DNA of 64,000 nucleotides from an uncultured Thermoleophilia bacterium (GCA_963834905.1 CAWIDR010000021.1:447-64446), one strand, 5' to 3'. Positions 1-64,000 are shown, counted from the first letter of the stretch. Notes: generated from the letters alone by a model not told the origin. Program-made: numbers and translations.

Positions 1-39
1 CAACTGGCCCGCCGACCTGACCGCGCCGCTACAAGCACG

Positions 40-1109
40 ATGCTCCCGCGCGAGGAGATGCTCACCGCGCTGCGCGAGCGCGACCGGTCGTACGACGGTC
101 TGTTCTATGCCGCGGTGACCACCACCGGCATCTTCTGCCGCCCGTCGTGCCCGGCGCGAGGCCCGAAGCCGGAGCACGTCGAGTTCTACGCGACCACGCG
201 CGAGGCGCTGGTGGCGGGATTCCGCCCCTGCAAGCGGTGCCGGCCGCTCGACCCGGCGGCCGGCACGCCCGAGTGGGCGTCGCGCCTCATCGCGCGCGTC
301 GAGGCCGACCCCGCGGCGCGCATCACCGACGCCGGCCTGCGCGCCGAGGGCCTGGACCCTGCGGCCGTGCGGCGCTGGTTCCAGAAGACGCACGGCATGA
401 CGTTCCAGGCCTACTGCCGGGCACGCCGGCTGGGCGACGCGTTCGTCGCGCTGCGCTCCGGCGACGCGCTCGACGACGTGGTGTTCGACCACGGCTGGGG
501 CTCCCACTCCGGCTTCCGGACGGCGTTCGGCAAGCTGGCGGGGGCGCCGCCCGGCGAAGCGGCGGCGGCGCCCGGCGGCTCCCTCATCCGCCTCACCTGG
601 CTGGAGACGCCGGTCGGCCCGCTCGTCGCCGGCGCCACCGACGAGGCGCTCGTCATGCTCGAGTACCCCGACCGGCGCATGATGGAGACGCAGCTGGACA
701 CGCTGCGCCGGCGCTTCGGCCGCCCGCTCGCCCCCGGCGAGAGCCCGCTGTTCTCGCGCCTGCGCGGGCAGCTGGACGAGTACTTCGCCGGACGCCGCCG
801 CGCCTTCGACCTCCCGCTCGAGTACCCGGGCAGCCCCTTCCAGCGGCGCGTCTGGGACGCGCTCCTGCGCATCCCGTTCGGCGAGACGCGCACCTACGCG
901 AACTCGCCCGCGACATCGGCGCGCCCGGCGCGGCGCGAGCGGTGGGCAGCGCCAACGGCGCCAACCGCCTGGCGATCCTGATCCCGTGTCACCGGGTGAT
1001 CGCCGCGGACGGCGGGCTGGGCGGCTACGGCGGCGGCCTCTGGCGCAAGCTGCGCCTGCTGGAGACGGAGGGAGTCCTCCTCTCGGCCGGCGCGCCGGCG
1101 TCGCGCTGA
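40..1109 (+). CDS. ada: Bifunctional Ada regulator / O6-methylguanine-DNA methyltransferase (frameshift near 900)
   Basis: N-terminal Zn motifs FCRPSC and FRPCKRC plus AraC-type HTH in ORF 40..981; C-terminal methyltransferase motif IPCHRVI in ORF 147..1109. Confidence 0.9.
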
Positions 1110-1227
1110 CGCACCCTCGGCGACGGCTGGCGTGCGGTGGCCGGCCGGGCCGACGCCCGCTACCCTCGGGTGATGGCCACGATCAGCGACAGGCCTCAGC
1201 TTGCGCCTCGCAGGATTCCCGCCTATC

Positions 1228-1250
1228 ATGCACAAACGTTATTTGTGCAT
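1228..1250. promoter_or_regulatory. Palindromic operator candidate upstream of the cys cluster
   Basis: ATGCACAAA-N5-TTTGTGCAT perfect 9-bp arms in an AT-rich patch about 50 bp before the first cysH-like start. Confidence 0.55.
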
Positions 1251-1298
1251 TTAGGTGATTGCATTCTTGTGCAGGCGCCGGACCCGAGGAGAGAAGGC

Positions 1299-1930
1299 AT
1301 GACCATCGACGAGCCGGTAGCCGATATCCTGGCCCGACTCCAGGGCCTCAGCGCCGAGGAGATCCTCGCCGACGCGGCGGCCCGCTATCCGGGCCGCGTC
1401 GCCCTCGCCTCCTCGCTCAGCCTCGAGGACCAGGCGCTCACGCACATGATCGCCGCGGGCGGCCTCGGCATCGCGATCTTCACGCTCGACACCGGGCGCC
1501 TCCACCCCGAGGCCTACGAGCTCATCGACCGCACCAACAAGCGCTACGGGTTTCGCATGCGCGTGTACTGCCCGGACGCGGCCGAGGTCGAGAAGATGGT
1601 CGCGGACAACGGCATCGACCTCTTCCGTGACAGCGAGTTCCATCGGCAGCTCTGCTGCGAGACGCGCAAGACGCGGCCGCTGCGGCGCGCGCAGGTCGGG
1701 CTGGACGCCTGGATCTGCGGCCTGCGCGGCGGCAGAGCGCCACAGGTGAGACCACGGAGCCGGCGGAGTGGGACAGCGACGCCGGCCTCCTGAAGCTCAA
1801 CCCGCTCGCCGGGTGGGACGAAGCGCGCGTGTGGGACTACGTCCGCGCGCACGACATCCCCTACAGCCCGTTGCACGACCAGGGATTCACGACCGTCGAC
1901 TGCGCGCCGTGCCTGCGCGCAGGCGACTGA
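1299..1930 (+). CDS. APS-reductase (CysH) paralog lacking the C-terminal catalytic tail (frameshift near 1730-1770)
   Basis: ASSLSLED, LDTGRLH, CCETRK; second frame reads [17 protein letters not shown]...HDQGFTTVDCAPCLRAGD-stop; no ECGLH. Confidence 0.75.
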
Positions 1931-1974
1931 GTCACCATCGTCAGACCAGTAGCGCACCTACCTGAGGAGAACCG

Positions 1975-2727
1975 ATGACGCAGCCCGAGACCGTGCAGAC
2001 ACTGCTCGCGGAGCTCGGCGACGCCACCCCCGAGGAGGTCCTCGCCGACGCCGCGCGGCGCTATGCGGGCCGTGTGGCATTCGCCTCGTCGCTGGGCGCC
2101 GAGGACCAGGTCCTCACGCACATGATCGCCACGGCGGGCCTCGACATCCCGATCTTCACGCTCGACACCGGCCGCCTCTATCCTGAGACCTACGACCTGC
2201 TGGACCGCACGGCCAAGCACTACGACCTGTGCATCAAGACGTACTTCCCGGCCGCCGCCGAAGTCGAGAAGATGGTCGACAAGGACGGCGTGAACCTGTT
2301 CCGCGACAGCATCGAAGCGCGTCACCGCTGCTGCGAGGTGCGCAAGATCCTGCCGCTGCGCCGTGCCCAGCTCGAGCTGGGCGCCTGGATCTGCGGCCTG
2401 CGCAGCGGCCAGGGCGTCACCCGTCAGAAGGTCGAGATCGCCGAATGGGACCAGCTGGCCGACATGGTCAAGATCAACCCGCTGGCCTCCTGGGACGAGG
2501 CGCGCGTGTGGGACTACATCCGCGCCAACGACGTGCCCTACAACCCGCTGCACGACCAGGGCTTCCCGAGCATCGGCTGCGCGCCCTGCACGCGCGCCGT
2601 CGCCGACGGCGAGGACTGGCGCGCGGGCCGCTGGTGGTGGGAGCTGCCCGAGCACCGCGAGTGCGGACTCCACGACCGCGCCGCCAGGATCCCGGGCAGC
2701 GCGGCCGACGCTACCGCGAACGCCTGA
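1975..2727 (+). CDS. cysH: Adenosine-5'-phosphosulfate reductase, 4Fe-4S type
   Basis: [27 protein letters not shown] and ECGLH motifs. Confidence 0.92.
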
Positions 2728-2738
2728 GAGGCCTCCTC

Positions 2739-3620
2739 GTGAACCAGCTCGACACCCTCGAAGCCAAGAGCGTCCACATCCTGCGCGAGGCCTACCGCTC
2801 GCTCGGCAACGTCTGCATGCTCTGGTCGATCGGCAAGGACAGCACCGTCCTGCTGCACCTGGCGCGCAAGGCGTTCTTCGGCCACGTGCCGATCCCGCTC
2901 GTCCACATCGACACCGCCTACAAGATGCCGGAGATGATCGAGTACCGCGATCGCCTGGCGCTCGAGTGGCACCTGAACCTCGTCGTGGGCCAGAACCGCA
3001 AGGCGCTCGAGGAGAAGGCCACCTTCCCCGACGGCAACTGCGACCGCATCCAGTGCTGCCGCAACCTCAAGACGATGGCGCTCAAACACACCCTCTCGGG
3101 TGAGTGGTCGCGCCAGCGCATGGACCACACGCTCGGGCATCTCGTGGAGGACGAGGACCACTCGCCGTACACGGGCGTGATCGTCGGCGTGCGCGCGGAC
3201 GAAGAGGGCTCGCGCTCCAAGGAGCGCTACTTCTCGCCGCGCGACGTGGAGAACGACTGGAACGTCGACGACCAGCCGCCGGAGCTCTGGCGCTACTTCA
3301 AGACCGACTTCGAGCCCGGGACGCACGTGCGCGTGCACCCGCTGCTCGACTGGACCGAGCTCAACGTCTGGGAGTACATCGAGCGCGAGAGCATCCCGGT
3401 CACGTCGCTCTACTTCGACGACGGCACCGGCACGCGCTGCCGCTCGCTCGGCTGCTACCCGTGCACGACGCCGGTGCAGTCGCAGGCGAAGAACGTGGCC
3501 GACATCATCGTCGAGCTGCGCACCGGCAAGTTCAGCAACATCGCGGAGCGCAGCGGCCGCGCCCAGGACAAGGACGACGGCGGCGGCCTCGAGTCGCTGC
3601 GCCGCGGGGGGTACATGTGA
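2739..3620 (+). CDS. cysD: Sulfate adenylyltransferase subunit 2
   Basis: [11 protein letters not shown]-loop, [32 protein letters not shown]; GTG start at 2739. Confidence 0.92.
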
Positions 3621-3636
3621 GCCTGTCACACGAGAT

Positions 3637-5455
3637 ATGGGCGCCGCCATGCAGGCGCCGAGCTGCCCGGCGCCGGTGCCCGGCGCCGAGATCTCCGCGT
3701 TCGACCTCGAGCGCATGGACATCGTCGCCGTCGGCCATGTGGACCACGGCAAGAGCACCGTCATCGGCCGCCTCATGGCCGACACCGGCTCGCTCCCCGA
3801 GGGCAAGCTCGAGCAGGTCAAGAACATGTGCAAGGTGAACGCGCGCCCCTTCGAGTACGCGTTCCTGCTCGACGCCCTGAAGAACGAGCAGGCGCAGGGC
3901 ATCACCATCGACACGGCGCGCTGCTTCTTCAACACGCCGCAGCGGCACTACATCATCCACGACGCCCCGGGGCACGTGGAGTTCCTCAAGAACATGATCA
4001 CCGGCGCCTCGCGCGCGCAGGCGGCGCTGCTCGTGATCGACGCCAAGGAGGGGGTGCGCGAGAACTCCAAGCGCCACGGCTACATCCTCTCCATGCTCGG
4101 CATCCGCCAGATCAGCGTGCTGGTCAACAAGATGGACCTGCTCGACTGGGACCAGGCCAAGTTCCAGGCCATCGTCACCGAGTACGCCGACTTCCTCGGC
4201 CGGCTCGGCGTGCACCCCACGAGCTTCATCCCGATCAGCGCGCGCGACGGCGACAACATCGTCTCGCGCGCGGCGGCGGCGCCCTGGTACGACGGGCCGA
4301 CGGTGCTCGAGCAGGTCGAGGACTTCAAACAGCTCGACGACGACCTCGACCGGCCGTTCCGCATGCCGCTGCAGGACGTCTACAAGTTCACCGAGGCGCT
4401 CGACGACCGGCGCATCTTCGTCGGCACCATCGAGACCGGACGCATCCGCCCCGGCGACGACGTCGTCTTCCTGCCGTCGCGCAAGCACTCGACGGTCAAG
4501 ACCATCGAGGCGCTCTCCGGCCCGCGGCCGGACGAGGCCTACTCCGGCCAGGCCACGGGCCTGACGCTCGAGACGCAGGTGTACGCCAAGCCGGGCGAGC
4601 TGATGGTCCGCGCCGACGAGCCCGAGCCGCTCATCGCGACGCGCATCCGCGCCAACATCTTCTGGATGAACACGGCGCCGCTCGTGCGCGGGCGCCGGTA
4701 CGTGCTGCGCATGGGCACCGCGCGCGTCGCCGTCGAGCTCGAGTCCGTGCTCAGCGTGCTCGACGAGCAGGAACTCGAGTCGGTGACCGGCGCCGGCCAG
4801 GTCGAGAGACACATGGTCGCGGAGGTGATCTTCCGCGCCGTGCGCCCGATCGCGTTCGACCAGGCCGACACGCTCGAGCCGACCTCCCGCTTCGTGATCG
4901 TCCACGGCTGGGACACCGCCGGCTGCGGCATCGCCCTCGAGGCCCTGGAGGACCGGGGACGCGGCGACGTGACCGGACGGCGCTTCCGCCGCGGCGACGT
5001 GAACGAGGCGGAAAGGGCCGCGCGCTACGGGCACCCGGGCAAGGCCATCGTCTTCGTCTCGCAGTTCGGCGAAGCGGCTCACGCCGTCGCCGCGCGCGTC
5101 GAGCGCAGCGTCTTCGCGCGCGGCGTGCACTCGTACTGCCTGAGCGTAGCCGACCTCGGCGACGACAAGGACGTCCTCGGCCGCGAAGGCGCACCTCGCC
5201 CGCGTCGGCGAGATCGCCTGGGCGATGACCGACGCGGGCATCGTCCTCGTGGCGTCACTCGGCGATGTGGACCGCTTCGACCTCGACAGGCTGCGGCGGC
5301 TCGCCGCGCCGCACGAGGTGTACGTCGTCGGCCTCGACGCGGGCGAAGAGATCGGGGCCGACCTCGAGCTGTCGCCGGCCGCGACCGCCGAAGAGGCGGC
5401 GGAGGAGGCGCTCCGCGCCCTCGCCGCCGCCGGCGTCCTGCCCGCCGAGGCCTGA
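3637..5455 (+). CDS. cysN: Sulfate adenylyltransferase subunit 1 (GTPase) with degenerate APS-kinase-like C-terminus (frameshift near 5190)
   Basis: [24 protein letters not shown] motifs; tail continues in ORF 5225..5455; exact start uncertain. Confidence 0.88.
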
Positions 5456-5822
5456 CACCCGCCTCGGCGCCGCGCGCCGCGCCGTATGGCGGGCAGCGCG
5501 CGGCGCCGAGGCGCGGGACGCCGGCGCTGGACCGACCGTGCCCTCCGCTGCACGACGCCGGAGTGCGCCGGCCGCGAACACCGGCGGGCGCTCGCGCGAG
5601 TCTCTCGATCGCCGCTTCCCGGCCCAGTGTCACCCGATGGGGAGACGTGAAGTACGGGCGTTTCTTGACAGGGTGCGGTAGTATGCAGCGCATGGGCCGA
5701 AAGGGGGCCCCGAGAGTTGGCGGCGTGACCAGTTTGCTTCTCCGCCGGCGTCAACAGCGGAACATGGCAGCCGGTCGCGTCGCTTCGTTTAAGCCCTTCG
5801 GGGGCGGAAAAGGATGCGTCAA

Positions 5823-6026
5823 ATGGCAGAAGGCACCGTCAAGTGGTTCAACGCGGCCAAGGGGTACGGCTTCATCTCCCGTGAAGATGGCGACGATCTA
5901 TTCGTCCACTTCCGTGAGATCCAGGCTGATGGCTTCCGTACCCTCGACGAGGGTGACAAGGTCACCTTCGACGTCACCGAAGGCCAGAACGGCAAGATGC
6001 AGGCGAGCAACGTCCGTAAGGCCTGA
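5823..6026 (+). CDS. cspA: Cold-shock protein
   Basis: [18 protein letters not shown]...LFVHF RNP1/RNP2 motifs; AAAGGA RBS. Confidence 0.95.
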
Positions 6027-6049
6027 CGCCGCGCGGAACAGCCGAAGCC

Positions 6050-6088
6050 GTAGCAAGGGCGGTCCCGTTTCGGGGCCGCCCTTGCTGC
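6050..6088 (+). terminator. Stem-loop terminator after csp
   Basis: GTAGCAAGGGCGGTCCC/GGGGCCGCCCTTGCTGC inverted repeat. Confidence 0.7.
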
Positions 6089-6175
6089 GTACGGGGCCGG
6101 ATCGCCGGCCCGCGAGCGGGCCGGCGCCCGCCCGCCCGCACGGGCGGCCGCACGCCACGTCGCCTGTGCGCTAGG

Positions 6176-6905
6176 ATGCCTCTCGTGAGTCTGCGCCGCC
6201 CCCCCATCGAGTCTCTGACGGTGGACGACCTGCGCTTCGCCGTGCGCTGGAGCGCGAGGCGGCGCACCGTCGGCATCACGGTCAAGCGCGACGGCGAGCT
6301 GGTCCTGGCCGCCCCGGCGCGCACGTCCGCGCGCAGACTCGAGGAGGTCGTGCGCGAGAAGCTGCCCTGGGTGCGGCGCAAGCTCGCCGAGTTCGAGGCG
6401 CTCGGGCCGCCGCCCGAGCCCCGACAGGTCGTCGCCGGCGAGCTCTTCCCCTACCTCGGACGCGAGTACCGGCTGGAGCTCGCCGACCGGCCTCCCAGCC
6501 CGGTGAGCCTGCGCGGCGACGCCCTCGCGGTCGACCGGGCGCTCGACGGTGAGGCGCGCGCCGCCGTCGTCGCCTGGTACGAAGCCATGGCGCGCGAGTA
6601 CATCGACGAGGCCGTCGCGCGCTTCGTGCCGCTGGTCGGGCGCCGCTCCGGCCAGCGTGGTCGTCCGCGACCTCGGCAAGCGGCGCTGGGGCGTCTGCGA
6701 CCACCGCACGCTCTCGGTGAGCTTCCACTGGCAGCTGATCACGCAGCCGCCGGAGCTGGTCGACTACGTCGTCGTGCACGAGCTGGTCCACCTGCACGAG
6801 CCCAACCACGGGCCGGGGTTCTGGCGCAGGGTCGAGGACGTGCTGCCGGACTGCAAGCAGCGACGCAAGCGCCTCACCCGGCGCGGCGACCAGTTCGCGT
6901 TCTGA
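6176..6905 (+). CDS. YgjP/DUF45 (M48-like) zinc metallopeptidase-family protein (frameshift near 6645)
   Basis: RRRTVGITV N-terminus; RWGVC and YVVVHELVHLHEPNHGPGFW (HExxH). Confidence 0.85.
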
Positions 6906-6938
6906 CATCCGTCACACCGGCTGCGTACACTGCACGAG

Positions 6939-7256
6939 ATGGCACGTATGCGACATCCGGACGACCTGCGGAGCATCCCCGGCGTGGGGCCGGCCATCGC
7001 CGCCGACCTGCGCCGCCTGGGCGTGCGGCGGACGACCGACCTCGCGGGTCGCGACCCGCAGGAGCTCTACGAGCACCTCGAAGACCTGGACGGAGGGCAC
7101 GTCGACCGCTGCGTGCTCTACGTCTTCCGCGCCGCCGTCCACCACGCGGGCGGCGCGAGCGGCGACCCGGAGCTCGCGAAGTGGTGGAACTGGAAGGACG
7201 GCGGCCTCGCCGAGCGGCTCGGCCTCGTCTGGGAGCAGCGTGACGGCGGCGCCTGA
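6939..7256 (+). CDS. Helix-hairpin-helix protein (Cdd1 / 'pathogenicity locus' family)
   Basis: LRSIPGVGPAIA HhH, DPQELY, DRCVLYVFRAAV, KWWNWKD. Confidence 0.75.
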   Translation: MARMRHPDDLRSIPGVGPAIAADLRRLGVRRTTDLAGRDPQELYEHLEDLDGGHVDRCVLYVFRAAVHHAGGASGDPELAKWWNWKDGGLAERLGLVWEQRDGGA

Positions 7257-7261
7257 GCGCC

Positions 7262-7714
7262 TCAGCCCAGCGCGTCGGCGCGGCGCCAGAACCGCCGGCC
7301 GCGCCGCCGCTGCCACGTCCTCGCGGCGCCGCAGCTCCACCCCGCCGAAGTAGTCGAACACCGCCCGCACCTGGTCGTCCCCGAAGCTCCACACGTGGAT
7401 GAACGGCAGCGGGATGACCTCCCAGGTGCCGCGCAGCCGCGCGCGGAACCTGCCGCCGACCACGAGCCGGCAGGTGCTGCTGGTAGAAGTCCCACGTGCG
7501 CAAGTCGACGCCGATGACCTCCCACTGCGACGGCAGGCCGCCGGCGAAGAGATCCTCGGCGACGACGTCCCGTGGTGTCGTGGAGGTGGCCGCTCTCGTC
7601 GATCACCCACTCCGGGGGGTCCGGCTGCTCCTGGTGGAACATCGCCAGCACGTCGCGAGGCGCGCCGGGACCGATCGCCCTGTAGCCTCGCCGGATGCGT
7701 TCCACGACGTCCAT
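7262..7714 (-). CDS. Small SnoaL/NTF2-like protein (frameshifted)
   Basis: MDVVERIRRGYRA start; other frame gives GRFRARLRGT...LPFIHVWSFGDDQVRAVFDY, typical NTF2-like strands. Confidence 0.5.
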   Translation of the reverse strand: MDVVERIRRGYRAIGPGAPRDVLAMFHQEQPDPPEWVIDESGHLHDTTGRRRRGSLRRRPAVAVGGHRRRLAHVGLLPAAPAGSWSAAGSARGCAAPGRSSRCRSSTCGASGTTRCGRCSTTSAGWSCGAARTWQRRRGRRFWRRADALG

Positions 7715-7790
7715 GCCATCGTTTTCCCCCTCCCCCGGCCTGTGGTATCCTCTGCACCCCTACGGGCGGCCCGTCGGCGCCCGGACCCGT

Positions 7791-7865
7791 GGGCGATTAG
7801 CTCAGTGGGAGAGCGCCCGCCTCACACGCGGGAGGTCGTTGGTTCAAACCCAACATCGCCCACCA
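7791..7865 (+). tRNA. tRNA-Val (anticodon CAC)
   Basis: GGGCGAT acceptor stem, AGCTCAGTGGGAGAGC D-arm, CCCGC-CT-CAC-AC-GCGGG anticodon arm, GGTTCAAACC T-arm, encoded CCA. Confidence 0.97.
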
Positions 7866-8233
7866 CCATACGGACAACCTGACCGTATGTCGGAATGACC
7901 CCGCCCTAAGTGCCACCTTTCGGCACCCCGTTCATCCATCCCGATGAACCGGCGCCACGAAGCTTGCTTTTCCCCCACGCCGTCAGTAGCGTGTTCCATT
8001 GGCCTAGCCCAAGGAACGGGGCGCACATTGCCGTCGTCCAGCCCATACGGTCCAGGACCTGAGGGCATCGCTGGAACGACGACTGTGATCGCCTCGCTGG
8101 CTGGTCCCGTCGCGCGGACGTCCTGGTAGCCCGCCGGCAGAGGACGAGCCCCCCGCGCGCTCCCCCCTGGGCACTGCGCGGGAGGAACCATCCAGCTATC
8201 GGATCAGTGAAAGATCCATGGGAGGTGAACAGG

Positions 8234-10192
<1,959 letters not shown>

Positions 10193-10218
10193 TCTCGCGC
10201 CTCAGAGACGACCGCTCT

Positions 10219-10254
10219 GAAAGGGCGGGCGGCCGCAAGGCCGCCCGCCCTTTC
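10219..10254. terminator. Bidirectional hairpin terminator between acs and the convergent kinase gene
   Basis: GAAAGGGCGGGCGGCC-GCAA-GGCCGCCCGCCCTTTC perfect stem. Confidence 0.85.
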
Positions 10255-10296
10255 GCTTCGCGCAGTCCGGTCGCCGTGCGGGCGGGCGCGGTCAGC

Positions 10297-11668
10297 TCAT
10301 GGACTGGCCGACGTCGACGGGGTCGGGGTCGGCGTCGAAGGCCCGCTGGAGACCACGATGCTGACCTGGCTGCCCGGCGAGGCGATCACCCCGGCCTGCG
10401 GGGCCTGGGAGATCACGCTGCCGGCAGGCACGGAATCGCTCGGCGTCTGCGCGACGACCACCGTGAAGCCGACCTGCGTCAGCTGCGCCTCCGCGGCCGC
10501 CTGCGAGCTCCCGACCACGTCGGGCACCGCCACCGGCGTCGCCGTGGGTGTGGGCTTGCCCGCCACCTCGAGGTCGACGCGCGGAGCCCTTCGCGGCCTT
10601 CTCACCCGCCGCCGGGGACTGGCTCACGACCGTCCCCTCGGGCCCCGCGGTGCTCTGCACCTGCGTGATCTTGCCGGTCTTGAAGCCGGCGTCCGTCAAG
10701 GTCGTGCCGGCCTTGGCCGTGGTCATCCCGGTGACATCCGGCACCTTGACGTCGCCGCCACCCGTGTCGAACGCGCCGAGCGCCCAGGCGACCGCCAGGG
10801 CCGCGGCCAGGACCACGAACAGGCCCACGACCCAGATCCAGGCTCGGCTGCGCGGCTTCTGGATGGGCTCGACGACCTGCGCCGAGCGCAGCACACGCTC
10901 GATGTCGGCCTGGAACTGCGCCGCGGTGCCGCGCGCGCCGGGGTCCTTGTCGAGCGCGCGCATCACGATCTGCGACAACGCCGGCGGCACCGCCGGGTTG
11001 AGCAGCTGCGGCGGCTGCACCACGCCGTCCAGCTGCTCCTGGGCGACCGCGCTGCCGTCGGCGCCGTCGAACACGTGGCGGCCGGTGAGCAGCAGGTAGG
11101 TGACCAGGCCGAGGCGGTACACGTCCGAGGCCGGCGAGGGCGCGCGCCCCGAGACCTCCTCCGGGCTCAGATAGCGCGCCATGTCGGGGGGCGTGCCGGG
11201 CCGCAGGTCCGGCGGAGGGTAGGCCTCCGCAAGCCCCGCGCCGGTGAGCTTGACCGAGCCGTCCTCGGCGCGGGCCAGGCTCGCCGGGTCGACGCCGCCG
11301 TGGACGACGCCGCGCTCGTGGAGCGCGGCGAGGCCGGCGGCGGCGGAGGCGCCGATGAGCGCCGCGTCGGCGGGGGCCAGCGGCCCGCGCTCGACCATGG
11401 CCGCCGCGTCGACGTCACCGTAGTCCCAGCGCACGACGTAGCAGTCGGGGCCGTCGCGGCCGACGTCGACGACGGGCGCGAGGTCGAGGTGACGCACCGA
11501 AGCGACCACGCCCATGGTCCGCAGGAAGACGTCCGCGTCGACCGGGCGCACCACGGTCACGACCACGGGGTGGCCCTCGGCGTCCTTGCCGGCGTAGGCG
11601 GCCTCGGCTCGCCCCGCGGGCAGGTGTCGCTTGGTGCGGTAGCGCTGCGCGTAGATGGGCTCGGTCAT
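10297..11668 (-). CDS. Membrane Ser/Thr kinase-like protein with two PASTA domains; catalytic motifs degenerate (frameshift near 10585)
   Basis: YLSPEE, SDVYRLG, ALDKDP kinase C-lobe; TM WIWVVGLFVVLAAALAVAWAL; VKVPDVTG and VAVPDVVG PASTA starts. Confidence 0.85.
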
Positions 11669-11945
11669 GCCGCCTCCCGGGGCCGGGGTACCGTCCGGGC
11701 GGGTCTTACCCTCATCGGAGGCGAGGAAACCGTCCGGCAAACGCGAGACTGAGGGTGAACCGAGCGGCCACACAGGTTAAAGTTGACGCTGGAGTCCTGA
11801 GCCGGACAGCAAACATGCCGTGCAACTCCCCGCCGAGGCACGGCAGTCGCGCTCAGGATCACCCCGCGGGTCGCCAGCAGGCGGCTCGTCGTGGACGCCA
11901 CGAGTCGGCGGGACCAGAGCAACCACGAAAGACGGGACAAGATAG

Positions 11946-14631
11946 ATGAGCACACGCAATCTCGACAAGCTCTTCGACCCCAACAGCATCGCCGTCATCG
12001 GCGCCAGCAACAAGAAGGGGTCAGTCGGCTACATCCTGTTGCGCAACCTGATCGGCGCCGAGTACCAGGGGATCGTCTACCCGGTCAACGTCTCGGCCCA
12101 GTCCGTGCAGGGCATCCAGGCCTACGCGAGCATCAGCCAGGTGCCGCGCAAGATCGACCTCGCCATCATCGCCGTGCCGGCCAAGAACGTGCCGCAGACG
12201 ATGCGCGAGTGCGGCGAGGCCGGCGTGGCCGGCGCCGTCATCGTCAGCTCCGGGTTCAAGGAGATCGGCAAGGAGGGCAAGCGCCTCGAGGATGAGGTCA
12301 AGTCCATCGCCGAGAGCTACGGCGTACGCATCGTCGGCCCCAACTGCCTCGGCTACATCCGGCCGGCGATGAACCTCAACGCCACGTTCGCCCACGTCAT
12401 CCCGCCGGCCGGGCGCGTCGCCTTCTTCAGCCAGAGCGGCGCCCTCGGCACCGCCATCCTCGACTGGGCGGCGGCCAACAACATCGGCTTCAGCGCCTTC
12501 GTGAGCGTGGGCTCCATGAGCGACGTCGACTTCGGCGACCTCATCGACTACTTCGGCGCCGACTCGCACACGAGCAGCATCATCCTCTACATCGAGTCGA
12601 TCACCGACGCGCGCAAGTTCATGAGCGCGGCCAGGCACTTCGCCAAGAGCAAGCCGATCATCGTCGTGAAGAGCGGCCGCACGGCGCGCAGCGCGCTCGC
12701 GGCCGCCAGCCACACCGGCGCCATCGCCGGCGACGACACGCTCTACAGCGCCGTCTTCCGCCGCGCCGGCGTGGTCCGCGTCGACCAGATCGAGGACCTG
12801 TTCGACGCCAGCGAGGCGCTCAGTCGCGTGAGCAGCCCGCGCGGGCCGCACCTCGGCATCGTCACCAACGCCGGCGGCCCCGGCGTCATGGCCAGCGACC
12901 GCCTGCTGCACCTCGGCGGCGAGCTCGCCGAACTCACGCCGGAGACCGACGCGAAGCTGAAGGCCGCGCTGCCCGGGTTCGCGGCGCGCGGCAACCCCGT
13001 CGACGTCGCCGGAGACGCCGACGCAGAGCGCTACGCCATCGCGGCCCAGGCCCTCATGGACGACCCCAACTGCGACGGCGTGCTCGCCATCCTCACGCCG
13101 CAGGCGATGAGCGACCCCACCGGTACCGCAAACGCACTCATCGAGGTCGCGCGCAGCCACCAGCTCAAGCCGCTGCTGACCTCGTTCATGGGTGAGATCA
13201 AGGTCGCGGAGGCGCTGCGCATCCTGCGCAACGCCCACGTGCCCACCTTCGGCACCCCCGAGGACGCGGTGGGCGCCTACATGTACATGTACCAGTACAC
13301 GCGCAACCTCGCGAACCTCTACGAGACGCCGGCCGACATCCTTCCCGACTTCGAGCCGGACAGGGATGCGGTCAAGAAGATCTTCCTGGACGTGGCGCAC
13401 GACGGGCGCAGCATCCTGAGCGAGCCCGAGGCCAAGGACGTGTTCGACGCGTACCAGATCTGCGTCGTCAAGACGCTCGTCGCCAGGACGGCGGAGGAGT
13501 GCGCCAAGGCGGCCGAGGAGATCGGCTTCCCGGTGGCCATCAAGATCCTCAGCCACGACATCACCCACAAGAGCGACGTGGGCGGCATCGCCCTCAACGT
13601 CCGATCCGCTCCCGAGGCCGCCAACCAGTTCGTCAAGATCACCGAGCGCGTCCACGAGGGCCAACCCGGACGCGACCATCATCGGCGTCGCCGTCGAGGC
13701 GATGAGCCGCGGCGGCTACGAGGTCATCCTCGGCTCCAAGAAGGACCCCACCTTCGGCCCCGCGATGATGTTCGGCATGGGCGGCACCGGCGTCGAGCTC
13801 TACCGTGACGTCGCCGTCGACTTCCCGCCCGTCAACCAGGCGCTCGCGCAGGCGATGATCCAGAGCACCAAGGTGAGCCAGTTGCTCCGCGGCTACCGCG
13901 GCAAGGCTCCGGTCGACATGGTGGCGCTCGAGCAGGCGCTGGTGAAGATGAGCTACCTGCTCGTCGACTTCCCCGAGATCCTCGAGATGGACATCAACCC
14001 GCTGCAGGTGCGCACCGACGGCGTGTGCGCCCTCGACGCGCGCATCGTCATCGAGCCCAAGGACGTGCGCAAGATCACCCTGCCCGGCGCCCACCTCATG
14101 ATCTCCATGTATCCCAGCAAGTACCGCTGGGAGGTGCCGCTGGACGGCGAGGACGTCCTCATCCGCGCCATCAAGCCGGAGGACGAGCCGATCTGGAGCG
14201 ACATGATCGAGTCCCTCTCCCCCGCCACCGCCGAGTACCGCTTCTTCGGGCCCATCCGCGAGGTCACCAAGTCGATGCTGGTGCGCTACTGCCACATCGA
14301 CTACGACCGCGAGATCGCGCTGGTCGCCATCCGCGAGCCCAAGGGCAAGAAGAAGCGGATGATGCTCGGCGTCGCGCGGCTCACGATCGAGACCGCCAAC
14401 ATCGAGGAGGGCGAGTTCGCGATCGTCGTCCGCGACGCCTACCAGCGCAAGGGCATCGGCAGCAAGCTCATGGACGCGCTCATCCAGGCGGCCCGCGACC
14501 GGCACGTGCGCGAGATCCGCGGCCACGTGCTGGCGGCCAACCCGGGCATGACCCGGTTCGCCGAGGACCTCGGGTTCGACGTGCGTTCCGGCGACGAGCC
14601 GGACGTCCGCCAGTTGGTGCTCCGGCTCTAG
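11946..14631 (+). CDS. Acyl-CoA ligase (NDP-forming)-GNAT fusion, Pat/Pka-type protein lysine acetyltransferase (frameshift near 13660)
   Basis: SIAVIGAS CoA-binding, GPNCLG, SQSGAL, SHTG, ATP-grasp ITHKSDVGG, C-terminal GNAT (YQRKGIGSKL). Confidence 0.88.
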
Positions 14632-14632
14632 C

Positions 14633-15526
14633 ATGGAGCGGCGGACCGGGCCGGAGCCGCCGGGGGCGTTCGTCACCGCCGCCGGCCTCCGCCTGCACTA
14701 CGTGCGCGCCGGCCAGGGTCCGCCGCTCGTCTACATCCACGGCGCCAAAGGCTCCGTGTACGACTTCACGCTCTCGGTGGGCAGCCGCCTCGCGGAGCGC
14801 TTCACGGCGGTCGCGATCGACCGGCCGGGCTCGGGCTTCAGCGCCCGGCCGCCGAACGGCGAGAACTCGCCCCAGGCCCAGGCGGCGGTGCTCCGCGCCG
14901 CCGCGGCGGAGCTGGGGCTCGAACGCCCGATCCTGCTCGGCCACTCCTTCGGCGCCTCCGTCGCCCTCGCCTGGGCGCTCGCGGCGCCGCACGACGTGGC
15001 CGCCGTCGTCACCCTGGGCGGCTACGTGCTCCCCATCGGCGGGCCGCCGGCGTGGGTGGTCGCGCTCCTGCGCAGCCCGACCGCGCTCCGCGCCGTAGGC
15101 GCGATCGGCCGCTCCCGCGTCGGACGGCCGCTCGTCCGCGGCGCCGTGGACCGGGCGTTCTTCCCGGGCAGCCCCCCACCCGACTACGTACGCATCGCGC
15201 CGGCGCTGGCGCTCCAGACGGCCAACCTGATCGGCGACGGCGCCGACCGCAAGGCCGCCGAGGAGGGCCTCGCCGCACTCCGGCCCCTCTATCCCGGATT
15301 GCTCGTGCCGCTCGTGATCCTCGTCGGCGCCGAGGACCGCATGGTCCCGCCCGCCCTGTCCGTGAGGCTGCACGCGCTGGTCCCGGGATCCGAGCTCGTG
15401 CGCGTCCCCGGCGCCGGCCACATGCCGCAGTTCACGGCGCCGGACGCCGTCGTGGCCGCGGTGGACCGCGCGGCCGCGCTCGCCGGCGCCGCGTCGCCGT
15501 TTGCTTCCCCCGGGGCGCTTGGGTAG
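14633..15526 (+). CDS. Alpha/beta hydrolase
   Basis: YIHGA, DRPGSG, GHSFG nucleophile elbow, GAEDRMV, GAGHM. Confidence 0.9.
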   Translation: MERRTGPEPPGAFVTAAGLRLHYVRAGQGPPLVYIHGAKGSVYDFTLSVGSRLAERFTAVAIDRPGSGFSARPPNGENSPQAQAAVLRAAAAELGLERPILLGHSFGASVALAWALAAPHDVAAVVTLGGYVLPIGGPPAWVVALLRSPTALRAVGAIGRSRVGRPLVRGAVDRAFFPGSPPPDYVRIAPALALQTANLIGDGADRKAAEEGLAALRPLYPGLLVPLVILVGAEDRMVPPALSVRLHALVPGSELVRVPGAGHMPQFTAPDAVVAAVDRAAALAGAASPFASPGALG

Positions 15527-15536
15527 CCTAGACAAC

Positions 15537-15806
15537 GGTCGCGCTAGGCGGGGAGCCAGCGGTGCCCTGTACCCGCAATCCGCTACAGCGGGGCTGAATT
15601 CCCGCCCGAGGGGCCGTTCCGCGAGGCTGTCAGCTGTGTCGCGGCGTTGAAGGTCGGGTCCTACGCAATGGAACCCTGCGAACCCCGTCAGGTCCGGGAG
15701 GAAGCAGCGGTAAGCAGGCCATTCCATGTGCCGTGGGGTCGCCTGACCCGAGCTTGCGCACAGCGAGGACGCTCGGAGAACGCGCTTCGACGGCGGGTGC
15801 GCGACC
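15537..15806 (+). ncRNA. ffs: Signal recognition particle RNA, large bacterial type with Alu domain
   Basis: S-domain motif TCAGGTCCGGGAGGAAGCAGC at about 15688-15708; 5' GGGGAGCCAGCGGTGCCCTGTACCCGCAATCCGC Alu segment; ends pair (GGTCGCGC/GCGCGACC); upstream of dnaX. Confidence 0.9.
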
Positions 15807-15912
15807 ACTTTTTCTCTCTTCGGGTAGACTATGCTCGTAGTCATGTCCCACACGGAGTGCATTGGCGACTCGCCGGGACGGATTCCAGGCAGCGAGGTGG
15901 ACTAGCCGTCCA

Positions 15913-17783
15913 ATGAAGCGCTCTCTCTACCGCGAGTACCGCCCCCAGACCTTCTCCGAGCTCGTCGGACAGGACCATGTCGCGCGCACCCTGCGCAACG
16001 CGGTCGAGACCGACCAGGTCGCCCACGCCTACATCTTCGCGGGGCCGCGCGGCACCGGGAAGACGAGCACCGCGCGCATCCTGGCCAAGGCGCTCAACTG
16101 CGTCGGCGCCGACGGCGCCGGGGACCGTCCCACGGCCACCCCCTGCGGCGTCTGCCGCCACTGCGTCGCCATCGCCGACGGCACGTCGCTGGACGTCATC
16201 GAGATGGACGCCGCCTCCAACCGCAGCATCGACGACGTGCGCGACCTGCGCGACAAGATCGCCTTCGCGCCGGTCGACGGCCGCTTCAAGGTCTACATCG
16301 TGGACGAGGTCCACATGCTCACGCGCGAGGCCTTCAACGCGCTGCTCAAGACGCTGGAGGAGCCGCCGGACAACGTCGTCTTCGTGCTGGCGACCACCGA
16401 GGCGCACAAGATCCCCGAGACGATCGTCTCGCGCTGCCAGCGGTTCGACTTCCACCGCCCCCAGGTGACGGACATCGTGCACCTTCTCGCCGGGATCGTG
16501 GAGCGCGAGAACGCGCGCCCCGACGACGAGCGCGGCGGCCCGCCCATCGTCATCCAGACCGAGGCGCTGCACATCATCGCGCGCCACTCGCAGGGCGGGT
16601 TCCGCGACGCCATCGGCACCCTGGACAAGCTGGTCACCTACTCCGAGGGCACGATCGCGTCCGCCGACGTGCTGGAGGCGCTGGGCGTCACCAGCAGCGA
16701 CCTGCTCTTCGAGATCACCGACATCGTCATCGAGCGGCGCACGGCCGAGGCGCTCCAGTTCGTCCAGCGCCTCGCCAACGAGGGCACCGACTACTCGCAG
16801 TTCATCCGCGACCTGCTGCGCCACCTGCGCCAGCTGTTCCTGCTCCAGCACCTGGAGGATGCGGCCAGCGACGAGGCGACGCTGCGCACGCTGGGACACA
16901 CCGTGGAGCTCGACGGCGAGCTGTTCCGCGAGCAGTTGCAGCGCGCCGGGCAGGTCTCGCCGCGCGAGGTCGTGTTCTTCATCGAGTCGCTCGGGCAGGC
17001 CCAGCGCGAGATCCGCGACGGCCTCGACCCGCGGCTGCAGGTCGAGCTCGCGCTCGTCAAGGTGACGCGGCCGGAGCTCGACCACACAGAATCCGCCCTC
17101 GAAGAGCGCCTGCGGCGCCTCGAGGCCGCGGCGGCCGGAGCCGGCCGTCCACCGGCCGCCCCGCGCGCGGAGCCGGCCAAGGCCCGGCCCGAGAAGGCCG
17201 CGGCGGCCGAGGCCGCCCCTGAGAAGGCCGCGCCCGCAGGGCCGGCGGCCGAGCCCCCGCGGCCGCAGAGCCCGCGCCGCCCGCGGCGCAGCCGGAGCGC
17301 CCGCCGCAGCCCGGGACCGCCGGCCCGGTCGCGCCGGAGCCGGAGCCCGCAGCCCGCCCGGCGCCTGAGCCGGCGACGGCCGACGCCGCTCCCGCGCAGG
17401 AGCTCACGCTCGAGCGCGTCAAGCGCGCCTGGGAGCTCATCCTGCAGCGCGTGCAGGCCGTCCGCGTGCCCCTGTACGGCTTCTTGCGCGACGGCCGCCC
17501 GTCCGCCCTCGAGGGAGACGCGCTCACCGTGGCGCTGCCGTCGGAGTTCGCTCTCCGCAACGCGGCCCAGAACGACAACGCCGATGTCCTCGCCGCCGCC
17601 GTGGAGGGCGTCCTGGGACGCCGCGTCACGGCGCGGTTCGAGCTGGCCTCCGGCGCCGCGGCCCAGGCCGCAGCTCCGGCCGCTCCCGCCGCGCCGCCGG
17701 CGACGTCCCTCCCCGATTTCACCGACCAGATCCGTGCCGCGCAGGCCAAGCTCGATGCCGAGCTGCTGCCGGACGAGTCATAA
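15913..17783 (+). CDS. dnaX: DNA polymerase III subunit gamma/tau (frameshift in the Pro/Ala linker near 17250-17380)
   Basis: SLYREYRPQTF, GPRGTGKT, CGVCRHC, DEVHML, SRCQRF; C-terminal domain in ORF 17451..17783. Confidence 0.93.
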
Positions 17784-17793
17784 GGAGACCATC

Positions 17794-18120
17794 GTGGCCA
17801 ATCCTCAGTACAACAAGATGATGAAGCAGGTCCAGGAGATGCAGCGCAAGATGGCGCAGGCTCAGGAGGAGCTCGCCGTCGAGACCGTCGAGGCGAGCGC
17901 CGGCGGCGGCGTCGTGACCGTGGTGGTCACCGGCTCGCTCGAGATCAAGGAAGTCCGCATCAACCCGGACGCCGTGGATCCCGAGGACGTCGAGATGCTC
18001 CAGGACCTCGTCGTCGCAGCCACCAACGAGGCGCTGCGCGCCGCCCAGGACCTCGCCAGCACCAAGCTCGGCGGCGCCACCGGCGGCCTCGACCTGCCCA
18101 ACATCCCCGGCCTGTTCTAA
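17794..18120 (+). CDS. ybaB: YbaB/EbfC nucleoid-associated protein
   Basis: MMKQVQEMQRKMAQAQEEL, ASAGGGVVTV, DVEMLQDLV; TAAGGAG RBS; dnaX-ybaB-recR synteny. Confidence 0.93.
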   Translation: MANPQYNKMMKQVQEMQRKMAQAQEELAVETVEASAGGGVVTVVVTGSLEIKEVRINPDAVDPEDVEMLQDLVVAATNEALRAAQDLASTKLGGATGGLDLPNIPGLF

Positions 18121-18206
18121 GCCGCCCCTGCCGTCGCCGGCGGCGGCATGCGCCGATCCTCGCGTGGCATCGTCGTCGCCGGCGGCATGGCATGCGCCGA
18201 TCGTCG

Positions 18207-18339
18207 CGTGGCGTCATGGATGATGCCTCGGGTGGCGTCATGAGCAGCGTCACCGGGTGGCGTCACCGGTGGCGTCATGGGTGGCGTCATGGGTGGCGTC
18301 ACCGGTGGCGTCATGGGTGGCGTCATGGGTGGCGTCGAT
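18207..18339. repeat. 12-bp tandem repeat GGTGGCGTCA(TG/CC), 7 contiguous units plus degenerate ones
   Basis: Contiguous units 18256-18339 in order ACC,ATG,ATG,ACC,ATG,ATG,GAT; related copies at 18207, 18231, 18243. Confidence 0.9.
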
Positions 18340-18752
18340 CGACGACGCATACCCCCGACCCATCCGAGCTGACGGCCGCGGGGAATGGCGGCGTCCGGCG
18401 GAGTCCCAGCGACGTCGCGCGCGAGAGGCTGCCGGGCGGGGCGATGAAGCGCCCGGCGGCTCCCTCGGCTTGCAGCCTGGAGAACGCGCGTTTAGACTGT
18501 GCATATCGGACTCCATCAAGTCCTGAATGCGGCCTTTCCGGCGCGCCGCTCCGCCTCCTCCGCTCGGACACGCAGCCGGGAGCGCTCGACCAGACCGTTC
18601 TGGGCGTCGGCGAAGCGAAGAACACCCCCGTCGCGTTGCCGCTTCGAACGTAAGCGAGTAAACTACGTAGCTGGTCTGCGGGCGCCGGCGACGGCGCCCG
18701 AATCATGCAACTGCAGTGCATAGCAAGTCGCGCACTGCGGGAGTCGATGGGA

Positions 18753-19355
18753 ATGTATGCAGCTCCGGTCGAGCGCCTGATCACCGAGTTCTCCAAGCTC
18801 CCCGGCATCGGTCCCCGCACCGCCCAGCGCCTCACCTTCCACCTGCTCCGGCTGCGCCCGGACGAGGTGCTGCCGCTGGCGGCGGCGATCGTCGAGGTCA
18901 AGGAGAAGATCGGGTTCTGCACGCCGCTGCTTCAACCTGGCCGAGGGCGAGCTGTGCACCATCTGCGCCGACCCGCGGCGCGACCCCCGGCGCTCTGCGT
19001 CGTCGAGCAGCCGTTCGATGTGGTCACCATCGAGCGCACGCGCGAGTTCCACGGCTACTACCACGTCCTCGGCGGGGCGCTCAGCCCCATCGACGGCGTC
19101 GACCCAGAGGACCTGCACATGGCGGAGCTCCTCACACGCGTGGACGACGACGTCACCGAAGTGATCGTGGCGACCAATCCGACCATGACGGGCGAGGCGA
19201 CGGCGATGTACGTCGCCGACCTGCTGCCGGAGCGAGTACGCGTCACGCGACTCGCCAGCGGCCTCCCGGTGGGCGGCGACCTTGAATACGCCGACGAGCT
19301 GACACTGGGCCGCGCCCTCACGGGGCGTCGCGACGTGCGGCACGGAGAGGAGTGA
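18753..19355 (+). CDS. recR: Recombination mediator RecR (compensating frameshifts in the Zn finger near 18920-18990)
   Basis: KLPGIGPRTAQRL, YHVLGGALSPIDG, IVATNPTMTGEATA, GGDLEYADELTL. Confidence 0.93.
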   Translation: MYAAPVERLITEFSKLPGIGPRTAQRLTFHLLRLRPDEVLPLAAAIVEVKEKIGFCTPLLQPGRGRAVHHLRRPAARPPALCVVEQPFDVVTIERTREFHGYYHVLGGALSPIDGVDPEDLHMAELLTRVDDDVTEVIVATNPTMTGEATAMYVADLLPERVRVTRLASGLPVGGDLEYADELTLGRALTGRRDVRHGEE

Positions 19356-19357
19356 AG

Positions 19358-19967
19358 ATGGCGACGAAGACCGGCAAGAAGGACGTGAAGGCGCACGCCC
19401 GCCCTCACGGAGATCCGCTGGCACGGCCGCGGCGGGCAGGGCGCCGTCACCGCGGCCAAGATGGTGGCCGAGCTGGCCCTTGGCGAGGGCAAGTACTTCC
19501 AGGCCTTCCCCGAGTACGGGCCGGAGCGTTCCGGCGCGCCGATCGTCGCGTTCACGCGCGTCAGCGACGCGCCGATCCAGGTGTACTCGGGCATCGAGCA
19601 CCCGCAGATCGTGGTCGTGCTCGACTCGTCCCTGCTGAAGATCGTCGACGTCACCAAGGGCGCGCCCGACGACGCCATCGTGCTCGTCAACAGCGAGCGC
19701 TCGCCGGCCCAGCTCCGCAAGGACTCCGGCCTCAAGGGCGGCCGCCTCTACACCATCGCCGCGACCCGCATCGCGGTCGAGACCATCAAGCGTCCCATCC
19801 CGAACACGCCGATGGTCGGCGCGCTCACGCGCATCACCGGGCTGTTCGACATCGATGACGTCGTCACGTTCCTGCGCGAGGACTTCGGCAAGAAGTTCCC
19901 GCCCAAGGTCGTCGAGGGCAACATCGCCGCCATCACTCGCAGCTACGAGGAGGTCCAGGGCGAATGA
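19358..19967 (+). CDS. porC: 2-oxoacid (pyruvate):ferredoxin oxidoreductase gamma subunit (frameshift near 19400)
   Basis: EIRWHGRGGQGAVTAAK, AFPEYGPERSGAP, IPNTPMVGA. Confidence 0.92.
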
Positions 19968-20355
19968 CCGTGGACAAGAAGGCAGGCGCAAAGAAGCCGG
20001 CGCCGCTCAAGAAGCCCGCGGCGCGCAAGGCGCCCGCCAAGAAGAAGCCGACGTGGGACATCAGCGACGTCGACCAGTGGGGTCCTGAGCGGCACGAGCT
20101 CGGCGCCACCATCATCGAGGCCGGCAACTCCGTCTACAACGAGACCGGCGGCTGGCGCTCCCTCGTCCCCGAGATCGACGTCGGACGAAGTGCGACGGCT
20201 GCATGCTGTGCTACTTCTACTGCCCCGACGCCTCGATCATCATCGAGGACAACAAGGCGACGGGCATCGACCTCGAGCACTGCAAGGGCTGCGGCATCTG
20301 CGCCAAGGAGTGCCCGACCAAGGCCATCGTCATGCAGATCGACAAGAAGGAGTGA
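19964..20355 (+). CDS. porD: 2-oxoacid:ferredoxin oxidoreductase delta subunit, 2x[4Fe-4S] (frameshift near 20180)
   Basis: TGGWRSLVP, then CDGCMLCYFYCPD and HCKGCGICAKECPTKAI. Confidence 0.9.
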
Positions 20356-20357
20356 CC

Positions 20358-21560
20358 GTGGCTGTCACTGAATCCGAGATCCTCGCAGTCACCGGGAACG
20401 AGGCCGTCGCCGAGGCGATGGGCCAGATCGACCCCGACGTCGTCTGCGCCTACCCCATCACGCCGCAGACCGAGGTCGTGCAGCTCTACGCCCAGATGGT
20501 CGCCGACGGCAAGGTCGCGACCGAGTTCGTCACCGTCGAGAGCGAGCACAGCGCCATGAGCGCCGTGATCGGCTCCGCCGCCGGCGGCGCGCGGACGATG
20601 ACGGCGACCTCCTCCCAGGGCTTCGCCCTCATGTGGGAGGTCCTCTTCGTCGCCGCGAGCTACCGGCTCCCCGTCGTCATGACCACGGTGAACCGCGCGC
20701 TCTCCGGCCCCATCAACATCCACTGCGACCACAGCGACACCATGGGCGGCCGGGACACCGGCTGGGTCCAGCTCTACGGCGAGAACCACCAGGAGGCCTA
20801 CGACAACTGCATCCAGGCCATCCGCATCGCCGAGCACATGGACGTGCGCCTGCCGGTCATGCACATGTACGACGGCTACGTCATCAGCGGCGCCATCGGG
20901 CCGCTGCAGATGCTCACCAAGGAGCAGGTGCAGAAGTTCATCGGCCCGTACCGGCCGACGAACCCCATGCTCGACGCCAAGAACCCCGTCACCGTCGGCC
21001 CGTTCGACGGCCTGCACGGCTGGTACTTCGAGCACAAGGTGGCCCAGAACCGGGCCATGGACCGCTCCCTGCAGGTCATCCAGGACGTCGCCGACGAGTA
21101 CGCCGAGCTCAGCGGCCGCAAGTACGGGCTGCTCGAGCCGTACCGCCTCGAGGACGCCGAGGTCGCCATCGTCGTCGTCGGCTCCACCGCCGGCACGACG
21201 CGGATGACGGTCGACAAGCTGCGCGCCCGCGGCGTCAAGGCCGGCATGGTGCGCGTGCGCGCGTTCCGGCCGTTCCCGCACGCGGCGTACGCCGAGGCGC
21301 TCCAGCACGTGAAGGTCGTGGGCGTCATGGACCGCGCCGATTCGTTCGGCGCCCAGGGCGGCCCCGTCTTCCTCGAGGTCCGCAGCGCCCTCTACGACTG
21401 CGACCCGCGTCCCCAGGTCCTGCCGTTCATCTACGGCCTGGGCGGGCGGGACATCTTCCCCGACAACATCGAGCAGGCGTTCGCCGAGCTCGAGAAGACC
21501 GCCAAGAGCAAGCAGCGCGCCAGCACCGAGCGGCGCTACCTGAATCTGCGCAAGGACTGA
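20358..21560 (+). CDS. porA: 2-oxoacid:ferredoxin oxidoreductase alpha subunit
   Basis: TGNEAVA, AYPITPQTE, VESEHSAMS, TATSSQG, NRALSGPINIHCDHSD, YGLGGRD. Confidence 0.95.
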   Translation: MAVTESEILAVTGNEAVAEAMGQIDPDVVCAYPITPQTEVVQLYAQMVADGKVATEFVTVESEHSAMSAVIGSAAGGARTMTATSSQGFALMWEVLFVAASYRLPVVMTTVNRALSGPINIHCDHSDTMGGRDTGWVQLYGENHQEAYDNCIQAIRIAEHMDVRLPVMHMYDGYVISGAIGPLQMLTKEQVQKFIGPYRPTNPMLDAKNPVTVGPFDGLHGWYFEHKVAQNRAMDRSLQVIQDVADEYAELSGRKYGLLEPYRLEDAEVAIVVVGSTAGTTRMTVDKLRARGVKAGMVRVRAFRPFPHAAYAEALQHVKVVGVMDRADSFGAQGGPVFLEVRSALYDCDPRPQVLPFIYGLGGRDIFPDNIEQAFAELEKTAKSKQRASTERRYLNLRKD

Positions 21561-21570
21561 GGTGACACGG

Positions 21571-22386
21571 ATGCCGAGAAGGAACGGCACGACCACCGAG
21601 CCCAAGGGCTCGGCTCTCTACGAAGTCCTCAAGGGGATCGACTTCGAGCGCCGCGAGCTCGTGGACAAGACACGCGGCGTAGGGCTCTTCGACCTCGTCA
21701 AGGACAAGGCCGGCGCCTACAAGTGCTACGCCTGCACGCTGTGCGAGCGCACCTGCCCCGTGGACTGCATCGAGATCGACTACTGCCCCGAGTTCGAGGA
21801 ACTGCCCTTCGACATCGAGGCCGAACGCGCCGCCGCCCTGCTCACCCTGCCGGGTGAGAGCTGCGGCGCCAACGCCGCCTGCGTCATGGGCGAGCAGCCG
21901 GCCGGCTTCGTGCCGGAGATCGACATGAAGCTCTTCGACCCCGTCGTCGCCGCCATCCGCGCCGGCTCCGGCCTGGTCGAGGCCCTGCACACCACGCAGG
22001 AGGCCTTCGGCTACCTGCCGCGCGTCGCGCTCGAGGACATCGCCGAGGAGATGCACCTGCCGTTCTCGCGCGTCTTCGGCGTCGCCAGCTTCTACGGCCA
22101 GTTCCGTCTGGTCCCTGTGGGCAAGTACGTCATCGACGTGTGCATGGGCACCGCCTGCCACGTCGCCGGCGCGCCGCTCGTCGTCGAGGCCTTCAGCCAG
22201 GAGCTCGACATCCCGGTGGGCAGGCACCACGCCCGACGGCCTGTTCACTCTCCAGACGGTGAACTGCGTCGGCGCCTGCGCCCTGGCGCCGGTCGGTGCG
22301 CCTCGGCGACGAGGAGACCATCGGGCGCGTGGGCCCAACGAGGCGCGCAAGCTCGTCCGCAAGCTTCGCAAGGCGGAGGTGCCGGC

Positions 22387-22390
<4 letters not shown>
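21571..22390 (+). CDS. NuoE/HydC-like [2Fe-2S] subunit with an N-terminal NuoI-like single 4Fe-4S motif (frameshifted)
   Basis: [52 protein letters not shown]; inserting one A at about 22390 gives an ATGA stop/start overlap with the next gene. Confidence 0.85.
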
Positions 22391-24313
<1,923 letters not shown>

Positions 24314-24317
<4 letters not shown>

Positions 24318-27300
24318 GCCCGCGTACCAAGGCTGCCGTCCAGCTCACCGTCGACGGCCGCCAGCTCACCGCCCGCGAGGGCGAGACCGTGCTCGAGGTG
24401 GCGCGGCGCGAAGGGATCGACATCCCCGCGCTCTGCCACCAGGAGGGCATGGCCGCGTGGGGCGCCTGCCGCCTGTGCATGGTCGAGGTCGAAGGCCTCG
24501 ACAAGCTCCAGGCGGCCTGCACCACGTGGGTCAAGGACGGCCAGGTCGTCAAGACGGACACCAAGCGCGTCCGCGCGCGCCGCGAGAGCTACCTCAAGAT
24601 GTACCTCTCGGACCACAACGCCTACTGTGAGGCGCCGTGCTCGCACGCCTGCCCCACGCACATCGACATCCCCGCGTACATGGAGGCGCTGGCCTCCGGC
24701 GACGCCTCCGGCGCGGCCAGCATCGTGCGTGACGAGCTGCCGTTCCCCGGCATCCTCGGGCGCGTGTGCCCGCGCTACTGCGAGCCGGTGTGCCGCCGCG
24801 GTGACGTGGACGAGCCCATCGCCATCTGCGCCCTCCATCGGGCGGCCGCCGACCACAGCGGCACGGTCCTGGTGCCGGGCATGCCGACCGGCCGGAGGGT
24901 CGCCGTCATCGGCGCCGGCCCGGCCGGCCTCACCGCCGCCTGGTTCCTCACGCAGGGCGGCCACGAGGTCACCATCTACGACGCCAACGAGGAGCCGGGC
25001 GGGTCGCTGCGCTACAGCATCCCCGAGTTCCGCCTCCCCGGGAAGGTCGTCGAGAAGGAGCTCGAGCCGCTCTGGGACGCCGGCGTGCGCTTCATCGGCG
25101 AGTCCGAGCTGGGCTACGAGGTCGACCCCGACGGGCTCTTCGACGCCGGGTTCGACGCGGTGATCATCAGCGTCGGCAACTGGGAGGAGTCGCGTCACGT
25201 CATCCCCGGTGACGACGTCGCCCTGAACGGCCTCGAGCTGCTCAAGCGGTCGCGCGAGGGCCGGGCCGTGAAGTTCACCCAGAAGGTCGTCGTCATCGGC
25301 GACGGCATCACCGCGTTCGACGTCGCCCGCACGGCGCGCCGCAAGGGCGCCAAAGAGGTCGTCGTCATCGCCCAGCACGAGGCCGACGACATCCCGGCCG
25401 GCGCCCGCGACCTCGCCGCCGCCCTCGAGGAGGGCGTCAAGGTCGAGTTCGGCGCCCTGACCAAGAAGGTCAAGACCAAGGGCGGCAAGGCGCAGGGCGT
25501 CGAGTGCGTCCGCGTCGTGCGCGAGAAGGGCCGCCGCAAGGAGCTCCGCGGCTCGCGCTTCGAAGTCGCCGCGACGACCGTCGTCATGGCGACCGGCTAC
25601 GCGCCCAGGCTCGGCGACAGCGCCGACTACCTGCCGCTGGCCGACTCGCGGCTCATCGCCAACTACTACACCGGCCGCACGCCGGAAGAAGGCGTGTTCG
25701 CCGCCGGCGACGCGCTCACCGGCTCGCGGTCCGTCATCCACGCCGTGGCCGGCGGCAAGCGCTCCGCGCTCGCCGTCGACGCCTGGCTGCGCGGCGAGGA
25801 CCTCGAACGGCTCGAGGAGAAGCTGGCCGTCTACAACGGCCTGCCCTACCTCGACCAGCTCAAGGACGAGGCGCAGCTCGGCGAGCTCGGCGCGCGTCTC
25901 GCCGAGCGCAGCCCCGTGTGGCTCAAGATGGGCGCGAGCGCCGAGTCCGCGGCTCGCGCCACCATGCCCAAGGTCGGCAAGCAGAAGCGCCTCACGGCCA
26001 CCGACCTCGAGGTCGAGAAGGGCTACAGCCTCGCCGCCGCCCGCGCGGAGGCCTCACGCTGCCTGCAGTGCGAGTGCCCCAGCAACGGCGCCTGCGACCT
26101 GCAGAAGCTCGGCGTCGACTACGACATCACCGACAACGACCTCGTCGTCAAGGGCAACCTGGTCCGCCAGGTCGAGCCCCAGTACGAGCACCCGTTCATC
26201 CGCCGCGACATGAGCCGCTGCATCGCCTGCGGCAAGTGCGTGCGCGTGTGCCGGGACGTCGCCGGCCCGGCCTGCTACGACTTCACGGGCCGGGGCTTCG
26301 GGATCAACGTCGACACGCCCTACAGCGACGCCCTGCAGCTCGCCGACTGCATCAGCTGCGGCCGCTGCGTCACCGTCGTGCCCCACCGGCGCGCTCACGT
26401 TCAACGAGCGCGAACTGACCTCGTTCAAGGTCGACGAGAGCCGCTGCATCCTGTGCCACGAGTGCGTGGACGTGTGCCCGGTGGACGCCATCAAGGACAC
26501 CAACCACTTCGAGGACGCCCGCGACAAGTGGCGCGAGCTCGTCGCCAAGGGCAGCGAGCTGGCCGGCGGCCACCGCATGTGCGCCGGCTGCGGCGCCCCG
26601 ATCGCCGTGCGCCAGATCCTGATGGGCACGGAAGACCCCGTCGTCGTCTCGGCGGCCACCGGCTGCCTCGAGGTGAGCACCACCATCTACCCCTACACCT
26701 CGTGGAAGGGCAGCTACATCCACACCGCCTTCGAGAACTCGGCCGCGACGCTCTCCGGCGTCGAGACCGCGTACCGCGCCCTGAAGAAGAAGGGCCTCAT
26801 GGCGGAGGAGACCAAGTTCATCGCCTTCGGCGGCGACGGCGGCACCTACGACATCGGCCTGCAGTCGCTCTCCGGCGCCATGGAGCGTGGCCACCAGATG
26901 CTGTACGTCTGCTACGACAACGGCGCCTACATGAACACCGGGTTCCAGCGCTCCGGCGCGACGCCGCAGGGCGCCTGGACCACCACCAGCCCGGTCGGCA
27001 AGGCGCAGTCCGGCAAGATCCAGAACCGCAAGAACCTCACCGACATCATGATCGCCCACGAGCTCGGCTACGTGGCCCAGGCCTCGCCGCACGACCCGCG
27101 CGACCTCGTGCGCAAGTCGGCCAAGGCCCTGGACACGCCGGGCGCCACGTTCATCAACGTGCTGGCGCCCTGCCCGCGCGGCTGGCGTGCGGACGGCGCA
27201 GAGACCATCGACCTCGCCCGCGAGGCCGTGGAGACCTGCTACTGGCCGCTGTTCGAGGTCGTGGACGGCGAGTACCGGCTGACCTACCGGCCGCACCACA

Positions 27301-27494
27301 AGAAGCCGCTGATCCCGTGGCTCAAGCGCCAGGGCCGCTTCGCCCACCTGTTCAAGCCCGGCAACGAGGAGTCGCTCCTCAATCTCGAGGCCTGGGTGGA
27401 CAACGAGTGGGAGAAGCTCCTGCGCAAGTGCGGCGAGCCCAGCGAGGCCGAGTGGCAGGAGTACCTGCAGGCCAACGGCTGCCTGCTCCGCTAG
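24314..27494 (+). CDS. Fusion of NuoG-type Fe-S + GltD-like flavin domain (StnC-like) + extra 4Fe-4S + 2-oxoacid oxidoreductase beta subunit (PorB); one frameshift near 26378
   Basis: IPALC/GACRLCMVE/QAAC 2Fe-2S; APCSHACP, GRVCPRYCEPVC, IGAGPAG GltD; CIACGKC, CISCGRCVTV/CPTGAL, CILCHECVDVCP; CAGCG, GCLEV, FGGDGGTYDIG...YDNGAYMNTG, CPRGW PorB. Confidence 0.85.
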
Positions 27495-27547
27495 AAGCGG
27501 CATCCGCGCCGCTAGAGTCGCAGGCGGCTACCAGCCGGACGGACAGA

Positions 27548-27588
27548 CAGAAGGGCCGGGGCGCCGCGAGGCGCCCCGGCCCTTTCTG
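27548..27588 (+). terminator. Terminator closing the por operon
   Basis: CAGAAGGGCCGGGGCGCC-GCGA-GGCGCCCCGGCCCTTTCTG. Confidence 0.85.
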
Positions 27589-27617
27589 CGTCCCTGGGGG
27601 CCGGCGCCGGCCGCCGG

Positions 27618-28748
27618 TCAGCGGAAGACGGCCTCCAGGTAGTACACCCAGAACGCCGGGATCTCCCGGACCACCGAGTACGGCGTCTGCGGGATCGGCG
27701 TCGACGTGCCGGCCGGCACCGTGAGCACGTTCCAGCCGGCTCGCTGGTAGGCCAGCTTGATGCGCGGCAGGTGGTAGAACTGGCTCACCGCGAGGATGCG
27801 CGTCCACCCGTCGGCGCCGAAGAACGGCACCGTGTCGGCGACGGTCGCGTTGGTGCTCACGCCGTTGGAGTCGATGACCACGTCGTGGGCGGGCACGCCG
27901 GCCTTGACGGCGATGTCGCGCATCACGATCGCCTCGTTGAACCCGCTGTCCCCCACGCCGCCCGAGACGAGGATGCGCTTCACGAGGTGGTCCTTGTAGA
28001 GACGGATCGCCGTCGTCATCCGGTCGTTGAGAGAAGTCGAGGCCAGGCCGTTCTCGTGCACCTGGGCGCCGAAGACGACGGCCACGTCGGCGGGCCGCCG
28101 GTAGTCGGTCTTGCCGAAGAAGAAGACCTGGGCGACCGGGAAGAGGAGCACGCAGGCCGCGGCGGTGACGACCAGGACGGCGGCCGCGGCGAGCCGCCGG
28201 CGCCGCGGCGCCGGCGGCCGGAACGCGGCCCAGGCGATGAACACGAGCAGGACGCAGACGACGAAGGAGAGCGGGACGGGCAGGCCCGGGTGCAGCTGGC
28301 CGCTCTGCCAGGCGCGGTAGAAGTCCACGCCGTTCCAGGCGGTGACGACGGCGAACGCGAGACAGAGGCCGATGGTCGACCAGAGCCTCCAGGGCCGCAT
28401 CCGCGGCGCCACGACGTAGGCGAGGAGCGCCGCGGCGAGCAGCGCGAGCAGACCCGCGTGGGCGATCCGGCCGCCGAGCGGGAGCGCCACCCACCAGATG
28501 TTGAAGTCGAGTGTCTCGTGGCGCCAGGAGCCGACGACGTTGACGAGCGTGAAGCCGCCGACGAACAGCGCCAGGCCCCGGGAGATGGCGGAGAGGGCCC
28601 AGTTGCGATCCTTGGCGGGCGGAGAGGGCCGGAGCGCCGGCGCGGCCGAGGCGACGGGCTCGCCGGGTGCCTGCGGACTGCCGGCCACCGGCAGGGGAGC
28701 CGGCTCGCCGGCGCCGGGGGCCCCACGCAGTCCGGCGTCCGCGCTCAT
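27618..28748 (-). CDS. YdcF/SanA (DUF218) family membrane protein
   Basis: Several N-terminal TM helices then AVVFGA, LVSGG, NEAIVM, GVSTNAT, VSQFYHLPR. Confidence 0.82.
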   Translation of the reverse strand: MSADAGLRGAPGAGEPAPLPVAGSPQAPGEPVASAAPALRPSPPAKDRNWALSAISRGLALFVGGFTLVNVVGSWRHETLDFNIWWVALPLGGRIAHAGLLALLAAALLAYVVAPRMRPWRLWSTIGLCLAFAVVTAWNGVDFYRAWQSGQLHPGLPVPLSFVVCVLLVFIAWAAFRPPAPRRRRLAAAAVLVVTAAACVLLFPVAQVFFFGKTDYRRPADVAVVFGAQVHENGLASTSLNDRMTTAIRLYKDHLVKRILVSGGVGDSGFNEAIVMRDIAVKAGVPAHDVVIDSNGVSTNATVADTVPFFGADGWTRILAVSQFYHLPRIKLAYQRAGWNVLTVPAGTSTPIPQTPYSVVREIPAFWVYYLEAVFR

Positions 28749-28794
28749 GCGCCGGACTGTATCATGGCCGGGCTCGCCCAAGGCTGAGGGCGAC

Positions 28795-29126
28795 ATGCGG
28801 CGAACTGAGGAGACCATGCAGGGTGTGCGGGTGGCGCCCCACTTCCTGGTCGGCCATGGTCGGTGATCGTCGTCCCGACGTTCGCCGAGGAGAGTCTCAC
28901 GTCGTGGATGGAGCGCTTCGTCTGGTACGAACGCGTGCTCGTACGGCTGCCGGTCGACATCGTCGTGACGCTCCTCGTCGGCGGCGTCATCGGCGTGCTC
29001 GAGGTGACGCTGGCGCACGCGCTGATCGCCGACCAGCGGCGGCGGCGCGAAGCGAGGCGGCGGCCGTGGCGGCCGCCGGCTCCGGCAGCGCCCGCGGCGG
29101 CCCGGCCTCAGGACGCCGACAGGTAA
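28795..29126 (+). CDS. Small hypothetical membrane protein (probably frameshifted)
   Basis: Hydrophobic stretch IVVTLLVGGVIGVLEVTLAHALI; start uncertain. Confidence 0.35.
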
Positions 29127-30038
29127 CGCTGGGCGGCGGCGGCGGCCGTCGACCCCTCGGCCACGGCGGTCGCGATCATGCGCACCTTGCCCGGGTAGGC
29201 GGCGAAGTCGCCGACGGCGTACACGCCGGGCAGGCTGGTCTCCATGGCGGAGTCGACGTCGATCTTGGACCCGGAGAGCCCGAGCCCCCAGTGCTCGATG
29301 CCGGAGAGGTCGGGGACCTGGCCGATGCTCACCAGGACGAGGTCGGCCGGAAGTTCCAGCGACGACTCGTCGGGCCGCTGGATGACGATGCTCTCAAGGC
29401 GCTCCTTGCCCTTGAGGCCGACCACCTCGCCGTTGCTGACGACCTCGATGCCGGCCTCCGCGAAGCGGTCCTGCGTGTGCGCGAAGGCGCGGAACTCGTC
29501 GCGCCGGCGCACCACCGTGACCTCGGCGACCTCACGCAGCGAGAGCGCCGTGTCCAGGGCCGTGTCGCCGCCGCCGACGACGACGGCGCGCTTGGCGCGC
29601 ACCTCCTCGAGCGGCGGCAGCCGGTAGGCGAGCCCCTTGCCGAGGAAGCGGTCCTCGTCGGGCAGGCCGAGCCGGCGCGGGGTGAACCGGCCGAGGCCGA
29701 GCGCCAGCACCAGCGTCTTCGCGTCGTCCTGGCGCAGCGAGCCGTCGATCTTGAAGCCGCCGTCCCTCGGGCCTGACGTCCTCTACGGCGCGCCACTCTC
29801 TGAGCTCGGCGCCGAACTGCTCGGCCTGCTCGGCCAGGCGCAGCGCGAGCTCCCGCGACGGCAGCGACGGCTGCGCCGGGAAGTTGCTCACCGGCTTGGT
29901 CGGATACAGGTTGATGAGCTGGCCGCCGAAAGCCTCCGCCTCGTAGACGACGGCGCCGAGGCCGCGCAGGCCGGCATACATGGCCGTGGCCAGCCCCGCC
30001 GGCCCGCCGCCGATGATCGCGATGTCGTAGGTGCTCAT
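29108..30038 (-). CDS. Thioredoxin-reductase-fold ferredoxin--NADP+ reductase (YumC type; frameshift near 29770)
   Basis: IIGGGPAG, GGQLINLYPTKPV, VVGGGDTALD, VRRRDEFRA, YAVGDFAAYPGK; no redox CxxC. Confidence 0.82.
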
Positions 30039-30181
30039 GCCGGGCTCCCTGCTCGAGTGTCAGTCCGAGCGTTCCACGATTCGAGCTGTGCTCACACTCA
30101 CAATCCGCCCCGGAGGCGCTCCGAAGGGCCCGTCAACGAGCTTCTCAGTACGCGCCGCCCGCCCCGGCCTCCTGAGCCCGA

Positions 30182-31541
30182 TCAGGCGACGCGCTCGGCG
30201 CCTCCGCCGCCGGCGGCCTCGTCGCCGGGAACGCACGTGATCGCCGGCTCCGGGCCGAAGCAGCCCGGCGATTCCACCTCGAGGCCGGGCTCGACCAGGG
30301 GCTCTCTCGCGGCGGGCTCCGCGGGCTCCGCCCGCTCCGCCCGCCGCGCCACGCCGAGCAGCGGGACGCTCGCGGCCTGGACCACTCCTCCGACCAGCCA
30401 CGCGAACGGGATCGACACCGCCTGCGACACCCAGCCGAGGCCGACCTGCCCCACCGTGGAGCCGCCGTCGCCGAACAGCGCGTCCAGCGAGATGATGGTC
30501 GCGCGCTGCTGCGACGGGATGCGCGAGTTCAGCCAGCCCTGCTTGACCGGCATCGAGATGCCGAAGGCGATCGTCGAGACCAGGTAGAGCGGCACGGCGA
30601 CCCAGAACTGCTGCACCAGCGCGGCGCCGATGACCGCCACCGTCGTCACCCCGCTGCACACCATGAGGATCAGGCCGCGGTCGGGGACGCGCGCCGTGAT
30701 CCGTCCGACCAGCAGGTTGCCGAAGATCTGCGTGAGACCGACGAGCGCGGCGATCACACCCGTGACCCAGACCAGGTCCTTGCCGAGCAGGTCGAGGAAG
30801 TACTTCTGCCACGAGTAGAACCCGTACATGAAGAACACGCCCTGGACCAGCGACGCGAACATGATGAAGCGGATCACGCGGTCGTGGAGGCCGTAGGTGA
30901 CCCCGTCGGTGGCGATGCGCCGCGTCTCGCGGCCGAAGCTGCCGACCGTGAGCGGCCGCGCCTTGAAGCCGAGGTCGCGCATGACGAGCAGTCCGAGCAG
31001 GAACGCGGGCACCAGCACGACCGCCCGCGCCACGTACGGGATCCACAGGTCGACCTGGCCCAGCAGGCCACCCAGCGTGGTGCCGATCAGCATGAAGATG
31101 CCGAACATGACCCCGTAGCGGGCGAAGATCGGCTCCAGGCGGCCCTCGTACCCCACCGAGTGCAGCGCGTCCACCATCCACGCGTCCACGGCGCCGGTGT
31201 AGAAGGTGTAGCCGATGCCCAGCAGCGCCGACGCGGCGACGAACGGCCAGATGCCGTAGCCCGCCAGGCCGAAGCCGACGTAGAGCAGCGTCGAGACGAG
31301 GATCGTCCCCACGGCCACGCAGATAGGACATGCGGCGGCCGACCGTGTCTGCCACGACCCCGGTCGGCACCTCGAAGATGACCTGCGCCACCGTGTAGGC
31401 GGCGTTGACCAGCATGACCTGGAAGATGTCGAGCCCCACCGACAGCAGGAACAGCGTGTTGACGCCCCAGATGAGCGACTGGGCGAGCGTCGTGGTGGCG
31501 GCCACACCGAGGTAGGTACGGATGATGCGTTGCGAAGTCAT
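30182..31541 (-). CDS. MFS transporter (frameshift near 31325)
   Basis: FEVPTGVVADTVGRR motif A, about 12 hydrophobic segments, IPSQQRATIIS. Confidence 0.88.
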
Positions 31542-31611
31542 GGGCAGCATGTTCCCCGCTGGAGGGGGCGCAACCCAAAGGACGGTTCCGCGCAGCCCGC
31601 GGTGAGACGCG

Positions 31612-32520
31612 CTACTGGCGGGGGAGGATCTTGACCAGCTCGTTCGAAAGGCGCGACTGCCACATGCGCGCGCCGCGGTCGAACAGATGGTGCATGTCCC
31701 AGTAGTCCTTGGTGGGGATGGCGACGGACCTGGTGAAGTGCACGTAGCGGACGCCGTACTTCTTGCCGTAGGTGCTCACAAGCCGGTCGCAGCCGTTGCG
31801 GATGGAGAGGCGCGGCTTGTCGAGCCCGGTGCCGACGATCTTCATGTCGAGGGGCTGGTCGAGGAGGACCGGGCGCAGGCCTTTGGCGGCACACGACTTG
31901 ATGATCCGGGTGAGGGACGCGAAATTCTTCGCGCGGTTGGCCTGGAACCCGGTCCAGCGGCGTTCCATCCAGCGCGGGACGAGCTCGCGCTTGCGCGTGA
32001 GCGAGAGCGGCGGGCGGCCGTCGTAGACGTGCCGCTGCCACGGGCTGAGCGTGGGCTCGACGCCCGGCGTGGCTGGAGCCAGGTCGACGGGCGTCTTCTT
32101 GAGCGGCGGGCCGATGAAGCGGCTGATGCCGACACCGATGAGGACGATGCCCTTGGGCTGGCCGTCGGGCGTCGCCGGGATCTTCCCGACCAGTTGCTCG
32201 TCCATGCCGAACGTCTGGTTGTGACCGGCGAGCGACCACGCCCGCGGCAGCGTCTTGTTCGCCCTCGAGGCACGCGCGTCCAGCTGGCTGGTCCACCGGC
32301 TGTCGCTGGTGATGGACTCTCGCGTGATGGAGTCGCCGAGGTCGTAGACCATGGGCCCTGACGGCGGCTGGACCTGGCCCTGCAGGTAGCCGACGAGACG
32401 GAGCACCTCCCACTCGTGCTGCCAGTCGTCAACGCCGGCAAAGGCGGAGGACGTCGGGAGAAGCACGAGCAGGGCCAGCACGGCAAGCGCGACGACCAGC
32501 GCGGCGCGCGCGCCGGACAA
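31612..32520 (-). CDS. Secreted SGNH/GDSL-like protein
   Basis: Signal peptide ending SAFA; LGDSIT block and DYWDMHHL D-x-x-H motif; start may lie at 32551 with a frameshift. Confidence 0.55.
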
Positions 32521-32628
32521 GCGGCGAGACGAGTGTGGACGGCCCCTTCATCACTCGATCAGTGTAACTCACCTTGGCGAGAGCTGTCGCCATCGGCGTG
32601 CGGCCGCGGCCGCTGAAGAGGGCCCGCC

Positions 32629-33417
32629 TCAGACAGGCGTGTCGGCCGGGCAGGCCGGCAGATCGCACTCCAGCCGGCCGTCGCGGAGCACGATCGTGCG
32701 GTCGAAGTACCGCTGGATCTCCGGGTTGTGCGTGACCATCACGATGGTGTTGCCCTCGCGGTGGAGCTCGGCGAAGAGGTCCATGATCTCCACCGTCGTC
32801 TCGCTGTCGAGGGCGCCGGTCGGCTCGTCGGCGAGGATGAGCGGCGGCTCGTTGACGAGCGCGCGGGCGATGGCCACGCGCTCCTGCTCGCCGCCCGAGA
32901 GCTTGCCGGGCAGGTGCCCGCCGCGGTCGGCGAGCCCGACGCGCTCCAGCACCTCGCGCGCCCGGGAGCGCTTCTCCGCCGACGGCATCTTCTTGACCGC
33001 CAGCGGCAGCGTGACGTTCTCGAGCGCCGTCAGGTACGGCACGAGGTTGAACGACTGGAAGACGAACCCCAGGTACTCGCGGCGGAAGTCGGCGAGCCGC
33101 TCTCCGGGGAGCCCGTAGAGGTCGATGCCGTCGACGGCGATGGAGCCGGCGGTCGGGTGGCTGAGGCCGCCGAGCATGGCGAGGAAGGTGCTCTTGCCCG
33201 ACCCGGACTGGCCCATGACGCCGAGGAACGAGCCCTCGGGGACGACGAGGTCCAGGCCGCGGAGGGCGTGCACGGGAGCGCCGTCGCCCGCGAAGGTCTT
33301 CTGGAGGCCGCGCACGTCGATGAACCGCGCGGCCCGCTCGTCCTGCGCGGACGCGGCCGCCGGCGCGGATGCCTCCGGGCGGATCTCCTGGTCGGTCTCC
33401 CTCATGACGACAGCCAT
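32629..33417 (-). CDS. ABC transporter ATP-binding protein (LolD/MacB family)
   Basis: [37 protein letters not shown]. Confidence 0.93.
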
Positions 33418-33448
33418 TGTACTCTCTCCTTGCAGGAGGCCTCGCGCG

Positions 33449-34606
33449 TCACAGCGCGCGAAGTGCCTCGGTGGGGTCCATCTTGCCGGCGCGGAGCGCC
33501 GGATACAGTGAGGCCAGGCCGCCGATGGCGACGGCCAGGACGACGGCGGCGAGACCGAGCAGCGGCGCCCACGCCACCTCGGCGCTGTGCGCGACGAGGG
33601 GCAGCACGACGGAGGTGATGGCCATCCCCGCCGCGTACCCGAGCACGCCGGCGATGGTGCTGGCGATGACCGCCTCGATGAGGATCAGCCGGGTGATGTG
33701 GACCCGGCGGAACCCGATGGCGCGGAACACGCCGATCTCGCGCGTGCGCTCGCTGACCGAGCCCATCACGGTGATGAAGACGACGAGCGCCTCGATCGCG
33801 ATCACGACCCCCACGATGGCATAGCTGAACCGGCGGAACTGGTCGACCGCCTGCTGGCGGCTCTTGACCGCCTCCTGCATGGCCGTGACCTTGGCCTGCG
33901 GCAGGGCGGCGCCGATCTCGCCGGCGATCCTGTCCACGGGCGCGCCGGCGTAGAGCGCCGCGATCTCGATCAGCGTCAGCTTGCCCGGCTCGCGCAGCAC
34001 CTGCTGGGCGGCGCCGAGGTCGACGATGAGGAGGCTGTCGTCCTGCGAGCCGGTCTCGCGCAGGACACCCGTGACCGTGAAGCGACGGCCGCCGATGCGC
34101 ACGTAGTCGCCCATGGTGAGGCCGAGCGTCTTTGCCGCGGCCGCCCCGGCGATGAGCTCGTGGTCGTTGGTCGGCGCGTGCCCGGAGCCGACCGACCACC
34201 AGCGCTTGAGCTTGAACTGCTGCTCCGGCTGCACGCCGAGCAGCAGGACGCGGTGGTCCTTGACGGTGACCGCGCCGACCAGCTGCGGCGCCACCACCGA
34301 GATGTCGGCGCGGCTCGCGATGGTCCCGATGCGCGCCGCGTCCGCCTGCGAGAGGGACTGCTGCCCCACGGAGACCCCGCCGGCGGAGATGCCGCCGTAG
34401 CTGAGGCTCACGTCCTTGGTGCGCGGCGTCACGACGATGTTGGCGCCGTAGCTCTGCAGATTGGCCTTGGTCTGGCCGGTCATCGACTGGGTGATGGAGA
34501 TGAGCGCCACCACGGTGGCCACGCCGATCAGGAGGCCGGCGACGAGGAACGCGGCGCGGCCCTTGCGGCGGCGCAGATTGTTGAGCGCGACGGTGAGCAG
34601 GGTCAC
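33449..34606 (-). CDS. ABC transporter permease (FtsX/MacB type)
   Basis: NLRRRKGR, ERTREIGVFRAIG, PALRAGKMDPTEALR. Confidence 0.9.
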   Translation of the reverse strand: MTLLTVALNNLRRRKGRAAFLVAGLLIGVATVVALISITQSMTGQTKANLQSYGANIVVTPRTKDVSLSYGGISAGGVSVGQQSLSQADAARIGTIASRADISVVAPQLVGAVTVKDHRVLLLGVQPEQQFKLKRWWSVGSGHAPTNDHELIAGAAAAKTLGLTMGDYVRIGGRRFTVTGVLRETGSQDDSLLIVDLGAAQQVLREPGKLTLIEIAALYAGAPVDRIAGEIGAALPQAKVTAMQEAVKSRQQAVDQFRRFSYAIVGVVIAIEALVVFITVMGSVSERTREIGVFRAIGFRRVHITRLILIEAVIASTIAGVLGYAAGMAITSVVLPLVAHSAEVAWAPLLGLAAVVLAVAIGGLASLYPALRAGKMDPTEALRAL

Positions 34607-34615
34607 GGCCGGGCC

Positions 34616-35773
34616 TCAGAGCGCGCGCAGCGCGACGGTCGGGTCCATGCGGCTGGCGCGGAGCGCCGGGTAGAGCGAGGCGACGGCGCCGATGAGCACG
34701 GCGAGGCCGACGGCCCCGCCGGCGAGCGCCGGCGCCCACGTGACCGACACGCCGTCGCCGGCGAGCAGCGGCAGCAGGGCGTAGCTCACGCCCATGCCGG
34801 CGAGGTAGCCGAGCACGCCGGCGAGCAGGCTGGCGACCGACGCCTCGATGAGGATCAGGCCGGTCACGTGGAGGCGGCGGAAGCCGAGCGCGCGGAAGAT
34901 GCCTATCTCACGCGTGCGCTCGTTGACCGAGCCCATCATGGTGACGAACACGACCAGCGCCTCGATGCCGATGATCACGCCGGCGACGATCCAGCTGAAG
35001 GCGCGGAACTGGTCGATGGCGTGCATGCGGTTCTTGACCTTGTCCTGCATGGCGGTGACCTTGGTGCCGGGCAGCACGCCGCCGACCTGGGCGACGATCT
35101 TCTCCACGGGGCAGTTGCTGCAGAGCGCCGCGATCTGGATCATCGAGACCTTGCCCGGCTTGTGGAGCACCCCCTGGGCCGTGCCCAGGTCGGTGATCAG
35201 CAGGTTGTCGTCCTGGGAGCCGGTCGGACGCAGGATCCCGGTGACCGTGAACGGCCGCCCGTCCACGCGGATGACGGCGCCGGTGCGCAGCTTGAGCGCC
35301 GCGGCGGCCGCGGAGCCGGCCACGAGCTCGTGGCCGTTGCGCGGCGGCCGCCCATCCACGCTCCACCACTTCTTCAGGTCGAACTCGTTCTTGGGCTGCA
35401 CGCCCATGAGCAGGCCCTGCCGGCCCCCGACGCTGACGGCGCCCAGCAGCTCGGGAGCGATGATGGCGATGTTGCGGCGATTGGCGATCGTCGCGATGCG
35501 CGCCAGGTCGGCCTGCTCGATGTCCTGAGCGCCGGTGGAGACGGCGCCGAGAGTGACTCCGCCGTAGGTCAGCGACAGGCCGTCCGTCCGCGGCGCGACG
35601 ATGATGTTGGCGCCGTAGGTCTCCAGGTTGTTCTGGGCCTGCACGGTCAGCGCCTGGCTGAGCGTGAGCAGCGCCACCACGGTGCCGATGCCGACGAGCA
35701 GGCCGGCGACCAGGAACGCCGCGCGCGACTTGCGGCGCCGCAGGTTGCTGAAGGCGACGGTGCGGAGCTTCAC
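34616..35773 (-). CDS. ABC transporter permease (FtsX/MacB type) with extracellular CxxC
   Basis: Paralog of the neighbouring permease; ALCSNCPVE; ERTREIGIFRALG. Confidence 0.9.
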   Translation of the reverse strand: MKLRTVAFSNLRRRKSRAAFLVAGLLVGIGTVVALLTLSQALTVQAQNNLETYGANIIVAPRTDGLSLTYGGVTLGAVSTGAQDIEQADLARIATIANRRNIAIIAPELLGAVSVGGRQGLLMGVQPKNEFDLKKWWSVDGRPPRNGHELVAGSAAAAALKLRTGAVIRVDGRPFTVTGILRPTGSQDDNLLITDLGTAQGVLHKPGKVSMIQIAALCSNCPVEKIVAQVGGVLPGTKVTAMQDKVKNRMHAIDQFRAFSWIVAGVIIGIEALVVFVTMMGSVNERTREIGIFRALGFRRLHVTGLILIEASVASLLAGVLGYLAGMGVSYALLPLLAGDGVSVTWAPALAGGAVGLAVLIGAVASLYPALRASRMDPTVALRAL

Positions 35774-35813
35774 GGGGTCAGCTCTCGGTCCGGTCCGGGT
35801 TCAGGGTCCGGGA

Positions 35814-36377
35814 TCAGAAGTACTGCACGCCCTGGGCGAGGCTGTCGGGGGTGATGGTCAGCTGGCCGCCGGCGATCGTCTTGTCGACCGGGATGGGGTT
35901 GCAGCCGCCGGTGATGACGTTGATCTGGTCGCTGGGGAACACCTTGCCGCAGTTGTTGCAGACCATGGTGTCGCCCTCCTGGTGGTAGCCCTTCTTCTGG
36001 GCGAAGCACACCTCACAGGCGTCGAGGGCGACGCGGACCTTGCCGTTCTTGTCGGCGAGCACGAAGTACTTCACGGTCGTGCCGCCGGAGTCGAAGCTGT
36101 AGAAGTGCGCCTTGCCGTCGTTGACCTGGGAGATCGGGATGGTGACGTCGCCGCTCGGAGCGGCGGCGGTCGCCGTCGCGGTCTCGGTGCCGCCGCGGTT
36201 CATCATGACGAGCGCCGCGACCGCGATCAGGGCCACGAGCGCGACGCCCGCGAGGGCGAGATGAAGCCCCGTGCGGCTCTTGGGCTGCTCGAACTGCGCG
36301 CGCTTCTCCTGGCGTGCCGACGCCTGGGAGCTCTGCGTGCCACCGGTGCGCTTCTTCTTGTTCTGCTTCGCTGACAA
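35814..36377 (-). CDS. DUF2318 membrane-anchored Fe-S/metal-binding protein
   Basis: TM helix; ALDACEVC, GYHQEG, VCNNCG, GGCNPIP. Confidence 0.85.
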   Translation of the reverse strand: MSAKQNKKKRTGGTQSSQASARQEKRAQFEQPKSRTGLHLALAGVALVALIAVAALVMMNRGGTETATATAAAPSGDVTIPISQVNDGKAHFYSFDSGGTTVKYFVLADKNGKVRVALDACEVCFAQKKGYHQEGDTMVCNNCGKVFPSDQINVITGGCNPIPVDKTIAGGQLTITPDSLAQGVQYF

Positions 36378-36450
36378 GACCGTCCTCCTGTGCGTGGCCG
36401 GCGTCCGCGCCGGGCCGTCTGAGCTGGCAGTGGGGGCATCGTAGGGGGCC

Positions 36451-36516
36451 GGCGTGAAGAAGATGTGTAGATGGCCGCCGCCCAGCCCCCGGGGGGCTTC
36501 ACATCTTCTTCATGCC
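36451..36516. promoter_or_regulatory. Two oppositely oriented OmpR-type direct-repeat boxes between divergent genes
   Basis: GGCGTGAAGAAGATGTGTAG (36451-36470) and its near reverse complement CTTCACATCTTCTTCATGCC (36497-36516), 18/20 match; internal 11-bp period. Confidence 0.65.
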
Positions 36517-36560
36517 GATGACCGACGATCATGGCTCGTACCACTTCGCCGGAGGAGAGC

Positions 36561-37430
36561 ATGTTCTGTCCAGAATGCGGCTTTGCTGCCCAAGAGGCGC
36601 ACTTCTGCCCCGATTGCGGGACCAGCCTTGACCAGTTCCGGGCCGATGCGGGCGCCGCGGACGTCCGGGACGGGGGCGACGTCGCCCCGGCGGCGCGCCC
36701 GGCCCCACGCACGACCGGGTCGCGCGGGAAGAAATCGAGGACCGCGTCGCACACGTCGTCCTCACAAGCTCGTGCGCAGCGGCCGCGCGCGACACGCTCC
36801 CAGCCCCAGCCCCAGCCCGCTCGCGCAGAGAAGCGTTCCGGCCTCTCCCCCGCGATCATCTGGATGGGCTTCGCCACGGTGGCGGTGATCGTCGTCATCG
36901 GAGTGTTCGCGCTCACCCGCACGCCATCCGGCGCTTCCGGCGGCGCCTCGGGCGCCGGCCAGACCGCCGGCCCGATCGCCGCCGACGTCTCGGGCTCCTA
37001 CTCAGTCCTGGTCGAGCGCGCCAACGGCCTCTACGACCAGGGCGCACAAGCGTTCGAGAAGAAGGAGCAGACTACCGGCGTCCAGTACTTCGCCGCCGCC
37101 GCCAAGGTCTACCGGGCGGCCTGGAAGCAGCGGGCCACAGACCCCAGCATGGGGACGGACTACGCCACGTCGCTCTTCTACTCGGGAGACACTGAGGGCG
37201 CACTGAAGCAGGTGAGCGTCGTCATCGCCAAGAGTCCGGCGTTCCAGACGGCGCACCTCAACAAGGGCATCTACCTCCAGACCGCCTCGCAGGACGCGCA
37301 GCAGAGCGGGCAGAAGGCCAAGGCTGATTCCCTGCTGGCTCAGGCGAAGGCGGAATTCCAGAAGGCGATATCGATCGATCCCGGCTCCAGCGCCGGCGCG
37401 AAGGCGGCCGAGAACCTGAAGAGTCTCTGA
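36561..37430 (+). CDS. Zinc-ribbon + TM + TPR-like protein
   Basis: CPECG...CPDCG; TM IIWMGFATVAVIVVIGVFAL; TPR-like helices; GGAGGA RBS. Confidence 0.75.
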   Translation: MFCPECGFAAQEAHFCPDCGTSLDQFRADAGAADVRDGGDVAPAARPAPRTTGSRGKKSRTASHTSSSQARAQRPRATRSQPQPQPARAEKRSGLSPAIIWMGFATVAVIVVIGVFALTRTPSGASGGASGAGQTAGPIAADVSGSYSVLVERANGLYDQGAQAFEKKEQTTGVQYFAAAAKVYRAAWKQRATDPSMGTDYATSLFYSGDTEGALKQVSVVIAKSPAFQTAHLNKGIYLQTASQDAQQSGQKAKADSLLAQAKAEFQKAISIDPGSSAGAKAAENLKSL

Positions 37431-37534
37431 CTCTCGAGCAGGGCCGCGCGCCGCCTGCTCGGACAAGTCCGCGGCAGCAGGTCTATGGCCCTGCGCCAGA
37501 AGGTGGAAACGACGAATCTGGAGGCGACGTCACG

Positions 37535-37825
37535 ATGATGTGGGATGGCTACTCCGGCCACAGCGCCGGTTGGGAAGGCTGGGTGCTGCTCATGTTCATG
37601 ATCGTGTTCGTCGTCGCGGCGATCGTCGCCGTCGTCTACCTCGTGCGGTACTTCTCGCAACCGCGGGCCGCGCAGGCGGGCGCTGTGCCTCCGGCGGCCT
37701 ACGTGACGGCGCCGAGTGGCGGCACGGCCACGGCCACCGAGTCGCCGCAGGACATCCTCAAGCGCCGGTACGCCGCCGGCGAGATCGAACGCGACGAGTA
37801 CCTGCAGAAGCTCGGCGACCTCTAG
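37535..37825 (+). CDS. SHOCT-domain membrane protein
   Basis: TM helix then ILKRRYAAGEIERDEY. Confidence 0.85.
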   Translation: MMWDGYSGHSAGWEGWVLLMFMIVFVVAAIVAVVYLVRYFSQPRAAQAGAVPPAAYVTAPSGGTATATESPQDILKRRYAAGEIERDEYLQKLGDL

Positions 37826-37830
37826 AGCGC

Positions 37831-38400
37831 GTGGCAGACTCACCCTCACCCCGCCGCACGCTCGTCATCGCCCTGGTCGCGCTCGCCGTCGCCGTCCTGG
37901 CGGCGGTCGGCGTGCTCGCGATCGGCACCCAGCGACAGGCCTCGCCGGCCGCGCTGGGGACCTCCCCGGCCGAGCTCGGGACCTCCCCGGCCGAGCTGGG
38001 GGCCTCCCCGGCCGCGCTCGGCGAGGCCGTCTATCGATCGGGCGTCGGTCCGGATGGCCGGCCCATCCCACGCACCGTGGACCAAGAGGCCGGCGGGATG
38101 ATGGGCGGAGGGATGATGGGCGGAGGCGGCTGCGCGAGCTGTCACGGCAGCGACGGGCGCGGGCTCTCCACGCAGCAGTTCACGAGCCCCGACATCACCT
38201 ACTCGAACCTCACCGACCCGCAGGGCATGCTCATGCCCGACGGCACCCGCGGCCCCACCTACACCGATGCGGCCATCGGGCGGGCGGTCACCACGGGCAT
38301 CGATCCCGAGGGCAGTCACCTCGAGTGGCCGATGCCTCAGTGGCAGTTGACGGAGCGGGAGTGGACCGGGCTGCTCGCGTACCTCAAGACTCTGCACTAG
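37831..38400 (+). CDS. Membrane-anchored monoheme cytochrome c
   Basis: N-terminal TM; GGMMGGGMMGGGG then CASCH; distal MPQW; LLAYLKTL. Confidence 0.85.
   Translation: MADSPSPRRTLVIALVALAVAVLAAVGVLAIGTQRQASPAALGTSPAELGTSPAELGASPAALGEAVYRSGVGPDGRPIPRTVDQEAGGMMGGGMMGGGGCASCHGSDGRGLSTQQFTSPDITYSNLTDPQGMLMPDGTRGPTYTDAAIGRAVTTGIDPEGSHLEWPMPQWQLTEREWTGLLAYLKTLH
37940..38024 (+). repeat. 21-bp in-frame tandem repeat (SPA[A/E]LG[T/A/E] x4) in the cytochrome linker
   Basis: CCTCCCCGGCCGAGCTCGGGA-like units encoding SPAALGT SPAELGT SPAELGA SPAALGE. Confidence 0.8.
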
Positions 38401-38537
38401 CGCCCGCGCCGGAGCCATCGGTCACCACCGGCACGGCTCGCCTGCAGAGCGAGCCATGTCGCACCAGCCTGGCGCTTCTTTCGCGGCAGCACGTTCAGGG
38501 TATGTTGGCGCGTGTGATGCGAGGCCCGAGGAGGTCC

Positions 38538-39236
38538 GTGAGCGAGTCCGGCAAGATCGTGGTGATCGACGACGAGGAATCCGTGCGGGACGTCGTCAGG
38601 GCCTACCTCGAGAAGGACGGCTTCACCGTGTACGTGGCCGCGAACGGCCGCGACGGACTGGCGCTCGCCGAGCGGAGCAAGCCGGACCTCATCGTGCTCG
38701 ACCTCATGCTCCCCGACATCTCGGGCGAGGAGATCTGCGAGGAGGTGCGCAGCCGCTCCGATGTGCCCATCGTCATGCTCACCGCCAAGGCGAGCGAGGA
38801 CGAGCGGATCGGAGGGCTCATCGCCGGCGCCGACGACTACCTGGTGAAGCCGTTCAGCCCCCGTGAGCTGGTCGCGCGCGTGCACGCGGTCTTGCGCAGG
38901 ACCAAAGGCGTGGAGGCGCCCCTCGTGGAGATCCTCCGCTTCGACGAGGGGCGCTTCGAGATCGACACGGTCAAGCGCGCCGTGCTGCGCGACGGCGCGC
39001 CGGTCGACCTCACGCCCAACGAGTACAAGCTGCTGCTCGCGCTCGCGAGGTACCCCGGACGCGCCTACTCGCGCTTCGAACTGGTGAACCGCGTGCAGGG
39101 CTACGACTACGAGGGCTACGAGCGCACCATCGACGTGCACGTCAAGAACCTGCGCAAGAAGATCGAGCCCGACCCGGCGCGGCCGCGCTACATCGAGACG
39201 GTCACCGGCGTCGGCTACCGGCTGGCGAAGCTGTGA
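38538..39236 (+). CDS. OmpR-family response regulator
   Basis: VIDDE, LDLMLP, MLTAK, GADDYLVKPF, RTIDVHVKNLRKK, TGVGYR. Confidence 0.95.
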   Translation: MSESGKIVVIDDEESVRDVVRAYLEKDGFTVYVAANGRDGLALAERSKPDLIVLDLMLPDISGEEICEEVRSRSDVPIVMLTAKASEDERIGGLIAGADDYLVKPFSPRELVARVHAVLRRTKGVEAPLVEILRFDEGRFEIDTVKRAVLRDGAPVDLTPNEYKLLLALARYPGRAYSRFELVNRVQGYDYEGYERTIDVHVKNLRKKIEPDPARPRYIETVTGVGYRLAKL

Positions 39237-40582
39237 GCGACGGGCGCCGGCGCTGGGGCCTGCGCGCCCGCCTCGTGGTCGCGTTCGTCGCCGTGGCCCT
39301 GCTGGGCACGATCGTCACCACCGTCTACTCGAGCGTCAGCCTCACCTCGCACCTCGAGGCCTCCGCACGCACCCGGCTGCACAACTCCGCCACGCACTTC
39401 GGCGACGTGGCGGCGGTCGTCTCCCAGGACGGCGCCTGGTCACGCCAGAGCGTCGAGACCCTGCACCACCTCGCGCAGATCGACTTCCTGGCCGTGGACC
39501 TCTACGACTCGTCCGGCAAGCTCGTCTTCTCGCACCCGCCCTCGGCGCCGGTGCGGCAGGGCGCGGCGGCGACGGCGCCGGTCATCGTGAGCGGCCAGAA
39601 GATCGGCACCGTGGTCGTGAGCCGCGACGACGGCAGGCTGTTCACCGGCGAGGAGCTCCAGCTGCGCCAGCAGCTCCTGCGCATGCACCTGGTGGCCGGC
39701 GTCGTCTCCGCCGTCATCGCCGTCCTGGTCGCGCTGTACCTCGCGGTGACGCTCTCGCGGCCGCTGCGGCGCATCCGCGCCGGCGCCGACGCCATGAGCG
39801 CCGGCGACCTGGACGCGCGCGTCCCGGAGACCGGCGACGACGAGATCGCGGCGGTGGCCGACGCGCTCAACCGCCTCGCCGAGACGCTGCAGCAGGAGGA
39901 GGGTCTGCGCAAGGAGAGCGTCGCCGACCTCGCCCACGAGCTGCGCACGCCGGTGATGGGCATCCTGGCGCGCGTGGAGGCGGCGCAGGACGGCGTCCTG
40001 AAGGATCGAGAGGCCAACCTCTCGGCGATGCACGACGAGGCGCTGCGCCTGGCCCGCCTGCTCGACGACCTCTCCGCGCTCGCCGAGGCGGAACGCCCCG
40101 GCCTGCTGCTCGACGCCGTCCCCGTGGACCTCGCCGCCATCGCCGGCGCGCAGGCGGCGGCGTTCGCCGACGCGTTCGCCGACAAGGGCATCGCGCTGTC
40201 GTCCGTCCTCCATCCGGCGGTCGTCGACGGCGATCCCAAGCGCCTCGAGCAGATCGCCGTGAACCTGCTCTCGAACGCCCTGCGCTACACCGACGCCGGC
40301 GGCTCCGTGCGCGTCGCCGTGCGCCGCGACGGCGCCGAAGCGCTCCTCGAAGTGGCCGACACCGGCATCGGCATCGCCGCCGAGGACCTGCCGCGCGTGT
40401 TCACCAGGTTCTGGCGCGGCGAGAAGTCACGCTCGCGGGACACCGGCGGGGCCGGCATCGGACTGTCCATCGTGAAGGAGCTCGTGCAGGCGCACGGCGG
40501 AAGTGTCACCGTCGAGAGCGTGCCCGGCGAGGGCTCGGTCTTCCGCGTCGAGCTTCCGCTCGCGGACGAAGCGCCGGGCTGA
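39233..40582 (+). CDS. HAMP sensor histidine kinase (BaeS/CopS-like)
   Basis: Two TMs, HAMP, AHELRTP, NLLSNALRY, DTGIGI, GAGIGLSIV. Confidence 0.95.
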   Translation: MSDGRRRWGLRARLVVAFVAVALLGTIVTTVYSSVSLTSHLEASARTRLHNSATHFGDVAAVVSQDGAWSRQSVETLHHLAQIDFLAVDLYDSSGKLVFSHPPSAPVRQGAAATAPVIVSGQKIGTVVVSRDDGRLFTGEELQLRQQLLRMHLVAGVVSAVIAVLVALYLAVTLSRPLRRIRAGADAMSAGDLDARVPETGDDEIAAVADALNRLAETLQQEEGLRKESVADLAHELRTPVMGILARVEAAQDGVLKDREANLSAMHDEALRLARLLDDLSALAEAERPGLLLDAVPVDLAAIAGAQAAAFADAFADKGIALSSVLHPAVVDGDPKRLEQIAVNLLSNALRYTDAGGSVRVAVRRDGAEALLEVADTGIGIAAEDLPRVFTRFWRGEKSRSRDTGGAGIGLSIVKELVQAHGGSVTVESVPGEGSVFRVELPLADEAPG

Positions 40583-40600
40583 CGCCGCCGCCCGCTGCCG

Positions 40601-41328
40601 TCAGGCGGCGTCCGGCTGGTCGGCCGCGCGGAGGAAGTTGCGGACCAGTCGCGAGCACAGCCGCCGCGACGACAGCGCGATCTCGTCCCGCTGCTCGTGC
40701 AGCTCGTTCGAGGACGTGCGGCGCCCGCCGGCGCAGACCCTTGTTGTCCCGCTTGAGCCAGACCTCGAGCGTGGCCGCGTCGATCTCCGGGTGGAACTGC
40801 AGGCCCCACGCCCTGCGTCCTGCGCGGAACGCCTGGACGCCGACGTCGCCGCTGCGCAGCGCCAGGGGGCAGGCGTGATCGGGCACGGTGAACGACTGCG
40901 CGTGCCACTCGAGGGCCATGAACTGGCGCGGCACTCCCTCGAAGAGCAGGTCCTGCCCCACGAGACTGATCGGCATCCAGCCGACCGCGGGCTCAGGCCG
41001 GTCGAAGACGCAGCCTCCATGCACGGAGGCGAGTTGCTGGGCGCCGAGGCAGATGCCGAGGAGGGGCAGCTCGCGCTCGAGCGCCGCGGCGAGCAGCAGG
41101 CGCTCCTGCCGCAGGAACGGATAGGCGTCGCTCTGGTCGGTGTTCATCGACCCGCCCAGCACGATGAGCGCCCGGTACCCGCCGAGCTCGCCGGGCTCGG
41201 GGAGTCGGTGCGCGTCCGTGCAACTGCCGCAAGTCGAAGTCGACCCCGTCGGCGGTCAGCGTCTCGAGGATGGTCCCAGGCTGCCCTATCGCCTGGTGCT
41301 GGATGATGAGCACGGAGCCGTCGCGCAT
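40601..41328 (-). CDS. Type 1 glutamine amidotransferase (frameshifted)
   Basis: LIIQH, VLGGSMN, LGICLGAQQL, GLQFHPE. Confidence 0.85.
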
Positions 41329-41455
41329 GGCGGTCTCTCTAAGTTGACTAATCATGCCTGATTCGTCGGCTATACCCGCCTCGGCCCGGAAGGAAGCGAC
41401 GCGGCCGGCGATGCCCGCAGCCGCGTCGCCCGTTCCGTTCTGGTACGGTCTCCGC

Positions 41456-44134
41456 ATGAGCTCGGTACGCACGGATTCGCCGCCGGTCACCGGCCTCAGC
41501 ACCGCTGAGGCCGAACGGCGGCGCGCCGCGGGTCAGGGCAACGACGTCGAGATCCGCGCCGGCCGCACCTACGGCCGGATCGTCCGCGACAACGTCTTCA
41601 ACTTCATCAACAACCTCTTCTACTTCCTCGGGATCCTGCTCCTGGTCCTGGGCAAGCCGCTCGACGCGTTCGCCGTCGTGTTCGTGATCGGCGCCAACAC
41701 CGTCATCAGCCTGTTCCAGGAGATCCGCGCCAAGCGCGTGATGGACAAGATGGCGATCCTCCTGCGGCCCAAGGCGGACGTGCTGCGCGACGGGCAGGTG
41801 GTGGACATCGACCCGTCGCTGGTGGTGCTCGGCGACGTGCTGCGGCTCGAGCCCGGCGATCAGGTCGTGGTGGACGGGCCGATGGTCGGCGAGGGCCGCA
41901 TGGAGGTCGACGAGTCGCTGCTCACCGGCGAGTCGGACCTGGTCACCAAGCACCCCGGCGACGACCTGATGTCCGGCAGCTTCTGCATGACGGGCGGCGG
42001 CTACTACGAGGCCGCCCGGGTCGGCCTGGACAGCTTCGCCAACAAGCTCACCGCCAAGGCGACGGCCTACAAGCGCGAGCTCACGCCGCTGCAGCGGCAG
42101 GTCGTGCAGATCGTGCGCATCCTGCTCATCGTCGTCATCGTGTTCGAGGCGCTCGTCTGGATCCGCAACGTCATCGGCGGCGTGCCGTTCGTGGAGAGCG
42201 TGCGCATGTCGACGGTGATCCTGGCGCTCATCCCCAACGGGCTCGTGCTGAGCATCGCGCTCACCTACGCCCTGGGGGCCATCCGGCTGCTGGGCAAGGA
42301 CGTGCTGGTGCAGCAGTTCAACGCCGTCGAGAGCCTGAGCAACGTCGACGTCCTCTGCACCGACAAGACGGGGACGCTGACCTCCGGCGTGGTGACGTTC
42401 GAGGAGCTGGCGGGGCTGGGCGCCGACGACGCGCGCGCAGCGCGCCTGCTCGGCGCCTTCGCCGCCAGCACGACCGACGCCAACCGGACGATCGAGGCGC
42501 TCCGCACCGCGTTCCCCGCGGAGCGCCTGCCGGCCGCGCACGAGGCGTTCTTCTCCTCCGAGCGCAAGTGGAGCGGCCTCGCCTTCGCCGACGGCGAGGC
42601 GCGCGGCACCTACGTGCTCGGCGCGCCCGAGATCCTCGCGCCGGCGCTGCGCGCCGGCGCCGACTGGCGCGGGCGCGCCGACGAGTGGGCCGCGCGCGGC
42701 CTGCGCGTCGTCATGTTCGCGGGGCGCGACGAAGCGGCGGCCTTCAGCGGCGACCCCGACACCCCGCCGGTCCTCCCCGACGGCCTCGAGGCGCTCGCCC
42801 TCATCTGCTTCAGCGACGAGCTCCGGCCTGGCGTGCGCGGCACGCTCGAGGAGTTCTCCGAGGCCGGCATCGACGTCAAGATCATCTCGGGCGACAACCC
42901 CAAGACGGTCGTCGCCCTCGCCACGCAGGCCGGCGTCCACTCGCTGCGGCGCCGCGAGGGACTCGACTCGTACTGCGACATGGTGGCCTCGCCGGGCGCG
43001 GGCGCCGCGACGGCCGCAGGCGACGCGGCGCAGGCCGGAGAGGCGGGGCCGGACGCCGGCGAAGCCGCCGCGGCCCCCGAGCGCGCGCTCGTGGCCGTCT
43101 CCGGCGCCGAGCTCGCCGAACTCTCGCCCGAGGAGTTCGCCGCCAAGGCCGACGAGGCCGGCATCTTCGGCCGCGTGACGCCCGAGCAGAAGCAGGACCT
43201 CGTCGAGGCCCTGCGCGACCGCGGGCGCTACGTCGCGATGATCGGCGACGGCGTCAACGACGTCATCGCGCTCAAGCAGGCCAACGTCGCCGTCGCCATG
43301 CAGGGCGGCAGCCAGGCCGCCCGCAGCGTCGGCGACCTCATCCTCATGAAGGACACCTTCGCCCCGCTCCCCTTCGCCTTCCGCGAGGGCCAGCGGATCA
43401 TCAACGGGATGAACGACATCCTGCGCATCTTCATGGTGCGCATCGGGTTCAAGGCGCTGATGATCGCCATCATCATGACCGCGGGCGGGTTCCCGTTCGC
43501 CCCGCGGCAGTCGGCCCTGCTCTCGTTCTTCGGCGCCACCGTGCCGGCCATCGCCTTCGCGCTCTGGGCGCAGCCGGGGCCGACGCCCAAGGTCGGCCTG
43601 TTCAAGCTCCTGGCGCGGTTCGTCCTGCCCACGGTCGTGTTCATGGCGGGGATCGGGACGGCCGTGTACCTCGTCTGGGCGATCCCGGCGGAACACGTCG
43701 TCACGACCGTCGCCGGCGCCACCGAGAAGGAACTGGCCGAGACCGGCTACCCGCCGGCGATGACGGCGCTCACGGTCTTCGCCTGCTTCGCCGCCATCTT
43801 CCTCATCCTGCTGATCGTGCCGCCGAGCAAGTGGTGGGCCGGCGGCGCGCCCGTGGTGCGCAACGACTGGCGGATGGTGGGCACGGTGGCCTTCCTGTTC
43901 GCCTGCATGGCCGTCGTCCTCGCCGTGCCGCTGGGGCGCACCCTGTTCGAGCTCGCGACGCTGCCGTGGTGGCAGTACTTCGTGCTGCTCGGGCTCGCGT
44001 TCGTGTGGAGCCAGCTCTGCCTGCTGGTGTGGAAGACGCGCCTGCTCGACCGCTGGCTGGGGTCTGCCGAAGACCCGGGGAACGTGTGCGCGAAGGCGGC
44101 GGCCAAGGCCGCCGCGGAGGCCGGCGGGCGCTAG
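41456..44134 (+). CDS. P-type ATPase, CtpE-like
   Basis: DESLLTGES, DKTGTLT, ISGDNP, GRVTPEQK, MIGDGVND; M4 motif PNGL. Confidence 0.92.
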   Translation: MSSVRTDSPPVTGLSTAEAERRRAAGQGNDVEIRAGRTYGRIVRDNVFNFINNLFYFLGILLLVLGKPLDAFAVVFVIGANTVISLFQEIRAKRVMDKMAILLRPKADVLRDGQVVDIDPSLVVLGDVLRLEPGDQVVVDGPMVGEGRMEVDESLLTGESDLVTKHPGDDLMSGSFCMTGGGYYEAARVGLDSFANKLTAKATAYKRELTPLQRQVVQIVRILLIVVIVFEALVWIRNVIGGVPFVESVRMSTVILALIPNGLVLSIALTYALGAIRLLGKDVLVQQFNAVESLSNVDVLCTDKTGTLTSGVVTFEELAGLGADDARAARLLGAFAASTTDANRTIEALRTAFPAERLPAAHEAFFSSERKWSGLAFADGEARGTYVLGAPEILAPALRAGADWRGRADEWAARGLRVVMFAGRDEAAAFSGDPDTPPVLPDGLEALALICFSDELRPGVRGTLEEFSEAGIDVKIISGDNPKTVVALATQAGVHSLRRREGLDSYCDMVASPGAGAATAAGDAAQAGEAGPDAGEAAAAPERALVAVSGAELAELSPEEFAAKADEAGIFGRVTPEQKQDLVEALRDRGRYVAMIGDGVNDVIALKQANVAVAMQGGSQAARSVGDLILMKDTFAPLPFAFREGQRIINGMNDILRIFMVRIGFKALMIAIIMTAGGFPFAPRQSALLSFFGATVPAIAFALWAQPGPTPKVGLFKLLARFVLPTVVFMAGIGTAVYLVWAIPAEHVVTTVAGATEKELAETGYPPAMTALTVFACFAAIFLILLIVPPSKWWAGGAPVVRNDWRMVGTVAFLFACMAVVLAVPLGRTLFELATLPWWQYFVLLGLAFVWSQLCLLVWKTRLLDRWLGSAEDPGNVCAKAAAKAAAEAGGR

Positions 44135-44810
44135 ACGAGCCCGGCCGACGGGCACATCCGCGCGAGCGGGCACTCCCCGCAGGCCGGCCGCCGGGCGTGG
44201 CAGATGCGGCGGCCGTGCCGCACGAAGTCCACGTGCACGGCGTACACCTGCTCCGCGTCGTCCGGCCCCGCCAGCCTGGTCAGCAGCGGGTGCGCCTGGT
44301 CGGCGGTCACCTTCTCGTCGATGATGCCGAGCCGCCGCGCGACGCGGTGCACGTGGGTGTCCACGGGCATCACCGGCCGCTCGAGCGCGAAGAGCAGCAC
44401 GCACGCGGCCGTCTTGGGCCCGACGCCGGGCAGCGAGACCAGAAACGCCTGCGGCCTCCTGCGTCGGTCATGTCGTCGAGCTCGCCCAGGTCGGGCGCGC
44501 CCGTCCGCTCGCTGATCGCCTCGAGGATCTTCTTGATGCGCGGCGCCTTGGTGTGAGAGAGGCCGCCGAGGGCGATGGCCTCCTCGATCTCCTCGGCCGA
44601 CGCGTCGCGGGCCGCGGTCCACTCCGGGAACCGCGCCTTGAGCGACGCGAACGTGCGCTCGGTGTTCACGTCGGCCGTGTTCTGGCTGAGCACGGTGAAC
44701 ACGAGCTCGTCCACCGGCGGATAGCGCGGCGAGAGCACGGGGCGGCCGTAGAAATCGTCCAGCAGATCGGCCGCCTGCTTGAGCCTCTTCTTGGGGGACG
44801 GTGCGCTCAC
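44131..44810 (-). CDS. nth: Endonuclease III family DNA glycosylase (frameshift near 44455)
   Basis: TVLSQNTAD, LPGVGPKTA HhH, PVDTHV, CHARRPACGECPLARMC 4Fe-4S. Confidence 0.88.
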
Positions 44811-45351
44811 GGCGACAGAGTATACCGGGCGGGACCCGGGTGACGCTCCCGCCGCTGGCGACCGCGGTCCTCGGCGAGGCCGCTTCTCCGCCGGACACGT
44901 GTCGTTGCAGGTAGACGGCCCGGTCGCCCTCCTCGGTGTGCGCGAACCCGCAGGCGGTGTAGAACGCCTCCGCCCCGGGATTGTCCGCGAGCACCCAGAC
45001 CTCCTCGATGCCCCCGGCCCGGGCCCACGCCAGCATCTCGCGCACGAGCGCGGTGCCGACGCCGCGCCGGCGGTGGGCGGCGCGCACCCCGATGGAGTAC
45101 AGCAGCAACTCGCGACCGCTCCCCGACGGCAGCCGCAAGACGTGGCAGAGAAGCTCGCCGACGACGCTGCCGCCGTCTTCCGCGACCCAGTGGAGGACCG
45201 CCGGATCCGCGAGGTAGACGGCGGCCTCCGTGGCCGTGAGCGGCGACTCGGGCTGCGACGCGCCGGCGAGGTCGAAGTCGTCGGCCACGCGAGCGATGAG
45301 CGCGAGCACGTCCTCGTCGCCCGGACCCAGTCGTCTGATGTCGATGCTCAT
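44807..45351 (-). CDS. GNAT N-acetyltransferase (3' end uncertain)
   Basis: IGVRAAHRRRGVGTAL motif A, NPGAEAFY. Confidence 0.8.
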
Positions 45352-45442
45352 CCGTCGCTCCGTTCTTGTCGCCTACCTACATTCCCCGGCGCGGTGAGCG
45401 CGAGCCGCACGCGTCCCAGGTGGCGCATGGTAGCCTCGCGCC

Positions 45443-49247
<3,805 letters not shown>

Positions 49248-49254
<7 letters not shown>

Positions 49255-49544
49255 CCCGCGGCCTTGCGCTTGAGCTGCTGCCGCCGGCGCCGGCGCACCA
49301 GCGCGCTCACCGCGAGGCCGACGAGAAAGCCCACCGCCAGCAACAGGATGAGCATCAGCGCGGCGGGCAGCGAGAACCACCAGAAGAAGAAGTGGATCCG
49401 CCAGTCCTCCTCGGTGTTCTGGAGGATGAGGATGATGATCACGACCGCTATCACGACCGGCGCGATCAGCCGGCCGTACCCGGAACTGCTGGGCCTGCTG
49501 TCCCGCTGGATCTGCACCTGCGAGCCGTCTTCCGTCGAGCTCAT
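49248..49544 (-). CDS. LapA/DUF1049-like small membrane protein
   Basis: IIILILQNTEEDWRIHFFFW then second TM and basic tail. Confidence 0.7.
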
Positions 49545-49855
49545 GCCTACCCCCTCGTGGTGGTCTCGGCTTGGTTCGCCGTAAGAGCGGTGTACCCTTG
49601 CGCGGCAGCGGCGAACTCGGCGAGCGTGAGTTCACGGATGGTCGAGCGCGCGCCCGGCCGGACGATGGTAGAAGTCACCCTCGGCGGCTCACCGGGTCCG
49701 TCGGATGCGTCGGTGGACGTCAGCGCGGCGATCTGCGGACGCGGCCATCGCCGTGTGCCACGGGAGCGGGTTCGCCCTGCACGCCTAACCGGGCCCTCGA
49801 GCGGCTCACGGCGGCGACCCCGAGCCCCGATGCCACGGCGCGAAGGCTGCGTACG

Positions 49856-49900
49856 CGTGAAGGGCGGGAGGCGCTTCACTCAGGCCTCCCGCCCTCCACG
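49856..49900 (-). terminator. Hairpin downstream of the aminotransferase
   Basis: CGTGAAGGGCGGGAGGC / GCCTCCCGCCCTCCACG inverted repeat. Confidence 0.6.
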
Positions 49901-49966
49901 GTAGTGCGGCGTCCGTCCCCCCGGAGGCCGCCGCCGACGCCGGGCCTCCGGGCCCGGCTCAGTCGA

Positions 49967-51252
49967 TCACTGCCTGGCGAACGCCTCCATGCCGTCGGCC
50001 ACCGTCGCGAACACCGAGTCGAGCTGGGCGTCGTCGATGACCAGCGGCGGCTGGATGCGCAGCACGCTGCCGAAGTTGCCGCCGACGCCGATGAGCACGC
50101 CGTGGTCGAGGCAGTACTGGCGCACGAAGCCGGCGGCGGCGGTGCCGTAGGCCTTGGTCGCCGGGTCGGCGATGAGCTCGACGCCGACCATGAGGCCCTT
50201 GCCGCGCACGTCGCCGATGAGCGGCTGCGTCTTCTGCAGCTCGCGGAACTTCGCCATCAGGGCCTCGCCCTTGCGCGCCGCGCCGTCCACGACGCCGTCC
50301 AGGAGGAAGTCGATGTTGGCCAGCGCGGCGGCGCAGCTCACGGGGTTGCCGCCGAAGGTGCTGAGGTGGTCGCCGATCTGGAAGGCGTCGGCGATCTCCG
50401 GCCTGGCGATGAACGCGCTGAGCGGCCAGCCGTCGGCGATGCCCTTGGCCATGGTCATGATGTCGGGCACGACGCCGAAGTGCTCGATGGCGAACAGCTT
50501 GCCGGTGCGGCCGAACCCGCTCTGGACCTCGTCGGCGATGAAGAGGATGCCCTCCTCGTCGAGGATCTCCTTGACGCGCTTGAAGTAGCCGTCCGGCGGC
50601 ACGATGATGCCGCCCTCGCCCATCACGGGCTCGGCGATGAAGGCGCAGACGCTGCCCGAGAGGTGCAGGCGGGCGACCTCGCCGACGCGGCGCGCGCAGA
50701 GCAGGTCGCACTTGTCCGGCGTGGTCTCGGCGAAGCAGCGGTAGCAGTACGGCGTGGGCGTGAAGGCGACGCCCGGCATGTAGGGGCCGCCGCCCTTCTT
50801 GCGGCCCGAGTTGCCGGTGACCGACAGCGTCGCGTAGCGAGCGGCCGTGGAAGCTCGACTCGATGGCGAGGAACTCGTTCTTGCCGCTGTAGCGCTTGGC
50901 GAGGCGGAACGCGCCCTCGATGGCCTCGGCGCCGCCGTTGCCGAAGAACGACTTCTGCAGCGTCGCCGGGCGTGACCTCGGCGAGCTTCTCGGCGAGCGC
51001 GCCGACCGACTCCACGTGGTACACGTAGGAGCAGGCGTGGACGAGCTTGTTGGCCTGGGCGATGGCCGCGTCGAGGATCTTCTGGTTGTGGTGGCCGGCG
51101 TTGGTGACGCTGATGCCGGCGAAGCAGTCGATGTACTCGGTGCCGTCGGCGTCGTAGAGAAGAGCGCCGTCGCCGTGGTCGGCGACCACCGGCTCGACGC
51201 GCTTCACGAACCCGGTCATGACGTAGTCGCGGTACTGTTCCTGCACGCCCAT
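49967..51252 (-). CDS. Class III PLP aminotransferase (GabT/ArgD-like; frameshifts near 50840 and 50960)
   Basis: [47 protein letters not shown]. Confidence 0.9.
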
Positions 51253-51281
51253 GCTATCGACTCCCCTTCGGCGAACGCGTG

Positions 51282-51299
51282 GTTAATCACTTGATTGAC
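51282..51299. promoter_or_regulatory. Palindromic operator candidate upstream of the aminotransferase
   Basis: GTTAATCA-CT-TGATTGAC, AT-rich island 30 bp upstream of the start. Confidence 0.5.
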
Positions 51300-51567
51300 T
51301 TGTGAGGCACTAGCGTACCAGATGCGGCCCGTGCGCGCCGCGCGCGGGCGCCGACGGGGAGGCCAACGCGCGCCGCCGCGCCGCGACGCGCGGGCCAAAG
51401 CGCGCTTCGCCGTCGGCCCGCGCGGACTGCCGTGACTGCGATGGCAGAGGTGACGTCCCGCGGCGCGGCCGGTGCGGCCACTTCGCAATGGTCGGGGGCC
51501 TGGATGAGAGGAGCTGTTCGTCCTCGCGGCCGACCGCGACGAGTTCTACCTGCACCGGCGGCGGCTC

Positions 51568-51819
51568 GTGCAGAGCGGCGCGCCGCAGGCCTGGGAGGTG
51601 CGCCTGCAGCGCCTTGCCGGCAATCCGGAGCAGGCGAGCCACCTCTTCGGCGCGTTCCAGCGCTACCACTCTCAAGATGAGTTCGAGGGCGACGGCATCG
51701 GCCTCGCGACCGTTCAACGGCTGGTCGCCAAGCACGGCGGCCGCATCTGGGCGGAAGCCGAGGTCGGCACGGGCGCCACCTTCTTCTTCACGCTGCCGGC
51801 GGCGCCGGCCGGCGACTGA
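51568..51819 (+). pseudogene. Orphan C-terminal fragment of a histidine-kinase ATPase domain
   Basis: LFGAFQRYH...[25 protein letters not shown]...GATFFFTL; no H-, N- or G1-box upstream. Confidence 0.7.
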
Positions 51820-51885
51820 CGCTCGCGGCGGACGGCGCGGACGGCCGCCCGCCGCTCGATCGTCTCGACGGTCAGGCAGCCGTGC

Positions 51886-52748
51886 TCAGCCCGGCGAGAC
51901 CGCCCTCGTCCAGCCAATCGTCGAACGACTTGAGCTGGGGGTACTCGACGCGCAGCGCGGCGATGTCCGCGGCGTAGCCTTCGCGCTCGAAGAAGTCGTA
52001 CATGCGGTAGAGGTCCTCGTTCTGTCTCGCGCAGGGCCTCCCACGGGACCTGGACGTACTCGACGCCGACGCCGCGCGCGGCCGCGATGGCGGCGGCGTA
52101 CTCCGGCAGCGTGCGCTCGTCGCCGGCCAGCTCGAGCTCCCGCCCGGTCCACTTCCCCGGGTCGGCGAACGCCATGGCCACGAAGGCGCCGATGTCGTCG
52201 GCGGCGACCGCCTGGAGCGGCCGGTCAGGCGAGAGCGGCATCGCCAACGTGTAGCCGGCGCCCGACGGCTGCAGCGCCCAGCCGCCGAAGTTCTCGTAGA
52301 AGTACACGGGGCGGACGACGGTCAGCGGAAGCCCGAGCGCGCGCAAGTGGTTCTCGATCGCCCACTTGCTCTCGAAGTGCGGCACCTTGCTGTCACGCTC
52401 GGCGCCGCCGACGGACGAGTACACGTAGTGCGAGACGCCGGCCGCCTTGGCCGCGTCGCCGAGGGTCATGCCCTGGGCGACCTCGGCCTCGAGGCCGGCC
52501 TCGAACGGCGTCGCGACGGAGAACACGCCGGTCACGCCCTCGAACAGGCCGTCCACGGAGGTCCTGTCGGTCAGATCGGCCCGGACCAGCTCGACGCCGG
52601 CGGCGCGCAGCGGCTGCGCCTTCTCGGCATCGGGGTCTCGGGTGATGCCGCGTACGGCGAAGCCGCCGGCGCGGAGGTGCCGCACGACGGAGCCGCCCTG
52701 CGTGCCGGTCGCGCCCGCGACCAGGATGATTCCCTGCTCACCTGACAT
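51886..52748 (-). CDS. NmrA/HSCARG-family NAD(P)-binding protein (frameshift near 52025)
   Basis: LVAGATGTQGGSV, YSSVGGA, VPHFESK, RPVYFYEN. Confidence 0.9.
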
Positions 52749-52832
52749 GGTGGGTTCCTTTCATTGCGTATGCAACTACTTGGAGGGACTCTTCCCTCGC
52801 GGGCGGAAGACCATGCGCGGCGGGCCTGCCGA

Positions 52833-54510
52833 TCAGTCGGCGAAGCCGGCGAACGGGCCGGCGGCGAACACGGGACGGCCGCGGAACAGCGTCAGCTCCA
52901 CCGCGGCCTCGTGGATCCGCTCCGCCGGCAGCTCCAGCAGGTTCTCCCGCAGCACCACGAGGTCGGCCGACTTGCCCACCTCGAGCGAACCCGTCTCGTG
53001 CTCGAGGAAGTTCGCCCGGGCGCCGGCGAGGGTGAACGCCTCGATCATGGTCTCGACGGAGACGGCCTCCTCGGGCCACAGCTCGTCGTTGGGCACCGGC
53101 GCCAGCGGGTCGCGGCGCAGCACGCCGCGCTGGATCGCGAGCAGCGGGTCCGGCGGCGGCGAGACCGGGTAGTCGCTGCCCCCCGCGACCGTCACGCCGG
53201 CGCGCAGGAGACTCCTCAGCGGATACTGATGGTCGGCGCGCGCGCCGACGAGCCGGCGCAGCGCGCGGTCGTAGTCCGGGTCTTTGGTGAACCAGTAGGG
53301 CTGGACGGCGGCCACGACACCGAGCGCCGCCATGCGGTCGTAGTCGCGCGGATCCATGAGTTGCAGGTGGGTGATGGCGTCGCGCGGCGCCGCCGGACCG
53401 GCGCTGCCGGCGGCTCCACCGTCCGCGCCGCCCGCCTGCCTCGCGGCCGCGATCGCGTCCAGCGCCAGCGACACGGCGGCGTCGCCGATGGCGTGGTAGT
53501 GCAACTGGAAGCCCGCGGCAGCGGCCGCCGATGAAGCCTCGATCAGCCGCTCGGCCGGCCAGATGGGAGTGCCGCGAAAGCCGGGCCGGTCGGCGTAGGG
53601 CTCGGCCAGGTAGCCGGTGTGCGTCTCCAGGACGCCGTCGACGAAGAACTTGACGGTGGCGGCGCGCACCAGGGGGCCCGTGAAGCGGGCGCGCACCTCA
53701 GCCGCGGCCTCGAGCTGCTCGCCGACAGGCGTCGTCCGGATCGAGCATCACCGCGAGGCAGAACCGCGCCGTGAGCTCGTCGTCGTCCTCCAGGCGGCGG
53801 TAGGCGTCCAGCACCGTCTCCCACGGGTGCACGCCGGCCTCGTGCAGGAGCGTGGTGCCGTACCGCCCGGCGATCTCGCGCTGGAAGTGCCGCAGCGCCT
53901 CCGCCCGCTGCGCGACGGTGTACTGCGGCAGCGCCCGCTCCACCCACGGGAACGCCTCGTGCAGCAGGCCCTTGGGCGAGCCGTCCGGCAGCCGCTCGAC
54001 GATCGCGCCGCTCCAGCCGGGATCGTCCCGGCCGACCCCGGCGCGCCGCAGCAGCTCGCTGTTGACCCACTGCGCGTGCACGTTGTCGTCGTGCAGGCAG
54101 ACCGGCCGGTCGGGCACGACGCGGTCGATGGCCGCGGCCGTCATCTCCTCCATGGGGACCACGGTGGGATACCAGCCGCCGCCGCGGATGGCCGGCAGCT
54201 CGGGGTGCTCCGCGGCGAACCGCGCCAGCCGGTCGAGGCACTCCTGCACGGAGCGGCAGTCGGCCAGCTTGACCTCGAAGAGCTCGACCGTCGCGAACGA
54301 CGGGTGCAGGTGAGCGTCCGCGAAGCCGGGCAGGACGAGGCGGCCGCCGAGGTCCACGGTCCGCGTGCGCGGACCGGCCCACTCGGCGGCCTCCGCCGCG
54401 CTCCCCAGCGCCACGATCCGGCCGTCCTTGACGGCCAGCGCCTCGTGGCGCGACCGTCGCGCGTCCACCGCGTAGACGACGCCGCCGGTCAGGATCACGT
54501 CGGCCTGCAT
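52833..54510 (-). CDS. Amidohydrolase 3 (YtcJ-like) metallo-hydrolase (frameshift near 53730)
   Basis: [45 protein letters not shown]. Confidence 0.9.
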
Positions 54511-54689
54511 GCTGCGCTCCTCCTCCGCATCTTCGGCGCCAGTATGCCACGCCGCGGCCCTGCTCAAGACGATTGTGTGCGCCTCCACGGAGGCCGCGCG
54601 GGGTCGGTCGCGCGCCGGGCGAACTCGCGCGGCTGGGCAATTTCGTCGCCCTGCGGCCCTGCCAAGACCTCGCGCGCACGTCTGGGCCG

Positions 54690-54721
54690 TGTGGACGCGT
54701 GCACAAACGGGCCGCTATACT
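54690..54721 (+). promoter_or_regulatory. Rex-like operator overlapping the -35 region, plus TATACT -10 box of the hdr-met operon
   Basis: TGTGGACGCGTGCACA at 54690-54705; TATACT at 54716-54721; AAAGGAG RBS before ATG 54802. Confidence 0.6.
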
Positions 54722-54801
54722 TGGTCCACCCAAGTGGGCCGTTGAGTCTGTGGTCACCCCACTCGTGTCTGGGACTGCCGCGTAGTCGCAAAGGAGTGCG
54801 T

Positions 54802-57800
54802 ATGTCGGGTTCACCACCCAAGTCCACCGGTGCTGCGCTTGTCGTCGGCGGCGGCGTTGCGGGCATCCAGTGCTCGCTCGACCTTGCCGAAGGGGGGTAC
54901 AAGGTCTACCTCGTCGAGAAGGCTCCGGCCCTGGGTGGTCACATGGCCCAGCTCGACAAGACCTTCCCCACCAACGACTGTTCGATGTGCACCCTGTCGC
55001 CCAAGCTGGTCGAGGCCGGCAGGCACCTGAACATCGAGATCGTCACCAATTCCGAGCTCATCGGCCTCGAGGGCGAGCCCGGCAACTTCACGCCAAGGTC
55101 TACCACCACGCCCGGTTCGTCGACCCGGACATCTGCACCAGCTGCGGCGAGTGCGCCCCGGTGTGCCCCGTCAAGGTCCCAGACCCTACAACGAGGAGCT
55201 CGGCGAGCGCAAGGCCATCTTCAAGCTCTACCCGCAGGCCATCCCCAACACGTACGCGGTGACCAAGAAGGGCCACAGCCCCTGCAAGCGCGCGTGCGCC
55301 GTGCACACCAGCGCGCAGGGCTACCTGGCCCTCATCGCCGACGGCCGCTACGCCGAGGCGTACACGGTCGCCAGCGAGCCCAACCCCTTCACCGCCGTCT
55401 GCGGCCGCGTCTGCACGCACAAGTGCGAGACCGACTGCACGCGCGGTGAGGTCGACGAGCCGCTGGCCATCGCCGGCCTCAAGCGGTTCATCAGCGACTA
55501 CGCCTTCGACAACGTGCCGCTGCCCGAGAAGGCGGAGGTCACGTTCAAGGAGAAGGTCGCCGTCGTCGGCGCGGGCCCCAGCGGTCTCACCGCCGCCCGC
55601 GACCTCGCGCTCCTCGGCTACGCCGTCACCGTCTTCGAGAGCAAGCCGGAGCCGGGCGGCATGCTGCGCTTCGGCATCCCCGAGTACCGCCTGCCCAAGG
55701 CCGCCCTGCAGCAGGACATCGACCGCATCACCGCGCTCGGCGTCGACCTGCAGGTCAACAAGGCCGCCGGCAAGGACTTCACCATCGACGGCCTCATGAA
55801 GAAGGACGGCGGCGGCTACAAGGCCGTGTACCTCGCCGTCGGCCTCCAGGGCGGCCGCACCCTGCCCGTCCCCGGCGCCGACGCCAAGGGCGTCCTCGAC
55901 GCCGTGAGCGTCCTCAAGGCCGCCTCGCTCGGCGAGAAGGTCGACATGGGCAAGAACGTCGTCGTCATCGGCGGCGGCGACGTGGCCTTCGACGCCGGGC
56001 GCACCGCACTCCGGCTCGGCGCCGAGAAGGTCACCATCAACTGCATCGAGGACGACCAGAGCGTCCCGGCCTCCGACGACGAGCTCACCGAGGGCCTGGA
56101 CGAGGGCATCAGCTTCAACTGCTCCTGCATGCCGTCGCAGATCGTCACCGACGCCTCCGGCCGCGCCAGCAAGGTCGAGTTCCTCGCCTGCTCGCTCGGC
56201 GAGCCGGACGCGCGCGGCTGGCGTCCGCCGGTCGCCATCGCCGGCTCCGAGCACAGCTCGACTGCGACACCGTCATCTTCGCCATCGGCCAGAGCATGGT
56301 CGAGGACTTCCTCGAGGGGTCCAAGGGCCTCAAGGTCGAGAAGGGCCAGATCCTCACCGACAAGGCCACGCTCGGCACCGGCAAGAAGGGCGTGTTCGCC
56401 GGCGGCGACGCCGCGGCCCGCGCCCCGTGGACGGCCATCGAGGCCGTCGCCGCCGGCCGCCGCGCCGCGCGCAGCATCCACAACTTCCTGCGCGGCGAGG
56501 ACCTCCTCCCCATCGAGGACGACGTCATGGACGAGGCCAAGCCCGAGGACGCCGTCCTCGAGCAGACCGCCGTCATGGCGCGCCTGCCGATGCCGCACCT
56601 TCCCGGCGCGGCGCGCAAGATCGTCTGGGACGAGGTCAACACCGGGTTCTCCGCCGACCAGGCCGTCGCCGAGGCCAAGCGCTGCCTCAACTGCGCCGTC
56701 TGCTCCGAGTGCATGGAGTGCGTCCGGGCCTGCGGCCCCGGCGCCCTGGTGCACGGCGAGCGCGACAAGGAGATCGACGTCGAGGTCGGCGCCGTCGTCA
56801 TGGCGACCGGCTTCGACCTCTACGACCCCGGCGCCAACAGCGAGTACGGCTACGAGCGCTACCCGAACGTCCTCTCGGCGCTCGAGTACGAGCGCATGCT
56901 CAGCGCCAGCGGCCCGACGATCGGCTCGGTGGAGCGCCGCGACAACGGGACGCACCCCAAGAAGATCGCCTTCATCCAGTGCGTCGGCTCGCGCGACCAG
57001 GAGCACGAGTACTGCTCCAGCGTCTGCTGCATGCTTCGCCAACAAGCAGGCGATGCTCACCATCGACCACGAGCCCGACAGCGAGCCGACCGTCTTCCTC
57101 ATGGACATGCGCGCCCAGGGCAAGGGCTTCGACGCCTTCTACCAGCGCGCCCTCGACAAGGGCGTCAAGTTCGTCCGCTCGCGCCCCTCGTACATCAAGG
57201 AAGACCCGCTGACCAACGACCTCCTGATCAGCTGGGAGGACGAGGCCGGCAAGATGCACGAGACCCGCTACGACATGGTCGTGCTCTCGGCCGGCCTGGA
57301 GCCTGCGCGCAAGGCGCAGGAGGCGGCCGGCCACGTCGGCGTCGCCCTCAACCGGCACGGCTTCTGCGAGCTGCACGAGTTCAACCCGCTCGAGACCAGC
57401 CGCAAGGGCGTGTTCGTCGTCGGCCCGTTCGGCGAGCCCAAGGACATCCCCGACAGCGTCGCCCAGGCCTCGGCCGCGGCGGCCCAGGTGATGACCGGCC
57501 TCGCCGACTCGCGCCACACGCTCACGGTCGACAAGGAGTACCCGGCCGAGAAGAACGTGGTCGGCGTCGAGCCGCGCGTCGGCGTCTTCGTCTGCCACTG
57601 CGGCAGCAACATCGCCGGCGTCATCGAGGTGGAGAGCGTCGCCGAGTACGCCAAGCAGCTGCCCGGCGTCGACGTTCGCCACCGACACGATGTACACGTG
57701 CTCCAGCGACAGCCTCTCGCTCATCCGCGACGCGATCGAGGAGCACGACCTGAACCGCGTCGTGGTCGCCAGCTGCACGCCGCGCACGCACGAGCCGATC

Positions 57801-59251
57801 TTCCAGGACACCCTGCGCGAGGCCGGCCTCAACCCGTTCCTCTTCGAGATGGCCAACATCCGCGACCAGGCGAGCTGGGTGCACGCCAAGGAGCCGGACA
57901 AGGCCACGCAGAAGGCCAAGGAACTGGTCCAGATGAGCGTGGCCCGGGCCCGGCTGCTCGAGCCGCTGTTCAAGGTCGACGTGCCGCTGACCCACTCCGC
58001 CGTCGTCATCGGCGGCGGCGTGGCCGGCATGACCAGCGCCCTGGCGCTCGGCGACATGGGCCACGAGGTCCACCTCATCGAGCGCTCGCCCAAGCTGGGC
58101 GGCCACGTGCTCGAGCTCGGCGACACGATCAAGGGCAACGACCCGACGGCGCTGGTCAAGCAGCTGGAGCAGCGCCTCGTCGACAACCCCAACGTCAAGA
58201 TCCACCTCGACGCCGAGCTCGCCGACTTCCACGGCTTCATCGGCAACTTCTCGAGCGTCATCGGCGAGAAGGACGGCAAGCGCACGCGCGATCGACAACG
58301 GCGTCGTCATCGTCGCGACCGGCAGCCACCGAGGACCGCCCGGACCTGTACGGCCTCGAGTCCAGCCAGAAGGTCGTCACCGGCATGGACCTCGAGCGCA
58401 TGCTCAAGGAGGACGACCCGGCGCTCGCCGACGGCAAGTCGCGTCGGCTTCATCCTCTGCGCCGGCTCGCTCGACGAGCACCACCCTACTGCTCGCGCAC
58501 CTGCTGCCAGCAGAGCGTCAAGAACGCCATCGCGCTCAAGGAGACAGGACCCGAAGCGCGCGGTCTACGTCTGGTTCAAGGAGATCCGCACCTACGGTCT
58601 CCTCGAGGAGTACTACACGAAGGCGCGTGAGCTCGGCGTCATCTTCACGCGCTACGACAACGAGAGCCTGCCGCAGGTCGAGCGCCAACGGCAAGCGTCA
58701 GCGTCTCGGCCCGCGACCCGTACCTGGGCCGCGACGTCGACCTGCCGCTCGACCTGCTGGTGCTCGCCACTCCCGCCGTGCCTTCGACGGGCGGCAGCGA
58801 GCTGAGCAAGATGCTCAAGGTGCCGCTCACCGCCGACGGCTTCTACCTCGAGGCGCACGTCAAGCTGCGCCCCGTCGACTTCGGCAGCGAGGGCATCTTC
58901 CTCTGCGGCGGCGCGCACTACCCCAAGAGCATCGAAGAGACGATCTCGCAGGCCTACGCCGCCGCGGGTCGCGCCGCGTCCATCCTGGCCAAGTCGGTGC
59001 TCAAGGCCGGCGGCGTCGTCGCCGAGGTCGACACGGAGAAGTGCGCAGCCTGCCTCACGTGCGTGCGCATCTGCCCCTACGAGGTGCCGATCATCGACCT
59101 CGAGACCAAGAAGGCCAAGATCGAGGCGGCCGCCTGCCAGGGCTGCGGCGTGTGCGTCAGCGAGTGCCCCGTCAAGGCGATCACCCTGCACCACTACACC
59201 GACGCGCAGGTCTTCGCCAAGGAAGAGGCGCTCTTCATGGAGGTGAGCTGA
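54802..59251 (+). CDS. hdrA: Large HdrA (HdrL-like): HdrA module + inserted GltD-like flavin domain + second HdrA module (many frameshifts)
   Basis: VVGGGVAG...[13 protein letters not shown]; [20 protein letters not shown]; [14 protein letters not shown]; [24 protein letters not shown]; second GGGVAG; CAACLTC/CQGCGVC. Confidence 0.9.
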
Positions 59252-59252
59252 C

Positions 59253-59854
59253 ATGGCCGACGCCGACGTGAAGACCCCGGTGGCCGAGGGCGAGACGCCC
59301 GAAGCCGTCGGACGAGGCGCCGAAGAAGCCCGTCGACCCGGACTTCGAGCCCGAGATCATCGTGTTCGCGTGCCACTACTGCGCCTATGCGGCGGCCGAC
59401 CTGGCCGGCAGCATGCGCCTGCAGTACCCGACGAACATCCGCATGATCAAGCTGCCGTGCACCGGCAAGCTCGAGGTCATCCACCTGCTCAGGGCGATCG
59501 AGGCCGGCGCGGACGGCGTGTACGCCGCCGGCTGCCTCGAGGGCGAGTGCCACTACCTCAAGGGCAACCTGTGGGCGCGCAAGCGCGTGAACCACGTCAA
59601 GGACCTGCTCGCCGAGGTCGGCATCGAGCCCGAGCGCGTCGAGATGTACAACATGTCGTCGGCCGAGGGCGCCAAGTTCGCGGAGATCGGCGACCGAGTT
59701 CACCGAACGCATCAAGGCGCTCGGCCCCAACCCCGTCAGACGTGCACGGCGTGGACGCGCACGCCGCCGCCCGCGAAGCGCTCGGCGGCGTGGCCATGCC
59801 CGACGACCCCACTCCGTCCGCCGCTGCCACCGTGAGGAAGGACACGCAGAATGA
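59253..59854 (+). CDS. mvhD: MvhD/FlpD [2Fe-2S] subunit (frameshifted)
   Basis: IIVFACHYCAYAAADLAG, LPCTGK, GADGV, GCLEGECHY, GIEPERV; ATGA overlap with metV. Confidence 0.9.
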
Positions 59855-60534
59855 TCACCGCCGAACGCAAACCCCTCGACGAGATCCTCGCGCTCGTCGG
59901 CGACAAGAAGAAGGTCCTCGTGGCCGGATGCGACACCTGCGTCGCCATCTGCCTCACGGGCGGCGAGAAGGAGGCCGAGATCCTGGCCAGCGAGCTGCGG
60001 ATCAAGGCCGCGCAGGACGGCCGCGAGGCCGACATCGAGCACACGGCGGCCATCCGCCAGTGCGAGTGGGAGTACCTCGACATGATCGCCGACAAGGTCG
60101 GCGACGCCGACATCGTCGTCAGCATGGCCTGCGGCATCGGCATCCAGAGCATGGCCGAGAAGTTCTCGCCCAAGCTCGTCGTGCCGGCCGTCAACACCAA
60201 CATGCTGGGCATGCCGCAGGAGCACGCCGTCTGGCTCGAGCGCTGCGGCGCCTGCGGCGACTGCGTCATCGGCGAGACCGCCGGCGTCTGCCCCGTCGTG
60301 CGCTGCAGCAAGAGCCTCATGAACGGCCCCTGCGGCGGCTCGCACGACGGCCTCTGCGAGGTCACCGGTCCGAAGAAGGAAGAGATCGAATGCGCCTGGG
60401 CGCTCATCTGGGAGCGCCTCAAGGAGCAGGGCCGCGAAGAGATGATGTACGTGAACCGGCCGCCGAAGAACTGGAGCAAGAGCAGCTCCGGCGGCCCGCG
60501 GAAGATGGTACGTGAGGAGGCGAAGCCGGTATGA
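59851..60534 (+). CDS. metV: Methylene-THF reductase small subunit
   Basis: GCDTCVAIC, RQCE, ACGIG, RCGACGDCVI, CPVVRCSKSLMNGPCGG, CAW. Confidence 0.92.
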   Translation: MITAERKPLDEILALVGDKKKVLVAGCDTCVAICLTGGEKEAEILASELRIKAAQDGREADIEHTAAIRQCEWEYLDMIADKVGDADIVVSMACGIGIQSMAEKFSPKLVVPAVNTNMLGMPQEHAVWLERCGACGDCVIGETAGVCPVVRCSKSLMNGPCGGSHDGLCEVTGPKKEEIECAWALIWERLKEQGREEMMYVNRPPKNWSKSSSGGPRKMVREEAKPV

Positions 60535-61480
60535 CCGCGACTGAGTACAAGGCCGGTTCGCAACCTCGAGAAGGTCCTGAGCGAGGGCAAGTTCGCGGTC
60601 ACCGGCGAGTGCGGCCCGCCCAAGAGCGCCGACGTCACCGTCATCGAGAAGAAGGCCAAGATCCTCAAGGGCTACGTCGACGCCGTCAACATCACCGACA
60701 ACCAGACGGCCGTGGTACGCGTCTGCTCCATGGCCTCGGGCGTACACGGCCCAGGCAGAACGGCCTCGAGGCCATCATGCAGATGACCTGCCGCGACCGT
60801 AACCGCCTCGCCATGCAGGCCGACATCCTCGGCGCCGACACGCTGGGCATCAAGAACGTCCTCTGCCTCACCGGCGACCACATGAGCTTCGGCAACCACC
60901 CCGAGGCCAAGGGCGTGCACGACCTCGACGCCATCAACCTGATCAAGATGTACAAGGACATGCGCGACGAGAAGAAGTTCCAGTGCGGCGAGGAGATGGC
61001 CGTCGCGCCGAAGCTCTACATCGGCTGCGCCGAGAACCCCTTCGCCGACCCGTTCGAGTTCCGCGCCCTGCGCCTCAAGAAGAAGATCGAGGCCGGCGCC
61101 GACTTCATGCAGACCCAGTGCATCTTCAACGTCCCCAAGTTCAAGAAGTGGATGGAAGAGGTGCGCGCCCTGGGCCTGCACAAGGAGATCAAGATCCTCG
61201 CCGGCATCACGCCGCTCAAGGGCGTCGGCGGCGCGCGCTACATGCAGAAGTTCGTGCCCGGTATCGACGTGCCCCAGGAGATCGTCGACCGCATGGCCGG
61301 CATCGAGAAGGGGCCGGCGTCGCACGCCGAAGGCAAGAAGATCGCCGTCGAGATGATCAAGGAGTTCAGCCGAGATCGAGGGCGTCGCCGGCATCCACAT
61401 CATGGCCATCGAGTGGGAAGAGCGCCGTGCCCGAGATCGTGGAGGCCGCCGGCCTCATGCCGCGGCCGGCGGTCGCCTAG
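60531..61480 (+). CDS. metF: Methylene-THF reductase large subunit (frameshifted)
   Basis: VTGECGPPK, NITDNQTA, MQMTCRDRNR, CLTGDH, KIEAGADFMQTQ, GIHIMAI. Confidence 0.92.
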
Positions 61481-61489
61481 GAGGCGCGC

Positions 61490-62080
61490 ATGGCCACCAC
61501 CTGCACACCGAGCGCCTCGCTCAGCCGGCAAGTCACCGCCGGCTGCGACGAGAACGCCGATCTCTGCTACCAGTGCAAGAAGTGCACGTCCGGGTGCCCC
61601 GTGGCCCGCTACGCGGACATGCACCCGGCGATGATCATGCGCGCCGTCCAGCTCGGGCAGTACGACATGATCTTCGACGACCGGTTCATCTGGCTGTGCA
61701 CCGGGTGCGAGACCTGCACCACCCGGTGCCCGCAGGGCATCGACATCGCGACCATCATGGACGAGCTCAAGATCATGGCCCGCAAGCAGGGCCGCATCCC
61801 CGCCGGCACGCCGTCGGCGCAGATGCTCAAGCTCAACTACGACTCGTTCGTCCGCTGGGGCCGCATGTGGGAGGTCGAGCTCATCACCCTCGACGTCCTC
61901 AAGCGGCCGAGCAGCGTCAAGAACTGGCTCACGCTCGGCCCCAAGATGATGCTCAAGGGCAAGATCAACCCCACGCTCAAGCGCGGCGACACGATGGCCA
62001 TGAAGCGCATGGTCCAGACCGCCGAGAGCATCACCAGGGCCCGTGAGGCCCGCACGGCCGCCGAGGGAGGTGGGTCATGA
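61490..62080 (+). CDS. hdrC: Heterodisulfide reductase subunit C-like
   Basis: CYQCKKCTSGCP and WLCTGCETCTTRCP. Confidence 0.9.
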   Translation: MATTCTPSASLSRQVTAGCDENADLCYQCKKCTSGCPVARYADMHPAMIMRAVQLGQYDMIFDDRFIWLCTGCETCTTRCPQGIDIATIMDELKIMARKQGRIPAGTPSAQMLKLNYDSFVRWGRMWEVELITLDVLKRPSSVKNWLTLGPKMMLKGKINPTLKRGDTMAMKRMVQTAESITRAREARTAAEGGGS

Positions 62081-62943
62081 CCAAGACCCTCGCCTACTAC
62101 CCCGGCTGCTCGCTGCACGGCACCTCCGGGGAGTTCGACGCCAGCTTCAAGGCGACGGCCCGGGCGCTCGACGTGGTGCTCGAGGAGATCCCGGGCTGGG
62201 AGTGCTGCGGCAACACCGCGGCGCACTCGATCAACCGCCTGCTGAGCGTGGCGCTGCCGGTCAACGAGCTCGCCAAGGTCGAGCAGGACATGAAGCTCGA
62301 CGCGGTGGCCGTCCCGTGCGCCGCCTGCTACAGCCGCTTCACGACCGGCGCCCACGAAGTCGCCGAGAGCGAGGAGATGGCGGCCGACGTCCGTGCCGTG
62401 GTCGGCCGCGCCTACAACGGCGGCGTCGCCGTCGACAACCTGATCGACGTCTACCACGACGCCGTCGGCCTCGACGAGCTCGCCGCCAAGGTGACCAGGC
62501 CGTTCGCCGGCCTCAAGGTCGCCTGCTACTACGGCTGCCTGCTCACCCGGCCGCCCAAGGTCACGCTCGCCGACGACCCCGAGTACCCCACGCACATGGA
62601 CGAGGTCGTCAAGGCCATCGGCTGCGAGCCCGTCGACTGGAACTACAAGACCGACTGCTGCGGCGCCTCGCTGGCGCTCACCGAGCAGGGCATCGTCGAC
62701 GACCTCGTCGGCCGCATCCTCACCGACGCCAAGGCGTGCGGCGCGGAGGCCGTGATCGTCGCCTGCCCGCTCTGCCAGGTGAACCTGGACGGGCGGCAGG
62801 TCGAGATCACCAAGAAGGACGCCGGCTGGCAGGGCATCCCCGTGGTGTTCCTCAGCCAGCTCGTCGGCCGCGCGCTCGGCCTCGACGACAAGGCGCTCGG
62901 CCTCAAGAAGCACCTCGTGGACATCATGGCGGTGATGGCGTAG
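62077..62943 (+). CDS. hdrB: Heterodisulfide reductase subunit B-like (two CCG domains)
   Basis: YYPGC, WECCG, PCAACY, YYGCLL, DCCGA, ACPLCQ. Confidence 0.92.
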   Translation: MTKTLAYYPGCSLHGTSGEFDASFKATARALDVVLEEIPGWECCGNTAAHSINRLLSVALPVNELAKVEQDMKLDAVAVPCAACYSRFTTGAHEVAESEEMAADVRAVVGRAYNGGVAVDNLIDVYHDAVGLDELAAKVTRPFAGLKVACYYGCLLTRPPKVTLADDPEYPTHMDEVVKAIGCEPVDWNYKTDCCGASLALTEQGIVDDLVGRILTDAKACGAEAVIVACPLCQVNLDGRQVEITKKDAGWQGIPVVFLSQLVGRALGLDDKALGLKKHLVDIMAVMA

Positions 62944-62994
62944 GCCATCGCACCGCCGTCAGGCCGGCTGCGCCGGCCCTGATCCGAGCCACAC

Positions 62995-63024
62995 GAAGAG
63001 GGGCGCCGCGAGGCGCCCCTCTTC
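62995..63024 (+). terminator. Terminator closing the hdr-met operon
   Basis: GAAGAGGGGCGCC-GCGA-GGCGCCCCTCTTC perfect stem. Confidence 0.85.
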
Positions 63025-63139
63025 ACGTACGGGAGACCTGCCGGCGCGCCGCGGACGCGCCACACCACGCGCACGCTTCACGGCCCGGCGGCCCGGGAGT
63101 AGAGTCCGGGTGGCACCGCCGGCAGCAGAAGGAGCAGTC

Positions 63140-63812
63140 ATGGACGAGCAGCAGGAGCAGCCGCAGGAGGCGCGACCGGCGCCGGAGACACCTGACGGCG
63201 GCGCCGCCGTGGCCACCGGCGGGCGGGCGCTCGTGGTGTACGCGACGAAGCACGGGTCGACCCGGGAGATCGCCGACGCGGTCGCCGCCGAACTCCGCGC
63301 CGCCTTCAGCGACGTCGACGTCCGCGAGGCCGGCTCGGCTCCGCCGCCGGCCGGCTACGACGCCGTCGTGGTCGGCGGCCCGATGATCATGGGCTGGCAC
63401 CGCGACGCCGAACGCTACGTCAAGAAGCACCGGGACCAGCTCGCGAGCGTCCCGTTCGCCCTGTTCGTCACCGCCGCATCGCTGACCGAGGACGGCATGG
63501 ACGCCTTCCAGGGCGTCCCCGTCGCCAAGGACCCCTGGCTCGTCAAGAAGCCGGGCAACGCCGACAAGCTCACGCGCAAGGAGCGCTACGCGCTGCCGTC
63601 GCACTACCTCGGCGACATCTCCAAGGCCTGCGCGCCGGCGCGGCCGCGCACGCGTGGCGTTCCTCGCCGGGTCACTCGACCTCACGACCATGAACGTCTT
63701 CGAGAAGCTGTTCGTGCTCCTGATCGTCGGCGCGACGCCGGGAGACGGCCGCCACTGGGACTTCGTGCGCGAGTGGGCCGCCGAGGCGGCGAGGACGCTC
63801 TCGGCCGGCTAG
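63140..63812 (+). CDS. Flavodoxin-domain protein (HemG/Flavodoxin_5-like; frameshift near 63650; absent from ORF track)
   Basis: Read directly: ALVVYATKHGSTREIADAV, YDAVVVGGP, PFALFV, AFLAGSLD, DGRHWDFVREWA; AAGGAG RBS. Confidence 0.82.
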
Positions 63813-64000
63813 GCGCGGCGAGCGCCGGCCTCGAGCCCGCGCCCCCGCGCGCGAACAGGAGCCGCACGCGCGCCGCGGCCGCCGTGCCGGCCATCGTCCA
63901 CCAGATCGGCGCGTGCGGCGCGGGGTCGGTCAAAGTGCACCCCGGCGACGCGGAGCGGGGCGGCGGGCGAACGCTTCGCCACCCGCCGCCCCGCTCCCGT

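Follow-up and report, generated by a model that had tools for sequence, protein, structure and literature searches.

In the window, that is, the whole 64,000-nucleotide stretch of DNA from an uncultured Thermoleophilia bacterium that was analysed, PorB, the TPP-binding beta subunit of a 2-oxoacid:ferredoxin oxidoreductase, is, to judge from the reading frame and its counterparts in relatives, covalently fused to the C-terminus of an Nfn/Stn-type BfuA, where it stands in place of the catalytically dead FdhF-like domain. The fused gene is the last of six in the order porC-porD-porA-bfuC(NuoE-like)-bfuB(NuoF-like)-[bfuA~porB], at 19352-27494 on the plus strand. Probably, although with considerable doubt, this operon encodes one multi-subunit 'Por-Bfu' iron-sulfur flavoenzyme, in which a pyruvate (2-oxoacid):ferredoxin oxidoreductase of the four-subunit type would be joined to a BfuBC electron-bifurcating core; the complex, the bifurcation and the direction of the reaction are all predicted from the genes. 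The fusion argues that both enzymes would work as one complex, and both it and the six-gene order are, by the sequences of the related loci, conserved across uncultured Thermoleophilia.

The question on which the fusion bears was left by the proposers of the Bfu family, who asked of Por-, Codh- and similar clusters whether they are one enzyme or two neighbours (PMC9304861). For the host lineage, the conserved covalent link between PorB and BfuA answers this question at the level of gene structure.

The features of the operon are as follows.

19352..19967, plus strand: porC, gamma subunit of 2-oxoacid:ferredoxin oxidoreductase (Pfam POR, E 1e-32)
19964..20355, plus strand: porD, delta subunit, 2x[4Fe-4S] (frameshift-aware alignment)
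20352..21560, plus strand: porA, alpha subunit (Pfam POR_N 2e-70, PFOR_II 7e-30)
21562..22385, plus strand: bfuC, NuoE/HydC-like [2Fe-2S] subunit (Pfam 2Fe-2S_thioredx; 3-4 apparent frameshifts)
22387..24317, plus strand: bfuB, NuoF/HydB-like FMN/NADH subunit (Complex1_51K fragments in three frames; ~14 net one-base insertions)
24314..27494, plus strand: fused gene bfuA~porB (1059 codons once the extra base near 26375 is discounted)
24332..24853, plus strand: BfuA part, [2Fe-2S] Fer2_4 and GltD-type Fer4_20 domain (Pfam)
24890..25801, plus strand: GltD-like flavin domain (Pfam Pyr_redox_2)
25178-25600, plus strand: NAD(P)H subdomain of the GltD-like domain (divergent, without YRR motif)
26060..26579, plus strand: Fe-S wire, CxxCxCx5C, then three CxxCxxCxxxC(P) motifs, then linker to PorB (motif reading)
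26580..27494, plus strand: PorB domain, TPP-binding beta subunit with CxxC...C...C ligands and GDG...N, plus stop codon (sequence; TPP_enzyme_C in intact orthologues)

Operon, host and Por subunits

The start and stop codons overlap at the operon junctions, and the six-gene order was seen at every actinobacterial locus compared that had enough flank; hence, the genes appear to form one operon, and the layout proposed in an earlier, sequence-only reading recurs in related loci. The porC start overlaps the recR stop, and the fused gene begins with a GTG that overlaps the bfuB stop. Pfam assigns POR to PorC, POR_N and PFOR_II to PorA, 2Fe-2S_thioredx to the NuoE-like protein and Complex1_51K, SLBB, NADH_4Fe-4S and Fer4 to the NuoF-like protein. 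There is no separate porB in the operon, so that its only PorB is indeed the one in the fused gene, as that reading had stated. The genome as a whole holds, on another contig, a second, unfused ferredoxin-PorB paralogue. The host, an actinobacterium of soil and sediment, is represented by a metagenome-assembled genome (completeness score only 64%, 42 contigs) with a Wood-Ljungdahl gene cluster; acetyl-CoA synthase is present in 22 of the 26 genomes of the host genus, and genome G021 has a full CODH/ACS cluster.

The hallmarks of a four-subunit PorABCD are all present: alpha with POR_N and PFOR_II, gamma with POR, delta with 2x[4Fe-4S], and beta with the TPP motif GDG...N and four cluster cysteines. 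The porA gene is indel-free and aligns without gaps with its orthologues at loci L084 and L028. In the window, porC has one extra base near 19394 and porD is broken by two, at 20182 and 20186, a Pfam search of the broken porD ORF giving no match; the L084 orthologues are intact, and both pass the family cut-offs (PorC, 204 aa, TIGR02175 PorC_KorC, 204.7 bits against 81.1; PorD, 129 aa, TIGR02179 PorD_KorD, 93.3 bits against 60.05). Both CxxCxxCxxxCP motifs of PorD are invariant in 16 orthologues. The best NCBIfam matches are the pyruvate synthase equivalogs PorA (PorA_Arch), PorB, PorC and PorD, and all fall below cut-off (481.8/550, 354.5/405, 201.1/270 and 100/120 bits); thus, these scores do not fix the 2-oxoacid substrate.

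The fused gene

Pfam finds Fer2_4, Fer4_20, Pyr_redox_2 and Fer4_Nqo3 in the 24230 frame of the window, and the next frame encodes a PorB with CAGCG...GGDGG...YDNGAYMNTG. In the intact orthologous ORFs, Fer2_4, Fer4_20, Pyr_redox_2, Fer4_Nqo3, Fer4 and TPP_enzyme_C are all on one chain, so that the one-chain combination for which the sequence-only reading advised a search does exist. A single open frame of at least 1027 aa crosses the junction in 48 of 72 related actinobacterial loci, the remaining 24 being cut by contig ends (12), interrupted by frame changes (10) or in-frame deletion variants (2); altogether, the frame is continuous in 50 orthologues. Intact ORFs with all domains are 1088 aa (G002) and 1131 aa (G027) long. 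Of the 41 genomes searched, 14 (13 from the same genus, one from another family) have the PorB part inside an open frame that spans 1100 aa or more, and a length of 1000 aa or more is reached by 106 of the best 120 database proteins. The family is common in wetland, sediment and soil metagenomes (555 clusters at 90% identity). The fusion is, then, genuine and conserved, and intact fused ORFs in relatives speak against homologues being always unfused. A literature search found no paper describing a PorB-BfuA fusion, in keeping with the earlier remark that no characterised enzyme has one.

Residues 37-724 of BfuA match 9bov_A (E 2e-136), 8oh5_C and 9n5u_A, which bears out the suggested StnABC-like layout: the fused protein is homologous to StnC/NfnA over its N-terminal two thirds (~700 residues). 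The alignments with 9bov_A and 8oh5_C end at residue 724-747, TPP_enzyme_C comes next, and by alignment and Pfam the C-terminal FdhF-like (molybdopterin-type) domain is absent from the fused proteins. The PorB domain aligns with the PFOR beta subunit 9bt4_C (E 5e-78), its GGDGG and YDNGAYMNTG being kept in 49-50 of 50 fused proteins. All 11 cysteines of the Fer2_4/Fer4_20 region, where Fer4_20 would hold two [4Fe-4S] clusters, are kept in 50/50 fused proteins, as are those of the Fe-S wire. Peculiar to the fused family are Cys654 and the third CxxCxxCxxxC motif of the wire; within the stand-alone paralogue, motifs 2 and 3 find their counterpart in the ferredoxin domain.

The BfuBC core

According to PMC9304861, three elements are missing from non-bifurcating NuoF homologues: an N-terminal [2Fe-2S] domain, a site for B2 or Zn formed by cysteines that precede the C-terminal domain, and the 2x[4Fe-4S] of that C-terminal domain. 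All three of these extra elements of the bifurcating class are present in bfuB, which comprises an N-terminal [2Fe-2S] domain (motifs at 22461-22655), a CxxCxxC...C cluster, RCPAKVC as the cysteine site, and a C-terminal domain with 2x[4Fe-4S]; the ORF 24054-24317 contains RCPAKVC together with two CxxCxxCxxxC motifs. The intact L084 BfuB aligns over 32-619 with 7t2r_B (E 2e-237), and also with 8a6t_B, 9n5u_B, 9bov_B and 8oh5_B, end to end with solved bifurcating BfuB/HydB/NfnB chains; in the printed alignments with 7t2r_B and 8a6t_B the cysteine motifs match, as do the FMN/NADH site and the B1 [4Fe-4S] motifs, which in the window occur in shifted frames. Thus, the bifurcating BfuB/HydB hallmarks listed by the sequence-only reading are all found.

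In BfuC, the C1 [2Fe-2S] ligands Cys195, Cys200, Cys236 and Cys240 are kept in 56/56 orthologues. A profile built from 16 orthologues has its matches to NfnC, HydC and StnA chains at 110-267 and a weak one to NuoI at 33-69. The latter region belongs to a family-specific N-terminal extension of ~130 aa with eight conserved, NuoI-like cysteines (kept in 52-56 of 56), which the Nfn-type loci L098-L102 lack, their match starting only at about residue 122-139. Taken together, BfuB and BfuC keep, so far as motifs can tell, every cluster and flavin site of proven bifurcating enzymes.

Proposed reaction and alternatives

The reaction can be envisaged as follows. Pyruvate and CoA would yield acetyl-CoA and CO2, and electrons would leave TPP via the PorB [4Fe-4S] cluster. 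With the additional third ferredoxin motif as their way into the BfuA cluster chain, they would travel on to the B1-FMN-C1 site of BfuBC. Each electron pair would be divided there, FMN passing one share to NAD+ and the C-terminal clusters of BfuB passing the other to ferredoxin. The enzyme probably works in both directions and, in Wood-Ljungdahl hosts, could equally be a pyruvate synthase driven by NADH plus ferredoxin; in such hosts, the acetyl-CoA/pyruvate node sets the low-potential reductant cost of carbon assimilation. Several points weigh against this scheme. Since ferredoxin lies no lower than the pyruvate couple (~-500 mV), thermodynamics does not call for bifurcation, an objection that the Por-Bfu proposers also raised (PMC9304861). 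Besides, porD is retained, so that the Por part could reduce free ferredoxin alone; the scheme gives the FAD domain no role; the Por scores are below the equivalog cut-offs; and the window's copy carries ~20 indels.

An unlikely alternative is a non-bifurcating pyruvate:NAD(P)+ oxidoreductase, in which Por electrons would pass via BfuA to a single nucleotide site (the BfuB FMN or the GltD-like FAD), ferredoxin not being an obligatory second acceptor. Two 2-oxoacid oxidoreductases are hard-wired to pyridine nucleotide in this manner: PadEFGHI, which, going by the NCBIfam name, we take to be the NADH-dependent phenylglyoxylate dehydrogenase, and, as a second comparison, the eukaryotic pyruvate:NADP+ oxidoreductase. 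Pyruvate can reduce NAD(P)+ directly, as far as thermodynamics goes, and the C-terminal 380 residues share with PadI the layout of ferredoxin domain plus beta subunit (NCBIfam PhenlGlyoxDHPadI, 220.9 bits over 715-1034). However, this score is far under the cut-off of 700, the flavin domain has no PadH-type match among its best 25 of 39 families, and BfuB keeps the three elements that non-bifurcating homologues lack. The flavin domain itself can be read both ways: the FAD motif GxGxxG is kept in 48/50 fused proteins and GxGxx[AG] in 41/50 (lost in 9/50), but the NAD(P)H subdomain is deleted in 2/50 (L093, L094) and degenerate in 7 more.

The same domain bears on a quite improbable reading, namely, a Stn/Nfn-type transhydrogenase (NADPH, NAD+ and ferredoxin) with Por as an added electron input, a four-substrate hub in which NADP(H) would still be a main substrate. 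The alignment of residues 37-724 with NfnA/StnC includes the FAD domain, and Por-less NuoE-NuoF-BfuA clusters occur in other phyla (L098-L102). Nevertheless, the arginine pair of the NADPH motif YRR is found in 0/50 fused proteins versus 5/5 Nfn-type proteins, GGGNTA...YRR of the latter reading GDGITA...AQHE in the host genus, and the NAD(P)H subdomain, which two proteins have lost, is the least conserved part (mean pairwise identity 0.52, versus 0.66-0.87 for the others). The 'third flavin site' of the sequence-only reading is, therefore, doubtful: the GltD-like domain probably still binds FAD, has probably lost its NADPH specificity, and may be vestigial.

A long shot, put forward as speculation, is a closed redox machine in which acetyl-CoA and CO2 would be turned into pyruvate with no need of free ferredoxin. 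Either FMN or the remodelled GltD-like FAD would oxidise a pyridine nucleotide, whose electrons would be bifurcated, and those of low potential would be passed internally to Por through the family-specific 8-Cys NuoI-like BfuC extension, PorD, and the third ferredoxin motif of BfuA together with its Cys654. If true, this machine would serve Wood-Ljungdahl anabolism as a pyruvate synthase driven by NAD(P)H.

Frame breaks in the window

The break in bfuA~porB falls at 26373-26381, inside a CxxCxxCxxxCP motif, just as had been proposed, and is caused by one extra C (~26375; GTCAC[C]GTCGTGCCCC). Relatives read CVTSCPTG here, so that the residue at the break is Ser and not the Val given before. The notion of a single frameshift holds for this last gene and fails for the operon, in which ~20 further one-base indels are apparent. 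When the sequence is aligned in a frameshift-aware manner with intact orthologues, porD shows ~2 shifts, the NuoE-like gene 3-4 and the NuoF-like gene ~14; the motifs of the NuoF-like gene are scattered over three frames. For bfuB, there are 21 gaps (net +14 bases) against L028 and 14 shifts against the G027 protein, and the apparent frameshifts are densest in 22195-24055.

These breaks look like long-read assembly errors, not biology. Contigs from public short-read runs, which may derive from close relatives of the window's strain, have one base absent at 26373 or 26378 (depth 9.13/9.13 in X2; 16.9/30.3 and 10.4/27.4 in X3; 20.3/34.5 in X6), and several bfuB insertions are also among the differences from these contigs. 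In corrected frames, synonymous differences outnumber non-synonymous ones (63 vs 45 in bfuB, 41 vs 14 in bfuC). The absence of the extra base from public contigs and the synonymous excess together indicate that the break is an error. A decaying pseudogene cluster with real frameshifts in the window's strain, or BfuA and PorB made as two proteins, is hardly credible: the number and concentration of the breaks, and a frame change few bases from the same site in another long-read genome (L071), would fit it, but frame breaks also affect recR and dnaX in the window, the recR of L084 being intact, the genome is of the modest completeness and contiguity noted above, and, given a continuous frame in 50 orthologues, PorB has no need of a separate start codon and upstream signal.

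Comparison with known systems

Like a conventional PorABCD (9bt4 for the beta chain), the operon encodes alpha, gamma, delta and beta subunits, all with TPP and cluster motifs, and its porC-porD-porA...porB order is that of conventional operons of sister families (L025, L026). It differs in that three bfu genes lie between porA and porB, porB has no start of its own, and the equivalog scores are below cut-off. With PadEFGHI it shares a beta subunit preceded by a ferredoxin domain, as in PadI, a layout seen both in the fused C-terminal part and in the stand-alone paralogue. The PadE, PadF, PadG and PadI scores are far below the NCBIfam cut-offs and, to our knowledge, neither PadEFGHI nor pyruvate:NADP+ oxidoreductase has a NuoE/NuoF bifurcating core.

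Closer are the StnABC/NfnABC (Nfn-Bfu) enzymes of Sporomusa ovata (8OH5), Caldicellulosiruptor saccharolyticus (9BOV) and Thermococcus sibiricus (9N5U), which have the same three-gene core (NuoE-like, NuoF-like and [2Fe-2S]-GltD-NuoG-like), BfuB and BfuC aligning with theirs as BfuA does over 37-724. In the window's operon, however, the FdhF-like domain is replaced by the third ferredoxin motif and PorB, the NADPH YRR is lost, and Por alpha, gamma and delta genes are added. [quoted passage not shown] The fusion shows how this dead branch of Stn/Nfn-type BfuA could become a live catalytic input.

The earlier surmise that Por-associated clusters may have been predicted is correct: Schut et al. 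(2022) describe a 'Por-Bfu' class (BfuA-G), predicted in Dehalococcoides and syntrophic Proteobacteria as an unfused, uncharacterised seven-subunit enzyme (PMC9304861). There, too, Por genes are clustered with BfuABC genes, pyruvate is the proposed third substrate of the NAD(H)/ferredoxin core, and the question of one enzyme or two arises. The words Actinobacteria, fusion and fused are absent from the main text of that paper. In the class as published, the seven subunits are separate and BfuA is a small protein of Type 2, without clusters A3 and A5, whereas the window has six genes, PorB fused to an Nfn/Stn-type BfuA with a GltD-like flavin domain and three ferredoxin-type motifs, a BfuC with the 8-Cys N-terminal extension, and a Thermoleophilia host. 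We consider the operon to be a new, fused variant that would work like the published Por-Bfu with a different architecture; its six genes and built-in tether recommend it as a target for the first biochemical and cryo-EM test of a Por-Bfu enzyme.

Layout of the operon

The gene content of the window was taken from the ORF listing and Pfam matches, with coordinates set by mapping to an intact orthologous locus, L084. The genes in question, in order, are:

From 19352, + strand: porC (Pfam POR)
Between porC and porA, + strand: porD, frame-broken in the window
Between porD and bfuC, + strand: porA (POR_N, PFOR_II)
Following porA, + strand: bfuC, NuoE-like (2Fe-2S_thioredx)
Following bfuC, + strand: bfuB, NuoF-like (Complex1_51K, SLBB, NADH_4Fe-4S, Fer4), its pieces spread over three frames
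To 27494, + strand: bfuA~porB (Fer2_4, Fer4_20, Pyr_redox_2 and Fer4_Nqo3 in a long first frame)

Every gene junction in the operon is abutting or overlapping; in particular, the fused gene begins with a GTG that overlaps the bfuB stop. The porC start codon likewise overlaps the recR stop (window 19352-19355), an arrangement shared with L084 (1703 and 1706), so that the por-bfu genes may be co-transcribed with dnaX-ybaB-recR. The register of the fused gene shifts at about 26375, within a CxxCxxCxxxCP motif, past which the next frame is stop-free and encodes a further CxxCxxCxxxCP motif and then a complete PorB (CAGCG, GGDGG, YDNGAYMNTG).

The PorB fusion in related genomes

Judging from the sequences of relatives, the fusion of PorB to BfuA, proposed in the sequence-only reading, is real, and the frame break at about 26375 is not. 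Among the 41 genomes searched (the window's own included), 14 have the PorB part within an open frame of 1100 aa or more; 13 of these are from the same genus and one from another family of the class. The domain combination that this reading had proposed to look for in one chain (Fer2_4, Fer4_20, Pyr_redox_2, Fer4 and TPP_enzyme_C) was found in intact ORFs of two genomes: a 1088-aa ORF of G002 carries Fer2_4, Fer4_20, Pyr_redox_2, Fer4_Nqo3, two Fer4 and TPP_enzyme_C, and an ORF of G027 (1131 aa from the first start) has the identical set. A scan of species-representative genomes yielded 77 loci, 72 of the fused actinobacterial type; a single unbroken frame of at least 1027 aa spans the entire protein in 48 of these 72, the others being cut by contig ends (12), interrupted by frame changes (10, mostly in long-read 'MFD' MAGs) or in-frame deletion variants (2). 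The junction-plus-PorB region has matches in 555 clusters of the protein collection (E <= 1e-10), and 106 of the best 120 reach 1000 aa or more. Clustering at 50% leaves one full-length representative; hence, the fused family is tight.

Frame breaks in the window's copy

The junction codons in relatives read TGC GTC ACG TCG TGC CCC (CVTSCP), to which the window adds one C. When Logan contigs from four public metagenome runs were aligned to the window, one base at 26373 or 26378 was omitted in contigs of three runs, namely X2 (9.13 of 9.13 depth), X3 (16.9 of 30.3 and 10.4 of 27.4) and X6 (20.3 of 34.5); further single-base omissions fall at 22999, 23282, 23565, 23714, 23744, 23880, 23932 and 24053. 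The frameshift had been described as single, which does not hold for the operon: with frameshifts allowed, alignment to the G027 proteins gives 2 shifts for porD, 4 for bfuC and 14 for bfuB; porA has no indels and the fused gene a net one base. Against L028, the closest intact bfuBC locus, bfuB shows 21 gaps, with a net gain of 14 bases. Synonymous and non-synonymous differences from L028, counted in alignment-corrected frames, are 63/45 for bfuB, 41/14 for bfuC and 59/8 for porA; being mostly synonymous, they make the operon genes unlike decaying pseudogenes. L028 was used here because L084 is unsuitable as a bfuB reference: it is a divergent variant (87% nucleotide identity, 46 gaps) that inflates both indel and non-synonymous counts.

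The frame breaks of the operon are, from these comparisons, read as consensus errors of long-read metagenome assembly. The source genome is 64% complete by score and lies in 42 contigs. In a long-read MAG locus, L071, an extra base (about 11150) sits four nucleotides from the position of the window's (26373-26378), in the same GTCACC...TGCCCC context, which suggests a context-dependent consensus error and not shared ancestry. In comparison with L084, 43 of 52 gap openings fall into a 1.9-kb segment (22195-24055) covering the 3' end of bfuC and bfuB, and none into the adjoining porA; of all gaps against the closer L028, bfuB alone takes 21 of 37. Such a local error cluster might stem from a mixture of strains, from paralogous copies of bfuB or from low coverage. 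The window's recR and dnaX are likewise frame-broken: dnaX continues into ybaB as a single ORF of 752 aa whose Pro/Arg-rich tail is out of frame (15862-19355), and recR (18705-19355) makes an out-and-back frame excursion over its zinc-finger region, where the L084 recR is intact (IGFCSRCFNLAEGELCTICADPRRDP). These anomalies are more signs of assembly indel errors. On the reverse strand, at 29108-30038, two overlapping ORFs resemble, by motif reading, one frameshift-split thioredoxin-reductase-like flavoprotein (GGGPAG...GGGDTA...GD).

The bifurcating core

The features of a bifurcating HydB that had been ascribed to the NuoF-like subunit are borne out, at the level of motifs, by its intact orthologue. 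Specifically, residues 32-619 of the L084 BfuB align with 7t2r_B, the BfuB of a NiFe-Bfu enzyme (E 2e-237), and also with HydB (8a6t_B) and NfnB/StnB (9n5u_B, 9bov_B, 8oh5_B), all from proven bifurcators. In the two alignments inspected (7t2r_B and 8a6t_B), the cysteine motifs line up throughout: the N-terminal [2Fe-2S] domain, the CGKCVPC...LCxLG cluster, the RCPAKxC site and two C-terminal ferredoxin motifs. The extra elements of BfuB are described, in a passage of PMC9304861, as absent from non-bifurcating homologues.

BfuC matches NfnC, HydC and StnA; at its N-terminus it is extended by about 130 residues, among them eight cysteines kept in 52-56 of 56 orthologues:

Window 21562-21960; L067 (a compared locus) 6345-6750: BfuC N-terminal extension, CxxCxxCxxxCPxxCx5C...Cx5C

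The extension weakly resembles NuoI and might accommodate one or two additional clusters. It is unaligned in Nfn-type loci, and a word-based search recovered it only in close relatives; it was seen in the Por-linked family only. A complex prediction of the extension (14-135) against PorA, residues 768-1131 of the fused protein and PorD, all from G027, scored 0.56, level with a control at 0.57.

The fused subunit and its flavin domain

Over residues 37-724 the fused protein aligns with three PDB chains whose identity was checked: Caldicellulosiruptor NfnA (9bov_A, E 2e-136), Sporomusa StnC (8oh5_C) and Thermococcus sibiricus NfnA. In NfnABC of Caldicellulosiruptor saccharolyticus, FAD is reduced by NADPH and electrons pass along A7-A6-A3-A2-A1 to B1, according to a section of PMC11829005; the C-terminal FdhF-like domain of the Stn type is, in the part of PMC10482914 that deals with it, catalytically inactive with off-pathway clusters. 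Unlike in NfnA/StnC, the place of this domain is taken in the fused protein by a third CxxCxxCxxxCP motif, a 35-residue linker and PorB. The presumed Fe-S ligand cysteines, among them those of the third motif and Cys654, which is specific to the family, are all present in 50 of 50 fused proteins, and the TPP motifs in 49-50 of 50.

The third flavin site that had been proposed is the least secure element of the sequence-only reading. The FAD motif is retained in 48 of 50 fused proteins. All five Nfn-type proteins have GGGNTA...YRR, whereas the fused family has GDGITA...AQHE in the window's genus and many different versions outside it; none of the 50 fused proteins has the Arg pair, and 9 of the 50 have lost GxGxx[AG]. 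Mean pairwise identity is lowest in the NAD(P)H subdomain (0.52 vs 0.66-0.87 for the remaining parts), and in two loci this subdomain is entirely deleted in frame, about 90-140 residues of the GltD-like part being removed:

L093 9073-11757: NAD(P)H-subdomain deletion variant, stop-to-stop frame 894 aa
L094 9034-11766: NAD(P)H-subdomain deletion variant, stop-to-stop frame 910 aa

Since the Arg pair is absent and the subdomain divergent or deleted, NADPH is unlikely as a general substrate; in the window's genus, the flavin domain could possibly bind NADH. Loci L090 and L076 have a gap at the same deletion site, with a frame change there as well. A PadH-like origin of the flavin domain was rejected, no PadH model being among the best 25 of 39 matching NCBIfam families.

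Distribution and origin

Carriers of the fused locus are, by record titles, uncultured Thermoleophilia, Gaiellales or Actinomycetota MAGs, with one bin labelled Armatimonadia. Loci outside the phylum, from Desulfuromonas, Bacillota, Izemoplasmatales and Spirochaetales (L098-L102), match residues ~30-770 only, at 31-37% identity, and have NuoE/NuoF genes upstream without Por genes; thus, they are ordinary Nfn/Stn-type clusters. In sister families of the class the operon is a conventional porC-porD-porA-porB one (L025, L026), and the simplest history would be insertion of bfuC-bfuB-bfuA between porA and porB, followed by joining to porB. From the second ferredoxin motif to its end (the C-terminal 380 residues), the fused protein shares 61% identity with a stand-alone ferredoxin-PorB paralogue of ~440-520 aa in the same genomes, suggesting that BfuA joined such a protein inside the shared motif:

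G000:C25:53225-54267, - strand: stand-alone ferredoxin(2x[4Fe-4S])-PorB paralogue
L024 9097-10623, - strand: the same
L104 11685-13250, - strand: the same

Acetyl-CoA synthase is present in 22 of 26 genomes of the genus, and a full CODH/ACS-CFeSP-RACo-AcsE cluster in G021. Near the stand-alone paralogue, porA, porC and porD were not found; by coordinates, the acetyl-CoA synthase gene lies 7.5-9.7 kb from it in 11 genomes. In G021 the paralogue is convergent to the full cluster (which also includes CooC), and in G002, where an ACS match was not found, it adjoins DUF1847, rubrerythrin, nifU and nifS.

Proposed mechanism

In an enzyme of the Por-Bfu type, pyruvate and CoA would be oxidised at TPP, the electrons passing from the PorB cluster via motif 3 and the BfuA chain to the B1-FMN-C1 site, where they would be split, reversibly, between NAD+ and ferredoxin. 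We infer this mechanism from homology and architecture; what the genome comparisons establish is only that the link is covalent and that operon and motifs are conserved. Three points count against it: the pyruvate couple already sits as low in potential as ferredoxin, an argument found in a passage of PMC9304861; porD is kept in the operon; and the Por subunits score below the NCBIfam equivalog cut-offs, which leaves the 2-oxoacid substrate uncertain.

Comparison with known systems

Searches of the literature on bifurcating pyruvate:ferredoxin oxidoreductase with HydBC, on Por-Bfu and on pyruvate/Wood-Ljungdahl metabolism of Thermoleophilia found no description of the fusion, and database names of the fused proteins are automatic only, e.g. 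'formate dehydrogenase major subunit' or 'pyruvate ferredoxin oxidoreductase beta subunit'. The words Actinobacteria, fusion and fused are absent from the main text of PMC9304861, whose supplementary list of 12 sequences might include actinobacterial members. A 2025 paper mentions Por-Bfu a single time. Por-Bfu was predicted in 2022 from these 12 sequences and appears, in the pertinent sections of PMC9304861, as an uncharacterised, unfused enzyme of seven subunits from Chloroflexi and syntrophic Proteobacteria. Thus, the class had already been predicted and the fused form appears to be new: in contrast to the published seven-subunit arrangement, PorB is here fused to BfuA.
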